From Hyphochytrium catenoides (taxonomy: Eukaryota; Protista; Hyphochytriomycota), in NCBI GenBank assembly GCA_900088475.1, contig FLMG01002824.1, positions 1-62,203 on the forward strand: DNA of 62,203 nt. The letters run 5' to 3'. Positions 1-62,203 of the stretch are shown piece after piece; position 1 is the stretch's first letter, and the number at the start of each line of letters is the position of its first letter. Under the pieces are notes generated by a model. The model was not told the origin of the DNA. It did not search any database and saw only the letters and a list, made by a program, of their open reading frames with translations. Both the position numbers and the translations under genes were made by a program.

Positions 1-1164
1 AGGACCTACGAAGAAAGACGGTCCTTGGGAACGTTTGAGCTGATGGATGAAGTGCTTGATTTATTATCGAACTATGGTAGGACGGAAAGGAAAACTGGAA
101 AGAAGATGTCCAAGACTGTCGTCCGCCTGTCTTCGTGGCCTGAGGATGGCTGGTCGAAGAAAAGGGCACCGCAGTGAGAGAGAGCTACCAGCAGTAGTTC
201 TACGCTACCCTTTCTGTCCCATCTCTCGCGGTCACCTCTCCTTTCATCATGTCTCTCTTCCAATGTTAATCTCTCTCATCTCTGAGCTCTCCTCCTTTTA
301 TGGTCTCCTCGTCTCCGCCTTCCTCCTCTCGTTCGTGTTCTCTCTCATCATTCTGTCTCTTTCTTCCTCGCTGTCCATCTTTTCATCTTCTCTCGCTCGC
401 CTCTCATCATTCCCGCCCTCCGCTCCTTCGCTTGGCTCTCTTTCGATTCTTTCTTCTTCTCTCTGGGTGTGGATTCCTTCCCCATCATTGGTCAGCAAGG
501 AGGGAGCAAGGANNNNNNNNNNNNNNNNNNNNNNNNGAGAGAGCGAGGGAGGGAGAGAGAGAGAGAGCGGGAGGGAGAGAGAGAGAGGGAGGGAGAGAGA
601 GAGGTAGTGATGAGAGTCAGAACAGCTCATCACCAAGGGACACGTGCTGGCGCATCAATCTTTTGGCTCTCAATCGTGACCACTCAGCCCAATGACCTGC
701 ATCTCTCGATGAGCTACCTGGTGCATAGTACCTTACTCTGTGTTGTGCTCACCCACCGAATGGGATAAGAAGTTTTGTTCGCATGCCGGATTGGTGCGTT
801 GTAGCTGTTAGGTTAGCCATCAGTAGCAGTTCTTAGGGGAAGGACAATACAGCCTCCCGTATGTCGTAATTGAGACATGCCATCCTTATCCACGATAGAG
901 AGTAAAAGCATCTACTTATTATAGAATACTAGGGTCCTAATTCCTAATATACCTGAACCGAAACGTCATAACAGGGTGGGTAGGCCGTTCATAGAAGGGT
1001 CGGGTGGGATGCCGGCATGCCTCATGGGCTCCTCACCCGAGTTCTCCATAGTTAATAACAGTACCCTGATCCTATTCCCCCGCTAAACAATCCGGTACAT
1101 CATAAAGAACTCTCAGCCTGGCTGATTCCCATAGATTCTCTAATAATTTGAAATTCAAGGAGTG

Positions 1165-1260
1165 GGTTCGTGTCGTTACGGCGCCACTGTTCTTATCCTT
1201 CGACACCTGATCTTTAGCCTCACAAGAGTCGTGCCCTTCATATGGACGATCTCTTCTTGT
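1165..1260 (-). mobile_element. Possible LTR 3' end plus primer-binding site of a decayed LTR retrotransposon
   Basis: Minus strand reads ...AAGAACA-G-TGGCGCCGTAACGACACGAACC (1191 to 1165): an LTR-like CA end followed by TGGCGCC. The + strand resembles a tRNA 3' end (GGTTCG...GGCGCCA). The putative LTR runs into the N gap at 1261-1358 and no gag/pol ORF is recognisable. Confidence 0.25.
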
Positions 1261-1441
1261 NNNNNNNNNNNNNNNNNNNNNNNNNNNNNNNNNNNNNNNN
1301 NNNNNNNNNNNNNNNNNNNNNNNNNNNNNNNNNNNNNNNNNNNNNNNNNNNNNNNNNNCTTTCTCTCTTTCTACATCTCTCTTTTTCTCTCTCTTCTTTC
1401 TTGCTTTCTCTCTCTCTCTCTCTCTCTTTCTTTTCTCTATT

Positions 1442-1478
<37 letters not shown>

Positions 1479-2365
1479 ATTTCTTGCTTTCTCTCTCTCT
1501 ATTTCTTGCTTTCTCTCTCTTCCTTTCTCTCTTCTCCTCTCTCCATTTATTACATGTCTTCCTCTCAAGAGGCCGTCCTACATAGAAACATTCTCCTGTT
1601 TTGTTGCTTCTCTCTCCCTCCATCTCTACTCTCTCTTTCATGATATCTCTTCGCTTTCGCTCTTTGCCCTGTACTCCGTACTCCGTTCTTTGGCTCTGTC
1701 TTTTCTGTTTTCCTCTCTAATAATCACTTCTCGCACTCTCCCCAGTCTCTCTCTCCCCTTCCCTTCACTGATTGCTGCTGCCCCCTCGTCCAGAGACTTG
1801 ATCTTTCTTTCCCAGGACGCATTATATGGTGGACGCCGCCTTGGACTCAGAGATAGCACGCTCTCTTTTTTTTTCTCTCTCTCTCTCTTCCTGCTTGCAC
1901 TAGCTGAATAGCCTTTCATGAAGCGATATGAAGAGAGAGTAGATAGGAGAAGCAGAGAGAGAGAGAACGAGAGAGAGAAAGAGAGAGAGGAGAGAGAGAG
2001 AGAGAAAGCTCTTCTCCGGGACATCATCACAAATCTTCTTTTCTCTTTTCATCCACACTCGCTCTCTGTCCCTCGGGCAGATTCACATTTCCTTTGGAGA
2101 AAGCAGACAGAGCTTTCTAGCTAATAGCTTTACATAGAGGCTAAAGAGAGAGAGAAGGAGGGACGAGAGAGGAGAGAGAGAAGAGCAATTGGGACGACAG
2201 AATAGCAAGAAAATTGCTGCCTTCTGCCGTAGAGGAAGAGAGACAAAGAGGATACTTGCGGCCCAGCAGTAGAGAGACGAGAGGAAAATTTAAGAAAGAG
2301 AGAGACAGAGAGAGAAAGAGAGAGAAAGAAAGAGAAGGAAAAGGTATTAGGACGGGGAAACCCCA

Positions 2366-5068
2366 ATGCAGCCTTCTTCTTCTTCGGCATGCGGCCAGCT
2401 GTTGGAAGCAGGAGCTTTCCCAGAGTTTCTTGGGCTTCTCGGCTCCTTTCTCCCCGCTCGTGAGCTCATCTCCATCGCCCAGTGCGTCTTCTCCTCTCCC
2501 AGCAGCAGGAAAAGAAAAGCCGCGGAGCCCTCTCAGGAGCAGGAGAACAAGAAGAAAGACAGTCTCTCTCCTCCTCCTTTCTCCTCCGCCTCGTCCTCTG
2601 TCTCCTGGGCGTTCAATCTTAGCGTCTTCACCTATCATGCGCCGTCTTCAACGCTGAACAGAGTCATCTTCGCGGCCATCGCGGCTCATCAGCCGCAGAT
2701 CGTCGACTACGTGCTCCGCTCTCCTCAGTATGACCCGAACACTGCCATTATTAGGCGTAAGACCTTCAGTGTGAACAGCCTCATGCTGGCGGCCTGCGCC
2801 GGTCATCCAGGGATCCTGCACAGGCTGATTGCGGACGGTCGTTTGAGCGTTAGCGCGTCCATTCGGCCGTCTGAAGGTCTGCGGAGGAGCCGTGGCGTGC
2901 CTTCAGCCCAGCCTAAGGCCGTAGAGCCGGTACTGAGAGAATTGGAGGAGAGAGTGGGCCGTCTTCTCTCCTTGTGTGAGAATGTAGAGCTCTCGGCGTT
3001 GCTGCTAGCCAGCCTCAGCGGGCTAACAGCTTCTCTTTCTCTCCTACTGAACGCACTCTCTTCGTCTCCTTCTCTTGGTCCTTCCATCAGAGATGGCTGC
3101 TTTGATCCTCTCATGGTAGCTTCTCTCTTCGGGAGGACTGAGATCGTCCAGCTTCTTCTCTCTGATGGTCGAGTGGACCCTTCCTGGCAGATTCTGGACC
3201 GTTCAGGACGAAGAAAAGGCTGTCTAGCTTTCGCAGCGGAGGAAGGCCGCGTAGAGATTGTCCGCTTGCTGTTAGAAGATGGGAGAGTGGATCCGATGGC
3301 CGCTGTGCCTGACGATGGAGGTTATAATGCCTTACACTACGCCTGCGCCGCTGGAAAGACAGAGATCGTCCGACTGTTGCTTGAGGATCAGAGGGTGGAT
3401 CCCCGCGTGACCACCAGCGATGAGAACGGAAGCAAGCTGCAGACAGCGCTCATGTTAGCGTGCGCCAACGGCCACTTTGAAGTTGTCCGAGAGCTTGTGG
3501 CGGACAGGAGGAGTGACCTGCTCATGAGAGACTTGGACGGCAATGACTGCCTTGTCCTGGCAAGTCGGTCCGGACGATTGACCGGCAACGCTCTGACTGA
3601 ATACCTTCTGGAGCACTTAACTGGGTCGAGGGCCAGGATTCTGATGTCAGTAGCCTCTAGCCATGCTTCTCCCAGCATTGTCGAGGACTATATGCGAAGA
3701 CACATTGAGAAGGTCGTTGTTCTTCCGCAGGAGAGGGACGAAAGTGGAAGTGATAGTGAGGAGGGAGAGAGAGAGACAGAGGGGGAGAAGAGCACCGTCT
3801 GTCTCTCTCCTCGGCTAGCGGAGAACGTTCTCCGTGATGCTGCTGAGAATGGCCATCTCTGCATTGTCAATGCGCTCCTGGTCCATCGTCATCTTGGTCT
3901 TTCTGGACAGACCCCTGAGGGAGATTCCGCACTTGCTCTGGCAGGGCTCAACAGCCACGGAGAGATCTTCTGCAAGCTTGTGACAGATCCTCGTATAGAA
4001 AAGAGAGAGAAAGAGGAGTGGTTCCGGAAGTACTGGAGGCGGAGTTTATCGGCCGCGACTGCCGCTGAAGACATCGACTTTGTTTACTTTCTTCTGCACT
4101 ACTTTGACCCTCAGTCTTGGAGAGAGAGCAGTGGGACATCTTCGCCTGGCGAGGGAGAACCCAATCCTCTGATAGAGGCAGCAGACAAGGGAAGTTTCTC
4201 TATCGTGCAGCAGCTTCTCGCCGACGGCCGCTTCACTGCTGCTGACACTGACCGCTCAGGCTTCACGGCTCTTCATCGCGCCTGTCTAAGGGGCCATCGG
4301 CCGATCGTGGAACTTCTTCTGCAAGAAGAGAGGGTCAGCCCATCAAAATGCGTAGTGAAGGCCATCGACCATCCAATCTTTAGAAACCGTGGCTCTGCCC
4401 GCTCCTTGTACAAGATGAACGCCCTGCTGCTTGCATGTGAAGCCGGCCATCTCTCATCCGTCCAAATCCTGCTATCGGACGGCCGGATAAACCCCAATAC
4501 CACTATAGATCATGGGTATAATGCGTTGATGATGGCAGCAGTTCACGGCCATGCGGACATTGTCAGAGCTTTGCTAGCTGATCCGCGGACGGACGTCTTA
4601 GCGGTGGACGCCCTTGGACGGGACACCTTGATGCTAGCTTCGGCCTGCAACCAGTCTGCCGTGGTTCGGGTTCTGCTAGCGGATGGACGGATAGATCCCG
4701 GCCTGGTGGACTGCTTTGGACGTAATTCCCTCATGATGCGCGCGATGGCGGACCGAAGCCTGTCTCTCCCAAGACCTGGCTCTCCGCTGGACAAAGGGGA
4801 GCAGCCACTCTCTTACTGGCTGGATGAGGTCGTTCAAGAGCTCCTGAGAGACAGCAGGGTGCACCCAGAGGCGGTCGACAACTATGGCCGGAACGCCTTA
4901 ATGCTGGCCGCTGAGACGGGCCATGACCCTGTAGTCTATACTCTGCTGCGGGACGGACGGACTGATGCTGAGGCGAGAGATCGCTATGGCAGGACAGCGG
5001 TGATGCTGGCTGAGGCGTGGAAGAGAACCTCCATAGTAGAGCTGCTAAGGAGAGGGAGTGTATTATAG
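2366..5068 (+). CDS. Ankyrin-repeat protein, 900 aa, single exon
   Basis: Uninterrupted ATG..TAG ORF with many ankyrin units (GYNALHYACAAGKTEIVRLLLED, GFTALHRACLRGHRPIVELLL, GRNALMLAAETGHDPVVYTLL), often followed by a DGRVDP/DPRTD-type linker. Confidence 0.95.
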   Translation: MQPSSSSACGQLLEAGAFPEFLGLLGSFLPARELISIAQCVFSSPSSRKRKAAEPSQEQENKKKDSLSPPPFSSASSSVSWAFNLSVFTYHAPSSTLNRVIFAAIAAHQPQIVDYVLRSPQYDPNTAIIRRKTFSVNSLMLAACAGHPGILHRLIADGRLSVSASIRPSEGLRRSRGVPSAQPKAVEPVLRELEERVGRLLSLCENVELSALLLASLSGLTASLSLLLNALSSSPSLGPSIRDGCFDPLMVASLFGRTEIVQLLLSDGRVDPSWQILDRSGRRKGCLAFAAEEGRVEIVRLLLEDGRVDPMAAVPDDGGYNALHYACAAGKTEIVRLLLEDQRVDPRVTTSDENGSKLQTALMLACANGHFEVVRELVADRRSDLLMRDLDGNDCLVLASRSGRLTGNALTEYLLEHLTGSRARILMSVASSHASPSIVEDYMRRHIEKVVVLPQERDESGSDSEEGERETEGEKSTVCLSPRLAENVLRDAAENGHLCIVNALLVHRHLGLSGQTPEGDSALALAGLNSHGEIFCKLVTDPRIEKREKEEWFRKYWRRSLSAATAAEDIDFVYFLLHYFDPQSWRESSGTSSPGEGEPNPLIEAADKGSFSIVQQLLADGRFTAADTDRSGFTALHRACLRGHRPIVELLLQEERVSPSKCVVKAIDHPIFRNRGSARSLYKMNALLLACEAGHLSSVQILLSDGRINPNTTIDHGYNALMMAAVHGHADIVRALLADPRTDVLAVDALGRDTLMLASACNQSAVVRVLLADGRIDPGLVDCFGRNSLMMRAMADRSLSLPRPGSPLDKGEQPLSYWLDEVVQELLRDSRVHPEAVDNYGRNALMLAAETGHDPVVYTLLRDGRTDAEARDRYGRTAVMLAEAWKRTSIVELLRRGSVL

Positions 5069-5949
5069 AGAACAAGATAGGAACAGAGAGAGAGAGGGAG
5101 AGAGAGAAAGAGAAGCATACATTTGGTCTTTGCTTTCTTATGCGTCCTTCGGTTCTTGTTATCTGTCCCTGTTTGTTTGTGTGTCTTGATAAAGAGTTTT
5201 AATAGATAGAGTTATCCTCTCTCTCGAGCCAGCTCTCTCGCCGCTTCGTCCATCTAGCACACCTCAAAGTCACCTTCTAAGCCTGACTGATTCTTGTCCT
5301 GAGTCCTCTTTTCTTTTTCTTCTCTCCCTCTCTCTCTTTCTTTCTTCCTTTCTTTCTCTCTCTCACACACTCTCTCAGTCTCTCTCATATCAATCTCTTC
5401 TTTCTCTCTCTCTCTCTGCCCACTTCTCTCCCACCGATCGTGGTCTCCCCATTTACCATTGTCTCTCAGTTTGCCTCTCTTTTCCTTGACCCCGCCTTTC
5501 GTCGCCTTTCGTTAGCCTCTGTTAGTGTCTTTCAATACTTCTAACATCTATCGCTCTCGCTCTCTTTTCTTGTTTACCCTCTGTTTGTATCTCTTTAATC
5601 TTCATTTTGCTTTTCTCTCCTATTTTTCTCTTTATCTGAGACAAGCGAGCGAGAGGAGAGCGAACCATGCCTTTATGCCTGCTACCTTATTATCCCCGTC
5701 TGCCAACACTCTGCCCACAATCACGCTCTTCGACCTCTCTCTCTCCCATTGTCCGCGCCTACAGATTTCGTTTTTAAGCTTAGCGCAATCATCGGCAGGC
5801 CTAAAGCAAGTGTCGATCTGCTTTAACATGCAGGACAAACGTACTCTACCCTCCTAATGAGGCATACTTCTATCTATGAGAGAGAGGAGCTCATCAGCCT
5901 TCTTCTCTCTTCTTCCCTCTGTAGCCACCACATCATGTCTAAGCAGTCC

Positions 5950-6545
5950 AACTGACAGACGGATGCCCGCGGATTTGTTGCTGGGTTGTCCAGGCCTTTG
6001 CTTGTGAACATCATGCTCTCCCTAATCACGTCTTCTGCCTCTGTTGACGGCGCTCACTTCTTCACGGCAGCGGCATCTTGGACACCATCCTTGGAGGATC
6101 GATGCAACCTCTGTGGACCAGGTCCAGCTAGGAGAATCCGTGCTTGTGGCTGAATGAATGGGCTCCTTTGCCTATAGTTTGCTAGCCAGTAAGTATATCC
6201 TGATGATGTCTACCTGCGAGTGTGTCGTCAAGAAGAAAGAGCTTGTCCAGAGAGCAAAAGAGATGAAGGTTGCACATGGACGACGCAGGGTAGCCGGGCC
6301 TGCCGCTCCTGCTTCAACTTCTCTTGCAGTGCTGCTGCTTCGCAGATTGGAGGAGGATCCTAACATCTCTAGCAAAAGAGGAAGATGGCACATCAAGATC
6401 ATGGCGCGGTGAAGCAGCGCGGTGTGTCATTAGCACAATGGCCAGGAACAGAAGAGCAGGCCAGGTGGCAGGCGCTTGTGAGAAGATGGCCTTCAGTGCA
6501 CAGTTCGGCGTCACCAGTCAGATCCCTGAAGATTGGACTCAATGA
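5950..6545 (+). mobile_element. Possible decayed Mutator-like (MULE) transposase fragment
   Basis: Microsatellite-free island of broken frames. From about 5952 it translates LTDGCPRICCWVVQAFACEHHALPNHVFCLC*, resembling the MULE 'TD...AV..VFP...H..C..H' segment. Resemblance by eye only. Confidence 0.25.
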
Positions 6546-6663
6546 GAGACAAGACATCAAATGAAGCAGCTGCTAGCAAACAACAACCAGCAGCTATGAC
6601 TTTAGGAGGCCGAGCTTGTGTTTGCGAGAGTGGATAGAAAGGGAGGGAGAGAAAGCGAGAGAG

Positions 6664-6704
<41 letters not shown>

Positions 6705-6719
6705 GAGAGAAAGAGAAAA

Positions 6720-6772
<53 letters not shown>

Positions 6773-6859
6773 GAGCGCGGATCTGCAAAGGGTAAGAGAC
6801 TACGTAAAAGTGAAAAGATCTTGACGGCTTAAGATATTGTAGTCAGATGGCGGTTCGTG

Positions 6860-6991
6860 ATTGGCTGTCCTCAAGGCATAGTCTCCCTTCATTGGATATT
6901 ATCATTTCGGTCCATTCATTCTATTGGACAATAGATAAGATCTAAGGAGTTTCGCTATTTTGATTGGATCATATAAACTCATAGAGCCAAT
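6860..6991. promoter_or_regulatory. Cluster of five CCAAT/ATTGG boxes (candidate NF-Y promoter)
   Basis: ATTGG at 6860, 6891, 6923 and 6963 and CCAAT at 6987, in an AT-richer island between a (GA)n tract (about 6640-6775) and a (CT)n tract (from about 7190). Confidence 0.35.
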
Positions 6992-7308
6992 AGGATTTCA
7001 AGGAGCGACAGAATCCTCGGTGTGTACAGGATACTACGACAACAGAAACATAGACCAGCCATTCGACAGCAAACGACTGCGCTATTCCTTAGCCGCCTTT
7101 GAATATCAGAGGAAGCTGAGTTCCTCATGTGACCTAAACGTACGCCGTTATCCGAAGGGAGGCCATCTTAGTCCAATGAACTATTTTTTCTCTCTCTCTC
7201 TCTCTGTCTCTCTCTTTGTCTCTCTGTCTCTCTGTCTCTCTGTCTCTCTCTATCTCTCTATCTCTCTATGTCTCTCTCTCTCACTCTCTCTCTCTCTCTC
7301 TCTCTCCT

Positions 7309-7339
<31 letters not shown>

Positions 7340-7886
7340 TCCCTGTTCCTCCCTCTCTTCTGATTAGCTCACGTTCTGTCGTTCTTCAGATTAACGTTCT
7401 CTCCATGTTAGCTTTCTTAGTCTCTCTCGTCCATCATCTGCGTTCTGGCGGCGCTGCACATGCTATCTCGGCACTCTTTCTCTCTCTCTCGTTCTCCCTC
7501 TGCCTGCCTCGGTCTCTCTCTCTGCTCCCTTCTCCTGAGGTTGATGAGCATCTTGAGGAACCACCGCCAGATCCTTTTTGCCAATTTACCTGTGTGTGCC
7601 TCTTTCTTTTATCTCTCTCTCTCTCTCTCTGTCACTCTCTCTCATTCTCTTCCTATTTTCCTCTCTCTCCTGGCTTTGGTGAGACAGTAGTGAGCACTTA
7701 GGAACAGCTGCTGTCAACGTAACCTCCCACCGTTTTTATCCTATGACAGACTCTCTCTCTTTCCACTCTCTCTCTTCTTTTCTCTCTGTCTCTTTCTCTC
7801 TCTTCATCGTCTTAGTCCTAGAGCATCGTTTGCCATGGCGGAGCGCTGCAAATTCTCTGAATCTTTCTCTAGCTGGATGAGAGGTT

Positions 7887-7952
<66 letters not shown>

Positions 7953-8511
7953 GCGCAAGAGAAGCGATTGTTTGGATGTTAGTTGCTATGGCGCTAGAGG
8001 GGGAAGGAGGGTAAAGGAGCAAAAGGCACTGGTTATGGGGGCGAAGAAGAGCTTTAGGAAAGAGAGAGAGAGAGAGAGAGGGAGAAAGAGAAGCAAGAGA
8101 CCGAAGGGAGGGAGAGAGACAGCGAGCGAGGACCAGTGAGAAGACAAAAGGTGTAATAAGGACAGAAATGAAGCTAGCGAGCAAGAGGAAGGAAGAGAGT
8201 AAAGGGAAGAAGGGAAAGGAGAGAGACAAGGAGAGAACTGGGAAAGAAGAGGGAGACAAAGAGAAAAGAGAGAGAGAAAGAGAGGGAAATGAGTGTAAGA
8301 TCCATCTTCGCCGGCTAAGGAAGGCGAGACCGCACTCTTCAATCTCCACTTCGACAGTCAAAGAAAGTCTCTCACGGCGGTCGGAAAGAGTCACCAAAGA
8401 GTGCGCGCCTTCTCTCCCTCTCTCCCTCTCTTTCTTTTCTCTCTCTCTCTCTTCTCTCTTCTCCAGAATCTTCTTCTCTCTCTCTCAACAGTCCCAAGAG
8501 GAGAGAGAGAG

Positions 8512-10182
8512 ATGTTCGAAGCCGTTAAAGCAACGCTGGTACGGCACTGGACGGTCTCTCCCCCGCCTCGGACGCCAGAGCAGGATGAGGCCGAGAGATA
8601 TCTCATCTGCATCCCCATGCTGTGGAAGCCTAACAAATATCTCACTGTCTCGGCCATTCCTTTCAACCGCTGGCTTCTTTTCTTCGCGTCTTTCCTCATT
8701 CAGTTCTGCTGCGGCTCTCTCTACGCCTGGTCTGTCTTCAACAAGCCCATAGATTCCTTAGTGTACAACGATCCCAAGGCAGAGAAAGCGGTCAATGCCT
8801 TCTACATTGCTGTCGGAATGTTTGGCACCACGGCCGCGATCCTTGGGCCGTGGCTTGAGAGAAGCGGACCACGGATGGGCATGCTGGTAGGCACCACGTC
8901 TTTCTTGCTAGGCAACCTCATTGCCGCTCTCTCCCTGGGAAAGAAGAGCATTGTTGGCGTGTACATTGGCTACGGGATCTTCTGTGGCTTTGGCTTAGGT
9001 CTGAACTACATTTCGCCTGTCAGCGCGCTGCAGAAATGGTTCCCTGACTACAGAGGCACCGCTGCGGGCTTTGCCGTGGGCGGTTTTGGAGCTGGCTCTG
9101 TCGTTTGGGGCAAGGTCTATCTTCCTACGATAAAGACTGTAGGTCTGCCGTGGACCTTCTTTCTTTTAGGCTCGGTGATGGCTGCGGCGATGTATGTCAG
9201 CGCTCTGGCTCTGAGAAGCCCTCCTACGGGCTTCAGTGTGGGTGGCTTGGACATGCACGGAGAGGCTGTTAGCAGCGGTCCAGAGGACGACGTGGCGGCA
9301 AAGAAGATGGAAGGCGGAGAAGAGGGACAGCAGACGATGGCAAGAGACGGACAAACCTCGGCCACCACGTACAAGCTAAAGGAGGAGGAAGAGAGCGGGA
9401 TGGGGAGGATCAAGCATCTCCCTCTTATCTCGTGCATCTTCTCTCCAGACTTCTTCTTCCTCTACCTCATGTTCTTCGCCAACCAGCTCTTTGGTCTGAT
9501 GGTCCTCTCCAAGCTCTCCAACATGACTGTCGATCTCTTCGGAAAGACAGCAAATGATGGAGCTAATGTTGTCTCTGTTAATGGCGTCTTCAACTGCGTG
9601 GGCCGTCTGTTATTACCTATGGCTTCAGACTTTAGCATCCGTTTCTTCAAGCTCAACCCGGCGTTTGGCAGGAAGTGTGTCTTCTTCTTCACTCTCCTTA
9701 TGCAGGCGATTATCGTGGGCACACTGCCCATTGTCATCGATGACAAGAGCTACTCTGTCTTCCTCGCACAGGCGTGGATCTTGACAATGCTCTATGGCGG
9801 AGGGTTTGGCACCATCCCTTGCTTTCTCACAGACATGTTCGGTGCTTATAACATTGGAGCCATGCACGGCTTCATCCTCACTTCTTGGTCGATTGGAGGC
9901 GTAGCCGGAGGCTTGGGCTTTAACGCGGCTTACAAGAAGATTGTAAAGGAGACAGGACAGCCCGCGGAGGCGTACAAGGAGATCTTTCATTCTATTCTCA
10001 TTGTACTTATCTTAGGCTTCTTCATGCTCTTCTTCGTCAGAACGAACCCCAAGGATCGCTTTGCCCCTGGCTATCAGTACAGCGTCTGTGACAAGCCTGT
10101 CATCAAGATCAAGCCAAGGGCAGGAAGGGAAAAAAGAGATGAAGAAGAGAGAGAGAGAAGGCCAGATGTCCATGGTGCATAG
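8512..10182 (+). CDS. Major facilitator superfamily transporter, oxalate:formate antiporter (OFA)-like, single exon
   Basis: First in-frame ATG at 8512 (MFEAVK). Motifs FCCGSLYAWSVFNKP, YISPVSALQKWFPDYRGTAAGFAVGGFGAG, FNCVGRL and YGGGFGTIPCFLTDMFG, with about 12 hydrophobic segments in two halves. Confidence 0.93.
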   Translation: MFEAVKATLVRHWTVSPPPRTPEQDEAERYLICIPMLWKPNKYLTVSAIPFNRWLLFFASFLIQFCCGSLYAWSVFNKPIDSLVYNDPKAEKAVNAFYIAVGMFGTTAAILGPWLERSGPRMGMLVGTTSFLLGNLIAALSLGKKSIVGVYIGYGIFCGFGLGLNYISPVSALQKWFPDYRGTAAGFAVGGFGAGSVVWGKVYLPTIKTVGLPWTFFLLGSVMAAAMYVSALALRSPPTGFSVGGLDMHGEAVSSGPEDDVAAKKMEGGEEGQQTMARDGQTSATTYKLKEEEESGMGRIKHLPLISCIFSPDFFFLYLMFFANQLFGLMVLSKLSNMTVDLFGKTANDGANVVSVNGVFNCVGRLLLPMASDFSIRFFKLNPAFGRKCVFFFTLLMQAIIVGTLPIVIDDKSYSVFLAQAWILTMLYGGGFGTIPCFLTDMFGAYNIGAMHGFILTSWSIGGVAGGLGFNAAYKKIVKETGQPAEAYKEIFHSILIVLILGFFMLFFVRTNPKDRFAPGYQYSVCDKPVIKIKPRAGREKRDEEERERRPDVHGA

Positions 10183-10728
10183 TTAAGAAACCAGGGTCTT
10201 TGCGTAGCAGAGGAGAGAGAGAGAAAGAGGCAGATCTCTCTTCCTTCTCTTTCATCCTCCCCAGGGGAAAATGACAGGAATGTAAGGCTATCTATTCTAT
10301 GCTTTTATGTTTATACCTAGGCATTGCTCTGTGGCAGCGATGACCAAGACTAGTTTCTTTCTCTGTGAGCTCTCACATGGGCGTTCACGCGCAGTGTAGG
10401 CGTTCTGAACGTCTGGGCAGGAGGTGGGAAAAGGATAGAGAAGAAGAGTATATTCCTTCTCTCCACTTAAACCTTAAGGAAGACCTCCTTTTGCCTAGTG
10501 TTAACCTCCTTTCGACCCTTGTAAAGTTGGCAGCGGCTCAGTCTCTTCTAAGCCGCTCTGCCTCTCTCACTTAGAAAGAGATGATTTTCAAAAGTTTTCT
10601 AAAATCTATGGAGAAAGAAGGGAGAGACATTGACCAGAAGGTATATCTCTTCTCCGGATTTGTACGGTTGTTCTCTCTCTCTCTCTCTCTCTCTCTATGT
10701 GTGTGTGTCTCTCTCTTCTGAAGCACTA

Positions 10729-11664
10729 TTACGCTTGGTCCACGACACTAATAGCGTGAGGGTCCAGCGTGGCAGGTAAAAACTGTAGTAGTTCCTGTTC
10801 ACAAGCGCCTGGCATGTGGTGACGCAGCATAGTCGCTGCAAAGTGAATGTTTTTGAAAAGACTTCTCGGTGCATTCACTAGCACTCTCTTTCCCTCTTCT
10901 TGCCCCTCTCTCCCACTATCGTCTTTCGCTTCGTCCTGAAGAGAAGGAGAGGATAGCAGGCCATCAGTGACCCAGTAGACCTCTCCTGGAGGATAATACG
11001 TGACGTTTCCCATGGCCTTTTGCAGCCTGTGTGTGACTGACTCTATGAAGATGCGGTCTTCTTCTTCCATCTGATAAAGCTTCGGAGGACCGCGACTACC
11101 TTTTGCTCGCTTCTTTGAGATGGCGATGATGCGCGCGGCGATCTCCTTGAGAGATTAAGAGCAGAAGATTGTTACGGGGAAGGAAAGGAGAAGAGACGAA
11201 GAATGAAAAGAGAGAGAGAGAAAGAGTCAGAGAGAAAGACGACAAAGGTATAGCGGACTTTCTTCTTGATTATACACGCTGGCAGGGAGAGAGAGGAGAA
11301 GAGAGAGAAGGAGAAGCTGAGGAAGAGGGCTTAGAGAGAAAAAGGGTGAGACGAGGGAAGGATAGACAGAGTGAGACTGCCTGAAGTATGAAGGAGCAGG
11401 TGGATGAAAGAAGGGACTCCTTCCTAACCTTTTCCTTAATAAATAGAGCGATGGGATGCTTGAGGTTCATGATGCTCTCGTGGCTCAGCCGCGGGACGAT
11501 ATCATCGCCCACTATTACGGTGGTGATGTATGGCTTCAGTGCCTAACGAGAAACCTTTATGAGCTGTCGCAAGGTTCATTCACTCTCTCCCTCTCTCTCC
11601 CTCTGTCTTCCTCCTCTCTCTCTGTCTCTCTCTTTTGTCCTCCTCTCTCTCTTTCTCTTTCCCG

Positions 11665-11695
<31 letters not shown>

Positions 11696-14505
11696 TCCTC
11701 TTTTTCCCTCTTGTAGACCCGTCTCACCTCACAGAGCTCCCACGTCATGACAGGAGGCACAGCAAAGGCAAAGCAATGCAGAATGTCCTTGAAGACGTTC
11801 CTCCAGAGCATTGTGAGGACGGCTGCCACTCCTGCCCCTAAACTGTGCCCAACGGTGCGCAGCTTGTACGTCGGGTACCGCTCTACGGTCTCCAGAAGCA
11901 GAGAACGGAGTGACAGGTCGAGGTTGACCGCTGCCTTATAGATGCCCAGATGCACCGTTTGTCTCTTTGTTTCTGGCGCGCTGCAGCCTATCGATAAGGT
12001 ATTAGGTAGGAGAGAGAGACAGAGAAGTCGTCAGGCAAGGAGGAGAGAACCGGTAGATGGTCCACCGAAAGAGAGAGACAGCCGGAGTACGGGAGAAAGC
12101 GAACGACCGCTTTCATAAGGCAAAGGGAATATGGACACAGCTCTCCGATATAGATGGAGGAAATAGCACCCATTTTCTCTGTCTTCTCTCTCTCTCTCTG
12201 GGTCGTTTCTCTCTTCCTTCTTCGCCGTCCAAGTCGTGGTGTCGCCTCTCTTGCTCGATGCTGAATGGCTCCTTACCCTCAGCGTCAAGAAAGTCGATGA
12301 CAGGTGTCGGTGTGTCTCCAATGAGAAAGCCAGAGGCGTCAAAAGGCGTGTAGTTCAAATCTGTGATGACATCGTTCAGGCTCAGTGTCCCTCGGATTGT
12401 GAGGACGATCGATCGAGAAATATGATCTACAACCTGGGCATAGGGTAACGGAGCCGTCAGGCAAGCAAAAGATGGAAGAAGCGACAGGACCGAGAGAAGA
12501 GGAGAGAGAGAGGGAGAGCGAATGGAGACGACGACGCCCACATAGAGAAGCAAGCTTGAGAAAAAAAAGATTCACAGCAACAGCTAGGAAAACTGCCTCC
12601 CTTCCTCGAGTCGCTATGCCTCACCAAGAAATATGAGGGATTATGAAGGGAGCCCTTCCAATCTGCAGAGATAATGTCTTCTCTCTCTATCCGCAGCGTC
12701 TTCATCACCACCACCTCTGGAGAATGGAAAAGAGCTGCTGACGAGTAGACGGTCTCTCCGCCTCCCATTGACAGCATCATTCCGCCGTAGGATGCTGTGG
12801 CAAATCGAGAGTAGATCTGTGCCTCCACGATCCGAGGGTGACGACTAAGGAAGTCTGCAACAGGGAAGAGAGAGAGAAAGAGACAGAAAGTGAGGATGCA
12901 GACAGAGACAGATTAGATGAAGAAGAGAGAGAGAGATACTCACGGGAAAAGGAACAACTCACAGTGACACAGGGCATGACCAATAGAGTAGTGTCTATCA
13001 AAGTGGACGAGTAAGTAGGAAAGTGACTAGAGATTAGGTTCCATGAGGAAAGAAAACCTGAGAGAGAATTGAGGCTCTCTCTCTGTCTGTCTCTCTCTCT
13101 CTCTCAGGAAGCGAGCAAAGCTGTCCAGGTAGTTATCTACGGGCTAGAGTAGCAGCGGGAAAGACCAGAAAATGAGCGATAGCCTGCTGCCTACCTGCAA
13201 TATCCTCTATCTTTGTAACCTTCGGTGGCCTCGTCACCATTTCCTGGAGAACCGAGTAAGTGATCAGCTGTCGAATGAGCGAGAATGAGGATGGCCGCTC
13301 CTCAGGAGGCAGATCGCTGTACACGTGCTGAAGGAGCTTGTGAATCTCTCCCAGTATCTGCGTCTCTTCGGCGTTGAAGCCAATACCTAGGAGCCCAATA
13401 GAGAGAGCGAGAGCGAGAGAGAGAGAAAGAGACGAAGCCAAATCAGGACAAAGAAGGGAGAAAAGTAGTATCAAAAGGTCTCCTCCAGTACAAAGCGTCA
13501 AAAAGCACCGCACCAATAGCTTTGCTAATGTCACTGATGCTCTTGTCCACAGCTCCTGATACTGCTTTGGCAAGACTGGAAAGAAAGAGGGAGAACGGTG
13601 AGGGACCGTCACTTTGAACTGGCGAAGAGAACAATTGGCATGGGTTTTCCATGTAATGCAGATAGATTTTCAAAAGCCAGAGACCAGGAGAATGGCCTCG
13701 GCACAGAGAGAGAGAGAGAGACAGAGCGACAGAAAAGGACATAGAGAGAGAGTGAGGATGAGGAGAAAGGAGAGGGAGAGAAAAGCAAGGAAGAATAGAG
13801 AGAGATGGGAGCGGAGTGAAAATGAGAGAGAAGGAAGAGTGGAAAGAACGGGGAAATGAAGAGCGATATAGACAGAGAGATAGAGAGCAGGGGGAACTGT
13901 TTGCCGCTCGTGGAAGTGAGGACCCTGAAGGACATAAATGCATGCGCTGTGCTCCGCTCTGTTCTCTCGCACCTGCTCGAGGCCCGAACGACATAGATCC
14001 CGGCAGACCTTGCCAGATCCGTGACGCTTGCCACACCTTTGCTCTTCCCTACCGGAGCTAATGGCTTGCTCTCCTCAATCAAACCGGCTCTATATCCTTC
14101 CTCTTTCTTCAGCTCCTCCTCAAGGGCGGCAGCTCCAGTCAACTCTGTAGCAGAAGTTACACTTTGGACTCTTTCTCCCTCGTCTGTGCCGACAGGTCCA
14201 GTAGCGACGTTTGAAGCCGAAGAAGCGGCAGCCTTGGACGGTGAAGCGCCAGTGATGAAGTCCTCAAACTGGTGTCTGTACGTCTGGAAAGGGTCGGGCG
14301 CGGGAGGAGGAGGACGGGCAACATCAGAGCTTTCCTCATCAAAGCTCAAGGACACCAAGAGCTCAGGCTGTTGTGGTTCCGATCCTTTTTGCTCGGTGCG
14401 GCTACTTTCTTCCTCTTCTTTGCCTGGTGCTTCTCCTTCTCGGCGGAAGGTCTTGGCTTGGGTCCATCTGCTTAGATATGAAGATGCAGGCAGAGACGGA
14501 AGCAT
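10729..14505 (-). CDS. Class-3 lipase (diacylglycerol-lipase-like), multi-exon
   Basis: Exons join in frame through GT-AG introns: 12854-12625 (SRFATASYG), 12433-12277 (IVLTIRGTLSLNDVITDL), 11987-11728 (VHLGIY, VGHSLGAGVA nucleophile at 11850-11836, FAFAVPP), 11552-11429 (GDDIVPRLS) and 11145-10729 (YPPGEVY, MLRHHMP). The 5' exons from ATG 14505 are less certain. Confidence 0.88.
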
Positions 14506-14931
14506 CTTGGCTTTCCTGGCCTACTTGCTGTGAGCACTTCCCTTCTCTCTTCTTTCCTAGCGGGCCCAGTGATCGAGCATTCTTTGTCCGACGGACTCAC
14601 AGAGCGATGATACGTTTCATGTCCAAGGAGGAGGGAGACAGAGGGAGAGAGAATGATGCAACGGCTTGCAGGAAGGAGAAGATAAGGCCTTTTTCCCCAG
14701 AAGCAGGGGATGAATGGCCCGTCGTGGTGCCATAGAAAGGAAGCAGTGGCAGCACCAGGATGGTGTTGATGGAGAGAGGAAGACGAGAGGGAGAGGAGAT
14801 AGAAAGAGATTAAGAGAGCGAGGAAGAGCGAGGTGAAGCGAGCGAGCGAACGAGAGAAAGAGAGACACACAGAGAGAGAGAGAACTAGCGATCGAGAGAG
14901 AGAGAGTGAGTGAGAGAGAGAGAGACAAGAA

Positions 14932-14980
<49 letters not shown>

Positions 14981-15531
14981 AGGCATCAGCAACAGGTGAA
15001 GCGAACTCCAGAAAAAGGGATGGTGTCTGTCCTCAAACTCACATCTTATTCGATCCTCCTACGAAGAGGTAATGACTAGTCTTCTCAAGGCAAACACAAG
15101 CTAAACTTTCGTGTCTTCGCTCAACTCATGGCGCTTCTGACCAGTAAAGAATCAATAATCAGTTCATGTTAGATAACCAAATAGAGGCTAGAAACGCCTT
15201 TTGATGAAGAGCATCGATAATCGTAATATCATTAAATGCAGTTATCAATAAGAATCTCCCGCCAAAATCTTCACATTCAGAAAAATCACTTTCTTAGTCT
15301 TCGGTCGGTCTTCATCTGGCACTAGCGACCCGATGATGAGAAGCTCACCGATGAAGCTTCAGCCTCTCTTCCGTCTAGGGACCGCAAGCGGGGTTGGGAG
15401 GAGGGCTGAGAGAATCCGCATGCAGTAGCTACAATCATCATCTCACATTCTGCACGTTAGGAATATCTATGTCATAGGAGCATCGCCTCTTGAAAAGTTG
15501 TTATCTCCCTACTTTTGGGATCCTTACTCCA

Positions 15532-18500
15532 ATGCGGCGAAGCGGCAGCAGTAAGGGTACCTCCCTTCCGAGGGATCCTCTGCGCGAGATCGCGAAAGGA
15601 AGAGCTAGTAGAAAGGGTAGCAATCGCTTAAGTGAAGAGGAGGATGGGACAACATTAGCTGCGAAAAAGAAGCAGAAGATTCTTGATCAACTGAACGCCA
15701 AGCCGCCTCCACATCCGTCCACCATCAGGCAGGAGTTGTCCAAGGCTGTGCAGGTAACACGACGTTCCTTGGTTGGGGCGCTTTTTTGTCACTTTCTTGC
15801 ATAGTACTAAGGACTGTTCACTCCAGTACGCGAACAAATGCCTTCAAATATTGGCTCGCTGTGGGATCCACTGGCAAATGTCCTCCGCGGGTCCTTCGTC
15901 AGCTACTTCTGATCGTGGAAAAGAGAGGCAAAGAGGCCACACCCTCTCCACGCAGACTCCAGAATGTAGAGATCCTGTCTTGGCTAAGGTAGAGCTGGAA
16001 AAGCACTTGGCATCCAAAGGACACCTTATCAAGGACTTTCTTCAAGGTATAGCGGACCAAGACATCCACCCCCTTGCTACCCTGGCGTTCTACTTTTCAA
16101 ACCTCCCTGCATTTTGCCCTTCATTTACTCTTCACGCCCTTCTGACAAGTGAATCTCATATAGAGCTGGAAAAGCTGACCGAAGCCGAGGAGGACTTGAT
16201 GAAGCTACTACTCCCTATGAAGGTATATACGTAGCTCTCAACTACTTTCTTCGCTGTTTTGACACTTCTAATAGACTATGCTTTTCTGATGTCACTGTTG
16301 TCTGGCTCACTGTTGTCTGGCTTAGACGGATAAAAGCTCCCAAGAGCAGAGCCTTCTACGTCTGCTCATTAGCATTGAAAGCCTGCAGCTCCCGATCTTT
16401 GAGCTGATCCTAGAGAAGGTACGCCGTCCGTAATAGGAAGCATGCATAACTCGTACATTGACGGTCACAAGGCCCAGAAGTGCTTGTTCTACTGTTGCAA
16501 CCCCAGAGCTGCATGTGACCTGTCCAGTCGTTGTCTTTTGCTCTTTTTCAATTGTGTCGTGCTCTCTCTTCCCATACCTTCGTGGTTTATGCTCCGTACA
16601 TCTGTCTCTGAGATTCTCAAACGGTCCGCCGCTGCCTCTTCCTAGATTCCGCTCTATCTAGACGACTCGTCAAGCGCACTTGGACCATACAGCATCCCCA
16701 AGCTTATTCTGGCCCAATTCCGGTGGTTGGACTACGTGACCGACAGTGAATTTCTCGTTAGCAAGCTCTTAGAATGTCTTCAGGTTGGGCTCCTCCTTCC
16801 CTTGAAGCCTGTTAAGGCTGCTATTTCGCTCACTGGCTGGGCAGGCCTTGTCCAGGGCTTTCTCGCCTCTGAAGGTGGACTGGCGACTGATACTCCCGCT
16901 TCTATTCCAATCCTTCCCGCTGTCCTTAGGTATCGCCTGCCCCCTTTCAAACAGAGATCATTTCATTTTTACCGGAGATTGTTGGCGATGGAGAGCACGC
17001 GGTAAACAGCTCCTTCCCTGTTGTGCTGTGTGAAGATCCAGTCGTTTATTAGTGCTCTACAGATATCGTCTTGGTAAAGACGCTGCTTGATATGCCATCT
17101 GTCTGTGACACTGGTCCCTTTATGTCCTCCATGTAATGGGCTAGCCCTGAACTGACCTATATATTGCCGCTCCACTAGGCCGTGGTAGAAGCATTGCTAG
17201 AACTTATCCAAGGGGTAAGCCCACGCTACTTCCAAGTTAGTTGTACTGGACTAACCCCAGATTGCTCGCCTTTAGGACTCTTCGCTTACCCTACCGGCCT
17301 TGTATGCGCTCTCCAATCTCTCTCTCCCGGCGTCGCTCCTCCGCGAGACTATTAGCAGAGTGTTACAGCTGCTATCCTCAGGAGATCTTCGTGCTCTCCC
17401 TTCCATTGTCAAGTTCCTGCTTCAATCGAGCTCCTCAGAATCTGCGCCAGATATCGTTCGGGAGTTGCGAATGAGAGTGGAATTTGGTAAGATAAAACGT
17501 GGACTTGGAGAAGAAAGCGGAAGTGAACCCTCCCCATTCCCTTTACGGGAGAGACGCAGCAAATAGGCCTTGGTCATGTCCATAGGCACTCCGATTATGG
17601 CTGCACACTGGTTACGATGCTCTGACCATCTGTCTGCTATCAGACTCGCCGCACAGGAACCAGCAGGACCAGAGCCTATGTCTCACTTTGAAGACCATTA
17701 CTCAAAGCCTGCGCTTCCGCCTTGACATCGCAACAGCCTTTTTCAAGGTACATTTCACTAGTCTCCCTGTATCTTTGAAGCTCCTCTATTTACCTTTCCC
17801 TGGTGGTCTCTAGTCTGTCGACCCGCTCGTAGCAAAGCCTTTCTCTTTCTCCTGGTACGCCGAGATATCGAAGCTCCTTCTCCTATCCGACATATCACTG
17901 AGAGCAATGTTTCTCCATGTCTCCTTTCGTCGTGGTACAGGCCATCAAGAAGGCGGAGTCACCTGGAGAACTCTATGTGCTGGACATGCTGGTCCTTTTT
18001 GCGGGCTACTCCCTTCCTCAGCACCGCCGGACGGTGGAGACCATCCTGAAAAAGAAGATTTGCCCAAGCAAGCGGGAAGGGGCCGGAAAGCGGCCTGTGG
18101 GGTCCTTATTGACGCCCGAGCTGCTGGCCCGCAGCGTTGGCCAGCATCTTGAGACTCTGCTTGACCATTTTGACTCTCTTCTTGCACTTGCGGGCACCTT
18201 CCTCAGGGACTCTCTACCTATAATGAGAGATTATGGTGCGCTCCTCTATGAGCTGACCTTTGATACCTTTCCGGACCGCTACTGCAGACAAGAGGTAAAG
18301 AATTANNNNNNNNNNNNNNNNNNNNNNNNNNNNNNNNNNNNNNNNNNNNNNNNNNNNNNNNNNNNNNNNNNNNNNNNNNNNNNATTTCCTAGCTCTGTTC
18401 TAGAGCTAAAAGCGCTAAACAGGATTGCCATACCCGTCCGCTGCATCATTTTTGTTCGTGTGGAGAAGTATCACGCCATTGCTTAACTGAAAAATGTGCC

Positions 18501-21500
18501 CACCTGTAGGTGCTGGGTGCGATCCTGACCCATTGTGGGTCTGGGAGGAAGGTAGAAGTGGACCGAAGCTTACAGTTGCTAAAGGCGCTTGCTCTCGAGA
18601 GTCCGAAGTATATTACGGGACAATCTTCACCGTCGTCAGCAAGATCAAAAGCTCTAAAGTAGGCTCTCTGTCCTATTGTAAGAGTGGAGTCTGTCTTCCT
18701 CCACCACTCTTGCATACTCGTATGGGAAACCAAACCTTTTTGGGCCTATCTCTCTGCCTGCAATCCGCTTCTCCAGCTTTGATCAACGTCTCTCGAGTCG
18801 GATAGCCTCCATCCAAGTTACTGCTCTGTTATATTGCTGGGGTCGTCGCATGCTTTCTTTGGACGAGCTGGGTACTCATCAGCCTTTGTTGTTGCAGACC
18901 CTTCAATGCCTTTGTGAAGCAACTGCTTGACTATGTGGAGACGTTTGGAGACGACCAGGTGAGCCCCACAACGGTGATGACACTCCGACACTCTTTGTGC
19001 TCGCAGAAGGACTAAGGAGGAGCCCTGCCTACCTGACAATCTTTTCGTCGCTGAACTCTATCTCCTCTCTCTTTTCACTTGTCCTCAGTCCTAATTGATT
19101 GTGATCTCCTCGTAGATCCGGAATGTCTATCAGATTCTTTGCGCTATATGTCTTCCGTCTCTGTCCGACGGTAATGCAGGAGGGGCAGATGAGCTCTTCA
19201 TTCTGATTCGTAAGCAGCTCTCGCACCCTGAGGATTTTTATAAGAAGGTTGGCATCATGGGAGCCACCGTCCTGCTAACTCAACTAGGAAAGAAGGTAAC
19301 AGCAGCTAGCAATGAGCAGTAATGGGAAGCCATACCAACTCTTACCCTTACACCTTCCGTCGTACCCATGTCGTCCTATCGCCAGCCAGTTTGCTTCTTT
19401 CGTTCCTCGTCTCCTCTTCTCTTCTTGTCACGGCTACACTTTCCCGCCTTCACGCCGTCTGACCGGGAACATCGACCTCTGACTGCCCCAATTCCTTGCC
19501 TCGTCATTTATCATCATGCCATGCCATCTCCTAACACGTGGGGCTTCCCAATTCCTCCTTGCTGTCGTGGCCGCTCCGAACACTCTGGCAGAAGGTCTCC
19601 GGCAGGGACGGAGAGGAGGGATCCATAGGAGAAAGTGAAGGGTCACGTGACCTTACGGATGCAGCCCAGCAGGAAGTACAATCACTTCTAAATCTCATGA
19701 TGGGCAGCATCAGGAGTCGACCGGCCTGCCTGGCGTTCCTGTGTGATGAGCTCAGTAATACGATCGGCACAGGTAATACTTCTCCTATCGTCTCACTGCT
19801 ACCACTCCTATCCTTCATATATGGTCGTAGGGCCTACACAAGACTTCATGGCTTATCAACTGCTCCGTCGGCCGATATATAGGAACTCTAGCGGAAGGGA
19901 CTGTCTCTCATATATGTGAGCGATTCCAAGTGCTTTTGGAAGAGTTCTTCTTGGGAGAGTTCAGCGCGGAAGAAGAGGATGCCCTGCCAGCTCTAGAGAT
20001 TCAGGACGTTAAGGCGTGTTTTCTTATGAACCTGGACGGCAAGGTAATTTAGTTCAACTTCTCAAGCGCCGTTAGCCGGATCCCTTCGCAGTACCTCCTT
20101 CCCGCATATATATAGGCTTGCTAGACGTTAGGACGATGTACTCTTCCCTCTCTTCAATGGCCTGACATCCGGTTGCGAAGGAACGTGTGCACTGAGCTTA
20201 TCTTGCCCTGCTCTCCATTTCAAAGGATGCCAACCTGTACGTGAGGATCATGGATCTGCTCACCTCCCCGGTGCAGATCAAGAAGGAAATGCTGATGGTA
20301 CTTTGTCCACTGATCCGGCTCATCTCACGCTGCAACCTGATGCTCTTCGGAAACCTAGAGGAGATGGACGCAGTGCTAGGATGCCCCTTATCTCTCTTCA
20401 GGTGCTGTCTTGCTCTTTCAGTTGTCAGATCTGTTCTCCTAACACATATCGTCCTTCATAGCAAAGCAATTATGGAGGAGCCCTCGGATATCGCTGAGCG
20501 GTTCCTTCCGCTCCTGTGCGAGAGTATTTGGCACGCCATCAACTGGTTTAGAGAGCTGCTGAATGCCTTTAGTACCCAGGAAGGAGACGAGATGAGGCCG
20601 AAAGTACTTCAGAGAATTGCAGATATGCTCCTTCTCCTGTCTCTCCTTCCGTCCTCCCTTTCTCTTTACCCTTCTTTCCGACCACCCTTGCCCTCCGCTG
20701 CGCTGAAGATCTCTCCAGGCCTGGCCCTTGGTAAGGACATCTAATCATTCCGTAACTCCTAAGCTGCCTAGACTGATGTCATCTCTTCTCTGGTTCGTAC
20801 TGCGGTGCTAAGTTCGCCTTTAAAGTCGTCCTTCGTTGGTGGCGTCCCGAGGCTTCTTCCTTGACTACTAGTAAGGAACTGGAGAGTGCGTAAGACTGAC
20901 CTCTTCGCTTGTATACCCTAAGCGACCAAGAGCAAGCCGTCTGGTGGGGGGCTCCAAACAAAAGGCGGGAAAGGACGAGGGAAGGGAAAGACACCCCAGT
21001 ACGACCTCTCCTCCCTTCTGCAAGGCCTCCGACCGCTTGAGCCTAGAGTCTGTGCCGTCCTCTCTTTCCCAGTGTCCGGAGATAGGTCCATTAACAGTGA
21101 GTTGATCAATAAGCTTTATATATTGAGAATATGTCCTAAGAGTTATCTGAGCTGCAAAGATTGGACCTCACTCCTGGTCGCTCTTCCTTCGCCGTGATCA
21201 CAGGCCGCCTTAGGCTAGAACCTGAGGTCTTGGAGTTTCTTCTCCAAGAGACATTGCACCACTTGAGGGCTGCGTTAAACCCCAAAAAAATGACTGCCTT
21301 TAGTCGAGACGAAGGTAAGAGCAAGAGGATGAACGGGGTACAGCTCCCCAATACAGCTCTTAACCTCTAGTCTGCCTCTATCTTCCAGAAAGTGAAGTTA
21401 GCGCTGTGTACTCCGCACAAGAGATCTTTGAGATGTACTTGCCAGACGTTATCCCTGCCTTGGGGTTCCATGCAAAGACTTTGAGTGCCAAGATCAAGGC

Positions 21501-24364
21501 AATGGATGACGATAACACAGCTGGTAAGAGCTAGGCAGCGATCTCTGCATTTCGTCACTAGATCCTCCATTCCTTGTTTCGTCCATGCGTATGATCTCCA
21601 CACTTGACCAACCTTTCATTCAGTTCTCTCAACGTAATGCCCTCTAACGAGCCTTCACGTGTCTTCCAGACGATGTCCTCTCCTTGCGATGCCTGCGGTT
21701 GATCTCGGAAAGCTTTCTTCTCCTTGTTCAGGCAGAGGAGCTGAGAGCATCTCCAAGTGGGCTGGAACTAATTGGAACCGCCATTTGCTCGTTCTTGGGG
21801 CTGAAGGATAAGAATGTAAGTCACTCGTTAGAGATATCTAGAGGTCCCTACCTCTCGATACTCTTAATGTACTTTGCCGATGCTGCGTTTGATCAGCTGG
21901 GTATAGAATGCGATCTAAACGCTCTGAGTTCGGGCTTTGGGAGATGAAGCTTACATTACCTCTAACGTATTGAACGTGCGGTATTGCCCTGTAAGCTTGC
22001 TGGTGTCTCTTGGGCCACTGAGCTCTATGGTTGGCATTGGGGATATATTATCAGATATTCTGCCGCTTTCGGCATTGCATCTCTTTGCGCTCGGCGATCT
22101 TTCCTACAACTGGCTGAACAAGCGAACTCTTGCCACCTCTCCATCTGCTGTTTGTCTAACTCGGCAGGGCTACATTGAAGCGGCGTTTAGCCTCTATGAA
22201 GAAATTTTGTCGCTTATGGAAGACCTTGGGAGTTCTGTGCTTCTTCTTGAGGTGATAGATGCCATCATCGTCCTTGGAAGGTGAGAGGCATGCGTCCTCA
22301 TGTCTCGCTAAATAAGGTCGCACTCTAACTGCGTATATCTCTCCAACATGGACCGTGGTGCTCTTCCTCAGGGAGTCAAGAAGCATTGGACAGACCCCAA
22401 TCAAACCTGTGCAAAGGGAAGTTCTGCAAGACTTAGAGGGCAAGGCAAGTGACCTAGCACTCGGCGTCCTGCGGAAGGATTGGGCCAAAGGTAAACCCTT
22501 GCAAGTTAACCTAACTGTCTGGCTAGGGCTTTACCTGCCACTGGTATCCCCAAATCCTCCTATCTCTCTTCTAAACTCCTCTCTTACATTTAGGAGACGC
22601 AAAGTTCCGCTTTTCAGCTCGAGACCTGCCTCGGGTGGTGCGAGTATATCTGCAGTATTCGCGGGCACCATTAGACGTGGTGGAGCAGATATGCACTGAG
22701 AAGATGACAGACTTACTGGAGGCCGGAGGCAAAGGACCTGTTTACGTACGTTCAAAACGAGATACGCGACATCGCTGTAGCGGCTATACTATGACGTGGC
22801 TTGTTATCCTGGGATCTTCATCTTCAAGAGACAAGGAGTCTCTACGCCTGAAAAGTATTATCCATTGCTTTATCTATAATTGAAGTGGCGGAATGTGTGT
22901 TTCCTCGTATTAGCGTTGAGCCTGTCCCTGCGGTGGCGTGGACACTTCGGCTTCTAAAGTCCGTGTGAATGACTCATTTTTCTTCCTTCCTTCCCAGGAC
23001 CTGCCCACTCTGACCGGTGTTACCTTCAAATTCTTTTATACTCCGATGCTCTTGGTCCTGTCTCAGAGCTTCACGCGGATTGACTTTACACCTGGAAAAA
23101 GTAGTCCAGCGGCTGTCTTTCGGTATGTGAACCGCTGCACCCTGCTGCTACAACTACTGGTGGGCTTCACCAAGTGCTTTGAGAAGAGAGAGGTAAGCTG
23201 AAAGTTGAAGAGGCAGTTTGCAAACATCCAAAGGCTGTAGAAGGTGTTGTTGCTGATCTTAGGCAAGAGGAATGTTTTTGACTCATCATCGTCTCTATGT
23301 TGACCGTCACAGATCCTGAAATGCGCGCTTAAGTATGGCCGACTCTTCCTCGACCACTTTATGTCTGCTATGCCCTACCTAGACATGCACTTCCGCTCCC
23401 ACTCCCATGAAGTCCTTTCGATCATTTCCTCCTTACAGAAGACAACTCGGCAGATACAAACTCTTTGTGCTCATGGGAAGGTCAGCGAGAGTGTGGACTA
23501 TGGCTGAATGGAGTAGGGGGCACGGGTGGGAACAGTGAGGGAGCGAAAGAAATCGTGGCCGTGTGATCTGTCAACCCTGGCAGACCAATGAGCCCCGCTG
23601 TGACGAATAGCTCTGGAAGTCATGCCATGGAAGTTGCGAGTAGAGATGGGATAGATATAAAGACTAGAAGACTAGGACATTAAGGGAAGTGATCGATGGC
23701 TTTTGGGGAGAGGTGAGGGAGGTTGAAGAAGTGTTAAAGTGCTCTTTCGAGTAGTAGTCGTTCTTGCACGCCATCTCTCTGCTGACATCGTTCAATCCTT
23801 AGGTGATCCAAGACAACTCTATGACTGCGCAGGTTCCTGTCATCAAGAAGCTCTTAGAGAGATTCATCTTTCGAGTCAAAGCTTTGGCAGAAGCCAACGG
23901 GGTGATGGATGCCTTTATGGTTGGGAACCTCAAACATAAGTAAGTGCGCTACAATCACTCTTTAAAGTCATAGAAAGAACCTCCTTGCTAGACCAACTCC
24001 CTTGTCCTGCTACTCTATCCCTCATCCATTGTTTGGGCTAACTGAGCGTATGTTGCCCTTTGTTTCTAACGCTTGATAACTTACTTATAGGAGGATTGAT
24101 GGGACGGAAGTGAAAGAAGGAGCAGATGGGCCTAAAGCTGCCATAAGAAAGAAGAAAGGAAAGGAGAAAGTCCAGAATGAATCTGACAAAGATGGCGATG
24201 AAGAAGAGAACGAAGACTCAGGGTCAGCAAGCACACAAGATGATGGGTCTCAAGGGGAAGAAAATGACTCTGCTGATGACAACGACGAAGATGCTGACGA
24301 TGATGAGGAGGCAGCGGATGAGGATGAGGAGGAAGACAACGACGAAGAGGAGGAGGACACCTGA
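15532..24364 (+). CDS. FANCD2: Fanconi anemia group D2 protein, more than 20 exons, acidic C-terminal tail
   Basis: Spliced peptides match FANCD2 blocks: SLLRLLISIESLQ..ILEK, IPKLILAQFRWLD, EIISFLPEIVGD, LPSIVKFLL, YCRQEV..AILTHCGSG, DELFILIRKQLS (K at 19212-19214 corresponds to the monoubiquitinated lysine), HAINWFRELLNAF, LKYGRLFLDHF, LQKTTRQIQTLCAHGK, FMVGNLKHK. Stop TGA at 24362-24364. N gap 18306-18383 lies in an intron. Confidence 0.95.
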
Positions 24365-24914
24365 TTCAAAGGATGATACATTCACCCGCCAGGAACATTC
24401 CTATTGTATAGCCTCCTCCCGATCTCTCCAAGTGTGTCATATAAATCGCTGAACGGCCGTTGGCCCCTCGATACGCAAGCATGTGTACAAGGACTTAACA
24501 CCGTTGAGCGTGCCAAATGACCACCTTGATCGCTGGCTGGCTCAAGCCGCCTACCTCCAGAGCCCCTATACATAAATTTCTAGTACCTGACAGCACGAGC
24601 AGCTCCACATCATGCTTCTCATCACAGGTCTATAACGGATCTCTGAAAAAGAGATTCACAGCCGCCGCAGAAGGCAGCAACAGACTGCTCTCGGCAATCT
24701 TTGGATCCTGCACTAATTGGTGCTAAGTCACTGGAGAGCGTTAACCGTAAGGTAATACCTTTCGTCCGAGACGTAGTACGTACCTGACAGGAAACAATCA
24801 GTGGATTTATGGCGTGATGATTGGAAAAAAAAATCTCCCTTCTTGTCTCTGCAAGGTGGTGGAGGAAACAATCACTTGTTGGTTGTTCTGTTGGTGGGAT
24901 GATGATAGATAGCT

Positions 24915-26188
24915 AGAGAGATCCCCTAACACAAAAATAGGGCCCCAAAACTCTGCAAAAGTGAAAAGCCACCTTCTGCCAGCTTACACTGTAAGCATGA
25001 CGACCCCCGCCCACAAGGAAGTCAACTGTCAGCTTGATATTGTACGTTCAACAGTTCATGGACGCCATGAACAATACACATGCAGAAGCATCCGATCATG
25101 ACAAACGGAACGAACTCATCAGCAAATCCAAAGTCATATCGACTCCGGACACTCTCGTCCCACAGACGAAGTCCAGGACGATGAGCTTCGAAACATATTG
25201 CTCCAAACTCATTGAAAGGTAGTGTGTCCAGCATATACAAAGGCTTACAACGCCTCAATGTAATGCTGGCAACCCACAAGTTCCGTACGGACAGCCCGAG
25301 GATTGGAAAAAGTCCATCAAACGAGCCGTATCTTTGACCAAGGCATACATGCTGTTGAACAGTTACAAAGCACGAAACTACTTCCTTTGGCATTGTAGCA
25401 TGGAATTGACCAAGCAGTCTTCTCCATTCGCTGTTCACGCTTAGTGATTTGTCCGGGTCAGTTCGGAGCGTACACAAATAAGCTCCAGACAGTGGAAGTG
25501 ACCAACTCCGACTCCTACCACTCCAACGGAGACGGGAAGAGCGAGCAAACAGTACTTCTGCCAAGAAGCACAAAGGACACCAACACTCCAGCGCTCAGAA
25601 GTCCAATGGCCTCACCTTTGCAGAGGGAACGAAAGAACAACAACAACAGTACTGGTTGACTCCACAAAGGAACCACCAACTGTGCAGTCTTCTCCATTCG
25701 TATTTTCCGTGATTTGTCCGGGTCAGTGAGTCCGGCGTCCTTATCAAGGCTCAAACTGTTCAACAGCATGTATGCTTTAGTCAAAGATACGGCTCGTTTG
25801 ATGGACTTTTTCTATTCCTCGGGGCTGTCCGTACGGAACTTGTGGGTTGCCAACATTACATTGAGGCGTTCTAAGCCTTTGTCTATATGCTGGACATACC
25901 AGTCAATGAGCTTTGAGCAGTATGTCTCGAAGTTCATGGTCCTGCTGGACTTCGCTGTGGGACGAGGGTGTCGGGGTCGATATGACTTTGGATTTTGCTG
26001 GTCAGCTCATTCCGTTTGTCATGATCAGATGCTTCTGCATGGGTATTGTTCATGGCGTCCATGAATTGTTGGACGTAGAGTAGTATTGAGCTGACTTCCT
26101 GGTCGTCATGCTTACAGTGTAAGCTGGCAGAAGGTGGCTTTTCACTTTTGTAGAGTTTTGGCGCCCTATTGTGTTAGGGGACCTCTCT
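24915..26188. repeat. Long inverted repeat (arms 24915-25364 and 25754-26188, spacer about 390 bp)
   Basis: Arms are reverse complements throughout, e.g. AAAAGTGAAAAGCCACCTTCTGCCAGCTTACACTGTAAGCATGACGACC (24957) versus its reverse complement at 26101-26149, and GCAACCCACAAGTTCCGTACGGACAGCCC (25269) versus 25822-25850, with scattered substitutions and small indels. Confidence 0.95.
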
Positions 26189-26780
26189 TATATGGTTGTG
26201 AGTAGCTTGTTTTGGACCCTACCAAGCTATGTAGCCTGGCAGCGTGGTGTAGGAGTTTTTCATCCTGTGCCTTTATCAGCTTGAGCATCTCATTAATCAG
26301 CAAATTTTTCGTTGCTGTAGTGTAGATGCTGTTCGACTGTCATGGTGGTGGTGGGAGTTCTCTCTACGTCTTGTGGTTGTAGAGGACTCTGTTCCCTCTC
26401 CTTAATCAGGCACAGCCTGTTGGAGGGGTTATTGGTCAATTTCATTTTTTAGGCTTTCCGCTTCCTCTGAATTTTCACTCATCGGAGTTGCGGTGTCTTC
26501 TTCTGGTGCTGGTGTGGGCAGCAGCGGTGATGGTAATGGGGCGGCGTCGGTTTCGGATTGTTGTTCCTTCTTCTCCGTGTGCTGCGTGGGTTGGCAGCAG
26601 TCATAGTATAGTAGCTTAACTGGATGGATGATTGTATCTATCATGATCTTCTCTTAGTAGCCTTCTACGGGTTGCCTGTATTCGGCGAATGCACCATGAT
26701 GATGTAAGGTCGTCCTAGCAAGGCGAGATCGAGGACGGGAGCTCGGGAATGCCTAGCCGCGCCAGAATGATGATGATATT
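24915..26780. mobile_element. Decayed gag-like LTR-retrotransposon remnants (+ copy about 24915-25700, - copy about 26780-25754)
   Basis: Frameshifted reading frames. YFC..KHKGHQHSSAQ near 25553-25600 resembles the C-x2-H-x4-H knuckle of Ty3/gypsy Gag. The - copy is preceded by a Pro/Glu-rich ORF (26429-26644) and a PBS-like CA-TTC-TGGCGCGGCTAGG at about 26770-26752. Confidence 0.4.
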
Positions 26781-27127
26781 GATCATTATTAGCGCGCCGC
26801 CGCCGCCCCAAGCCACTCGATGACCTGTGTCAATCACCCCGTTGCTCCAGGGGGAGGTCTAGGCTACTTCTGCTGTACTTGTTACGATGTTACGATCACT
26901 TGAGCTTGGTTACAAGTGCGAGTGGAAATCAACATGAGTATACCCTCCAAATTCAGCTCTAAATGAATGAGATACTTTATTGGTTAAGCTGCTGTGGGTC
27001 TGGTGGAGATATGCTCCATATCATCATAGAAGTCCGGGAAGTCCACTTGTACGTCCGACGGTGTAAACCCTAGTATCGCTTCGCCCAAAGCCTCACCTGG
27101 TCCTTAGCCGACACCCATACCACTGAT

Positions 27128-30100
27128 ATGGAAAGCCGTGGGTATTGTCCCCCAAAAACTCCGGATTATTCGCCGCCCAGCCCTGAAGACAGCCTTTCCA
27201 AGAATCACAAAGGTTATTTTGGCGCTGTTGAGGTTCATCCTGCACCGCTTCTGCAGCCCTGTCGGAAATGAAGATTAGATCCGCAATAATCTCCAGACAG
27301 AATTCTCTTCAAGACGCTTCCCATCAGGCGGCTTGGCCATCCTTGATACGCTCTATTCTGGCTGTGACAAGGCAAAAATTGCTCTTTATCATTGGAGGAA
27401 GGCTTGGTGTCACAACAAGCCTTGGTCAGGAGGATACGTAGAGGAGAGAGCTTGTGGAATCCGAACTCCAAACTTGCCATTTGTTGGTTGACCCTGTACG
27501 GGTTTATATGCAACTTCATACAGTAGTCCGTCCTGTACCTTTATGACGGAGAACCTCTTCTTCCACTGGTGTAAGATGAGGGGCATCAATATATGCTAAA
27601 CATGGCGGCAATTCCTTCTTCCTCTTCTTCTTCATCCTCTAGACGAGGGCAAAATGTGACCGTCAACATAGGAGACGGCCCTGAGAATCTTATGGGACAC
27701 CGTAGAAGCAGCCGCTCTGGTACTGCAGCGGACAGAGCCAATCATGTGGCATCCCGCGGTAAGTGCGATAGTGGCCTCTGTTCCTTCGTTTCTTGTTAAG
27801 AAGCAAAGCCCCGCGCTTACTTGGCCGTGCGCTAGGTTATCCCCATTATAGCGCCTTCACCCAGAGCTATATGGAGCCAGGAGTGCTTGAAAAGTACTAT
27901 ACGAGGTATCGTACGTCTAGTCTCTATGCAGCATGTGTTGGGGGAACTGCCTTCTCTAGTCATCAGCGCAGGCGTCGGCCTATTGGCTTTGCTTGGGCCT
28001 TCCAGGGCCTGCTTCTATCGATGCAGCATATATTGCTCCCAGTCTCTTTCCAAGCCGATTGTCTATTTGCACTCCACTTACGTCACATTCCCGCCAGTAG
28101 GCTTTCATGGGAATACTTTCGTTCCTCTTCTTATCCTGCTCCATCAACCATCTGCTAACCTTTCTTGGTGCATTGCTTTTTCTAACCTCCCTTTCTCTGG
28201 ATCCTATTTGTCTAGCCGGCACATTAAGCACGAAGGGTATTTGAGCCTCAGAGTCTCCGCTAGTCCTGAAGAATGGCGCCAGCTGTGGTTTATTCTCCAC
28301 GAAGGGGTGCTGTACAGCTTTCCGTCCAGGGAACAGGCAGAAAGCTTGAAGCATGAGACAACGAGAATGGAAGAGAGGGCAGAAGACAAGATTAGACTAG
28401 AGACCGTGACAGCTGTTGTGACAGCTGTAAGTAGATTGGCATCTCCTTTTCCCTCCTGACGACTACCAAGCACTACCTTACTCCTTCTTCTGGCCTTCCG
28501 CTCCTTTTGCCTGATGTTGGTCCCCTGCTGCGAATATGTCTATCTTACCCACGCCTCTCCATCCTCTCTTATTCTTAGTCCAACTACGGAGACTGCACGT
28601 TCCTGATAGACACAAAAGACAAAGAGTACTTCTTCAGAGCGGAGACGAAGGAACTCGTACGGTCTCATCTTTGCATCCCTTAATCTCTTCGTAATCCTCC
28701 ATTCTCTTTCCCTAGATTGTTCAGTCTTGTCACGAGGTTCTTGGTGTCAGCCATTGCGAACTTTCCCTTGTCTTCGAGATCAATGGTCTTATGCCTAGGT
28801 TCAGGTGGCTCTCCTGACGTCTAACATCATGCATTACAGATGCATAACTGGAAGTTTGCCTTTCATGCCTCAGTTAGGGTTGTTGCGGATTTGATGCGTC
28901 TGAAGGTAGGATTGGCTCACTCTACACTCATGTTGTTACCGTTGTGTGGCTGCATCAGAAGCCCCCTTCCTTTCAGCATCACTTTTGCTTTGTTGAAGTC
29001 ACCAGTACACAGCCATGCGCTCATATTCTCTTTTTTAGGAAAACGCGAGAGACTATGTCCCTTTCCCACGAAAGGTTGGTTACTGCCCTTTCTCACACAG
29101 TTCTCTCTCTGTATCTCTGTCGGGTTGTTATCGCCTTCACATGCCTTACATTTGAGAAATCTGTGACGCCACACTGTTCTCTATTATTTCAGAAAGTGAT
29201 TGATCTCTCTTTTCAATCAACTCCAGCATCATGTTCGCTCTACTCGTGCCGCCGTGTCGTTGGGCCAGTTATTTCGACCCAGTTCTCCAGAGCTTGAGGG
29301 TAACTACAGGGCCTCCGTTGACTCCCTGGCCCAGTACGGAAGACAATTTAGCTTAGACGGAAGAGGTAGAGCAGGGTCAGGAGGGAGAGCCGACCAGTCT
29401 CCAGGGACCTACACTGGTGGCCGAAGCAATAGTATAGAGGTTACCAACTATGAGCATCTCCTGACGCTCTCCCAGTTACACTTTGCTCAAGCAAACAACT
29501 ATGACCGGTGCTCGCCACGGCTTGGCTTTGAGGGCGAGAGAGAGAGTGACAGGGGCAGTCCTGGCCGTTCACCGCAGTTCGGTTTTGATGAAGAGTTTCT
29601 GAGAGACGAACAGCAATCAAGCGAGAAAGAGAAAGAGAAGCGGCCGGTTGTCCATAGTTCCAATCGATTCGACCTTGACGTGGATGTGTCGGAGGGTAAC
29701 GATGAGTTTGGGGTTACTTCACTTAAAGGTAACAGAGAGAAGATGGAAGACGTACACAGCTGCATTCCCAACCTTAGAGCACTGGGAGACTTCGCGTTTC
29801 CGACGGACGGACGGTGCGCCTTTTATGCTATTTATGACGGACACTGCGGAAGAGGGGTAAGGACTGTGGACTTTCTAGCTTACCCATCATAATCCGTAGT
29901 TGTTCCTCTGTTCTTTCGACTTTATCTTTGTTTGCTACATAAAACCTCCGGCTCTTTACTTTTCGTCGAACGTCACAGTGCTCTTGGGATGGGTCAGTAA
30001 CCGTAGCCAACTATAAATACTTCGAAGCAGAGTACTGCTCACTAACTCTGGTCTCATCTAGGCGGCGTTGTTTTCGGAAGAAAAATTGCCTTGGTATACT

Positions 30101-31740
30101 CTACAGCATGCGGCGTTCAAGGATAACCCTCAGGAAGCTGTATCCCATAGCGTGCAGTTGATAGACAAGGAATATTGCCAGTTAGCAGGCGAACAGGTCT
30201 TACTACTCTTCAACACGACAACCCGCGTTCCTTCAGAGCTTTTTTTTATTGCATTGTCATCTGGTTATCTAACCCCTTTCTAAACCTTTCCTTTTGAATG
30301 CTTGGGTGCTCCCTGCCAAATTCTTCAGCATTCTCCCACTCACCCGCAATCTTCCAGGACTTGTACGATGGTACAACTGCGGTAGTAGCGCTCAGATTGG
30401 GCAATGAACTTCTTTTCGCCAATGTGGGAGACAGTGCTGCTTACATAAGTGAGCACGGCAGGGCGGTGCCCATGACCAGCGCACAGACGGTGATAATGTT
30501 TCGAAAATCTCAGTACCCGCCGCCTTTTCTTACCTCTTTATTGTTATCAATTTTTATCCATTTTTTAGCCTGGTCGAGATGATGAGAGAAGACGTATCGA
30601 AGGAGCAGGGGGATGGGTGACAGAGGAGAAAGAGCTACAGATGGCTCGATTGCACTCGATGGACTTATCAGACCCTTTAATACGAGAGACAGCAGAGCAG
30701 GTGGTTCGTTGGGTTACAATTTACAGAGTGAATGGAGAGTTAGCAGTTAGTAGAGCCATTGGAGACCCAGACTATAAAGGTAAGTCTTCAAAAGAAAGAT
30801 GGCTCACCAAAGGGTGGTCGTGTGGTCTCTCGCCTCCGACCGGTGCCCCTATGGCGACACTGGAGCGATGGTCTGGACTGCTGTACAATCTGTATCCTCT
30901 GTATAGTCTTCAGGGTATAGACATGTTCAAATTGAGGTATTGACTCCTGCTATGCTCGCTGTAGGCCAGGGCCTCACGAAGTACTTGTGGCATTTTCCCC
31001 AAAACCACAGTGGAGCCTTTTTCACGGACCTTGTCATCCCAGACCCGGAATTCCAGGTAGCTAAGGCAGTTGTTCTCCTGATTACCATGCCCTCCTGGAC
31101 TCACACTCAATGCCGTCGCCTCTCAGAGACATTCTTGGCTGTCTTGACCTCCATAATGGCGCTTTGTATTACTTTTTCGCTAATGTTCGTTTTAGAACAG
31201 AAGCTGTTCCTCTCCCTCGATCTCCTATTGCTAACCGCATGTGTCCTGCAACTGCCCCTTTCCAATTTGGTACCTTCAATGCTATAAGACCCATACCATT
31301 GGCCCTGGGACTCGTTTCATGGTGATAGCCTGTGATGGTCTGTGGGACGTTATGAGCGGACAAGAAGTGATCAATTTTGTCACAGAGCAGCTGGACGCTA
31401 ACGTCCTCTCTGTCAAGGTACGGATAACCGGTGCGCGACATTTTAGAAACAGAGAGAAGGCGGAGTTTTCTTGTCAAGACGTTTATCGGGATAGTAGAGA
31501 TCTAGAAGTCCTCTCAGGCGGGCCAATGTCTCGGAAACTACGTGGTAGCCCGTAGCTTAGGGCTCGATCACTATGTAACCCAGCTATCGCCTGCTTCCCT
31601 TGTCCGTGTAGGAGGTGAGTCAGGAGCTCGCTAACTTGGCTGTCCGTCGAGGGTCTTCGGACAATGTGTCAGTCATCATTGTCAGGTTCGATGTATCTGC
31701 TGATTCAACGTATAAGCCTCCGTCCCACCAGCAGCTGTAA
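27128..31740 (+). CDS. PH-domain-containing protein phosphatase 2C (PPM family), multi-exon
   Basis: PH domain: IKHEGYL..WRQLWFILHEGVLYSF..FLIDTKDKEYFFRAETKELMHNWKFAF (28220-28865). PP2C motifs: GNREKMED, YAIYDGHCG, DGTTAVV, ANVGDSAA, RVNGELAVSRAIGD, IACDGLWDVMS, GSSDNVSVIIV. Stop TAA at 31738-31740. The start at 27128 (MESRGYCPPKTPDYSPPSP) is inferred. Confidence 0.9.
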
Positions 31741-32074
31741 GGAAGTAACTTATCAGATCTTGACTCGCTCCATTTGTGGGAGTCTCACCGTATAGCAGTG
31801 AGCCTTCCTAACGCATGTATCGCGTCAGGAGGCATCGGATCTTTCTGCTTCATTTGTATTCTTTGTTTTGGAAATTATCTACGTTCGTCACCTCGCCCTT
31901 AGCAACAGAAGCATCCTGGCAGCAAAGCAGCCACTATGCCAGGCTCTTAAGAGGAAAGTCTTCCCCATCCTTCTCTCTCTCCCTCGCATTTTCTTAAGTA
32001 AAGAACAAAATCTGCCAGAAGGATAGTTGGCCTCGCTTTTTGAAAGTTAGTCTAGGTTCGCCAAAGCTCTGCTA

Positions 32075-33404
32075 CTAGAGGTCTTTATCCTGTGGGGGAA
32101 CGACCTTTGTTAACCAGTCTTCCAAATCGCTGAGCTCTTCTATGCTAGCGGAGTGCCCCATGCCAGGATATTTCTTCATCTCCACATCTGTCCCTAACTC
32201 CTTTAATTTTTCAGCAGCAGCCGCGCCTAAAAGAGGTAAAGACAAGCCAAAAGCAGGGAGTTAAAAGAGTCCCAAACTATGAGTTCTGCACAAAGGTGTA
32301 TGTTCTCTCATGATCACTCTGCTTTGAAGCTCTTCCTTCCTTACCGAGTGAGAAGATAACTTTGTCGTCGGCAGTGCCATGAGCTATGAGGATCTTGGCA
32401 TTCTTGTTGGGCTGACAAAGACAAGGGAGGGAGGTGGCGTCAGTGGACTGTAAGCAACACAGAGTGCCAATTGAGATGGCCAATGAGGGGAAACAGAGAG
32501 AGAGGGGTACCTCTGCCACCATTGAGTCAATCTCTTTCTTCAGCTGCAGCCAGCCACTAAATGATACTATTCCTCCAAGCTTCCGCGGGTATGTCAAACC
32601 AGCAATCAAGGAAACAGCTGCTCCCTGTAGTGGTGGCAATATTTTGAAGGAGAGGTTAGCAACTCTCGACAACGAAGCGAGGTGAACAGAGGGAAGAGGC
32701 ACGACATTTCCCTGTTAGGGACCACAGGGTAAGTGGATGGACAGGTGCAAGGGATATGGAAAAGAGTCCAAGGCTGTTGAAGGAGCTTCAGGCTACCTGG
32801 CTGAATCCTCCCACGATAATTCTGTCTGAAGGGATGCCTTTCTTCTCCTGAGAGAGTAAGGAACAAGTCAGGAGCCGCGCGTGCGCAAAAACCGAGACCA
32901 AAAGAAAGTGCATTGATAACATTCATTGCCCAACCTCCTCCTCCGCGAGCTTATGGACTGTTTTTGCTGAAGCCAACACACCCTGCCGATCATCGGGGGT
33001 CTTCTCCGTCAGAGGGATATCTCTGACGTCAAACCATCCAGGCATGACATAACCTACACACGCAAACATCCATATAAGCTCTTCACTTATAGGCTAAGCG
33101 CAGAACACAGAGAGATAGAGGAGTTTGCTGCAGCTCGGAGCTGGGTAAGGAGATATATGGTCAACAAGGAGACGCTGGGGAGGTACCATTGTTGACTGTG
33201 ATAGGGATCATCGGTGCATTGGGAAAGATCCAGCGGATATGGGGTAACCGTGGCCCAAGCTCCTGTTCTAGAAAGGACCACCCAGCCGAGGTGTCTCCCA
33301 ATCCATGCAGCCAAATCTGCAAAACATCACATCAGCCCCGACATCATGGACGGCACTACATGGGCCTTACTTACCACAGACGCTGTCTTTACAACGCGCG
33401 CCAT
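32075..33404 (-). CDS. Acyl-protein thioesterase / lysophospholipase (Abhydrolase_2), 7 exons
   Basis: Spliced product: MARVVKTASV|IWLHGLGDT..IRWIFPNAP..NNG|YVMPGWFD..|..GIPSDRIIVGGFSQ|GAAVSL..|..AHGTADDKV..|..YPGMGHS..QDKDL*. The catalytic Ser (GFSQG), Asp and His are present and all introns are GT-AG. Confidence 0.93.
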
Positions 33405-34125
33405 GATGGTTGGTATATGGGTGACTATAAATATGCTTTTTACTTAGCCACTACAGACTCCTCCAGAGCCTCAGTACAAATAGCTTACTGACAGAGGGAC
33501 GGACCTTTTTAATCAAAGAGCCACGTAGTTAATGGCTGAGCTCCGGAAGATAGAGCTGAAAGTTGATGGATCTGCTGGAGATTGAGACTGATCTGCCGAT
33601 GATGATGAAGCGTCGAGATGACCAAGCTTGCCAAGACTAATCACCGAAATCAGTCTTCCAGACCAAAGTTGGGTTGCCAGACTGATTATCAAAGACGGTA
33701 GTTCTCTAATTTGATACCTTTAGCGGTCACATGCGGAATAAGTAGTATTATTATTGAGCAGAGTCTCCACTATGTAGATGCTTATCCCGTATCCGCTCTC
33801 CCAGTCAGTAGGTGGGCGCCGCAGACCTCGAAAGCTTGTGCCTTCTGGAGCCTCAAAGGCCCAGTGTTATAATACAGGAAAGCTCCAAATACTGTTATTA
33901 TCAGACAGAGAAAGTGAACTATAAAGGCACATCCTCATCCTTCCAAACCCACTCTACCGTCCCGCGCAGACCCTCAAACTCCAAGCGTTTTTGTCCCGGT
34001 TTTTTGGAGCTTTGAGACGCAATAAAATCTGTTGAGAGAAGACAAACAGAACGCAGATTCACAGTGTTGCCACGGATTGGAAGACGTAGCGGAGCCCTCT
34101 GCTGAAGATATATAAGTTTGGAGCC

Positions 34126-34418
34126 ATGGGAAAGATCCTTACTGCGATGGTGGAGATGGGAAGCACCAAGGGAGTGCTTGCTGGCCTTGCTGGCACCATT
34201 GGACTCTCAAGTGCCCTGTTCTACGCTTCCAGAGTATTTGGATGTAAGTTGCTGAAAGGCTCACGGTAATGACTTGGTTTCTGTGTAGCTAAGACCGTCA
34301 TTTCCTTACTCTAGCCACCTCCAAGTCTAACAACGCTGAGTGGGATGCCTACACTGAGGAGTACCGCAAGTTCCAGAAGATGGATCCAATTAGCTTTCCC
34401 GCCAACAGAGGGAAGTAA
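34126..34418 (+). CDS. Short cytochrome c oxidase subunit IV-like protein, 73 aa (exons 34126-34243 and 34315-34418)
   Basis: A GTAAGT..TAG intron gives MGKILTAMVEMGSTKGVLAGLAGTIGLSSALFYASRVFGSTSKSNNAEWDAYTEEYRKFQKMDPISFPANRGK*: one transmembrane helix followed by the COX4-type C-terminal 'EW..T.EY.K.Q.M(D/N)PI' motif. Absent from the ORF track. Confidence 0.75.
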
Positions 34419-34808
34419 GCTTTGTGCACAGCGTTAGTTTCTTTCACTGAGCCTCTCGTGGCTCAAGAGATTATTGGTTCAACTTGAGAAGCCTCTGGAA
34501 GGAAGAGTTAGAAATGACATGGAACAGCACTGGAGAGAGAATGAGGCAGACTTTGCAGATATCGAGGGAAATGGACTGATTGCAATTATTTACATATCCG
34601 TCTGTCGCCACATCGAGCGCGGAGCTTGACAGGAATGATGGGTTGACATATAATGCGCGTGTAACCTGATGCACAAGCTTCTACCTCTGCCTTTTAATGT
34701 GCACCCTCTACTTCTTCTCCGTTTATGGGTGAGATAGCTTGATCTCTCTGCCTTCATGACGTGCCAGGAGCTCTGTCTTTCTGGCTTCCTCCATCTTCTC
34801 AATGCTTG

Positions 34809-37800
34809 CTAGCGGGAAACCTTGCTTCCCCTCCTCGCTGTCTCTTCCTCTTTCGCTAAGACGTCTGGAGAGAGTTTGCCAAGGCCCAAAGACAACATCT
34901 CATACTTCGTCAGAATGAGCTTCTGCAACGCCACTTTCCTTTTCTGGTTCCAGGCTCCTGACTGATCGACTAGAAAATAGTAGGCGGTGCGAGACTTCTC
35001 ATCTTGATACCACCCGGTGGCTCCTTGGACAGTGCCTGCACGTTAACAAAGAGAGAATTGCTTTAAGAGGACAGCCGGCGTGGCTGTGCTTTGCCATCAG
35101 GCAAGACCTTGAAAAGAAAACGCTGCGATGGACTTGGCGCAAAGTTTGGGACGAAAGAGGATGGCAAAGCTCAGGGAGAACGAATAGATGAGCCAATTAT
35201 TCGTGAAGGCAAGTGAGAGATAGTCAGGCAAAGATGCCGAGAAAGGGCTTCTTCACTGATGACGATGAAGAGAGCAACGGTTCAGGACTGCCCTGGATAG
35301 AAATAGATAAACAATAGGTCAAGAAAGAATGAGGAGAGAGGTAGGAGAGAATCATTTACCGGGCATGGCACAGAGGACTTGGCTGAGTCGTGCAGCCTCC
35401 AGTCGCCTCTTCTGGAACTGGACTCTGAGGTGCAGTCCTATCATCATTTTCACCATGGTCTCCCTGGCCTCTCTCCTCTCCGTCTGCTTCTGTCTGATCT
35501 CTGACAAGTAGGAAAGCTAAGGTGAGAGAAATCCATGGAGCAAGTTCAAGCCCTTCAAGCCAGCTACGTACTTCGAGCAAATCGGGTAGAGAGAGTGCTC
35601 ATGGCCCACCGTCGAAGGGCAGCAGCGTGCTTATCCTTTTTCCGCTGCCTGAAGCGCTGAACATGACCTGCACCATGAGGAACCTTAGATAAGATCTGTG
35701 GCTGGATAGCGTTGGAAGGCAAAAGACGTAATCTTTCCATCTCTTTCATCTGGCCCTTCGTCAGGCTTCTTAGACTGTTCTCCCTCTCTCTCTCTTTTTC
35801 TCTCTCACACACACACTTCTCTCTCTCTCTCTATCCCTTGCTCATCGGTGTCTCTCTCTCTCCAACCGCGTCTCTCACACTCTCCATCCTTCTAGAGTCT
35901 CCTCATAACTCTCATATCAGGGTCCCTTTGTTCTCATGTACTTCTTGGCGAGTACGGAGGCGGCCTCTCGCTCGCCTCTCCCTCTCTCTGTCTCTCTTTA
36001 GCCTTTCCTATCTTTCCTCGCTTCCTCCCCCTCAACTCCCCATTCCCCCTCGGTTTCTTCTCATCTACCCTCGGTCTCTCCCTTCTTCTCCTCCTACTAT
36101 TTCTTTCCTTATTGAGACGTACTTGCAAGTGCGCGCTTGATGATCCCGAGGTTGCGCATCTGCTCCTTCAGTTTATACTGGCGGATCCTGAATGCACGTC
36201 GGCGTGCAACGTTTCCTCTCAGCACTCGCTGGATGTTGATCGCCGCCCTCTGAGAGCGGAGGAGGTCCTCGGTCCTCTGGCTTCTTCTCCTTTCTTCCTT
36301 CCTCTTCTTTAACTCTTGGTATCTTCTCCTGGCCGCTCTTCCTCGAGCTATGCGCTGAATGTCGATCGCAGCCTCTTCTCGTCTTCGGCTGTCATTCTTC
36401 TCTAGCTCTTTCCGGTTAATCTCTTCTTGCTGTCTCTGCTTCTCTAGGTCTTCCCTCGCCTTACTATCTGCAACTTCTCTCCCCATATTCTCTGCTTCCT
36501 CATGCCTAACCTTCTCCTCTCTCTCTTTCATTAACCGCTGCTCGTCCTCTTTACTGGCAGTCTCTTGCTCTGTGCCTCTCGTCCTCTCATCCGTTCTCTC
36601 CGACTTCGTGATGTCTTGTTGAGTCTCGTTCCTTATCGGCTCTTGTTTGTTCCCATCTTCGTTACCTTCCGCTTTCTCTATCAAGACTTCTTTTCCTCTA
36701 TCTTCGTCGGTCTTCTCTGCTGTTTCTTTCTTCTGTACTTTGGTCCTTTCCAGTCTCTTACTCTCTTGAATCTCTCTCTCTATCGCCTCTGGTTCCTCCG
36801 GCGTTTTGTTCTTCTGGGCTTGGCTTTCCAAGGCTTCTACGTCTCCATTCCTGTCCTTCTCGTCTTTTTGGGCTTTGTTCTCCTCCTCTGCCCTCACAGT
36901 CTCTATCCTTCGGATCTCTTCTGTTATGGACGGACGCCGTCTTTCCTCTTTGTTCTTCTCCTCCTGTGGGCTTTGTTTCTCTTCTCTCTTCTTCCTCCTT
37001 TTCTTCATCCTCCTGGGTCTGGCCCGTCTCCATTCGCTTTGTATGATCCTGGCTGCCTCCTCTTCCATTCTCCTCCTCCTCTCCGGAGCCGTTTTCACCC
37101 TGTCTCTATACCCTCTCCATACTCTTGCCACCTCGGTCTGGGCATTGTTTCTGAGATGCATTTCTCTCGTTCTATAGTGAGAGAGATACCATCGCCCAAC
37201 TTTCCTTCTAGCTGCCCTTCTTCTCTTCATATGACGGCGGTGGTGTGGAAGATAAGCCCGAAGGGCTTGGCAAATAACTCCCAGGGCATACTCCTGTCCG
37301 AGATGCATGATAGTGAGAGAGGGAAGAGCCAGCTATTGATAGGGAGAGATAGAGTGGCATGCTATGGGAGAGAAGAGTTATCCGTCGGAGGAGCCAGGTA
37401 GAGCTGCGACGTTCAAAGTAACGAGGTGTCCGCGCAAAAAGAGACCGCAGAACTAGGGGTGAAGACCAAGTTAACAAAGAGAGAAATATATGTGAATGCT
37501 ACCGAGGAGGCAGAGTGAGCAAGTGTGATTCTGCTGATGGAGAGAAGCGAGGCTTGTTCTAGACAGAGGAGAGAGTGTGACTGGAGATAAGGAGATGGCC
37601 GGGAGAAGGAGAAGGAAGCTTGGTTACCTCCAATATCGCTCTCATTTCTATCTGGATCTGCTTCCTTGTACGGTGTCCTCTCCACACTCTTTCTATCTCT
37701 GTCGCACAAAGAGAGAAGAGAAGCTCTTCACTTTCTCTCCTTATATCTCTCCTCACTCGCCAACCTCTGAAGCACCGTTGCACTTCTATAGCGGCATTGC

Positions 37801-38419
37801 GCCGCAGGAGCTTTCGTCTCCTGGAATAGGCTCTGCAAAGAGAGAGAGGATCGTGAATCATAGCAAAACAGAGTTCGAAGGAAGCCCACGGGAGGATAGG
37901 CAAGGTGCGTTAGACGCCATAAAGAGAAGACGAGGTACAGAAGACTACGCTAGTAGGAGAGCTTTGTGTGCAGCCAGTCCATCTGCTGCTTCTCCCATGG
38001 AATCATATTCACCTGAGATTCCTCCTGATCGTCAACATTGCTGCTCGCTCTCTTCTCCTCTGCCTGTACTGCTTATACTTCTTTCTCTCCCTATGCCCTC
38101 TATATAGCCGCTGAATATCTGTTGCACAGGCAGCTTGTCTCTTCTCTCTTTTCTTCTCCTGTGCTCTCCGGCGGCCGCGGTGTCCTCTATAGACGCGTTG
38201 TATAAGGATAGCCTTCTCCCTACGGCTCGCTTCTTTGCCAGCCTCTAGTTGACTTTCCTTGTGCTTGCAATACCTTAAGAGGTGGACCGGAAAATGGCAG
38301 TGAGGGGCAGGAGTGATGGCAAGAGCAAGCACAGCCCAAACAGGAGGATGAAGTAGGATTTAGAGTTTTCTGATGGGACGCGGCTCCTTTTCTCCACCAT
38401 TTCTGCCTTTCTGGTTGCT

Positions 38420-38469
<50 letters not shown>

Positions 38470-41226
38470 AGCACTTTCTCTTGATCAATCTCTCTCTCTC
38501 TATCTCTTTCTTTCTCTCTCTCTCTCTTTCTCTCTCTACCTCTGACACACATTATCCTTATGCCTTTTGCATCACCTTGAATAGCAGAGGAAGCCCCTGA
38601 TTTGTCTCTGAATTTCTATAGCCGCAGCTTGACGGAGAAAGAGATGCATTCTCTTGCGAAAGAGCAACCGGCCCATATGACCTCTGATGGAGAAAGAAAG
38701 GGATGTAAGGTCAGGACGGAGTCAGTGCACGGGAAAGTCAGATCAGTTGCTCCAGCACATGGAGCTAGTAAACAACCGCGAGGAAAAGAGATAGAGAAAG
38801 AGAGAGAACTAGCAGCGTATGAAGAAGTTGAGTGACCTATTGAACTATTGGGCAGGAAGAAGAAGAAGAGCCTCTGACGTTCTTTTGAGTCAAAGAAGAC
38901 ACATAAGACCTCTCCTTACCGGTAGACTCTCTGCATGTCCACTGCAGCTCTAGTCTGTACGAGCTGCAAGAGGAGAGGAAAAAGAGGGAGAGGGAGAGGC
39001 AGAAGATGAAGGAAGAGACAGGAGTTTTGGGGGTTGGAGAGAGAAGAAAAGAGAGAAGGAGGGACGAGAGGTAGAGAAGGGCGAGTCAGAATGAATAGAC
39101 ACCTTGAGGCATAAACAGACCGGGAGCCCTTTGAATGAAGCAAGCGGAACTTAGAAAATAAAGGTTAAGACACTGAGAGTTAGACGTATCACTCTCGTAA
39201 GACAAAGGGAGAGATCAGGGCGCATCTTGAAGAAGAAGAGAAGCAACTGCAAGAGCGACGAACAGGGGAAACCAGAACATGGGGGCACCAACCTGTCTCC
39301 TCTTGGCAACTGTCTTCCGTCTTCCTTTACTTCCCCTGAAGACCCTTTGTATCTCTCCTGCCGCGCCATCCTGGTCCCTTCTCCTTCTAAGCTTGGCCAC
39401 TCTCTTTCTTGCCCTTTTGCCTCTCCACATTCTCTGAATATCCACAGCACTCTTTCTTCTTCTCTCTTTAGCACGAAGTCTCTTGCATAGGTTCCGAGCA
39501 AGAAATCCTCTCCCTAGTGCCTGAAGCAATCGGGCAGAGTCATCCTCTCGTATCAGCTGTTCCAGACCTATGGCGAGAAAGACGAGATGATAAGAACGCG
39601 AGACATGAAAGTGAGAGGATGACCGATACGATTGCCTAGGAAAGAGGACGCTAAGCTCTTTGAAAAGAAAGAAGGAGTCAGCGACCGAGACAGTGAAGAG
39701 TGAGACGTAGAAGAAGAAAAAAAAGCCAAGGAAAGTACCTGCTTCGCCTTGTGGCATATCGTTAACAATTCTGTTAGAGAAGATCACTCGTCCTGAGCAC
39801 CGCTCGACTGCAAGAACGTCCCATATACTTTGAGAGTCTTGAGAGTGAGCATGCAAGGGCGGACAGGGAAGTTCTGCCAGAAGGCCCTTCGACACCAGAA
39901 CGGAGACAATCGCTTTTGAGGCATGATGCCTCTCCAGGTCTCTTGCCTTTCGTGCAGCCTGAACAAAGTCCAAGAGCAGAGGTTAAAGAAAAGAAGTGAA
40001 TGGGAAGACCGCGCAGAGAAGAGAAAGACCATCCCGAGCTAATAGCAAGCAGGCTAGAGAGAGAGACGGCGAAAGAGAAAAGAGTTGACACGTTCTTTTC
40101 ATAGAAGAATGGAGACCCAGTTCTTGGGCAACGTCACCTGGAGAGAAGAGCCTCCTGGCCCGTTCTCTTCGCCTTCTAACAACTTAGAGCCCAAGTTAGA
40201 CGGGGGAGAGAGGATGACGTAGTACCGGTACCATCCTTCTCCTAGGTCTCTTTCCCAGTACATTGTATGGACAACAGGTCCTGCTGCTCCGTTCTGGCTT
40301 ACTACTTGTGCCTCCACAAGGTTGGAAGAGGATATTGGATGAGTTGACCGAACGATCTCAGATGTCTGTCTGTCGCCTTTCTTAAGTCTCTCTGTCGAGG
40401 AGACACGTGTGACAGGAGAGATAGGGACCGCGCAATGTGGATCCAGGCGGCAGGATGGGTCTACCCATTGAAGGACAACCTGGACTTTCTTCTCCTTAAA
40501 GAGAGGGAACAGGTGCATCCTAAGGTTGATGCGATCTCCTAGAGCAAAAAGCAGAAAGAGAATGGGTGAGAGAGAGAGGCACAGCTGCAACCCGGTGAAG
40601 AAAGGGAGAGATGAAGAAATAGAAACAGAGAAGAAAAGAGAGGGAGGCTGAGAGAAAGAGAGAGATAGCTAGAAAGAGATGAGGTTAGAGTAAGATCTAG
40701 CCGGATTCTCCGGCAACTCAAATCAAAGTAGTCGAGAGAGATACAGCTAGAAAGGTAGAGTGAGGGAGTTGGCAGAAGGTAACGAGGTGGGAGAGAGAGA
40801 CCCGCATTGCCAGGAGGTGTACGCCTCGCTGTCCCAACATATCCTGGAGCTGAGGCAGTCACAATGAGCTCTGGCGCTGGGGAGGACTGGACGTCCAAAT
40901 GATAGGAACACCATCCATGATCGTTAGGAGTGACCTCGTACAGAGGTGAATGGCATCTGTGCGAGATGTAGAGCAGAATGTGAGACAGCCACATGGAGGA
41001 AGAAGATAGAGACAGAGAGAGTGGGTCGAGGAGCACTTGTAATAAATAGAACAGCGTTGGTAGGAGAGTGGAAAGTGGAGACAGGCAACAGACACAGGAG
41101 CTTGGAAAGAAGAAGGGAAGTGAAAAGAAGGGCTAGAGAACTTTGCTAGAAATAACCTAGCATCAAAGATGTACTTGCGAGAGAGAGAAAAAGAAAGAGA
41201 CAGAGAGGAGAGAGAGAGAGGGAGAG

Positions 41227-41286
<60 letters not shown>

Positions 41287-43456
41287 AAAGAGAGAGAGGG
41301 AGAGAGAGCGAGAACGGACGTAGGCTCAATGCATGAAGTTGCTGTTACCTTAGAAAGCCTGTTTGTGAATGACTGTACGAGGAGTGGAAGCGAACGCGGA
41401 TTAGGCGACGGGCGGCTTCCTGGCATCCCGAGACCTCCACTGAATAACTAAAGAGAAAGAGTAAGCACAAAGATATGAGGACACGGCAGGGGGATCGCAG
41501 AAGCCGAAAGGAAAAGACGGAGAGACGAGAAAGAGAGAAGAAAGAGTGTCTAAGGAATAGAGACAACTAGACAAGGGATCAGTGCGTTCACGGTATAGGG
41601 CAGACACTCTATCACCCCAGAGAGGAAGCGAAAAAAGGAGAGAGACTTCGTCCCCTTGTCCCTATTTTTAAGGCTCCATGCCTAGGCCTTACCAATCCTT
41701 CCGATCTAACCGCCACTAGTCAAGACGGAGAGAGAAGGTGATACTGCCTCTTCAACAGTGTATCTCTCTCTTTCACTCTCTCTCTCTCTCTCTTTTTGTC
41801 TAAGCTCAACTTACATAGTCGGCACCACATATCTCCACAGAATCATGGAAGAGGGGCCTGAAGGTCTTCCTCCTCCTGACACCAAGTTCCAATCGTGGGC
41901 TGTGAAACAGAGACAGAGATTGTGACGCTGAAGAGGGAAAGAAACAGCAGAGTAGGGAGAGCGAGAGAGGACCGGATAGCGTGCAAGGAGGATGCCACTC
42001 GTCGAGCCGACGCAAATCACATTTTTCTCCAGTGTGCTGGCGAGATCATACAAAGAAAATAGAGTAAGCGGGAGGGGGAGGGAGAGAGAGAGACGACAGA
42101 AATAGGTAGAGAGAGACCCGCGCGCGTGGGGAGAGATAGAGAGAGGAAAGAAAGATAGAGAGAGAAACAGAAAAGCGGAGGCAGAGAGAGAAGGAGAGAT
42201 ATCCAGTCAGTCAAACATAATAAAGATATGTTGTCTCTCTCAACAACCTCAGCCACTCATTTATGGAAAAGTCTCTTTCTTCGTCGTCTTTCAAGGTCTC
42301 TTTCTTTATGAGAACACTGACCTGGTGACTGTTATAGAGTCTGGAGAGCGGGCCTTATGGCTTCCAAGAGCACCTCCAAAGGGCTTCGCGGGAGATGGTG
42401 CTGCCCAGTGGGCGGTCTTCTCTCCTTGAGGAGACGCAGAGAATGAAAGAGTAGAGGTAGCTTCTCCTGCTTTTCCTCCTCCGTCCCCTTCCCCAAAAAG
42501 TCCAAAGAGCCCCTGAACTGGCCAGCCAAGGGCCATCGTCCAGGTATGCGGCGACATCGAGCGGATGACAGAAGTGTTAGAGAGCAGAGCTCCCGTCCTG
42601 TGGGCAGAGAGCAGTTAGGAAGAGCAATTGGGATCAGAGAAAGAGAACAGAGGTTGCAAGTAAGGGGAGAGAGAGAAGAGAAACCAAGAGAAAAAGAGCT
42701 CCTCTTTCTTGCCTCTTTGCTTACCGTGCCTCCCAGTAGAGCACCTCCCTTGTGCTTGTTGTGCATTGCAGGATAGCGCTATCCTCTGACCAGTCAAACT
42801 GGAGAACATAACCAGAAGCTTTGCTTACGCACTGGGCAACCTCTCTCACTTCTCCAGGATGTGGAGTAGAAGAGGAGAAGGGAGAGTCTGCAGAGTTAGA
42901 GCTGGAAGAATGAAAGAGGAAGACGGACAATATTCCATCTCTTCGAGCCACCGCTAGCAGTCTACCGTCAGGAGAGAACTTCAGAGCCTGCACAGCCTTT
43001 GAAATGGTCTTGCGGCTGACACTAGAGCAAAGAGGAAGAGTCAAAGGAAGAGATGCGACCAGGGAAGGGGTAGACAGGTTGAAGGCTAGCGATGAAAAGA
43101 AGACAGAGCAGCAGAAGTTGTAGCTCCAGAAATTAGGGCTTTCGGGAGCGTAGCAGTTGGGCCAGTGCCAGCATTATAACGGGACCAGAAGAGTAGCTGG
43201 CACCGCTTAAAGGGTCTAAAGAACGAGAGGACACAGCCTGGACAGAGATAAGAATGTGCTCTGACCTCTGAGATTGCTCCTGCCGTCCGTCTGGCTTTAT
43301 GGTTCCTGGTGCGGAGGGCCCTGACCCTAAGCATATAAGGGCAAATAAAAGGCTTTAACTCCTAGTAGTGCTGGCTGTGGCAAGCCGTAAGGGGCACAAG
43401 TCCCGCAGACTCTTTCATCTCTTCGCATTGCTTGTGCTTCGTCGTCTTCCCTCTTC

Positions 43457-43513
<57 letters not shown>

Positions 43514-46500
43514 ATAGTTCTTTTTCGTTCTACCCGCTTCCAATGTTCCTTGTAGCGTGACTGATACATCTCTTCCTCTCGTTATCCCTTCCTGCCTGTC
43601 ACCCAGGGCCTACCATCCTCAAGCCTTCAGCTGCACCAGTCTCACCTTCATCAGTAGGAGGGCACAGCTTCCCCATTTCTCTTAGTTCTGCGGCAATATA
43701 CTCTTTCCTCTCTACCTCCTCCTCCCTCAATCGCAATCGGAACAGAAGGATGAATCCGTCCGCACCTCCGACAGCCAATAGTGAGCCTTCAGATGTCAGT
43801 GCCAGGCATTTCGGAGCACATTTCAGAGGAAGGCGCAGGAGGGCGCAACCTTCAGTGTCCGTGCTCCAGACGCGAAGCGTTCTTAGTAAGACAAGAAGCG
43901 AGAGTGACGGAGAAATTGAATGGTGAGTGAGGGAGAGAGAGAAATCCTGAGCAGAAGACAGATGAAGCAATGGGAAAGAGAACCAGGGGTAGGACGGAGA
44001 TAAACAAGGGCGATTTAGCTATGAGACGAAGAGCTCTCTACCTATCAAACATGCCGCAGGTGATAAAGATCGGCGCATCGCTGTGAGAGACGACTGCCGT
44101 GACGGAGACCCCGTGATATTCTAGCAGAATGTCTGCCCGGCACTGGATCAATGAGAAGACCTGCTGTGAATGGGTCCGTCCAGCCCATCTATCGGCTCTC
44201 TCCCTCTCTTGAACTACTTTCTCTCCTCTCAGTAAAGGAAGGAATTCCGATAAGCTGAGCCTCACCATGCCATGAATCTGTGTAGGAAGAATGAAGGAGA
44301 GTGGTGGAGAGAAAGAAGGAAGGGAGGAAGACAAAGAGAGAAGCGTAGAGCCAGTGACGGGGAGCGCGGCCTCTGCTTTGGGGCCATTCATAATGGAAAA
44401 CCGGATGACGACCAACACCTCAGGATTTATGCGTCTGCCATCTCCGAGCTGGCCCAGGGAAGTTAAGGGACAGAAGAGGAAATGAGGGAAGAGAAGAGTG
44501 AGAGAGAGAGAGAGAGGGAGGGGGAGAGAGATGTGAGAGTTCATCGTTGGCTGGACGGAGACGTCACGAGTCAAACTAGAGAGAAAAGGGTAAAGTCTTC
44601 GGAAAGACGAAAGAAGACACGAGCTCTAAGAGTTGATGGGCCGTTCTTTCTTTAGTTTTCTGGTCCTTTCCTTTCTCCTCTCTCACCTTCCAGACAGTGA
44701 AGGTCCCGTCCTTTGCTCCTATTAGAAAAACTGAGAGTGGCGCAGGAAAAAAAGAGAGACATGACACTGCCGACTTAAGACGAGGAAGGCGAAACAAGAG
44801 CTGTCCGCCAGGTTGCCACGGAGTAACGCTCCCGCTCCCGTGACCCTTTGACGTTTCCGTCCCATCTTCTAAAGCATCTCCCTCTCCGTATCTCTCCTGT
44901 AAGGCAAGGGAGGCAAGAGTGAGGTGGAGTTAGTGTGAGAGAGAGAGTGAGAGAGAAAAGACAGCTTATTGACGAAGTGGAGACGAAAGTATGAGAGAAA
45001 CCAAATGAGATGAGAAAGGATAACTGAGGGGTGGGAACGAGGGATTGCTCAGGGAGCCGCTAGAGATAAAAGAGAGACAGAGAGAGAGAGAGAGACAGAG
45101 AGAGCGTAAGTGAGGATAGCCAGGCTGTCAGGCAAGCTAGAGAAGCGCACGGTCGAGCCTAAGGAAGTGAACGAAGAGAGAGGTCACGTAGTCCCTACCT
45201 CTCTCTGGTGTTGCCACAAAGTGACGTCTCCTCCTAGGGTGCCGACAATCAAAATGCTTGACTGGTGGGGGTAGGGAACGCAGAGGACACTGAGGAGAGA
45301 GGATTCGACAGGGGAGAAAAGAGAGAGAGAGAGAGAGAGAGTAATCAAGGGTTAAGGAATGATGATAGTACGTACTCCCGTCCGTGGCACAAGCTCCTCT
45401 TTGTCTCACCTCTTCACACATCATTTCTCTCTCACTCTCCTCCCTGGCTTGGACACTCTATCTTACTCGTTCGCCTTTCTCTCTTGCTATACCGATTTGT
45501 TACCTGGTAATAGTGTTGTCTCCCTTGCTGCTAATCATCTGCATCTCGCCTTCTAAAGCCCATGACATGTCTCTTTGCCGGCTGGTCGGCCGCAGGCTTA
45601 GAGAGTGGCAATTGGAGAGAGAGGACAAAAGTGAGGAAGAGAGAGAGGAGAGAGAGACTAATAAATGCCTCGACAGTTTAAAGCAGAAGGGCCGCACCTT
45701 AGAACTTCAATAAAAAGTAGCGTGGCCGAAGGGAAGAGGAATCATCTAGATAGATATGCGCAGAGAAAGAGAGAGACAAAAGGAGAGAGACCCCGAGAGA
45801 AAGAAGAGAGAAGAAAAACAGGGAAGCAAGAGAGAAAGGAAGGAGAGGAGTAGGGAAGAAGGCGTACGGGACCAAGGCAATGCACCATACTAGAGGAGAA
45901 GAAGAGAAAAGAAAACTATCCCAATTGAGAGGAAAGATGGGCGGCGCTTACAGATCTTTGTGTTTCCTTCCTCTGCCTCTCGCTTGGGCTGTCAGCACCC
46001 AGAACTTGATAAAGTGCTTACCTAAGGAAAGGATGAACAGTGAAGGAAAGTGTCCACGCAGACAATATCGAGAGAGTCAGAGAGAGAGAGAGAGCTTAGA
46101 GAGTATTCGGTGCATGGATGATGAAGGAAATTAGCAAGGCGTGGAAGAGAGAGAGAGGGGAGGACATTCCTTGGCGACAGTATAACGAAGAGTGCGAGAG
46201 AAAGAAGACCAAGAGAGAGAGAGAGAGGGAGCAAAAGAGAGGGAAAGAAAAGGTTGCCGATTGAACAGTCCAAGAGAAGGATAAGAGTAAAGCTCTCAGG
46301 GAGGTGACGATAACTTGAGCTAAGAGTCTAAAGCCCAGTCGAGACAAACAGATCGGCAGAAAGAGTGACATGGAAAAGGAGAGCAAGGCGTTGGCAAAAG
46401 ACAAGGATAACGCTGATGAGATGAATGCTTTGGAAAGACAGCGTTATAAAGAGAGAGACAGAGAGAGAGATGGGAGGGAGAGGAAAAGAGAGAGAGCCAG

Positions 46501-48504
46501 ATCTAAAGTGAGAGAGAGAGTGAGAGAACTGGGAGAGGTGATCACTACCGGTTGAGAAGAGACAGTACTGGGAGGTGGCGCCAGCCTGAACCGCTTCGCG
46601 CTTATTTGGAAGAGAGAAGTTGAAAGGTGAGAAAGAGAGAGTGGATGTCGGCTGTGAAGAGTTTGCCTCCACGAGACAGAGAGCCTCCCCTTTGGTCCAT
46701 AGCCAGATCACGACAAGTGGGAAAGACATGGAGAGGGAAACAGGAGGGGAAGAGGAGAAAGTCTCTCTCTCTTCCGCACCACAAAGAGTAGCAAGAAGAT
46801 CTCCGTCAGGAGAGAAGCTCAAACTGATAATGTTCTGGAGAAGCTTCGAAGGAGGAAGAGAAAATGCCGATTTCCCTCTCTCTAGGCCTGAAGACACCGA
46901 GCACTGCTTCTGCCAAAAGAACGTGTGTCAGAGGATGAAAAGATCCGAGAGAGCAAGAGGATGAAAAAAAAAGATGAAGAGAGAGCCAAGCTCTTCCCCC
47001 GTCGACAATCATGAGAAAGGAGAGAGGAGACAGAGGACAAATGCTCCTTTATGCTTCACCTTGCTATGCTAAACAAGAGAACCTCGTTTGAAAGAAGAGA
47101 GAAGGAAAGACAAGGGACACTGACAGCAGTAAGAGGTCAGCTTGTCTTACATCGTTAAATCTCTTGATGACAGTCTTCGTCACTGCATCCCAGACAATAA
47201 TGTGGCTTCTCTCCTCGGTTGTCTCTTCTCCTACCGCCCTTCTGTCTCTCCCTACTGTCTCTCTCCCTTCCAACCCTCTTTCAGCGCTAGCGATAGTCCT
47301 CCTGTCATGGCTAAGGGCCATGCAGCTGATCTCTCCTCGATGCTCGGTGAAGAGTCTTTGTGCTCCACTTCCAGGATGGAGGAGAACAGCAGCGCAAGAT
47401 ACCCAGAAGAGAATCTACAGGAAGAAGGAGATGACGATCAAGAAGTTAGCAAGGGACAAGTAGGACGAAGAGAGGAAAAAGAGCTGAGACGGATACTGGT
47501 AGAGAGGAAGAGGATATAGCTAACGGACAACGTAACTTTTCCTAAATAAGTGACAGAAGAGGAAGGACTCAAAAAAGATGAGGAGAGAANNNNNNNNNNN
47601 NNNNNNNNNNNNNNNNNNNNNNNNGAGAGAGAGAGAGAGAGAGAACGACAACGGACACGGTGACAGAGAGCTAAGGCACTACAGACAGCGTGGACGAGGA
47701 ACAAGAAGAGAATCGAGATAGGTGAGTGCCTTCAGCGGGAGAGAGGCAGAAAGAGGAAAGTAGAGAAGAAGCTTTCCTATTCCTATTAGAGTTAGGAAAG
47801 GAAGAGAGGAAGGGAAAAGAAGAGAGAGAGACCGAGAGGTTATCCATGGCCCCACCTCTCCCGTGCAGACTTGGAACATCATGGGATTCGGAGGCATTCC
47901 TTCCTGGGCCGCTGAGCCATGGACTCTCTGTGGCTTTAGAAAGCTGTCCGGAGGAGAAGAGTCCACGGCCTGTGAAGTCCACTCGGGAGGATAGACAGCA
48001 TTCTTGCACTCTGGGTACCTGGCGTGAGTGAGAGAGACAGAGGGAGGAGTGGAGAAGAGAGAGGAAGGGGAGAAGGAGAGAGAAGTGTAAGAGGGAGACA
48101 CAGCGGTTTAGAGAAAAGAAACAGAGGAGTCGGAGAGCGCCGGAAGTTTTAAAGGTGGACAAGGCAAGGACTGCATCTTAAAGAAGATCTTTAGAGAATC
48201 TAGCGGTAGAGGGAAAGAGAGAGAGAGAGAGAGCAGAGAACTAAGAGAGAGAGGAAAATAGAGAGAGCAAGAGAGACAGAGACAGCGACAATAAAGAGTG
48301 AGGAAAGAGAGAAAGAGGGGAGAGCGATTAGAATTAAGGGCAGAGGGATTGACTTACCGCACGCCTCCTCCTCCTCCTACCCGCACGCCTTCAGAGACTT
48401 GCCCAGCGCTTGGCTTCGATGGGTTGGACGCCAGCCGCGGTAGCTTCGCGGGAGAGCTCCTACGTATGATGACAGGTTGCCGAGGAAGAGATGAACGGAG
48501 AGAG

Positions 48505-48541
<37 letters not shown>

Positions 48542-51073
48542 AGTGAGACCATCAGGGATCATCAAACAGAGCTGCACAGGGGCATTGTTAAACACAGGCA
48601 GCAAGACTGGGAGATGCAAGGACGAGAAGCGTTTAGCTTTTAAAGTGAGAGAGAGAGAGGTGAAGCCAAGATTCTGTTCCCTGACTTGTGAGCATTCCAT
48701 AGCTTCTCTCTGGTCGAAGAGTGGAAGACTTGCACGTCCTCTTCCTCTCTCAGAGGAGACCGCTAAGGATAGATTCGAGGCGGGAGAGAAAGAAGAGAGC
48801 CGTCCAGTGGAAGGCAAAAATTAGATCTTGGGGCAGGAGAAGGGATGAATGGAGAGACAACCGAAATCAGACAATTCTCAAGGAAAGAGAGAGAGAGAGA
48901 GAGAGAGAACATGAGGCTGAAAGAGAGGGCCCAGAGACCACAGGACATGCAGATGGGAGAGAGATGACGCTACGTTTAGGTGAAAAGGAATGAAGCGCAA
49001 GAAACATGAGAGACGGCGAACTGCAGATAGGAGGAAAAGTGAGAGCGAGACAGAGAGAGAGAGAGTTAGAAAGGAGAGACGAGACCACTCGCTTAAAAGG
49101 AAGAGGTGATAAAGCAGAAGGAGCGAGCCCACCTCAGGCTCGAGGCCAAGGTTGTAGACGTCACTCGCGTCAGCCAGACGAACCTCGTACAGCGCTAAAG
49201 AAAGTGTGAGACACGATAGCGGAGAGTTGATGTCAGTGAGAGAGAGAGGGAAAGAGAGAAGAGGCAGAGGACCGTAAAGAGAGAGAGAAAGTGCAATGGG
49301 ACGAGGCCGTCGTGGAGGTGCCGGGAGAGAAACATTTGAGGGAGACAGAAGAGGGAGAAGAGATAAGTGACAGAACTCTGGCCATGCAGAGCAGAGAAGA
49401 AAGCCAGAGAAGGAGTCAGCAGAAGCCCATCAAACTACCTCGTTTGACTGGACTCTTGTGCGGAGTTTTGCCTTCTTTCATCTGCGCCTCTGCTTTCTTG
49501 TTCCTTGCATTTAGCCGCTGGTCAGGAAGGGATCAGGGGAGAGAGTGCTAAGACGCTATAATCAAGTGGGTTACCAAGTGGGGGAGAGAAAGAGAGGGGA
49601 GAGGGAGAGCGAGAGAGAAAGAGAGAGATGAAGAACCGCCGAGGGCGGGAGAAGAGATAGGAGAGAGAAGCGAGGGAGACTAACGGAGACTGCCAATGGA
49701 GGAGAGTAACGCAGAACGACAGCAGCTTGACCAAAAGGGAGAGTCGAAGGAAGGGTACAGAGTGTCACTTAGAGCGAAAGAAAGAGGCAGTTAAAGGAGA
49801 GTGAGAACCAAACCTTCACGTTCCTCGCCCAGGCTGCCGCGGCGTGCACTATCTCTCTCTCTCCTCGTTCTGTCCTCCGCTGTGATGTCCTGCTATCTCC
49901 TCCTCTCTCTCTTTTTGCCCTTGAGAGCGGAGAGTCGGAACCCACTTCATGAGAGAGAGACGAGGGACCAACGTTCCTTGAGACAGCACGATAAGAGGGA
50001 GAAGAGAGAGAGAAAGGACCTTCTTCTCTCCTGTCATAATCTTTCAGGTCTTTCTGAAATCCTCTCTGCTGTGCTTTACTCAGCGATCGCACAGCCTCTT
50101 CCGCCCGTTCTACTGCCTTCTCCATCTCCCACTGCTGGGTGGTTAGAAGGTAGTGAAGATCAGGGCCTGTTCTCTCTTCTTTTTCTCTCTCGTCATCTTT
50201 CTCTTCCTCCTTCTTTTCTTCGGAATCCTCCAGGTGTCTTTTGCTCTTCCTGGCAGTAGGAGGGAGGACAAAAGAAGACGGAGTGGTGCTCTTTCTCGCA
50301 GTAGATTGGGCTATTTCAGCAGGAAGAAGTGGAGGTCCGAGAGAAGAGAGACTATGGTCGTCGTCTTCTCTCTTCTCCAGTCGGTCTTCTCTTTCTCTGT
50401 CCTCTTTCTCTCCTTCTGTGGCGTGTCCTCTGGGAGGAGTCCTGTCCTTGTCATCGTTCACTTCTCTCTTTCTTTTCACTGGCTCCGTCGCTTCTCCTTG
50501 TCCTACACGGCTCATAGTCTTTCCTCTTTCTTCTGTCTCTATTCTTCTCTGTTCTCCACCTTCTCTCCCTTTACTCTTCCCACTTCCTCCTCTTTCCAAA
50601 GTGGATTTCCTCTCTCCTTCCTTTTTCAGGCGTGCCCGGCTGGGAGGTCTTTCTTCAGAAGAGAGAGAGCACGAAGAAGAAAGAGAGAGAGATTCTCCTC
50701 CTTCTCCATCTCCATTCTGGTTATTCCTTTCTTCTTTAATCGTCTTCTGCCTGTCAGCACTCTGTACAGCTTCGGCTGTCTTTATTGGGATAACCTCGGG
50801 CTGAGGCGGAGGAGAGAGGAGAGGAAGAGACTCTCCCTCGTTTGATGGAGGAGAAGAAGAAGTAGCAGAAGAGAGAGAGAGAGGTTGGCTGCCGTCTCTC
50901 TCTTCTTTCTTCAGCTCTGTAAGGCTGGAGGAAGAGAGGGAATTGGGGAGAATGACAGATTCCGCTGGTCTCTCCTCCTGACTATGGGGCACCCTCTCCA
51001 GTACCTCCTTTCTCTCTCCCTCCTGAGCTGTGAGAGAAGAGCGAGTGCTCTCAATCTTCCCCTCTTCACTCAT
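34809..51073 (-). CDS. EML/EMAP-like WD40 protein with C-terminal IQ-motif/coiled-coil region, many exons
   Basis: Low-complexity exon 1 (51073-49814); HELP-like segment VYPPEW..PPDSFLKPQRVHG (about 48000-47915); WD40 exons (LFTEHRGEISCMALSHD, ISLSFSPDGDLLAT, ALKFSPDGRLLAV, LQFDWSEDSAILQ, TWTMALGWPVQG); many IQ motifs (IQRMWRGKRARK, IQRVYRGHRGRR, IQRIARGRAARR, IQRVLRGNVARR) at 36200-39500; last exon 35035-34809. Continuity as one gene is inferred. Confidence 0.75.
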
Positions 51074-51074
51074 C

Positions 51075-51110
<36 letters not shown>

Positions 51111-52050
51111 CCTCTCACAGGAAAGAGAAGTAGAGGCAGCTAAGGTGCCTGCACGTCTCGTCCTCCTCCTCCCATTTGGACGCCTTCTGTGACCTTACGC
51201 TTTAAACGTGGTAACCCCCATCCTCTCTTCTCACACTGTCAACCTCTCTCCCTCTTTGTCTCTTTCTCTCTCCCTCCCTCCCTCTCTCCCTCTCGCTCTC
51301 TCTCTCTTTCTCCGTTCTCTCTCTCTTCTCCCTTTCTCTTCCTCTCTCTCTTGCTCTCTTGCTTACAATGGAGGGACAATATTGGGCGGTGCTGTTCCTC
51401 TTCCTAGGTCACATTCCTCTGGGCGGATGAACAGATAATGTAAAAGTGGTGCTGTCTCTCTTTTCTCATTCTCTTTCTCCTCTCTCTTCCGTCCATCTTC
51501 TCTGCGCTTCATGCCTCTCTTCTTCACAGCTCTTTCGGATTACCTTGATACCTAACCCGAGCGCGAGAGAGAGAGAGAGTGAAAGAAGCGTTGACAGGAA
51601 GAGAGATTAAGACACCTTGCTCAGAGGACCCTCTCGAGAAAGGGAGCCAATCGAGGAAGAGGGTGGAGCCAGGCAATTTCTTGGACAGTGATTACTGTCA
51701 CGGACGAAGAGAGAGAGAGAGAGAGAAAAGAGAGAGAGAGAGAGAGGAAGAGAAAGAGCGAGAGAGAGGAAGAGAGCGAGAGAGCGAGAAGAGGGGCATA
51801 AGAAGAAGGTAAAGGCTGTGTCGGTTCACTACCTAATCTATTCCCGATAAAGCTCTATGAAGCTGCTCTCATACTAAATATCAGCGATTTGCATTCCTAA
51901 TTGATCTTCAAGCTCCTCGCTTTCCTCCCTCATCTTCTCTCCTCGTTCCTCCTCCTCCCTCCTCCTCCCTCTGCTCCTTCCTCCGTCCTCTGCTCCATCC
52001 TCCTCCTTCCTCTTGCCGCTGACTCTCTCTGTCCCTCTCCTCCTCCCTTT
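35780..52050. repeat. (GA/CT)n microsatellite-saturated block 2
   Basis: Tracts at e.g. 38420-38540, 41180-41310, 43460-43510, 51070-51360 and 51708-51790; nearly every EML intron is polypurine on the + strand. Confidence 0.9.
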
Positions 52051-52179
52051 CTCCTGATCGTCCTCCTACACGTAGGAGCCCATCTACTTCACTGCTCGCC
52101 TTCCTCCAACCGTCATTCGTTTTGGGGTTCTTGTTAGTCTCTCTCTTTTACTGCTAAAGGCGCAGGAAGATCCTCGAGC

Positions 52180-52258
52180 TGACTGCCATGACCACCAGCC
52201 TGCATCCTGATGATTCTAGCAGTAAGATCCTGACTGCCATGACCACCATCTGCATCCT
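52180..52258 (+). repeat. Short direct repeat (2 x about 29 bp)
   Basis: TGACTGCCATGACCACCAGCCTGCATCCT at 52180 and TGACTGCCATGACCACCATCTGCATCCT at 52231. Confidence 0.85.
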
Positions 52259-52688
52259 CCTGAAGACTTTACGGAGCAACAACAGGCTTTTGCCTAAGCA
52301 GGTGGAATGAGAACGGGTAGAAGTATGATGGCAAAATCAGGCACAATCTTTATCGCTAACAACGACAATCACAATAGCCACCAAAGAGGTTTATGCAGAA
52401 GAGGAGTCTACGTTGTTACTGTTTGTTGATTTGTTCGAGGCGGAGTGTCGCACTATTAGCAAATAAATCACCACTTACTTCCCGACGAACGGACTGACAG
52501 CTCAGAGCTCGCGGGTTGCTCGGTGTGTGACTACAAGGCACTGCTGCGCACTGCTGTCGTGCTTACCAGGTAAGTAAGAGAAGCGGTGAGTAGGGAGGTG
52601 GCGGTGACTGAGGTCTATCCCTTCTTCCGAGCAGCAAAGAAGACTGAGAAAGAGAGGCTCTCGCTCGTGGTTTCCCGGTGATGTCATC

Positions 52689-55600
52689 ATGATGGAAGCA
52701 AGCAGTGAGCCAGACTCTGGTTCCCCGACCACGGAGCAGTCTCGCCTATTGCAGGCACGAGCATCGAGCAAAACATCGAGTACTATCATGGGAACAGTAC
52801 GCCAGTACTGCTCCTCCTATCGACAAGTCATGCCAACAGCCACGCTAGATGAGGCACAGGAGGAGCAGTCTTCTGCTAACTACGGCTCCTCATCGCCGAC
52901 GATGCAGAAGCAACATCGAATGTCCTTCCTCTCGTCTCACTGCGCTTTAGAGGCCCTGAAGGGATCTCGCACGGTCTGGACTGATCCTGCTTTCGATCTC
53001 CGGCATCCCTCTGGCACCATTAGAGTCTTCCTATCCTCTACCTTTACAGATACTGTGATGGAGAGAAACAAGATAATTCAAGTTGTCGCCCCAAAGCTCC
53101 AGGAGTACGGAGATGGTAAGGGTATACGAGTACAGTTAGTAGAAATGAGATGGGGGATTCAAGATATGGCCACCAACAGCCATCTTACGTGGGACATCTG
53201 TCGCGAGGAGCTCCAGCGTTGCATCGACATCTCGATGGGAATCTTCTTTGTCAGTCTGGTATCAGAGAAGTATGGATGGCGGCCTATACCACGAAGCATA
53301 TCAGAGGGCAATTGGAACATTATTCAGTCAAAGTCGATGAGCGCTCTCTTCTCCTCCTCCCCCTCATTGTCATCGGATTCTCAACCTATTCCTTCATCAA
53401 GCTCTCTGGGTGAGGAGTATCAACAACGATTCCAAGATCTTCATCAACTTTATGCGAAAGACGAGAACTGCATTCCCCCTGTTTGGACGCTGAAGCCGCT
53501 CGTTTCTCCCGAAGACAAAGCTCGTTATTATGGTTTGAGTGAGCCGTGTCGGCGTTATCTTGCTCTTTGTGTTCCGGACTGGGACATTAACCAGAGCGTC
53601 ACACATTGGGAAACGAATATGGCGCTTCAGACTCGTGAGCGCGACCGTATCCTCTGGATTCGTCGAGTGTTCAACGATTTTAGCGAGTGGTCGTGTAACC
53701 CCAAGTGCCGAGACTTCGTCGACTTTACCCCGGTCAATGCCCCAGATCTAGAGGCCAGAGAGTGGCTCAGGCATGTTTTGCACAAGGATCTTGCGGCAGG
53801 AGCTGGCCATATCATCGAGTTACAAGCGTCTCTGGTAAGGATGGTGGTAAAGAGGAAGGCTCGTCCAGAAAACAGTGGCAGAGCCCTGGTAGAAGAAGAC
53901 GAAGTGGAAGCGTTTACACCTTCAGAGTCGTATCTCAACCAACTTTGCGATTGCTTGCTAAAGCGGCTGAAGGAAGAAGTAAATAGCGCCGCGGTAATTT
54001 TACACGACTGGAAGTTATCGGCGGCGGCCATGGGGTTCAATGAGCCGGACGTGATGATGAAGGAATGTTTGCACCACATTGCTTGGGCTAAGCAGAAGCA
54101 GCAGTCCTTCTTCGGAAGACAAGCTCTCCTGGAGCAAATCGTCTCCTCCGTACAACGACAGTTGGCTCAGAGCTACGAATTGGAAGAAGGTTTCAGCTCC
54201 ACAGAACATTGCCATCTGCTGTTCTCTTACCGCACCCTTGTTCAAGGATGCAGTCTCTGCAGGGCTCTTGAGAAGTATGGTGGAGAAAGCGGAGGAGGAG
54301 CAGACGAGGAATGCGAAGAGTATGGTTGTCGAGTTTGTGCTTTGAGCTTTAGCGCTTGCCCCACCTGTCAGGCCAAACTGACGGTCAGGAAAGGTACACC
54401 ACCCGTAAAGGTAATGAAGTTGAGCTCCGCCTTCCATCATCCTGCACACGAACACCCTCTTACATCAGAGCTAGCAAAAGGTCAAGCACGTCGATGCGAT
54501 ATTTGCGACAAAGGAACCGCGGACACGGCGTGTTGGTATCAATGCCGACAATGCGGCTTTGATCTCTGTGACAAGTGCATGGATGCAAAGCCTTACGTGA
54601 AAGAGAAGGTCTCTGAAAGTGGCTACGTGTTCCCTTCTCGTTTCTTAGTCCTAGTTGGCGGATCGGGAAGCGGGAAATCAGCCTTATTATCAATGGTGGG
54701 GAAGGCTTTATCGGAAGCTTTGGACAATGAGAGCACCTGGATTATTTTTCGCTTCTGTGGAACAAGTGCGCTGAGTAAGACACGACATGATGTTATCAGG
54801 TCCATCGTCCAGCAGCTGGCGGCGATACTTGGGGAGACGGCACCTCTTCCTACTACATATGGAAGCCTGGTCACAGTCTTCTACACCCTCTTGACAAAGA
54901 TCCCGCAGGATCGGACGCTTATCGTCGTCATGGACAGTCTTGATCAGCTGGCTGACTCGGGAGAAGCGGGGATCAACGAGCTTCAGTTCCTGCCTGTTAA
55001 TTGCTGTCCCTCAAACGTATTCTTCCTTCTCTCCTGCCTGTCGGACCACGAGAAGGGTGGCGTTGGCTACGAACAAGGCCTTCGTCAGCTAGGAATACCC
55101 ACAGTAACAGTTTGTCCACTGGATGAGACCGACGGATGCGCGATCTTAACTGGGATGTTACAATATGCTCAGCGGCAAGTGCTCAACGAGGGACTTCTGA
55201 CCGCTATGATGTCATCTGCTCGGGATGGCAGCAGTACTCCACTCTTACTGCACTTGATTGTCGTCATATCCAAGAAATTTGCCTCTTATGACCTGATACC
55301 TACGACCTCGTTTACAAAAGGAGTCAAGGAGGCCGTTGCTTTCATCTTGGACGATCTGGAGTTAAATATGGGCAAACGTCTTGTTTCCCACACTCTCTCT
55401 TACGTGACCTTTTCCCGCTTCGGAGTGTCAGAAGATGAGCTACTCGACCTTCTGACGCTGGATGACGAAGTCTTGAAAGAGACCTTTCAGTACTGGGTCC
55501 CACCTATCCATCGCATGCCGCAGCTTCCACTATTTCGTCTCTTGCAGTCATTGGGCGATCTCATCGTCGTAATGAAGGGGAATTGTATTCAATGGCATCA

Positions 55601-58261
55601 TCGCCAGATCTTGGAGTGCGCTAAAGAAAGGTACATAGACTTGGAGATTCGGACACGGAAACGTCTGTCGGATTACTTTACCAATGCGGTGGGTGTCACC
55701 CTGCGGGAAAGTAGGCTTGTTAAGCCCCAGATGCTGTTTAAGGACGGAGATCATCGACAACCTAATTTGAGGCGCTGCCATGAAGGTGGATACCAGCTCA
55801 CGAAGTTGCTACTCAAGGCAATTGGAAAACCCATGCAACAAGTTCTGCACGAGCCACAGCTACCAGAAGCCACTATTACTAAAGATGGCTGTCGTGGTGG
55901 CGAGAAGCAAGAAGAAGTATGCGCACTGGAAGCGTCAACTAAGCTTGTTCAAGAGCTTTGTACGCTTGAAGCAGTTGAGGCTCGAGCAAAAATGAAAGAC
56001 GACGAGCTATTTCTGGCCGTCTCATCATTGATAGCTGTCCAAAATTTTCTTCGGTCGTCTGTTGATTGCCAATCTTCTACCCCCCACGGTGAAAATGCGG
56101 TGCTGGAGCTCACGAAGTCGGCAACAGATTTCCTCTATTGGATACGGCAAAGTGGTCATTTGTTGAAAAGAAACTCGTCAATGCTGTTTGCCTCGGCAAT
56201 TACTCAGCCATGTAGTCTGTCTCTAGTACACGACATGGCAACTGCTGCGTTCAGAGATCGGTCTTCTGGGAACTTTGGCCGAATCTGGTGTCGGATCTTG
56301 CCAGTCGTGAGAAGCTTTGACAAGTGCATGTTCAAGCTGGAAGGCCATACGGCTGATGCTACAGGTGTTGCCATCACCGCTGACGGCCAGTTGGCGGTGT
56401 CTGCGTCTTCAGACACTACCATTCGAGTGTGGCGTTTGCATTCGGGAATCTGCGAGAAGACCATGACAGGCCATAGCGCACCTATAACCAGCGTGACTGT
56501 GACAGAGGACTGCAGGAAGGTGGTATCTGCCTCCTACGACAGAACCATTGGCGTGTGGGATCTCAATACGGGCTTCTGTCAGGGCAGACTTCGAGGACAT
56601 ACCTCGACAGTGACCAGCGTCGTAGCCTCTTCTGTGAATCAGAGCTGTCTAGTTCTGCTCTCTGGGTCCAGGGATAAGACACTGAGAGTTTGGCATCTCC
56701 CAGCTGGCACCGACGACTATTCAGATGAGCGCAGTATCGTGCTAGAGGGGCACGCTGGTGGCGTCTTGACTGTCGCACTGACTCCAGATGGCAGGAGAGC
56801 CATCTCAGGATCAGAGGACATGACGATTCGTCTTTGGTACATTGCTGACGGCGGCCGAGTATGTCAGGGCGTGCTCGCTGCCCACTGTGACGCTGTATCT
56901 ACTGTCATCGCCACTGCAGATGGGAGAAAGATCGTGTCTGGGTCCGCGGATAAGACTCTTCGAATATGGGATATCGGAACAGGAGTCTGTGAGAGGACTG
57001 TTGACTGCAGCTCCTCTGGCGATGAGATCCGCAGCGTTGCAGTGACGGCAGATGGCCTGCGAGCCATCGTTGGATTTGACTGGAAGACTGCGTCAATTTG
57101 GAACTTGCAGACTTCATCTTGTGAACAGTTGCTTGAAGGCCATTCAGCTTCGATAACATGTGTCGCTATTGCTCCAAATGGGTGGCATGGAGTATCCGCA
57201 TCAGAGGACACCACAGTCCGCGTCTGGAATTTGCGTTACTCCGAGTCTGTTGCTCACACAGGTGCACGCGATGATGATGAGGTAAAAGAAGAAGAAAGAG
57301 CAGGGCAAGAAGAGGAGGGTCATACACTTTGGGTAAGCTGCGTCGCACTGACAACCGATGACAGGAAAGTCATATCCGGATCTTATGATACCACAATTCG
57401 AGTCTGGGACATCGAGACGGGTGAGTGTGAAAGAACTCTGGAGGGCCACTTGCGTACTGTCAGTACCATCGTCATAACCCCGGATGGAACCCGTCTACTC
57501 TCAGGATCGATTGACAAGACTATCCGCCTTTGGGATCTTTCTTCTGGTGAATGCATCGACGAAACAAGGCTTCCGAAAGCCCCTGCTACTGAGAATTCGT
57601 CCTCAAATTCAACAGCGTCCTCTGAAGCTCGTATCCAGAGTCTCGCCTTGACCGCCGACGGCAGAACCTTAGTAGTCGGATCGGGATGCGGTGGGGTGTT
57701 CCTCTGTCGTCTGTCGCCTACATCTGGAAAAATAGAGGAACAGAAGACGATGGGTACCCACTCCGACGCTGTGACGAGCGTGTACGTCTTGCCAAATGGG
57801 GGCAAGGCCGTCTCTGGATCGCACGATAACACTATTCGTGTCTGGAGCCTTCAGAGTGAACAGTGCGAGGAGCAAACGCTTGTGGCACATGATGACGTCG
57901 TGAGTGACGTTCTTCTCATAAAAGCAGGAAACTAGTAATATCAAGCTCGTGGGATAGCACCATTCGGATTTGGGACGTGGCATCCGGAGTTTGCCAAGGG
58001 ATATATCGAGGACATTCTGGCCGAGTAATGAGTCTGGTCCTGAGCAACGATGGAGCTAAGATGGCTTCTGCCTCTGAAGACCGAACTGTCAAGATATGGG
58101 ATCTACCTTCAGGGCAATGTGAGGTCACTTTAGAGGGCGATAGCTCTGCAGTGATGTGCGTAGCATTCGCTCACAAGTTCTCTTGCGAAGGCAGTCTAGA
58201 ACATAGGAAGCTTGTGTCCGGGTCGCAGGACAACACGGTCCGGATATGGCAACTTACTTGA
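52689..58261 (+). CDS. DUF4062-NACHT-WD40 STAND NTPase (NWD1/NWD2-like), intronless, with a 1-nt frameshift near 57920-57935
   Basis: IRVFLSSTFTD..ER..VEMRWGI..ICREELQRC..KYGWRPIP (53019-53291); FFGR (54108); Walker A GGSGSGKS (54657-54680); IFRFCGTS; Walker B IVVMDSLDQL (54921-54950); GVSEDELLDLLTLDDEVL; WHHRQ; then about 13 WD40 repeats from about 56330. The main frame stops at 57935 but WD40 repeats continue in a shifted frame to TGA 58261. Confidence 0.93.
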
Positions 58262-58729
58262 TACGGACTATGTCAAGGAATTTCAAAAGGAGGTGTGAAT
58301 GTTATGATGATTAGTGATCAGATCACGGTGAGACTTGCGGGGAAGAGGCGAGTCTTTGTTTTGAAAGCATATTTTCCTTCTGCTCACCTGGATGTCGTGA
58401 CAAGAGCTCACAGATGTATAAGCCTCTGACTGACTGGGGGATCAAGTGGCGCCTAAAATTACTAGCCTAGGAGCTCTCCTTGCCGGCTGGCTGGATCAAG
58501 CGGAAGGAGCCTCTTGGCTCCCTTGGCCTAGGCGCATAGGTAATAGTAGCCGTGTGCTAACTCACTAACTAACAAAGAACTAAGGGATAAAGTACTATAA
58601 CCCTTGCCACCCCAAGAACTTCAGAAAATATACCTACTACTATCTACCTCTAGCATAGAAGAGTCCAACGCAGCGATGTGCGGGCGGGTGGTTGCCTGTT
58701 CTGGGGCATTGCTGCATAAGTCTAGTCAG

Positions 58730-60160
58730 GTGTGCCTCCCCTAACACCCGTTGCCGCTATGTCTAGGTTCTCTGGCCGTCCACTTTATCTGATTCCCTTG
58801 TCGTGTGGCACTAAGACTTCCCCTGGTCCCTTCAAAAGAGTTATTGATCGCCCTGCGTTTTGCCTTTCTCCATCTTCATCCCTCTCCTTTCGCGCCTATT
58901 GGTTCCGGCCCTCATTGACAGCTTCCACAACGTGTCTCACCCCTGAAGAAGTAGCTGAACACGATGGATCGGGTCCACCAAAAGGATATTGCTTGACATC
59001 AGCAGCACTGTCTTTGATGTCACGGGAGGGCCAACAATGCATTATACCACGGTACTTACTACCACCCTCTTTTTATAATAATGGCATCGGCTGACGCTTG
59101 GAATAGTATTTGGGAGGGAGGATACTCCTTCTTCTCAGGAAACACACGGCTCGGGCATTCGTGACTGGCTGCTTTGACGCCCACCTCACGCATGACGGGC
59201 CGAGGACTGTCAGGCGCTCGGATTGCGGTGAGTAATATCGATGAATGAGAGAAGTACAAAGCAATGGTCCTCAGGAATAGTAGTCGGAGAGGGATTGCAG
59301 TTAGACGCGGCCGTATGGAGCGGAGAAATGACGAGTGACCAACATAAGCACTGGGGTCCGAGGAAGTTGAGAGAAGCATGACTGGGATGCTGTGATGATC
59401 TCACTAAGACCCCTGCAGGAGATTGAAACATGGGTGGACTTCTACAACCAGCACATACTTTACTTCCCTGTGGGCAACGTGTCGCACCCGCCCATAGATC
59501 CGGATAGTCCCCTCCCCGAGCCGTGTTGCTAGGCGTTTGGACGGCTCCTCCCACCTCTCTCTCTGCCCGTTCCTGCTCCACCTCCAACCTCTACATACAT
59601 GATAGCTAGGTAAAAAAGGTGCTTTTGTCACATTAGAGGTCAAGGGCGAGTGTTATGCTTCCATCCTCAGTGAGGGTCCTCTCTGCAGCGAAGCTCTAAT
59701 CACAAGCTCTATAATGGATGGCTAGTTTAGGAGCTAGGCTTTCTCTGCGTGCCGCTATTAGGAGAACCTAGCCTTCAGAGTGGAGCAGTGTGGTATGGCC
59801 TTCCTGGCCCACTTTGCCGCCCCTCCGCAACAACTCGAAGCCTCAAAGCTCATCACCTATCATCAATCCCATCACCGCCTCAGATTTGTGTCGTTAGGAG
59901 ATGCTAGCCTTCAAAGTTAAGCAATATGGTATGGCTTTCCTGGCCCATTATGGCGCTCCTGCTCAAGAAGTAGGAGCCACAAGGCTCATCGCCGATCATC
60001 AGTCCCTACAACGGCTAAATTAGTCTCGTCCCACCTGGGGTGTGCTTTGCCTGCTTGTCCTTGTGTCCTGCGAGCTGCAGTCGGTGGTCAACTTCTCGCG
60101 CGCCTGCGCAGTGAGCGTCGTGCAAACCTTATCTACGTCATGACGATGCCCCTGTCGGTT
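58730..60160 (+). mobile_element. Heavily decayed Ty3/gypsy-type pol (RT-RNase H) remnant
   Basis: Collinear degenerate motifs across frameshifts: GTKTSPGPFKRVID (58807; cf. FGLKNAPATFQRLMD), WVDFYNQHILYF (59431; cf. LVNYYRRFIPNF), RVLSAAK (59673; cf. SRxLSxAE), EMLAF..LIADHQSLQRL (59898-60017; cf. ELLA..TDHxSL) and DA-LS (60145; cf. ADALSR). Confidence 0.6.
59757..60020 (+). repeat. Diverged tandem duplication, period about 137 bp
   Basis: TTAGGAGAACCTAGCCTTCAGAG..TGGTATGGCCTTCCTGGCCCAC..GCTCATCACCTATCATCAATCCC versus TTAGGAGATGCTAGCCTTCAAAG..TGGTATGGCTTTCCTGGCCCAT..GCTCATCGCCGATCATCAGTCCC. Confidence 0.85.
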
Positions 60161-60379
60161 CAAGCGTGACTGAATTGGTTGGCTGTTCTGCTGAATGATA
60201 GCGCCTGGTCAAGACACTGCATCAAGGCCAACTGCCCTTGCGCACTTGTGAGCGTCTTATAGGAACGGCTCTGAGTGCCAGTGTCAGGCTACTACAAGTA
60301 GAGTTGTACTGCCTAACTGATGAGCAGCGACATTGAGTCTCTCCTGGCGCCCGCCGCCGCCGGCTCTGGTGCTCTTCTT

Positions 60380-60380
60380 G

Positions 60381-60417
<37 letters not shown>

Positions 60418-61008
60418 TCTCTCTCGTCTTGCTCTCTTCAGCCTAGCATTGACCCTCTACCCCACTCCGCGATGGTGGCACCAGCCGTCAAACCGTAGCA
60501 TCTATGAGGGAGGGATGGTTAGAGATGAGTAAAACTAGAAGTCCAGTGGGATGCTGGCTCCTCTCTGGCCATCGGGCAACGACAGGCCCCTTCTCTCCGT
60601 AACAGAAGTAAGAAAGGAAGATAGCGGACGCAAGCGTTCGAGGCAAGAGATAAATTGTAAGAGCAGTGTGGAATGGCACAGAGAGAGAGAGAGAGAGAGG
60701 AGAGGAGAGAGAGACACGATGGACATAGCAATTTCCTTGTTAATGACTTATTTCGAAGGCCCTAAGTCTGCTTGACACGATCGCTTCTTTGTTTGTTGGA
60801 CAGGAGGAGACATAGAAGAAGGTAAGAAGGCTCGTAGGTGAAGAAGAGAAACGACACATTTGAAGAAAAAGAGAGGAAATAAAGAGAGGAATTAGAGAGA
60901 GAGAGAGAGAGAGGAGAAAAATATGAGAGGTTTTGAGAAAAAGGAGAGAGAGAAAAAGAGCCCGCAAGATAGAGGTAAATTCTCTGCTGCTTCACCTCAT
61001 GACTCCTA

Positions 61009-61039
<31 letters not shown>

Positions 61040-62047
61040 AAGGGATCATCACCCTCCTGGTGCCCTCATAGACCGCCGCCCCTAGAAGAGCTCCCAAGAA
61101 AGGCCCCACCACAGGGACCCAAGCGTACTCCCACTCAGCTCTTCCCTTTCCTTTGATAGGAAGAACGAAGAAAGAGAGACGTGGGCCCAAGTCTCTCGCA
61201 GGATTGGCCGCAAAGCCCGTCGGTCCTCCCAGAGCAGAGACACAGAGGCCAATGTAAGAGGAGAGAAAGAACGCGAAGAAGATTCTTCGATAGAGTAAAG
61301 GGAGAGAGAGAAGAGAAGTTGTCGGAAGAAGAAGAGAGAGATCCCCAGCGCTGTTTGCTCCCACCACCAGGAACATTGTCCCTAACATCTCCGTGATAAG
61401 ATTTTGCGCCCAGTGGTAGATTTCTGGCCGAGTAGAGAAAGAAGAGAGCTTTCCAGCTTGGTCTTTATAGACGAGAGAGACGTACTCCCACTCCTCAGGA
61501 GAGAGAGAAGAGAATGAAGGATCTCTCTCCCTAAGAGAAAGGAGAAAGTCACCGTCTGTCATGCCTTGTTCTCGTGGAGGGAAAGAGAGAGGTTGTGCTT
61601 CTCTCTTCTTCTTCTCTTCCTCTCTCTCGCTCATTCTTCTTCCGGCTTCCCTGACAGGCGGAAGAGGAATGAAAGGAAGATCTGATCCTCTTCCTCCAGC
61701 TTCGTCCTTTGACAGCTCGAGGCAGACAGAGATGTCAGACTGGGGAGGAGGAGGAGGAATGACCGTAGAAAGAGAGGAGAGAGAGAGAGAGACAGGTTTC
61801 TTGACTCCCATTCTAAACTGACCCAAATGGATCAGATAACCCGTCACGCCGCCCAAGAAACATCCTGCCAGCTCCGCGAGAGAGAAGAGAAGAAACTCTT
61901 CTNNNNNNNNNNNNNNNNNNNNNNNNNNNNNNNNNNNNNNNNNNNNNNNNNNTGAGAGAAGTGCCGAAGGTCAGCGCCCACCAAGAGCCCACCAGCTCGG
62001 AGGCTGCCTTGGTCCAGATGCTCACCATGTTGAAGAGAAAGAGATAG

Positions 62048-62078
<31 letters not shown>

Positions 62079-62203
62079 AGCGTTGGGAAGATCAGAGAAT
62101 TGGTTGGAAACTTTTGCTGGTCAAGACTTTCTTCTTTCTTTCTCTCTCTTCAAGGTGGGAAATATCTAAGTGAGAGCTGTTGGCGAGTGGCAGTTGGCCA
62201 AGC
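60380..62203. repeat. (GA/CT)n microsatellite-saturated block 3
   Basis: Tracts at 60384-60415, 60680-60715, 60893-60915, 61008-61035 and 62036-62080. Confidence 0.85.
61038..62028 (-). CDS. Aquaglyceroporin (MIP family, GlpF-type), interrupted by assembly gap 61903-61952
   Basis: MVSIWTKAASELVGS.. then the gap, then LAGCFLGG.., FSTRPEI..NLITEMLGTMFLV, GGPTGFAANPARDLGPRL (NPARD at 61205-61191) and WEYAWVPVVGPFLGALLG. The first NPA box would fall in the gap. Confidence 0.9.

Follow-up and report, generated by a model that had tools for sequence, protein, structure and literature searches.

A predicted zinc-finger insert within the NTPase domain of an NLR-like protein from Hyphochytrium catenoides

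A TeTIR-NACHT-WD40 gene and its parts

The sequence analysed here (hereafter "the window") is a stretch of 62,203 nucleotides from Hyphochytrium catenoides (contig FLMG01002824.1, assembly GCA_900088475.1). On its forward strand lies a gene encoding a protein of 1748 aa, the features of which are given below with nucleotide positions in the window and residue numbers in the protein. "A1" refers throughout to our alignment of 29 sequences.

52689..57935, + strand: whole gene, a single uninterrupted open reading frame for 1748 aa, with the stop codon counted in the coordinates
53022..53306, + strand: DUF4062/TeTIR (TIR-like) core, aa 112-206 (Pfam DUF4062, 34.9 bits, cut-off 24.7)
54045..54191, + strand: predicted pre-P-loop helices of the nucleotide-binding domain (NBD), aa 453-501, which include HH..W......FFGRQ at aa 462-478 (hhGRExE-type)
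54192..54626, + strand: insert of ~145 aa, aa 502-646, a gap in 25 of 28 aligned homologues
54207..54368, + strand: module 1, a putative Cys/His module, aa 507-560, sharing the ligand pattern of module 2, with a Gly/acid-rich loop
54444..54581, + strand: module 2, a predicted DC1/C1_2-type finger, aa 586-631 (Pfam C1_2; PDB 1v5n)
54636..54968, + strand: NACHT/NPHP3_N P-loop core, aa 650-760 (Pfam NPHP3_N, 33.1 bits; NACHT, 26.7 bits)
54657..54680, + strand: Walker A, GGSGSGKS, aa 657-664 (G..G.GK invariant in A1)
54918..54950, + strand: Walker B region, LIVVMDSLDQL, aa 744-754 (D..DQL nearly invariant in A1)
55323..55637, + strand: NWD1-type winged helix, aa 879-983 (Pfam HTH_NWD1, 43 bits, cut-off 27)
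56310..57908, + strand: WD40 repeats, aa ~1208-1740 (Pfam WD40, 243.6 bits in 9 stretches, plus propeller models)

The initial annotation of this DNA had described the product as an NLR-like STAND receptor, and the Pfam domain set bears this out, placing the protein with the NWD1/TEP1 kind. Its Walker A conforms to G.{4}GK[ST] and its Walker B to hhhhD, the latter with the D..DQL typical of the family; DUF4062 sits directly upstream of NACHT, and the winged helix is of the NWD1 type. AAA_16 was also matched by Pfam from aa 650. Leipe, Koonin and Aravind reportedly described, in 2004, a STAND motif of the hhGRExE type on a helix shortly before the P-loop strand; its counterpart here is FFGRQ (aa 474-478), of which F, G, and R are nearly invariant in A1. 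The same alignment has a nearly invariant H, R, and Q in the winged helix, where they form the HRQ of WHHRQ (aa 969-973). In the TIR-like domain, E174 lies in a C..E[ILVM] motif whose column holds Glu in 59 of 64 relatives; it is a candidate counterpart of the catalytic Glu of the TIR-like NADase, E1008 in TEP1. The WD40 region is complete, with about 12 blades and room for two beta-propellers. To judge from these domains and motifs, the protein is an intact member of the DUF4062(TeTIR)-NACHT-WD40 family (NWD1/NWD2/TEP1 kind), and its NTPase motifs are retained, from Walker A and Walker B to the HRQ of the winged helix, as is the conserved Glu of its TIR-like domain. Human NWD1, NWD2, and TEP1, together with Blyttiomyces KAJ3313821, share its order of TeTIR, GR helix, NACHT, winged helix, and WD40.

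The effector chemistry of TeTIR/DUF4062-NACHT proteins has been recognised only in preprints of 2026. These describe DUF4062/TeTIR as a TIR-like NADase in the STAND effector position, with members in animals, a few fungi and protists, and prokaryotes (bioRxiv 10.64898/2026.05.01.722283, 10.64898/2026.09.21.753143). One preprint did not detect NADase activity of human NWD1 and NWD2 in vitro, and the effector chemistry is therefore not certain for this branch of the family.

The insert and its place in the NTPase domain

The long spacer that the initial annotation reported upstream of Walker A is present at the coordinates it gave. From the start of FFGRQALLEQI (aa 474, nt 54108) to that of Walker A (aa 657, nt 54657) there are 183 aa, or 179 aa in the GR motif-to-Walker A measure that we applied to the whole family. 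That survey covered the 150 best family representatives and four word-search hits, and it agrees with the earlier statement that the spacer is usually short: the distance peaks at 22-25 aa among the best 150 representatives and is ~30 aa in the closest homologue. In known proteins of this kind, such as human NWD1, NWD2, and TEP1 and the chytrid homologues, the GR motif is separated from Walker A by 22-35 aa and the Cys-rich segment is missing; the H. catenoides protein has 179 aa there, with two predicted zinc-finger modules. A CxxC cluster upstream of Walker A was absent from all 150 representatives (150/150). The position had been called unusual, rightly so, as a Cys-rich insert occupies this loop in only 2 of the ~155 family members examined.

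In A1, the blocks on either side of the insert are well aligned, namely the GR helix, whose H, F, G, and R hardly vary, and β1/Walker A; the columns for aa ~502-646 are empty in 25 of the 28 homologues. Residues 502-646 include 15 Cys and 6 His in 145 aa; Cys makes up 10.3% of aa 500-645 versus 2.4-3.2% in the remainder of the protein.

Does this segment lie inside the NTPase domain, as proposed, or merely next to it? Pfam model boundaries and structural alignment both place it inside, at the N-terminal edge. In insert-less homologues, the AAA_16, ATPase_2, and nSTAND1 models begin at the GR helix and continue through the P-loop; in the 1748-aa protein, the same three models resume after the insert at profile positions 25-33, and its GR helix, when isolated, gives a weak match to nSTAND1 positions 8-33. 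An AlphaFold2 (AF2) prediction of aa 440-1000, computed with an alignment, reached a pTM of 0.73. The helices at aa 453-472 and 478-501 are predicted confidently (pre-P-loop pLDDT 88-97), and the core, with pLDDT mostly >88, has the predicted arrangement NBD-HD1-WHD.

Comparison of this model with known structures gave Z = 20.1 for Apaf-1 (320 residues, model 24-561 corresponding to Apaf-1 118-469), Z = 20.7 for the NB-ARC of NRC1 (aligned from NRC1 residue 153), and Z = 16.1 for NLRP3. As the alignments start at Apaf-1 residue 118 and NRC1 residue 153, the helix that precedes the insert corresponds to the first helix of the NBD. On the combined evidence of profiles and model, the predicted insertion site is the loop between this first NBD helix (FFGRQ) and strand β1/Walker A. 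Apaf-1 (PDB 3sfz, 1z6t) likewise has a helix before the P-loop and WD40 propellers downstream; unlike the H. catenoides protein, its effector is a CARD, its NBD is of the NB-ARC type, and no insert separates the first NBD helix from β1.

Two cysteine/histidine modules

The spacer had been said to hold two Cys/His modules, one degenerate and one clean. Both are indeed there, and both fit one ligand pattern, H.H.L-x(8-14)-CxxC-x(6-26)-C-x(1-3)-Y.CxxC-x(1-6)-F-x(1-3)-CxxC, at aa 507-560 (module 1) and aa 587-630 (module 2), with eight candidate ligands intact in each. The pattern had 0 matches in the 154 other proteins that we fetched. When made slightly stricter, it matched none of 100,000 shuffled inserts; across the window, translated in all six frames, module 1 was the only match.

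Module 2 is the easier of the two to name. It scores 30.7-33.7 bits against Pfam C1_2 and passes the cut-off of 26 (27.2 bits within a 1200-aa query), and its best PDB match is the DC1 domain 1v5n (At1g60420; E = 0.0024). These matches, together with ZZ-like features in the C-terminal half, uphold the earlier reading of a DC1/C1_2-like finger with some resemblance to ZZ. As an outright ZZ (PF00569), the module scores 12.3 bits, below the cut-off of 21.4; as a FYVE finger it reaches 21.3 bits versus a cut-off of 27.8, and it has ARRCDIC, without the HHCR of the basic R(R/K)HHCR motif. We rejected both assignments. The N-terminal H.H.L and CxxC spacing are those of DC1, but the last pair is CxxC where DC1 has HxxC. 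In contrast, the tail Y.C..C.FDLC..C is like that of ZZ fingers (p62, p300, HERC2 type), and the final CxxC is as in ZZ. With this ZZ-like C-terminal half, module 2 is placed by its sequence between the DC1 and ZZ families, and neither family model fits it fully. The resemblance in sequence to 1v5n, a solved DC1 structure, points to a possible two-zinc fold with eight Cys/His ligands for module 2.

Module 1 had no match in Pfam and none in the PDB. The weak internal similarity to module 2 (E = 0.025) and the common ligand pattern point to a finger, and we treat it as putative.

Structure prediction of the insert was of a different quality from that of the core. With a 29-row alignment, AF2 gave pLDDT <50 for aa 507-646 and did not reproduce a finger fold; from the single sequence it produced an implausible all-helical model with a mean pLDDT of 45.8.

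Origin and possible role of the fingers

Homologues were sought in a space of 1.84 billion representatives. The closest (phmmer) are hypothetical chytrid proteins of Blyttiomyces, Phlyctochytrium (two), and Chytridium, at 34-46% identity (32-43% for the four chytrid proteins in A1, or 36-43% for the core), and all four are without the insert. Animal NWD1-like proteins and a Rhodelphis protein rank next. Relatives of the insert itself were not found by word-based searches (with aa 500-650 of full-length candidates or with the insert alone) or in two metagenome scans. Feature searches of the ESM Atlas gave no usable match for the insert, and a query combining finger and P-loop returned only plain NACHT clusters. 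In the DNA beside the insert, a search for insertion footprints yielded only short chance repeats.

One distant homologue, P0001 (2149 aa), came from the word search; it derives from a Logan assembly of run ERR2843956, on a contig that lacks a poly(A) tail. It has a Pfam ZZ finger (35.3 bits, cut-off 21.4) directly before β1/Walker A, and BLASTP aligns this finger with module 2. The layout of the H. catenoides protein, with a finger in the loop, is therefore not strictly unique. The two proteins are otherwise far apart: their cores are 26-28% identical, P0001 has a single finger after a low-complexity acidic/Ser stretch where the 1748-aa protein has two modules, and the conserved Glu of the TIR-like domain is replaced by Gln in P0001.

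In a maximum-likelihood tree of the NACHT-WHD core, from which the insert was left out, the 1748-aa protein and the four insert-less chytrid proteins form a clade (99% SH-aLRT). P0001 is placed elsewhere, and its weakly supported neighbour, P0058, has no finger. The AU test rejects a clade of the 1748-aa protein and P0001 as a sister pair (p = 0.0076), which makes two independent finger gains at one loop likely. Two such gains are the simplest reading of these sequences; an ancient gain followed by many losses is a possible alternative. It is worth noting what else this loop can hold. P0089, P0115, and P0125, which belong to one clade, carry low-complexity sequence of 90-128 aa at this site, and a few other relatives have 46-62 aa, so the loop evidently tolerates insertions. 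We consider it probable that this lineage acquired the finger module recently, at an insertion-tolerant loop.

What the fingers do is a matter for interpretation, and we put the following reading, as a whole, at slightly better than even. The protein would be a TeTIR-NACHT-WD40 switch in which the inserted fingers serve as an accessory binding module. If it works like Apaf-1, and like TEP1 as two 2026 preprints propose, the WD40 propellers would keep the NACHT domain off; a ligand would release it, and nucleotide exchange would drive oligomerisation. The TIR-like domains, once clustered, could then cleave NAD+, as in the TEP1 proposals. The fingers may fold on their own as an appendage to the N-terminal face of the NBD, adjoining the effector domain, and might bind a lipid, a partner protein, or the end of a protein; the switch would thereby gain a second input or a cue for localisation. 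A decoy targeted by a pathogen would be one special case of such an accessory module.

Three other explanations deserve to be weighed against this one. One is that the segment is not part of the protein at all, being an in-frame intron or an assembly artefact. There are 19 in-frame GT...AG pairs that could bracket it, but frame 0 is open over the 145 codons of the insert while the other two frames have 8 and 5 stops, and codon usage fits best in frame 0. These coding signals argue that the segment is in the mature mRNA, and they make an in-frame intron very unlikely. In addition, the segment encodes a Pfam domain at the curated threshold, the remainder of the gene is intron-free, and P0001 offers an equivalent finger-bearing ORF elsewhere. 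We give next to no credence to this explanation, and the arrangement of fingers within the NTPase is, on present evidence, real and rare. A more serious contender, although still an unlikely one, is that the insert is a neutral passenger, a promiscuous finger module or duplicated pair that settled in a permissive loop and plays no sensing or regulatory role. The low-complexity sequence in the loop of P0089, P0115, and P0125, and the shorter insertions in several others, are in keeping with this, as disordered inserts of that kind indicate that an insert there need not have a function. The closest homologues also work without any insert, and module 1 is degenerate-looking, with its Gly/acid-rich loop and its lack of a family match. 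Set against this are the eight candidate ligands intact in each module, the open frame across 145 codons, and a module 2 that still scores above the curated Pfam cut-off. The ZZ finger of P0001, at the same site in an unrelated branch, suggests moreover that this loop position is useful for a finger.

The initial annotation had also raised the possibility of an integrated decoy, by reference to plants. A decoy of this kind mimics the target of an effector and switches the receptor on when the effector binds to it, often together with a paired helper. In that strict plant sense, the fingers would mimic a host DC1/ZZ protein that an effector targets, and binding of the effector would trigger the receptor. 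The appeal to plant NLRs was sound, as C1_2 is among the integrated domains listed for them (Sarris et al. 2016, PMC4759884). NLRs of three plant families carry it as an integrated domain, and one Arabidopsis protein with C1_2 is recorded there as interacting with an effector (PMC4759884); the lineage-specific gain of the domain in H. catenoides also suits a decoy. However, the protein has no known pathogen, effector, paired helper, or donor gene to go with it, its WD40 sensor at the C-terminus is complete as it stands, and our searches gave no relative of the insert in any protein. We regard a strict decoy as rather improbable, and this possible reading is no better supported than that of a neutral passenger.

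Returning to the preferred reading of an accessory binding module, it is important to separate what is familiar in this protein from what is not. Domain integration is an established idea, and the family and the finger types are known too. STAND receptors are usually described as an effector, an NTPase, and a repeat sensor, with extra domains between or after these. To our knowledge, the integrated domains of plant NLRs are located at the termini or between whole domains, and the literature searched gave no account of one within the NBD. Plant NLR-IDs with C1_2 resemble the H. catenoides protein in joining a STAND immune-type receptor to a non-canonical C1_2 (Sarris et al. 2016, PMC4759884), but they are NB-ARC-LRR proteins and not TeTIR-NACHT-WD40. 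Among the NLRs of Sordariales fungi, zinc fingers are almost exclusively C-terminal (PMC12258605). The literature searched, a limited body, yielded no description of a NACHT or NB-ARC domain with a zinc finger inside it. The apparent novelty is the position of the fingers inside the NTPase, together with what seems to be a recurrence at the loop: a binding-type domain sits within the NTPase, in a loop adjoining the P-loop, and a related finger was gained, it seems independently, in another lineage.

A bolder proposal can be built on that recurrence, and we offer it as a long shot. The α0-β1 loop of TeTIR-NACHT proteins might be a recurrent docking site for ZZ/DC1 fingers, which would serve as a second sensor within the NBD. 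ZZ fingers grip protein N-termini, and a finger in the α0-β1 loop could recognise either a partner or new protein ends, and so directly gate nucleotide exchange or the clustering of effectors. If true, this would be a wiring of NLR-like receptors that has not been described before. More modestly, if the fingers bind something, the protein is a compact example of an extra input wired directly into a switch domain. If they bind nothing, the insert still marks a permissive loop, which may be of use in engineering STAND proteins.

Inserts and domain extent in the NACHT–WD40 family

In P0089, P0115 and P0125, three NWD1-like homologues that form one clade (92% SH-aLRT), the loop between the GR helix and strand β1 carries an acidic or low-complexity insert of 90-128 aa, and this is the same loop that holds the finger insert of the window protein. 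The stretch that joins the DUF4062 core of that protein to its NACHT domain includes a Ser-rich low-complexity run at aa ~220-240 and is probably part of an extended TeTIR domain, for which a 2026 preprint gives a length of 200-350 aa.

Window 53307-54044: segment from the DUF4062 core to NACHT, aa 207-452 of the protein

The homologue with a ZZ finger

L001 178-6627: P0001, distant homologue with a ZZ finger

In the ZZ finger of P0001 the usual second CxxC pair is incomplete, with one Cys absent. The effector of this homologue may be inactive, because its TIR-like domain has Gln at the position where 59 of 64 relatives carry the conserved Glu (E174 in the window protein).

Repeats and other reading frames in the window

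Upstream of the gene there are long arrays of the dinucleotides (GA)n/(CT)n, as well as one TCCTCCCTCC array.

41179-41313: array
43460-43512: array
51244-51359: array
51708-51793: array
51923-52012: array

Purine skew is strong in the 40-50 kb region, where GC skew reaches 0.31 and AT skew 0.36, and accounts for many spurious SLSLSL/ERERE ORFs. The E/R/K/S-rich ORF listed below, which had no match in Pfam, may be a mere by-product of purine-rich repeats.

49769-51118 (-): 449-aa ORF

Three other long ORFs can be assigned to families.

2366-5068 (+): ankyrin-repeat protein (Ank_2, 245.9 bits)
8401-10182 (+): MFS transporter (MFS_1, 70.5 bits)
61038-61856 (-): MIP/aquaporin, C-terminal part (48.5 bits)
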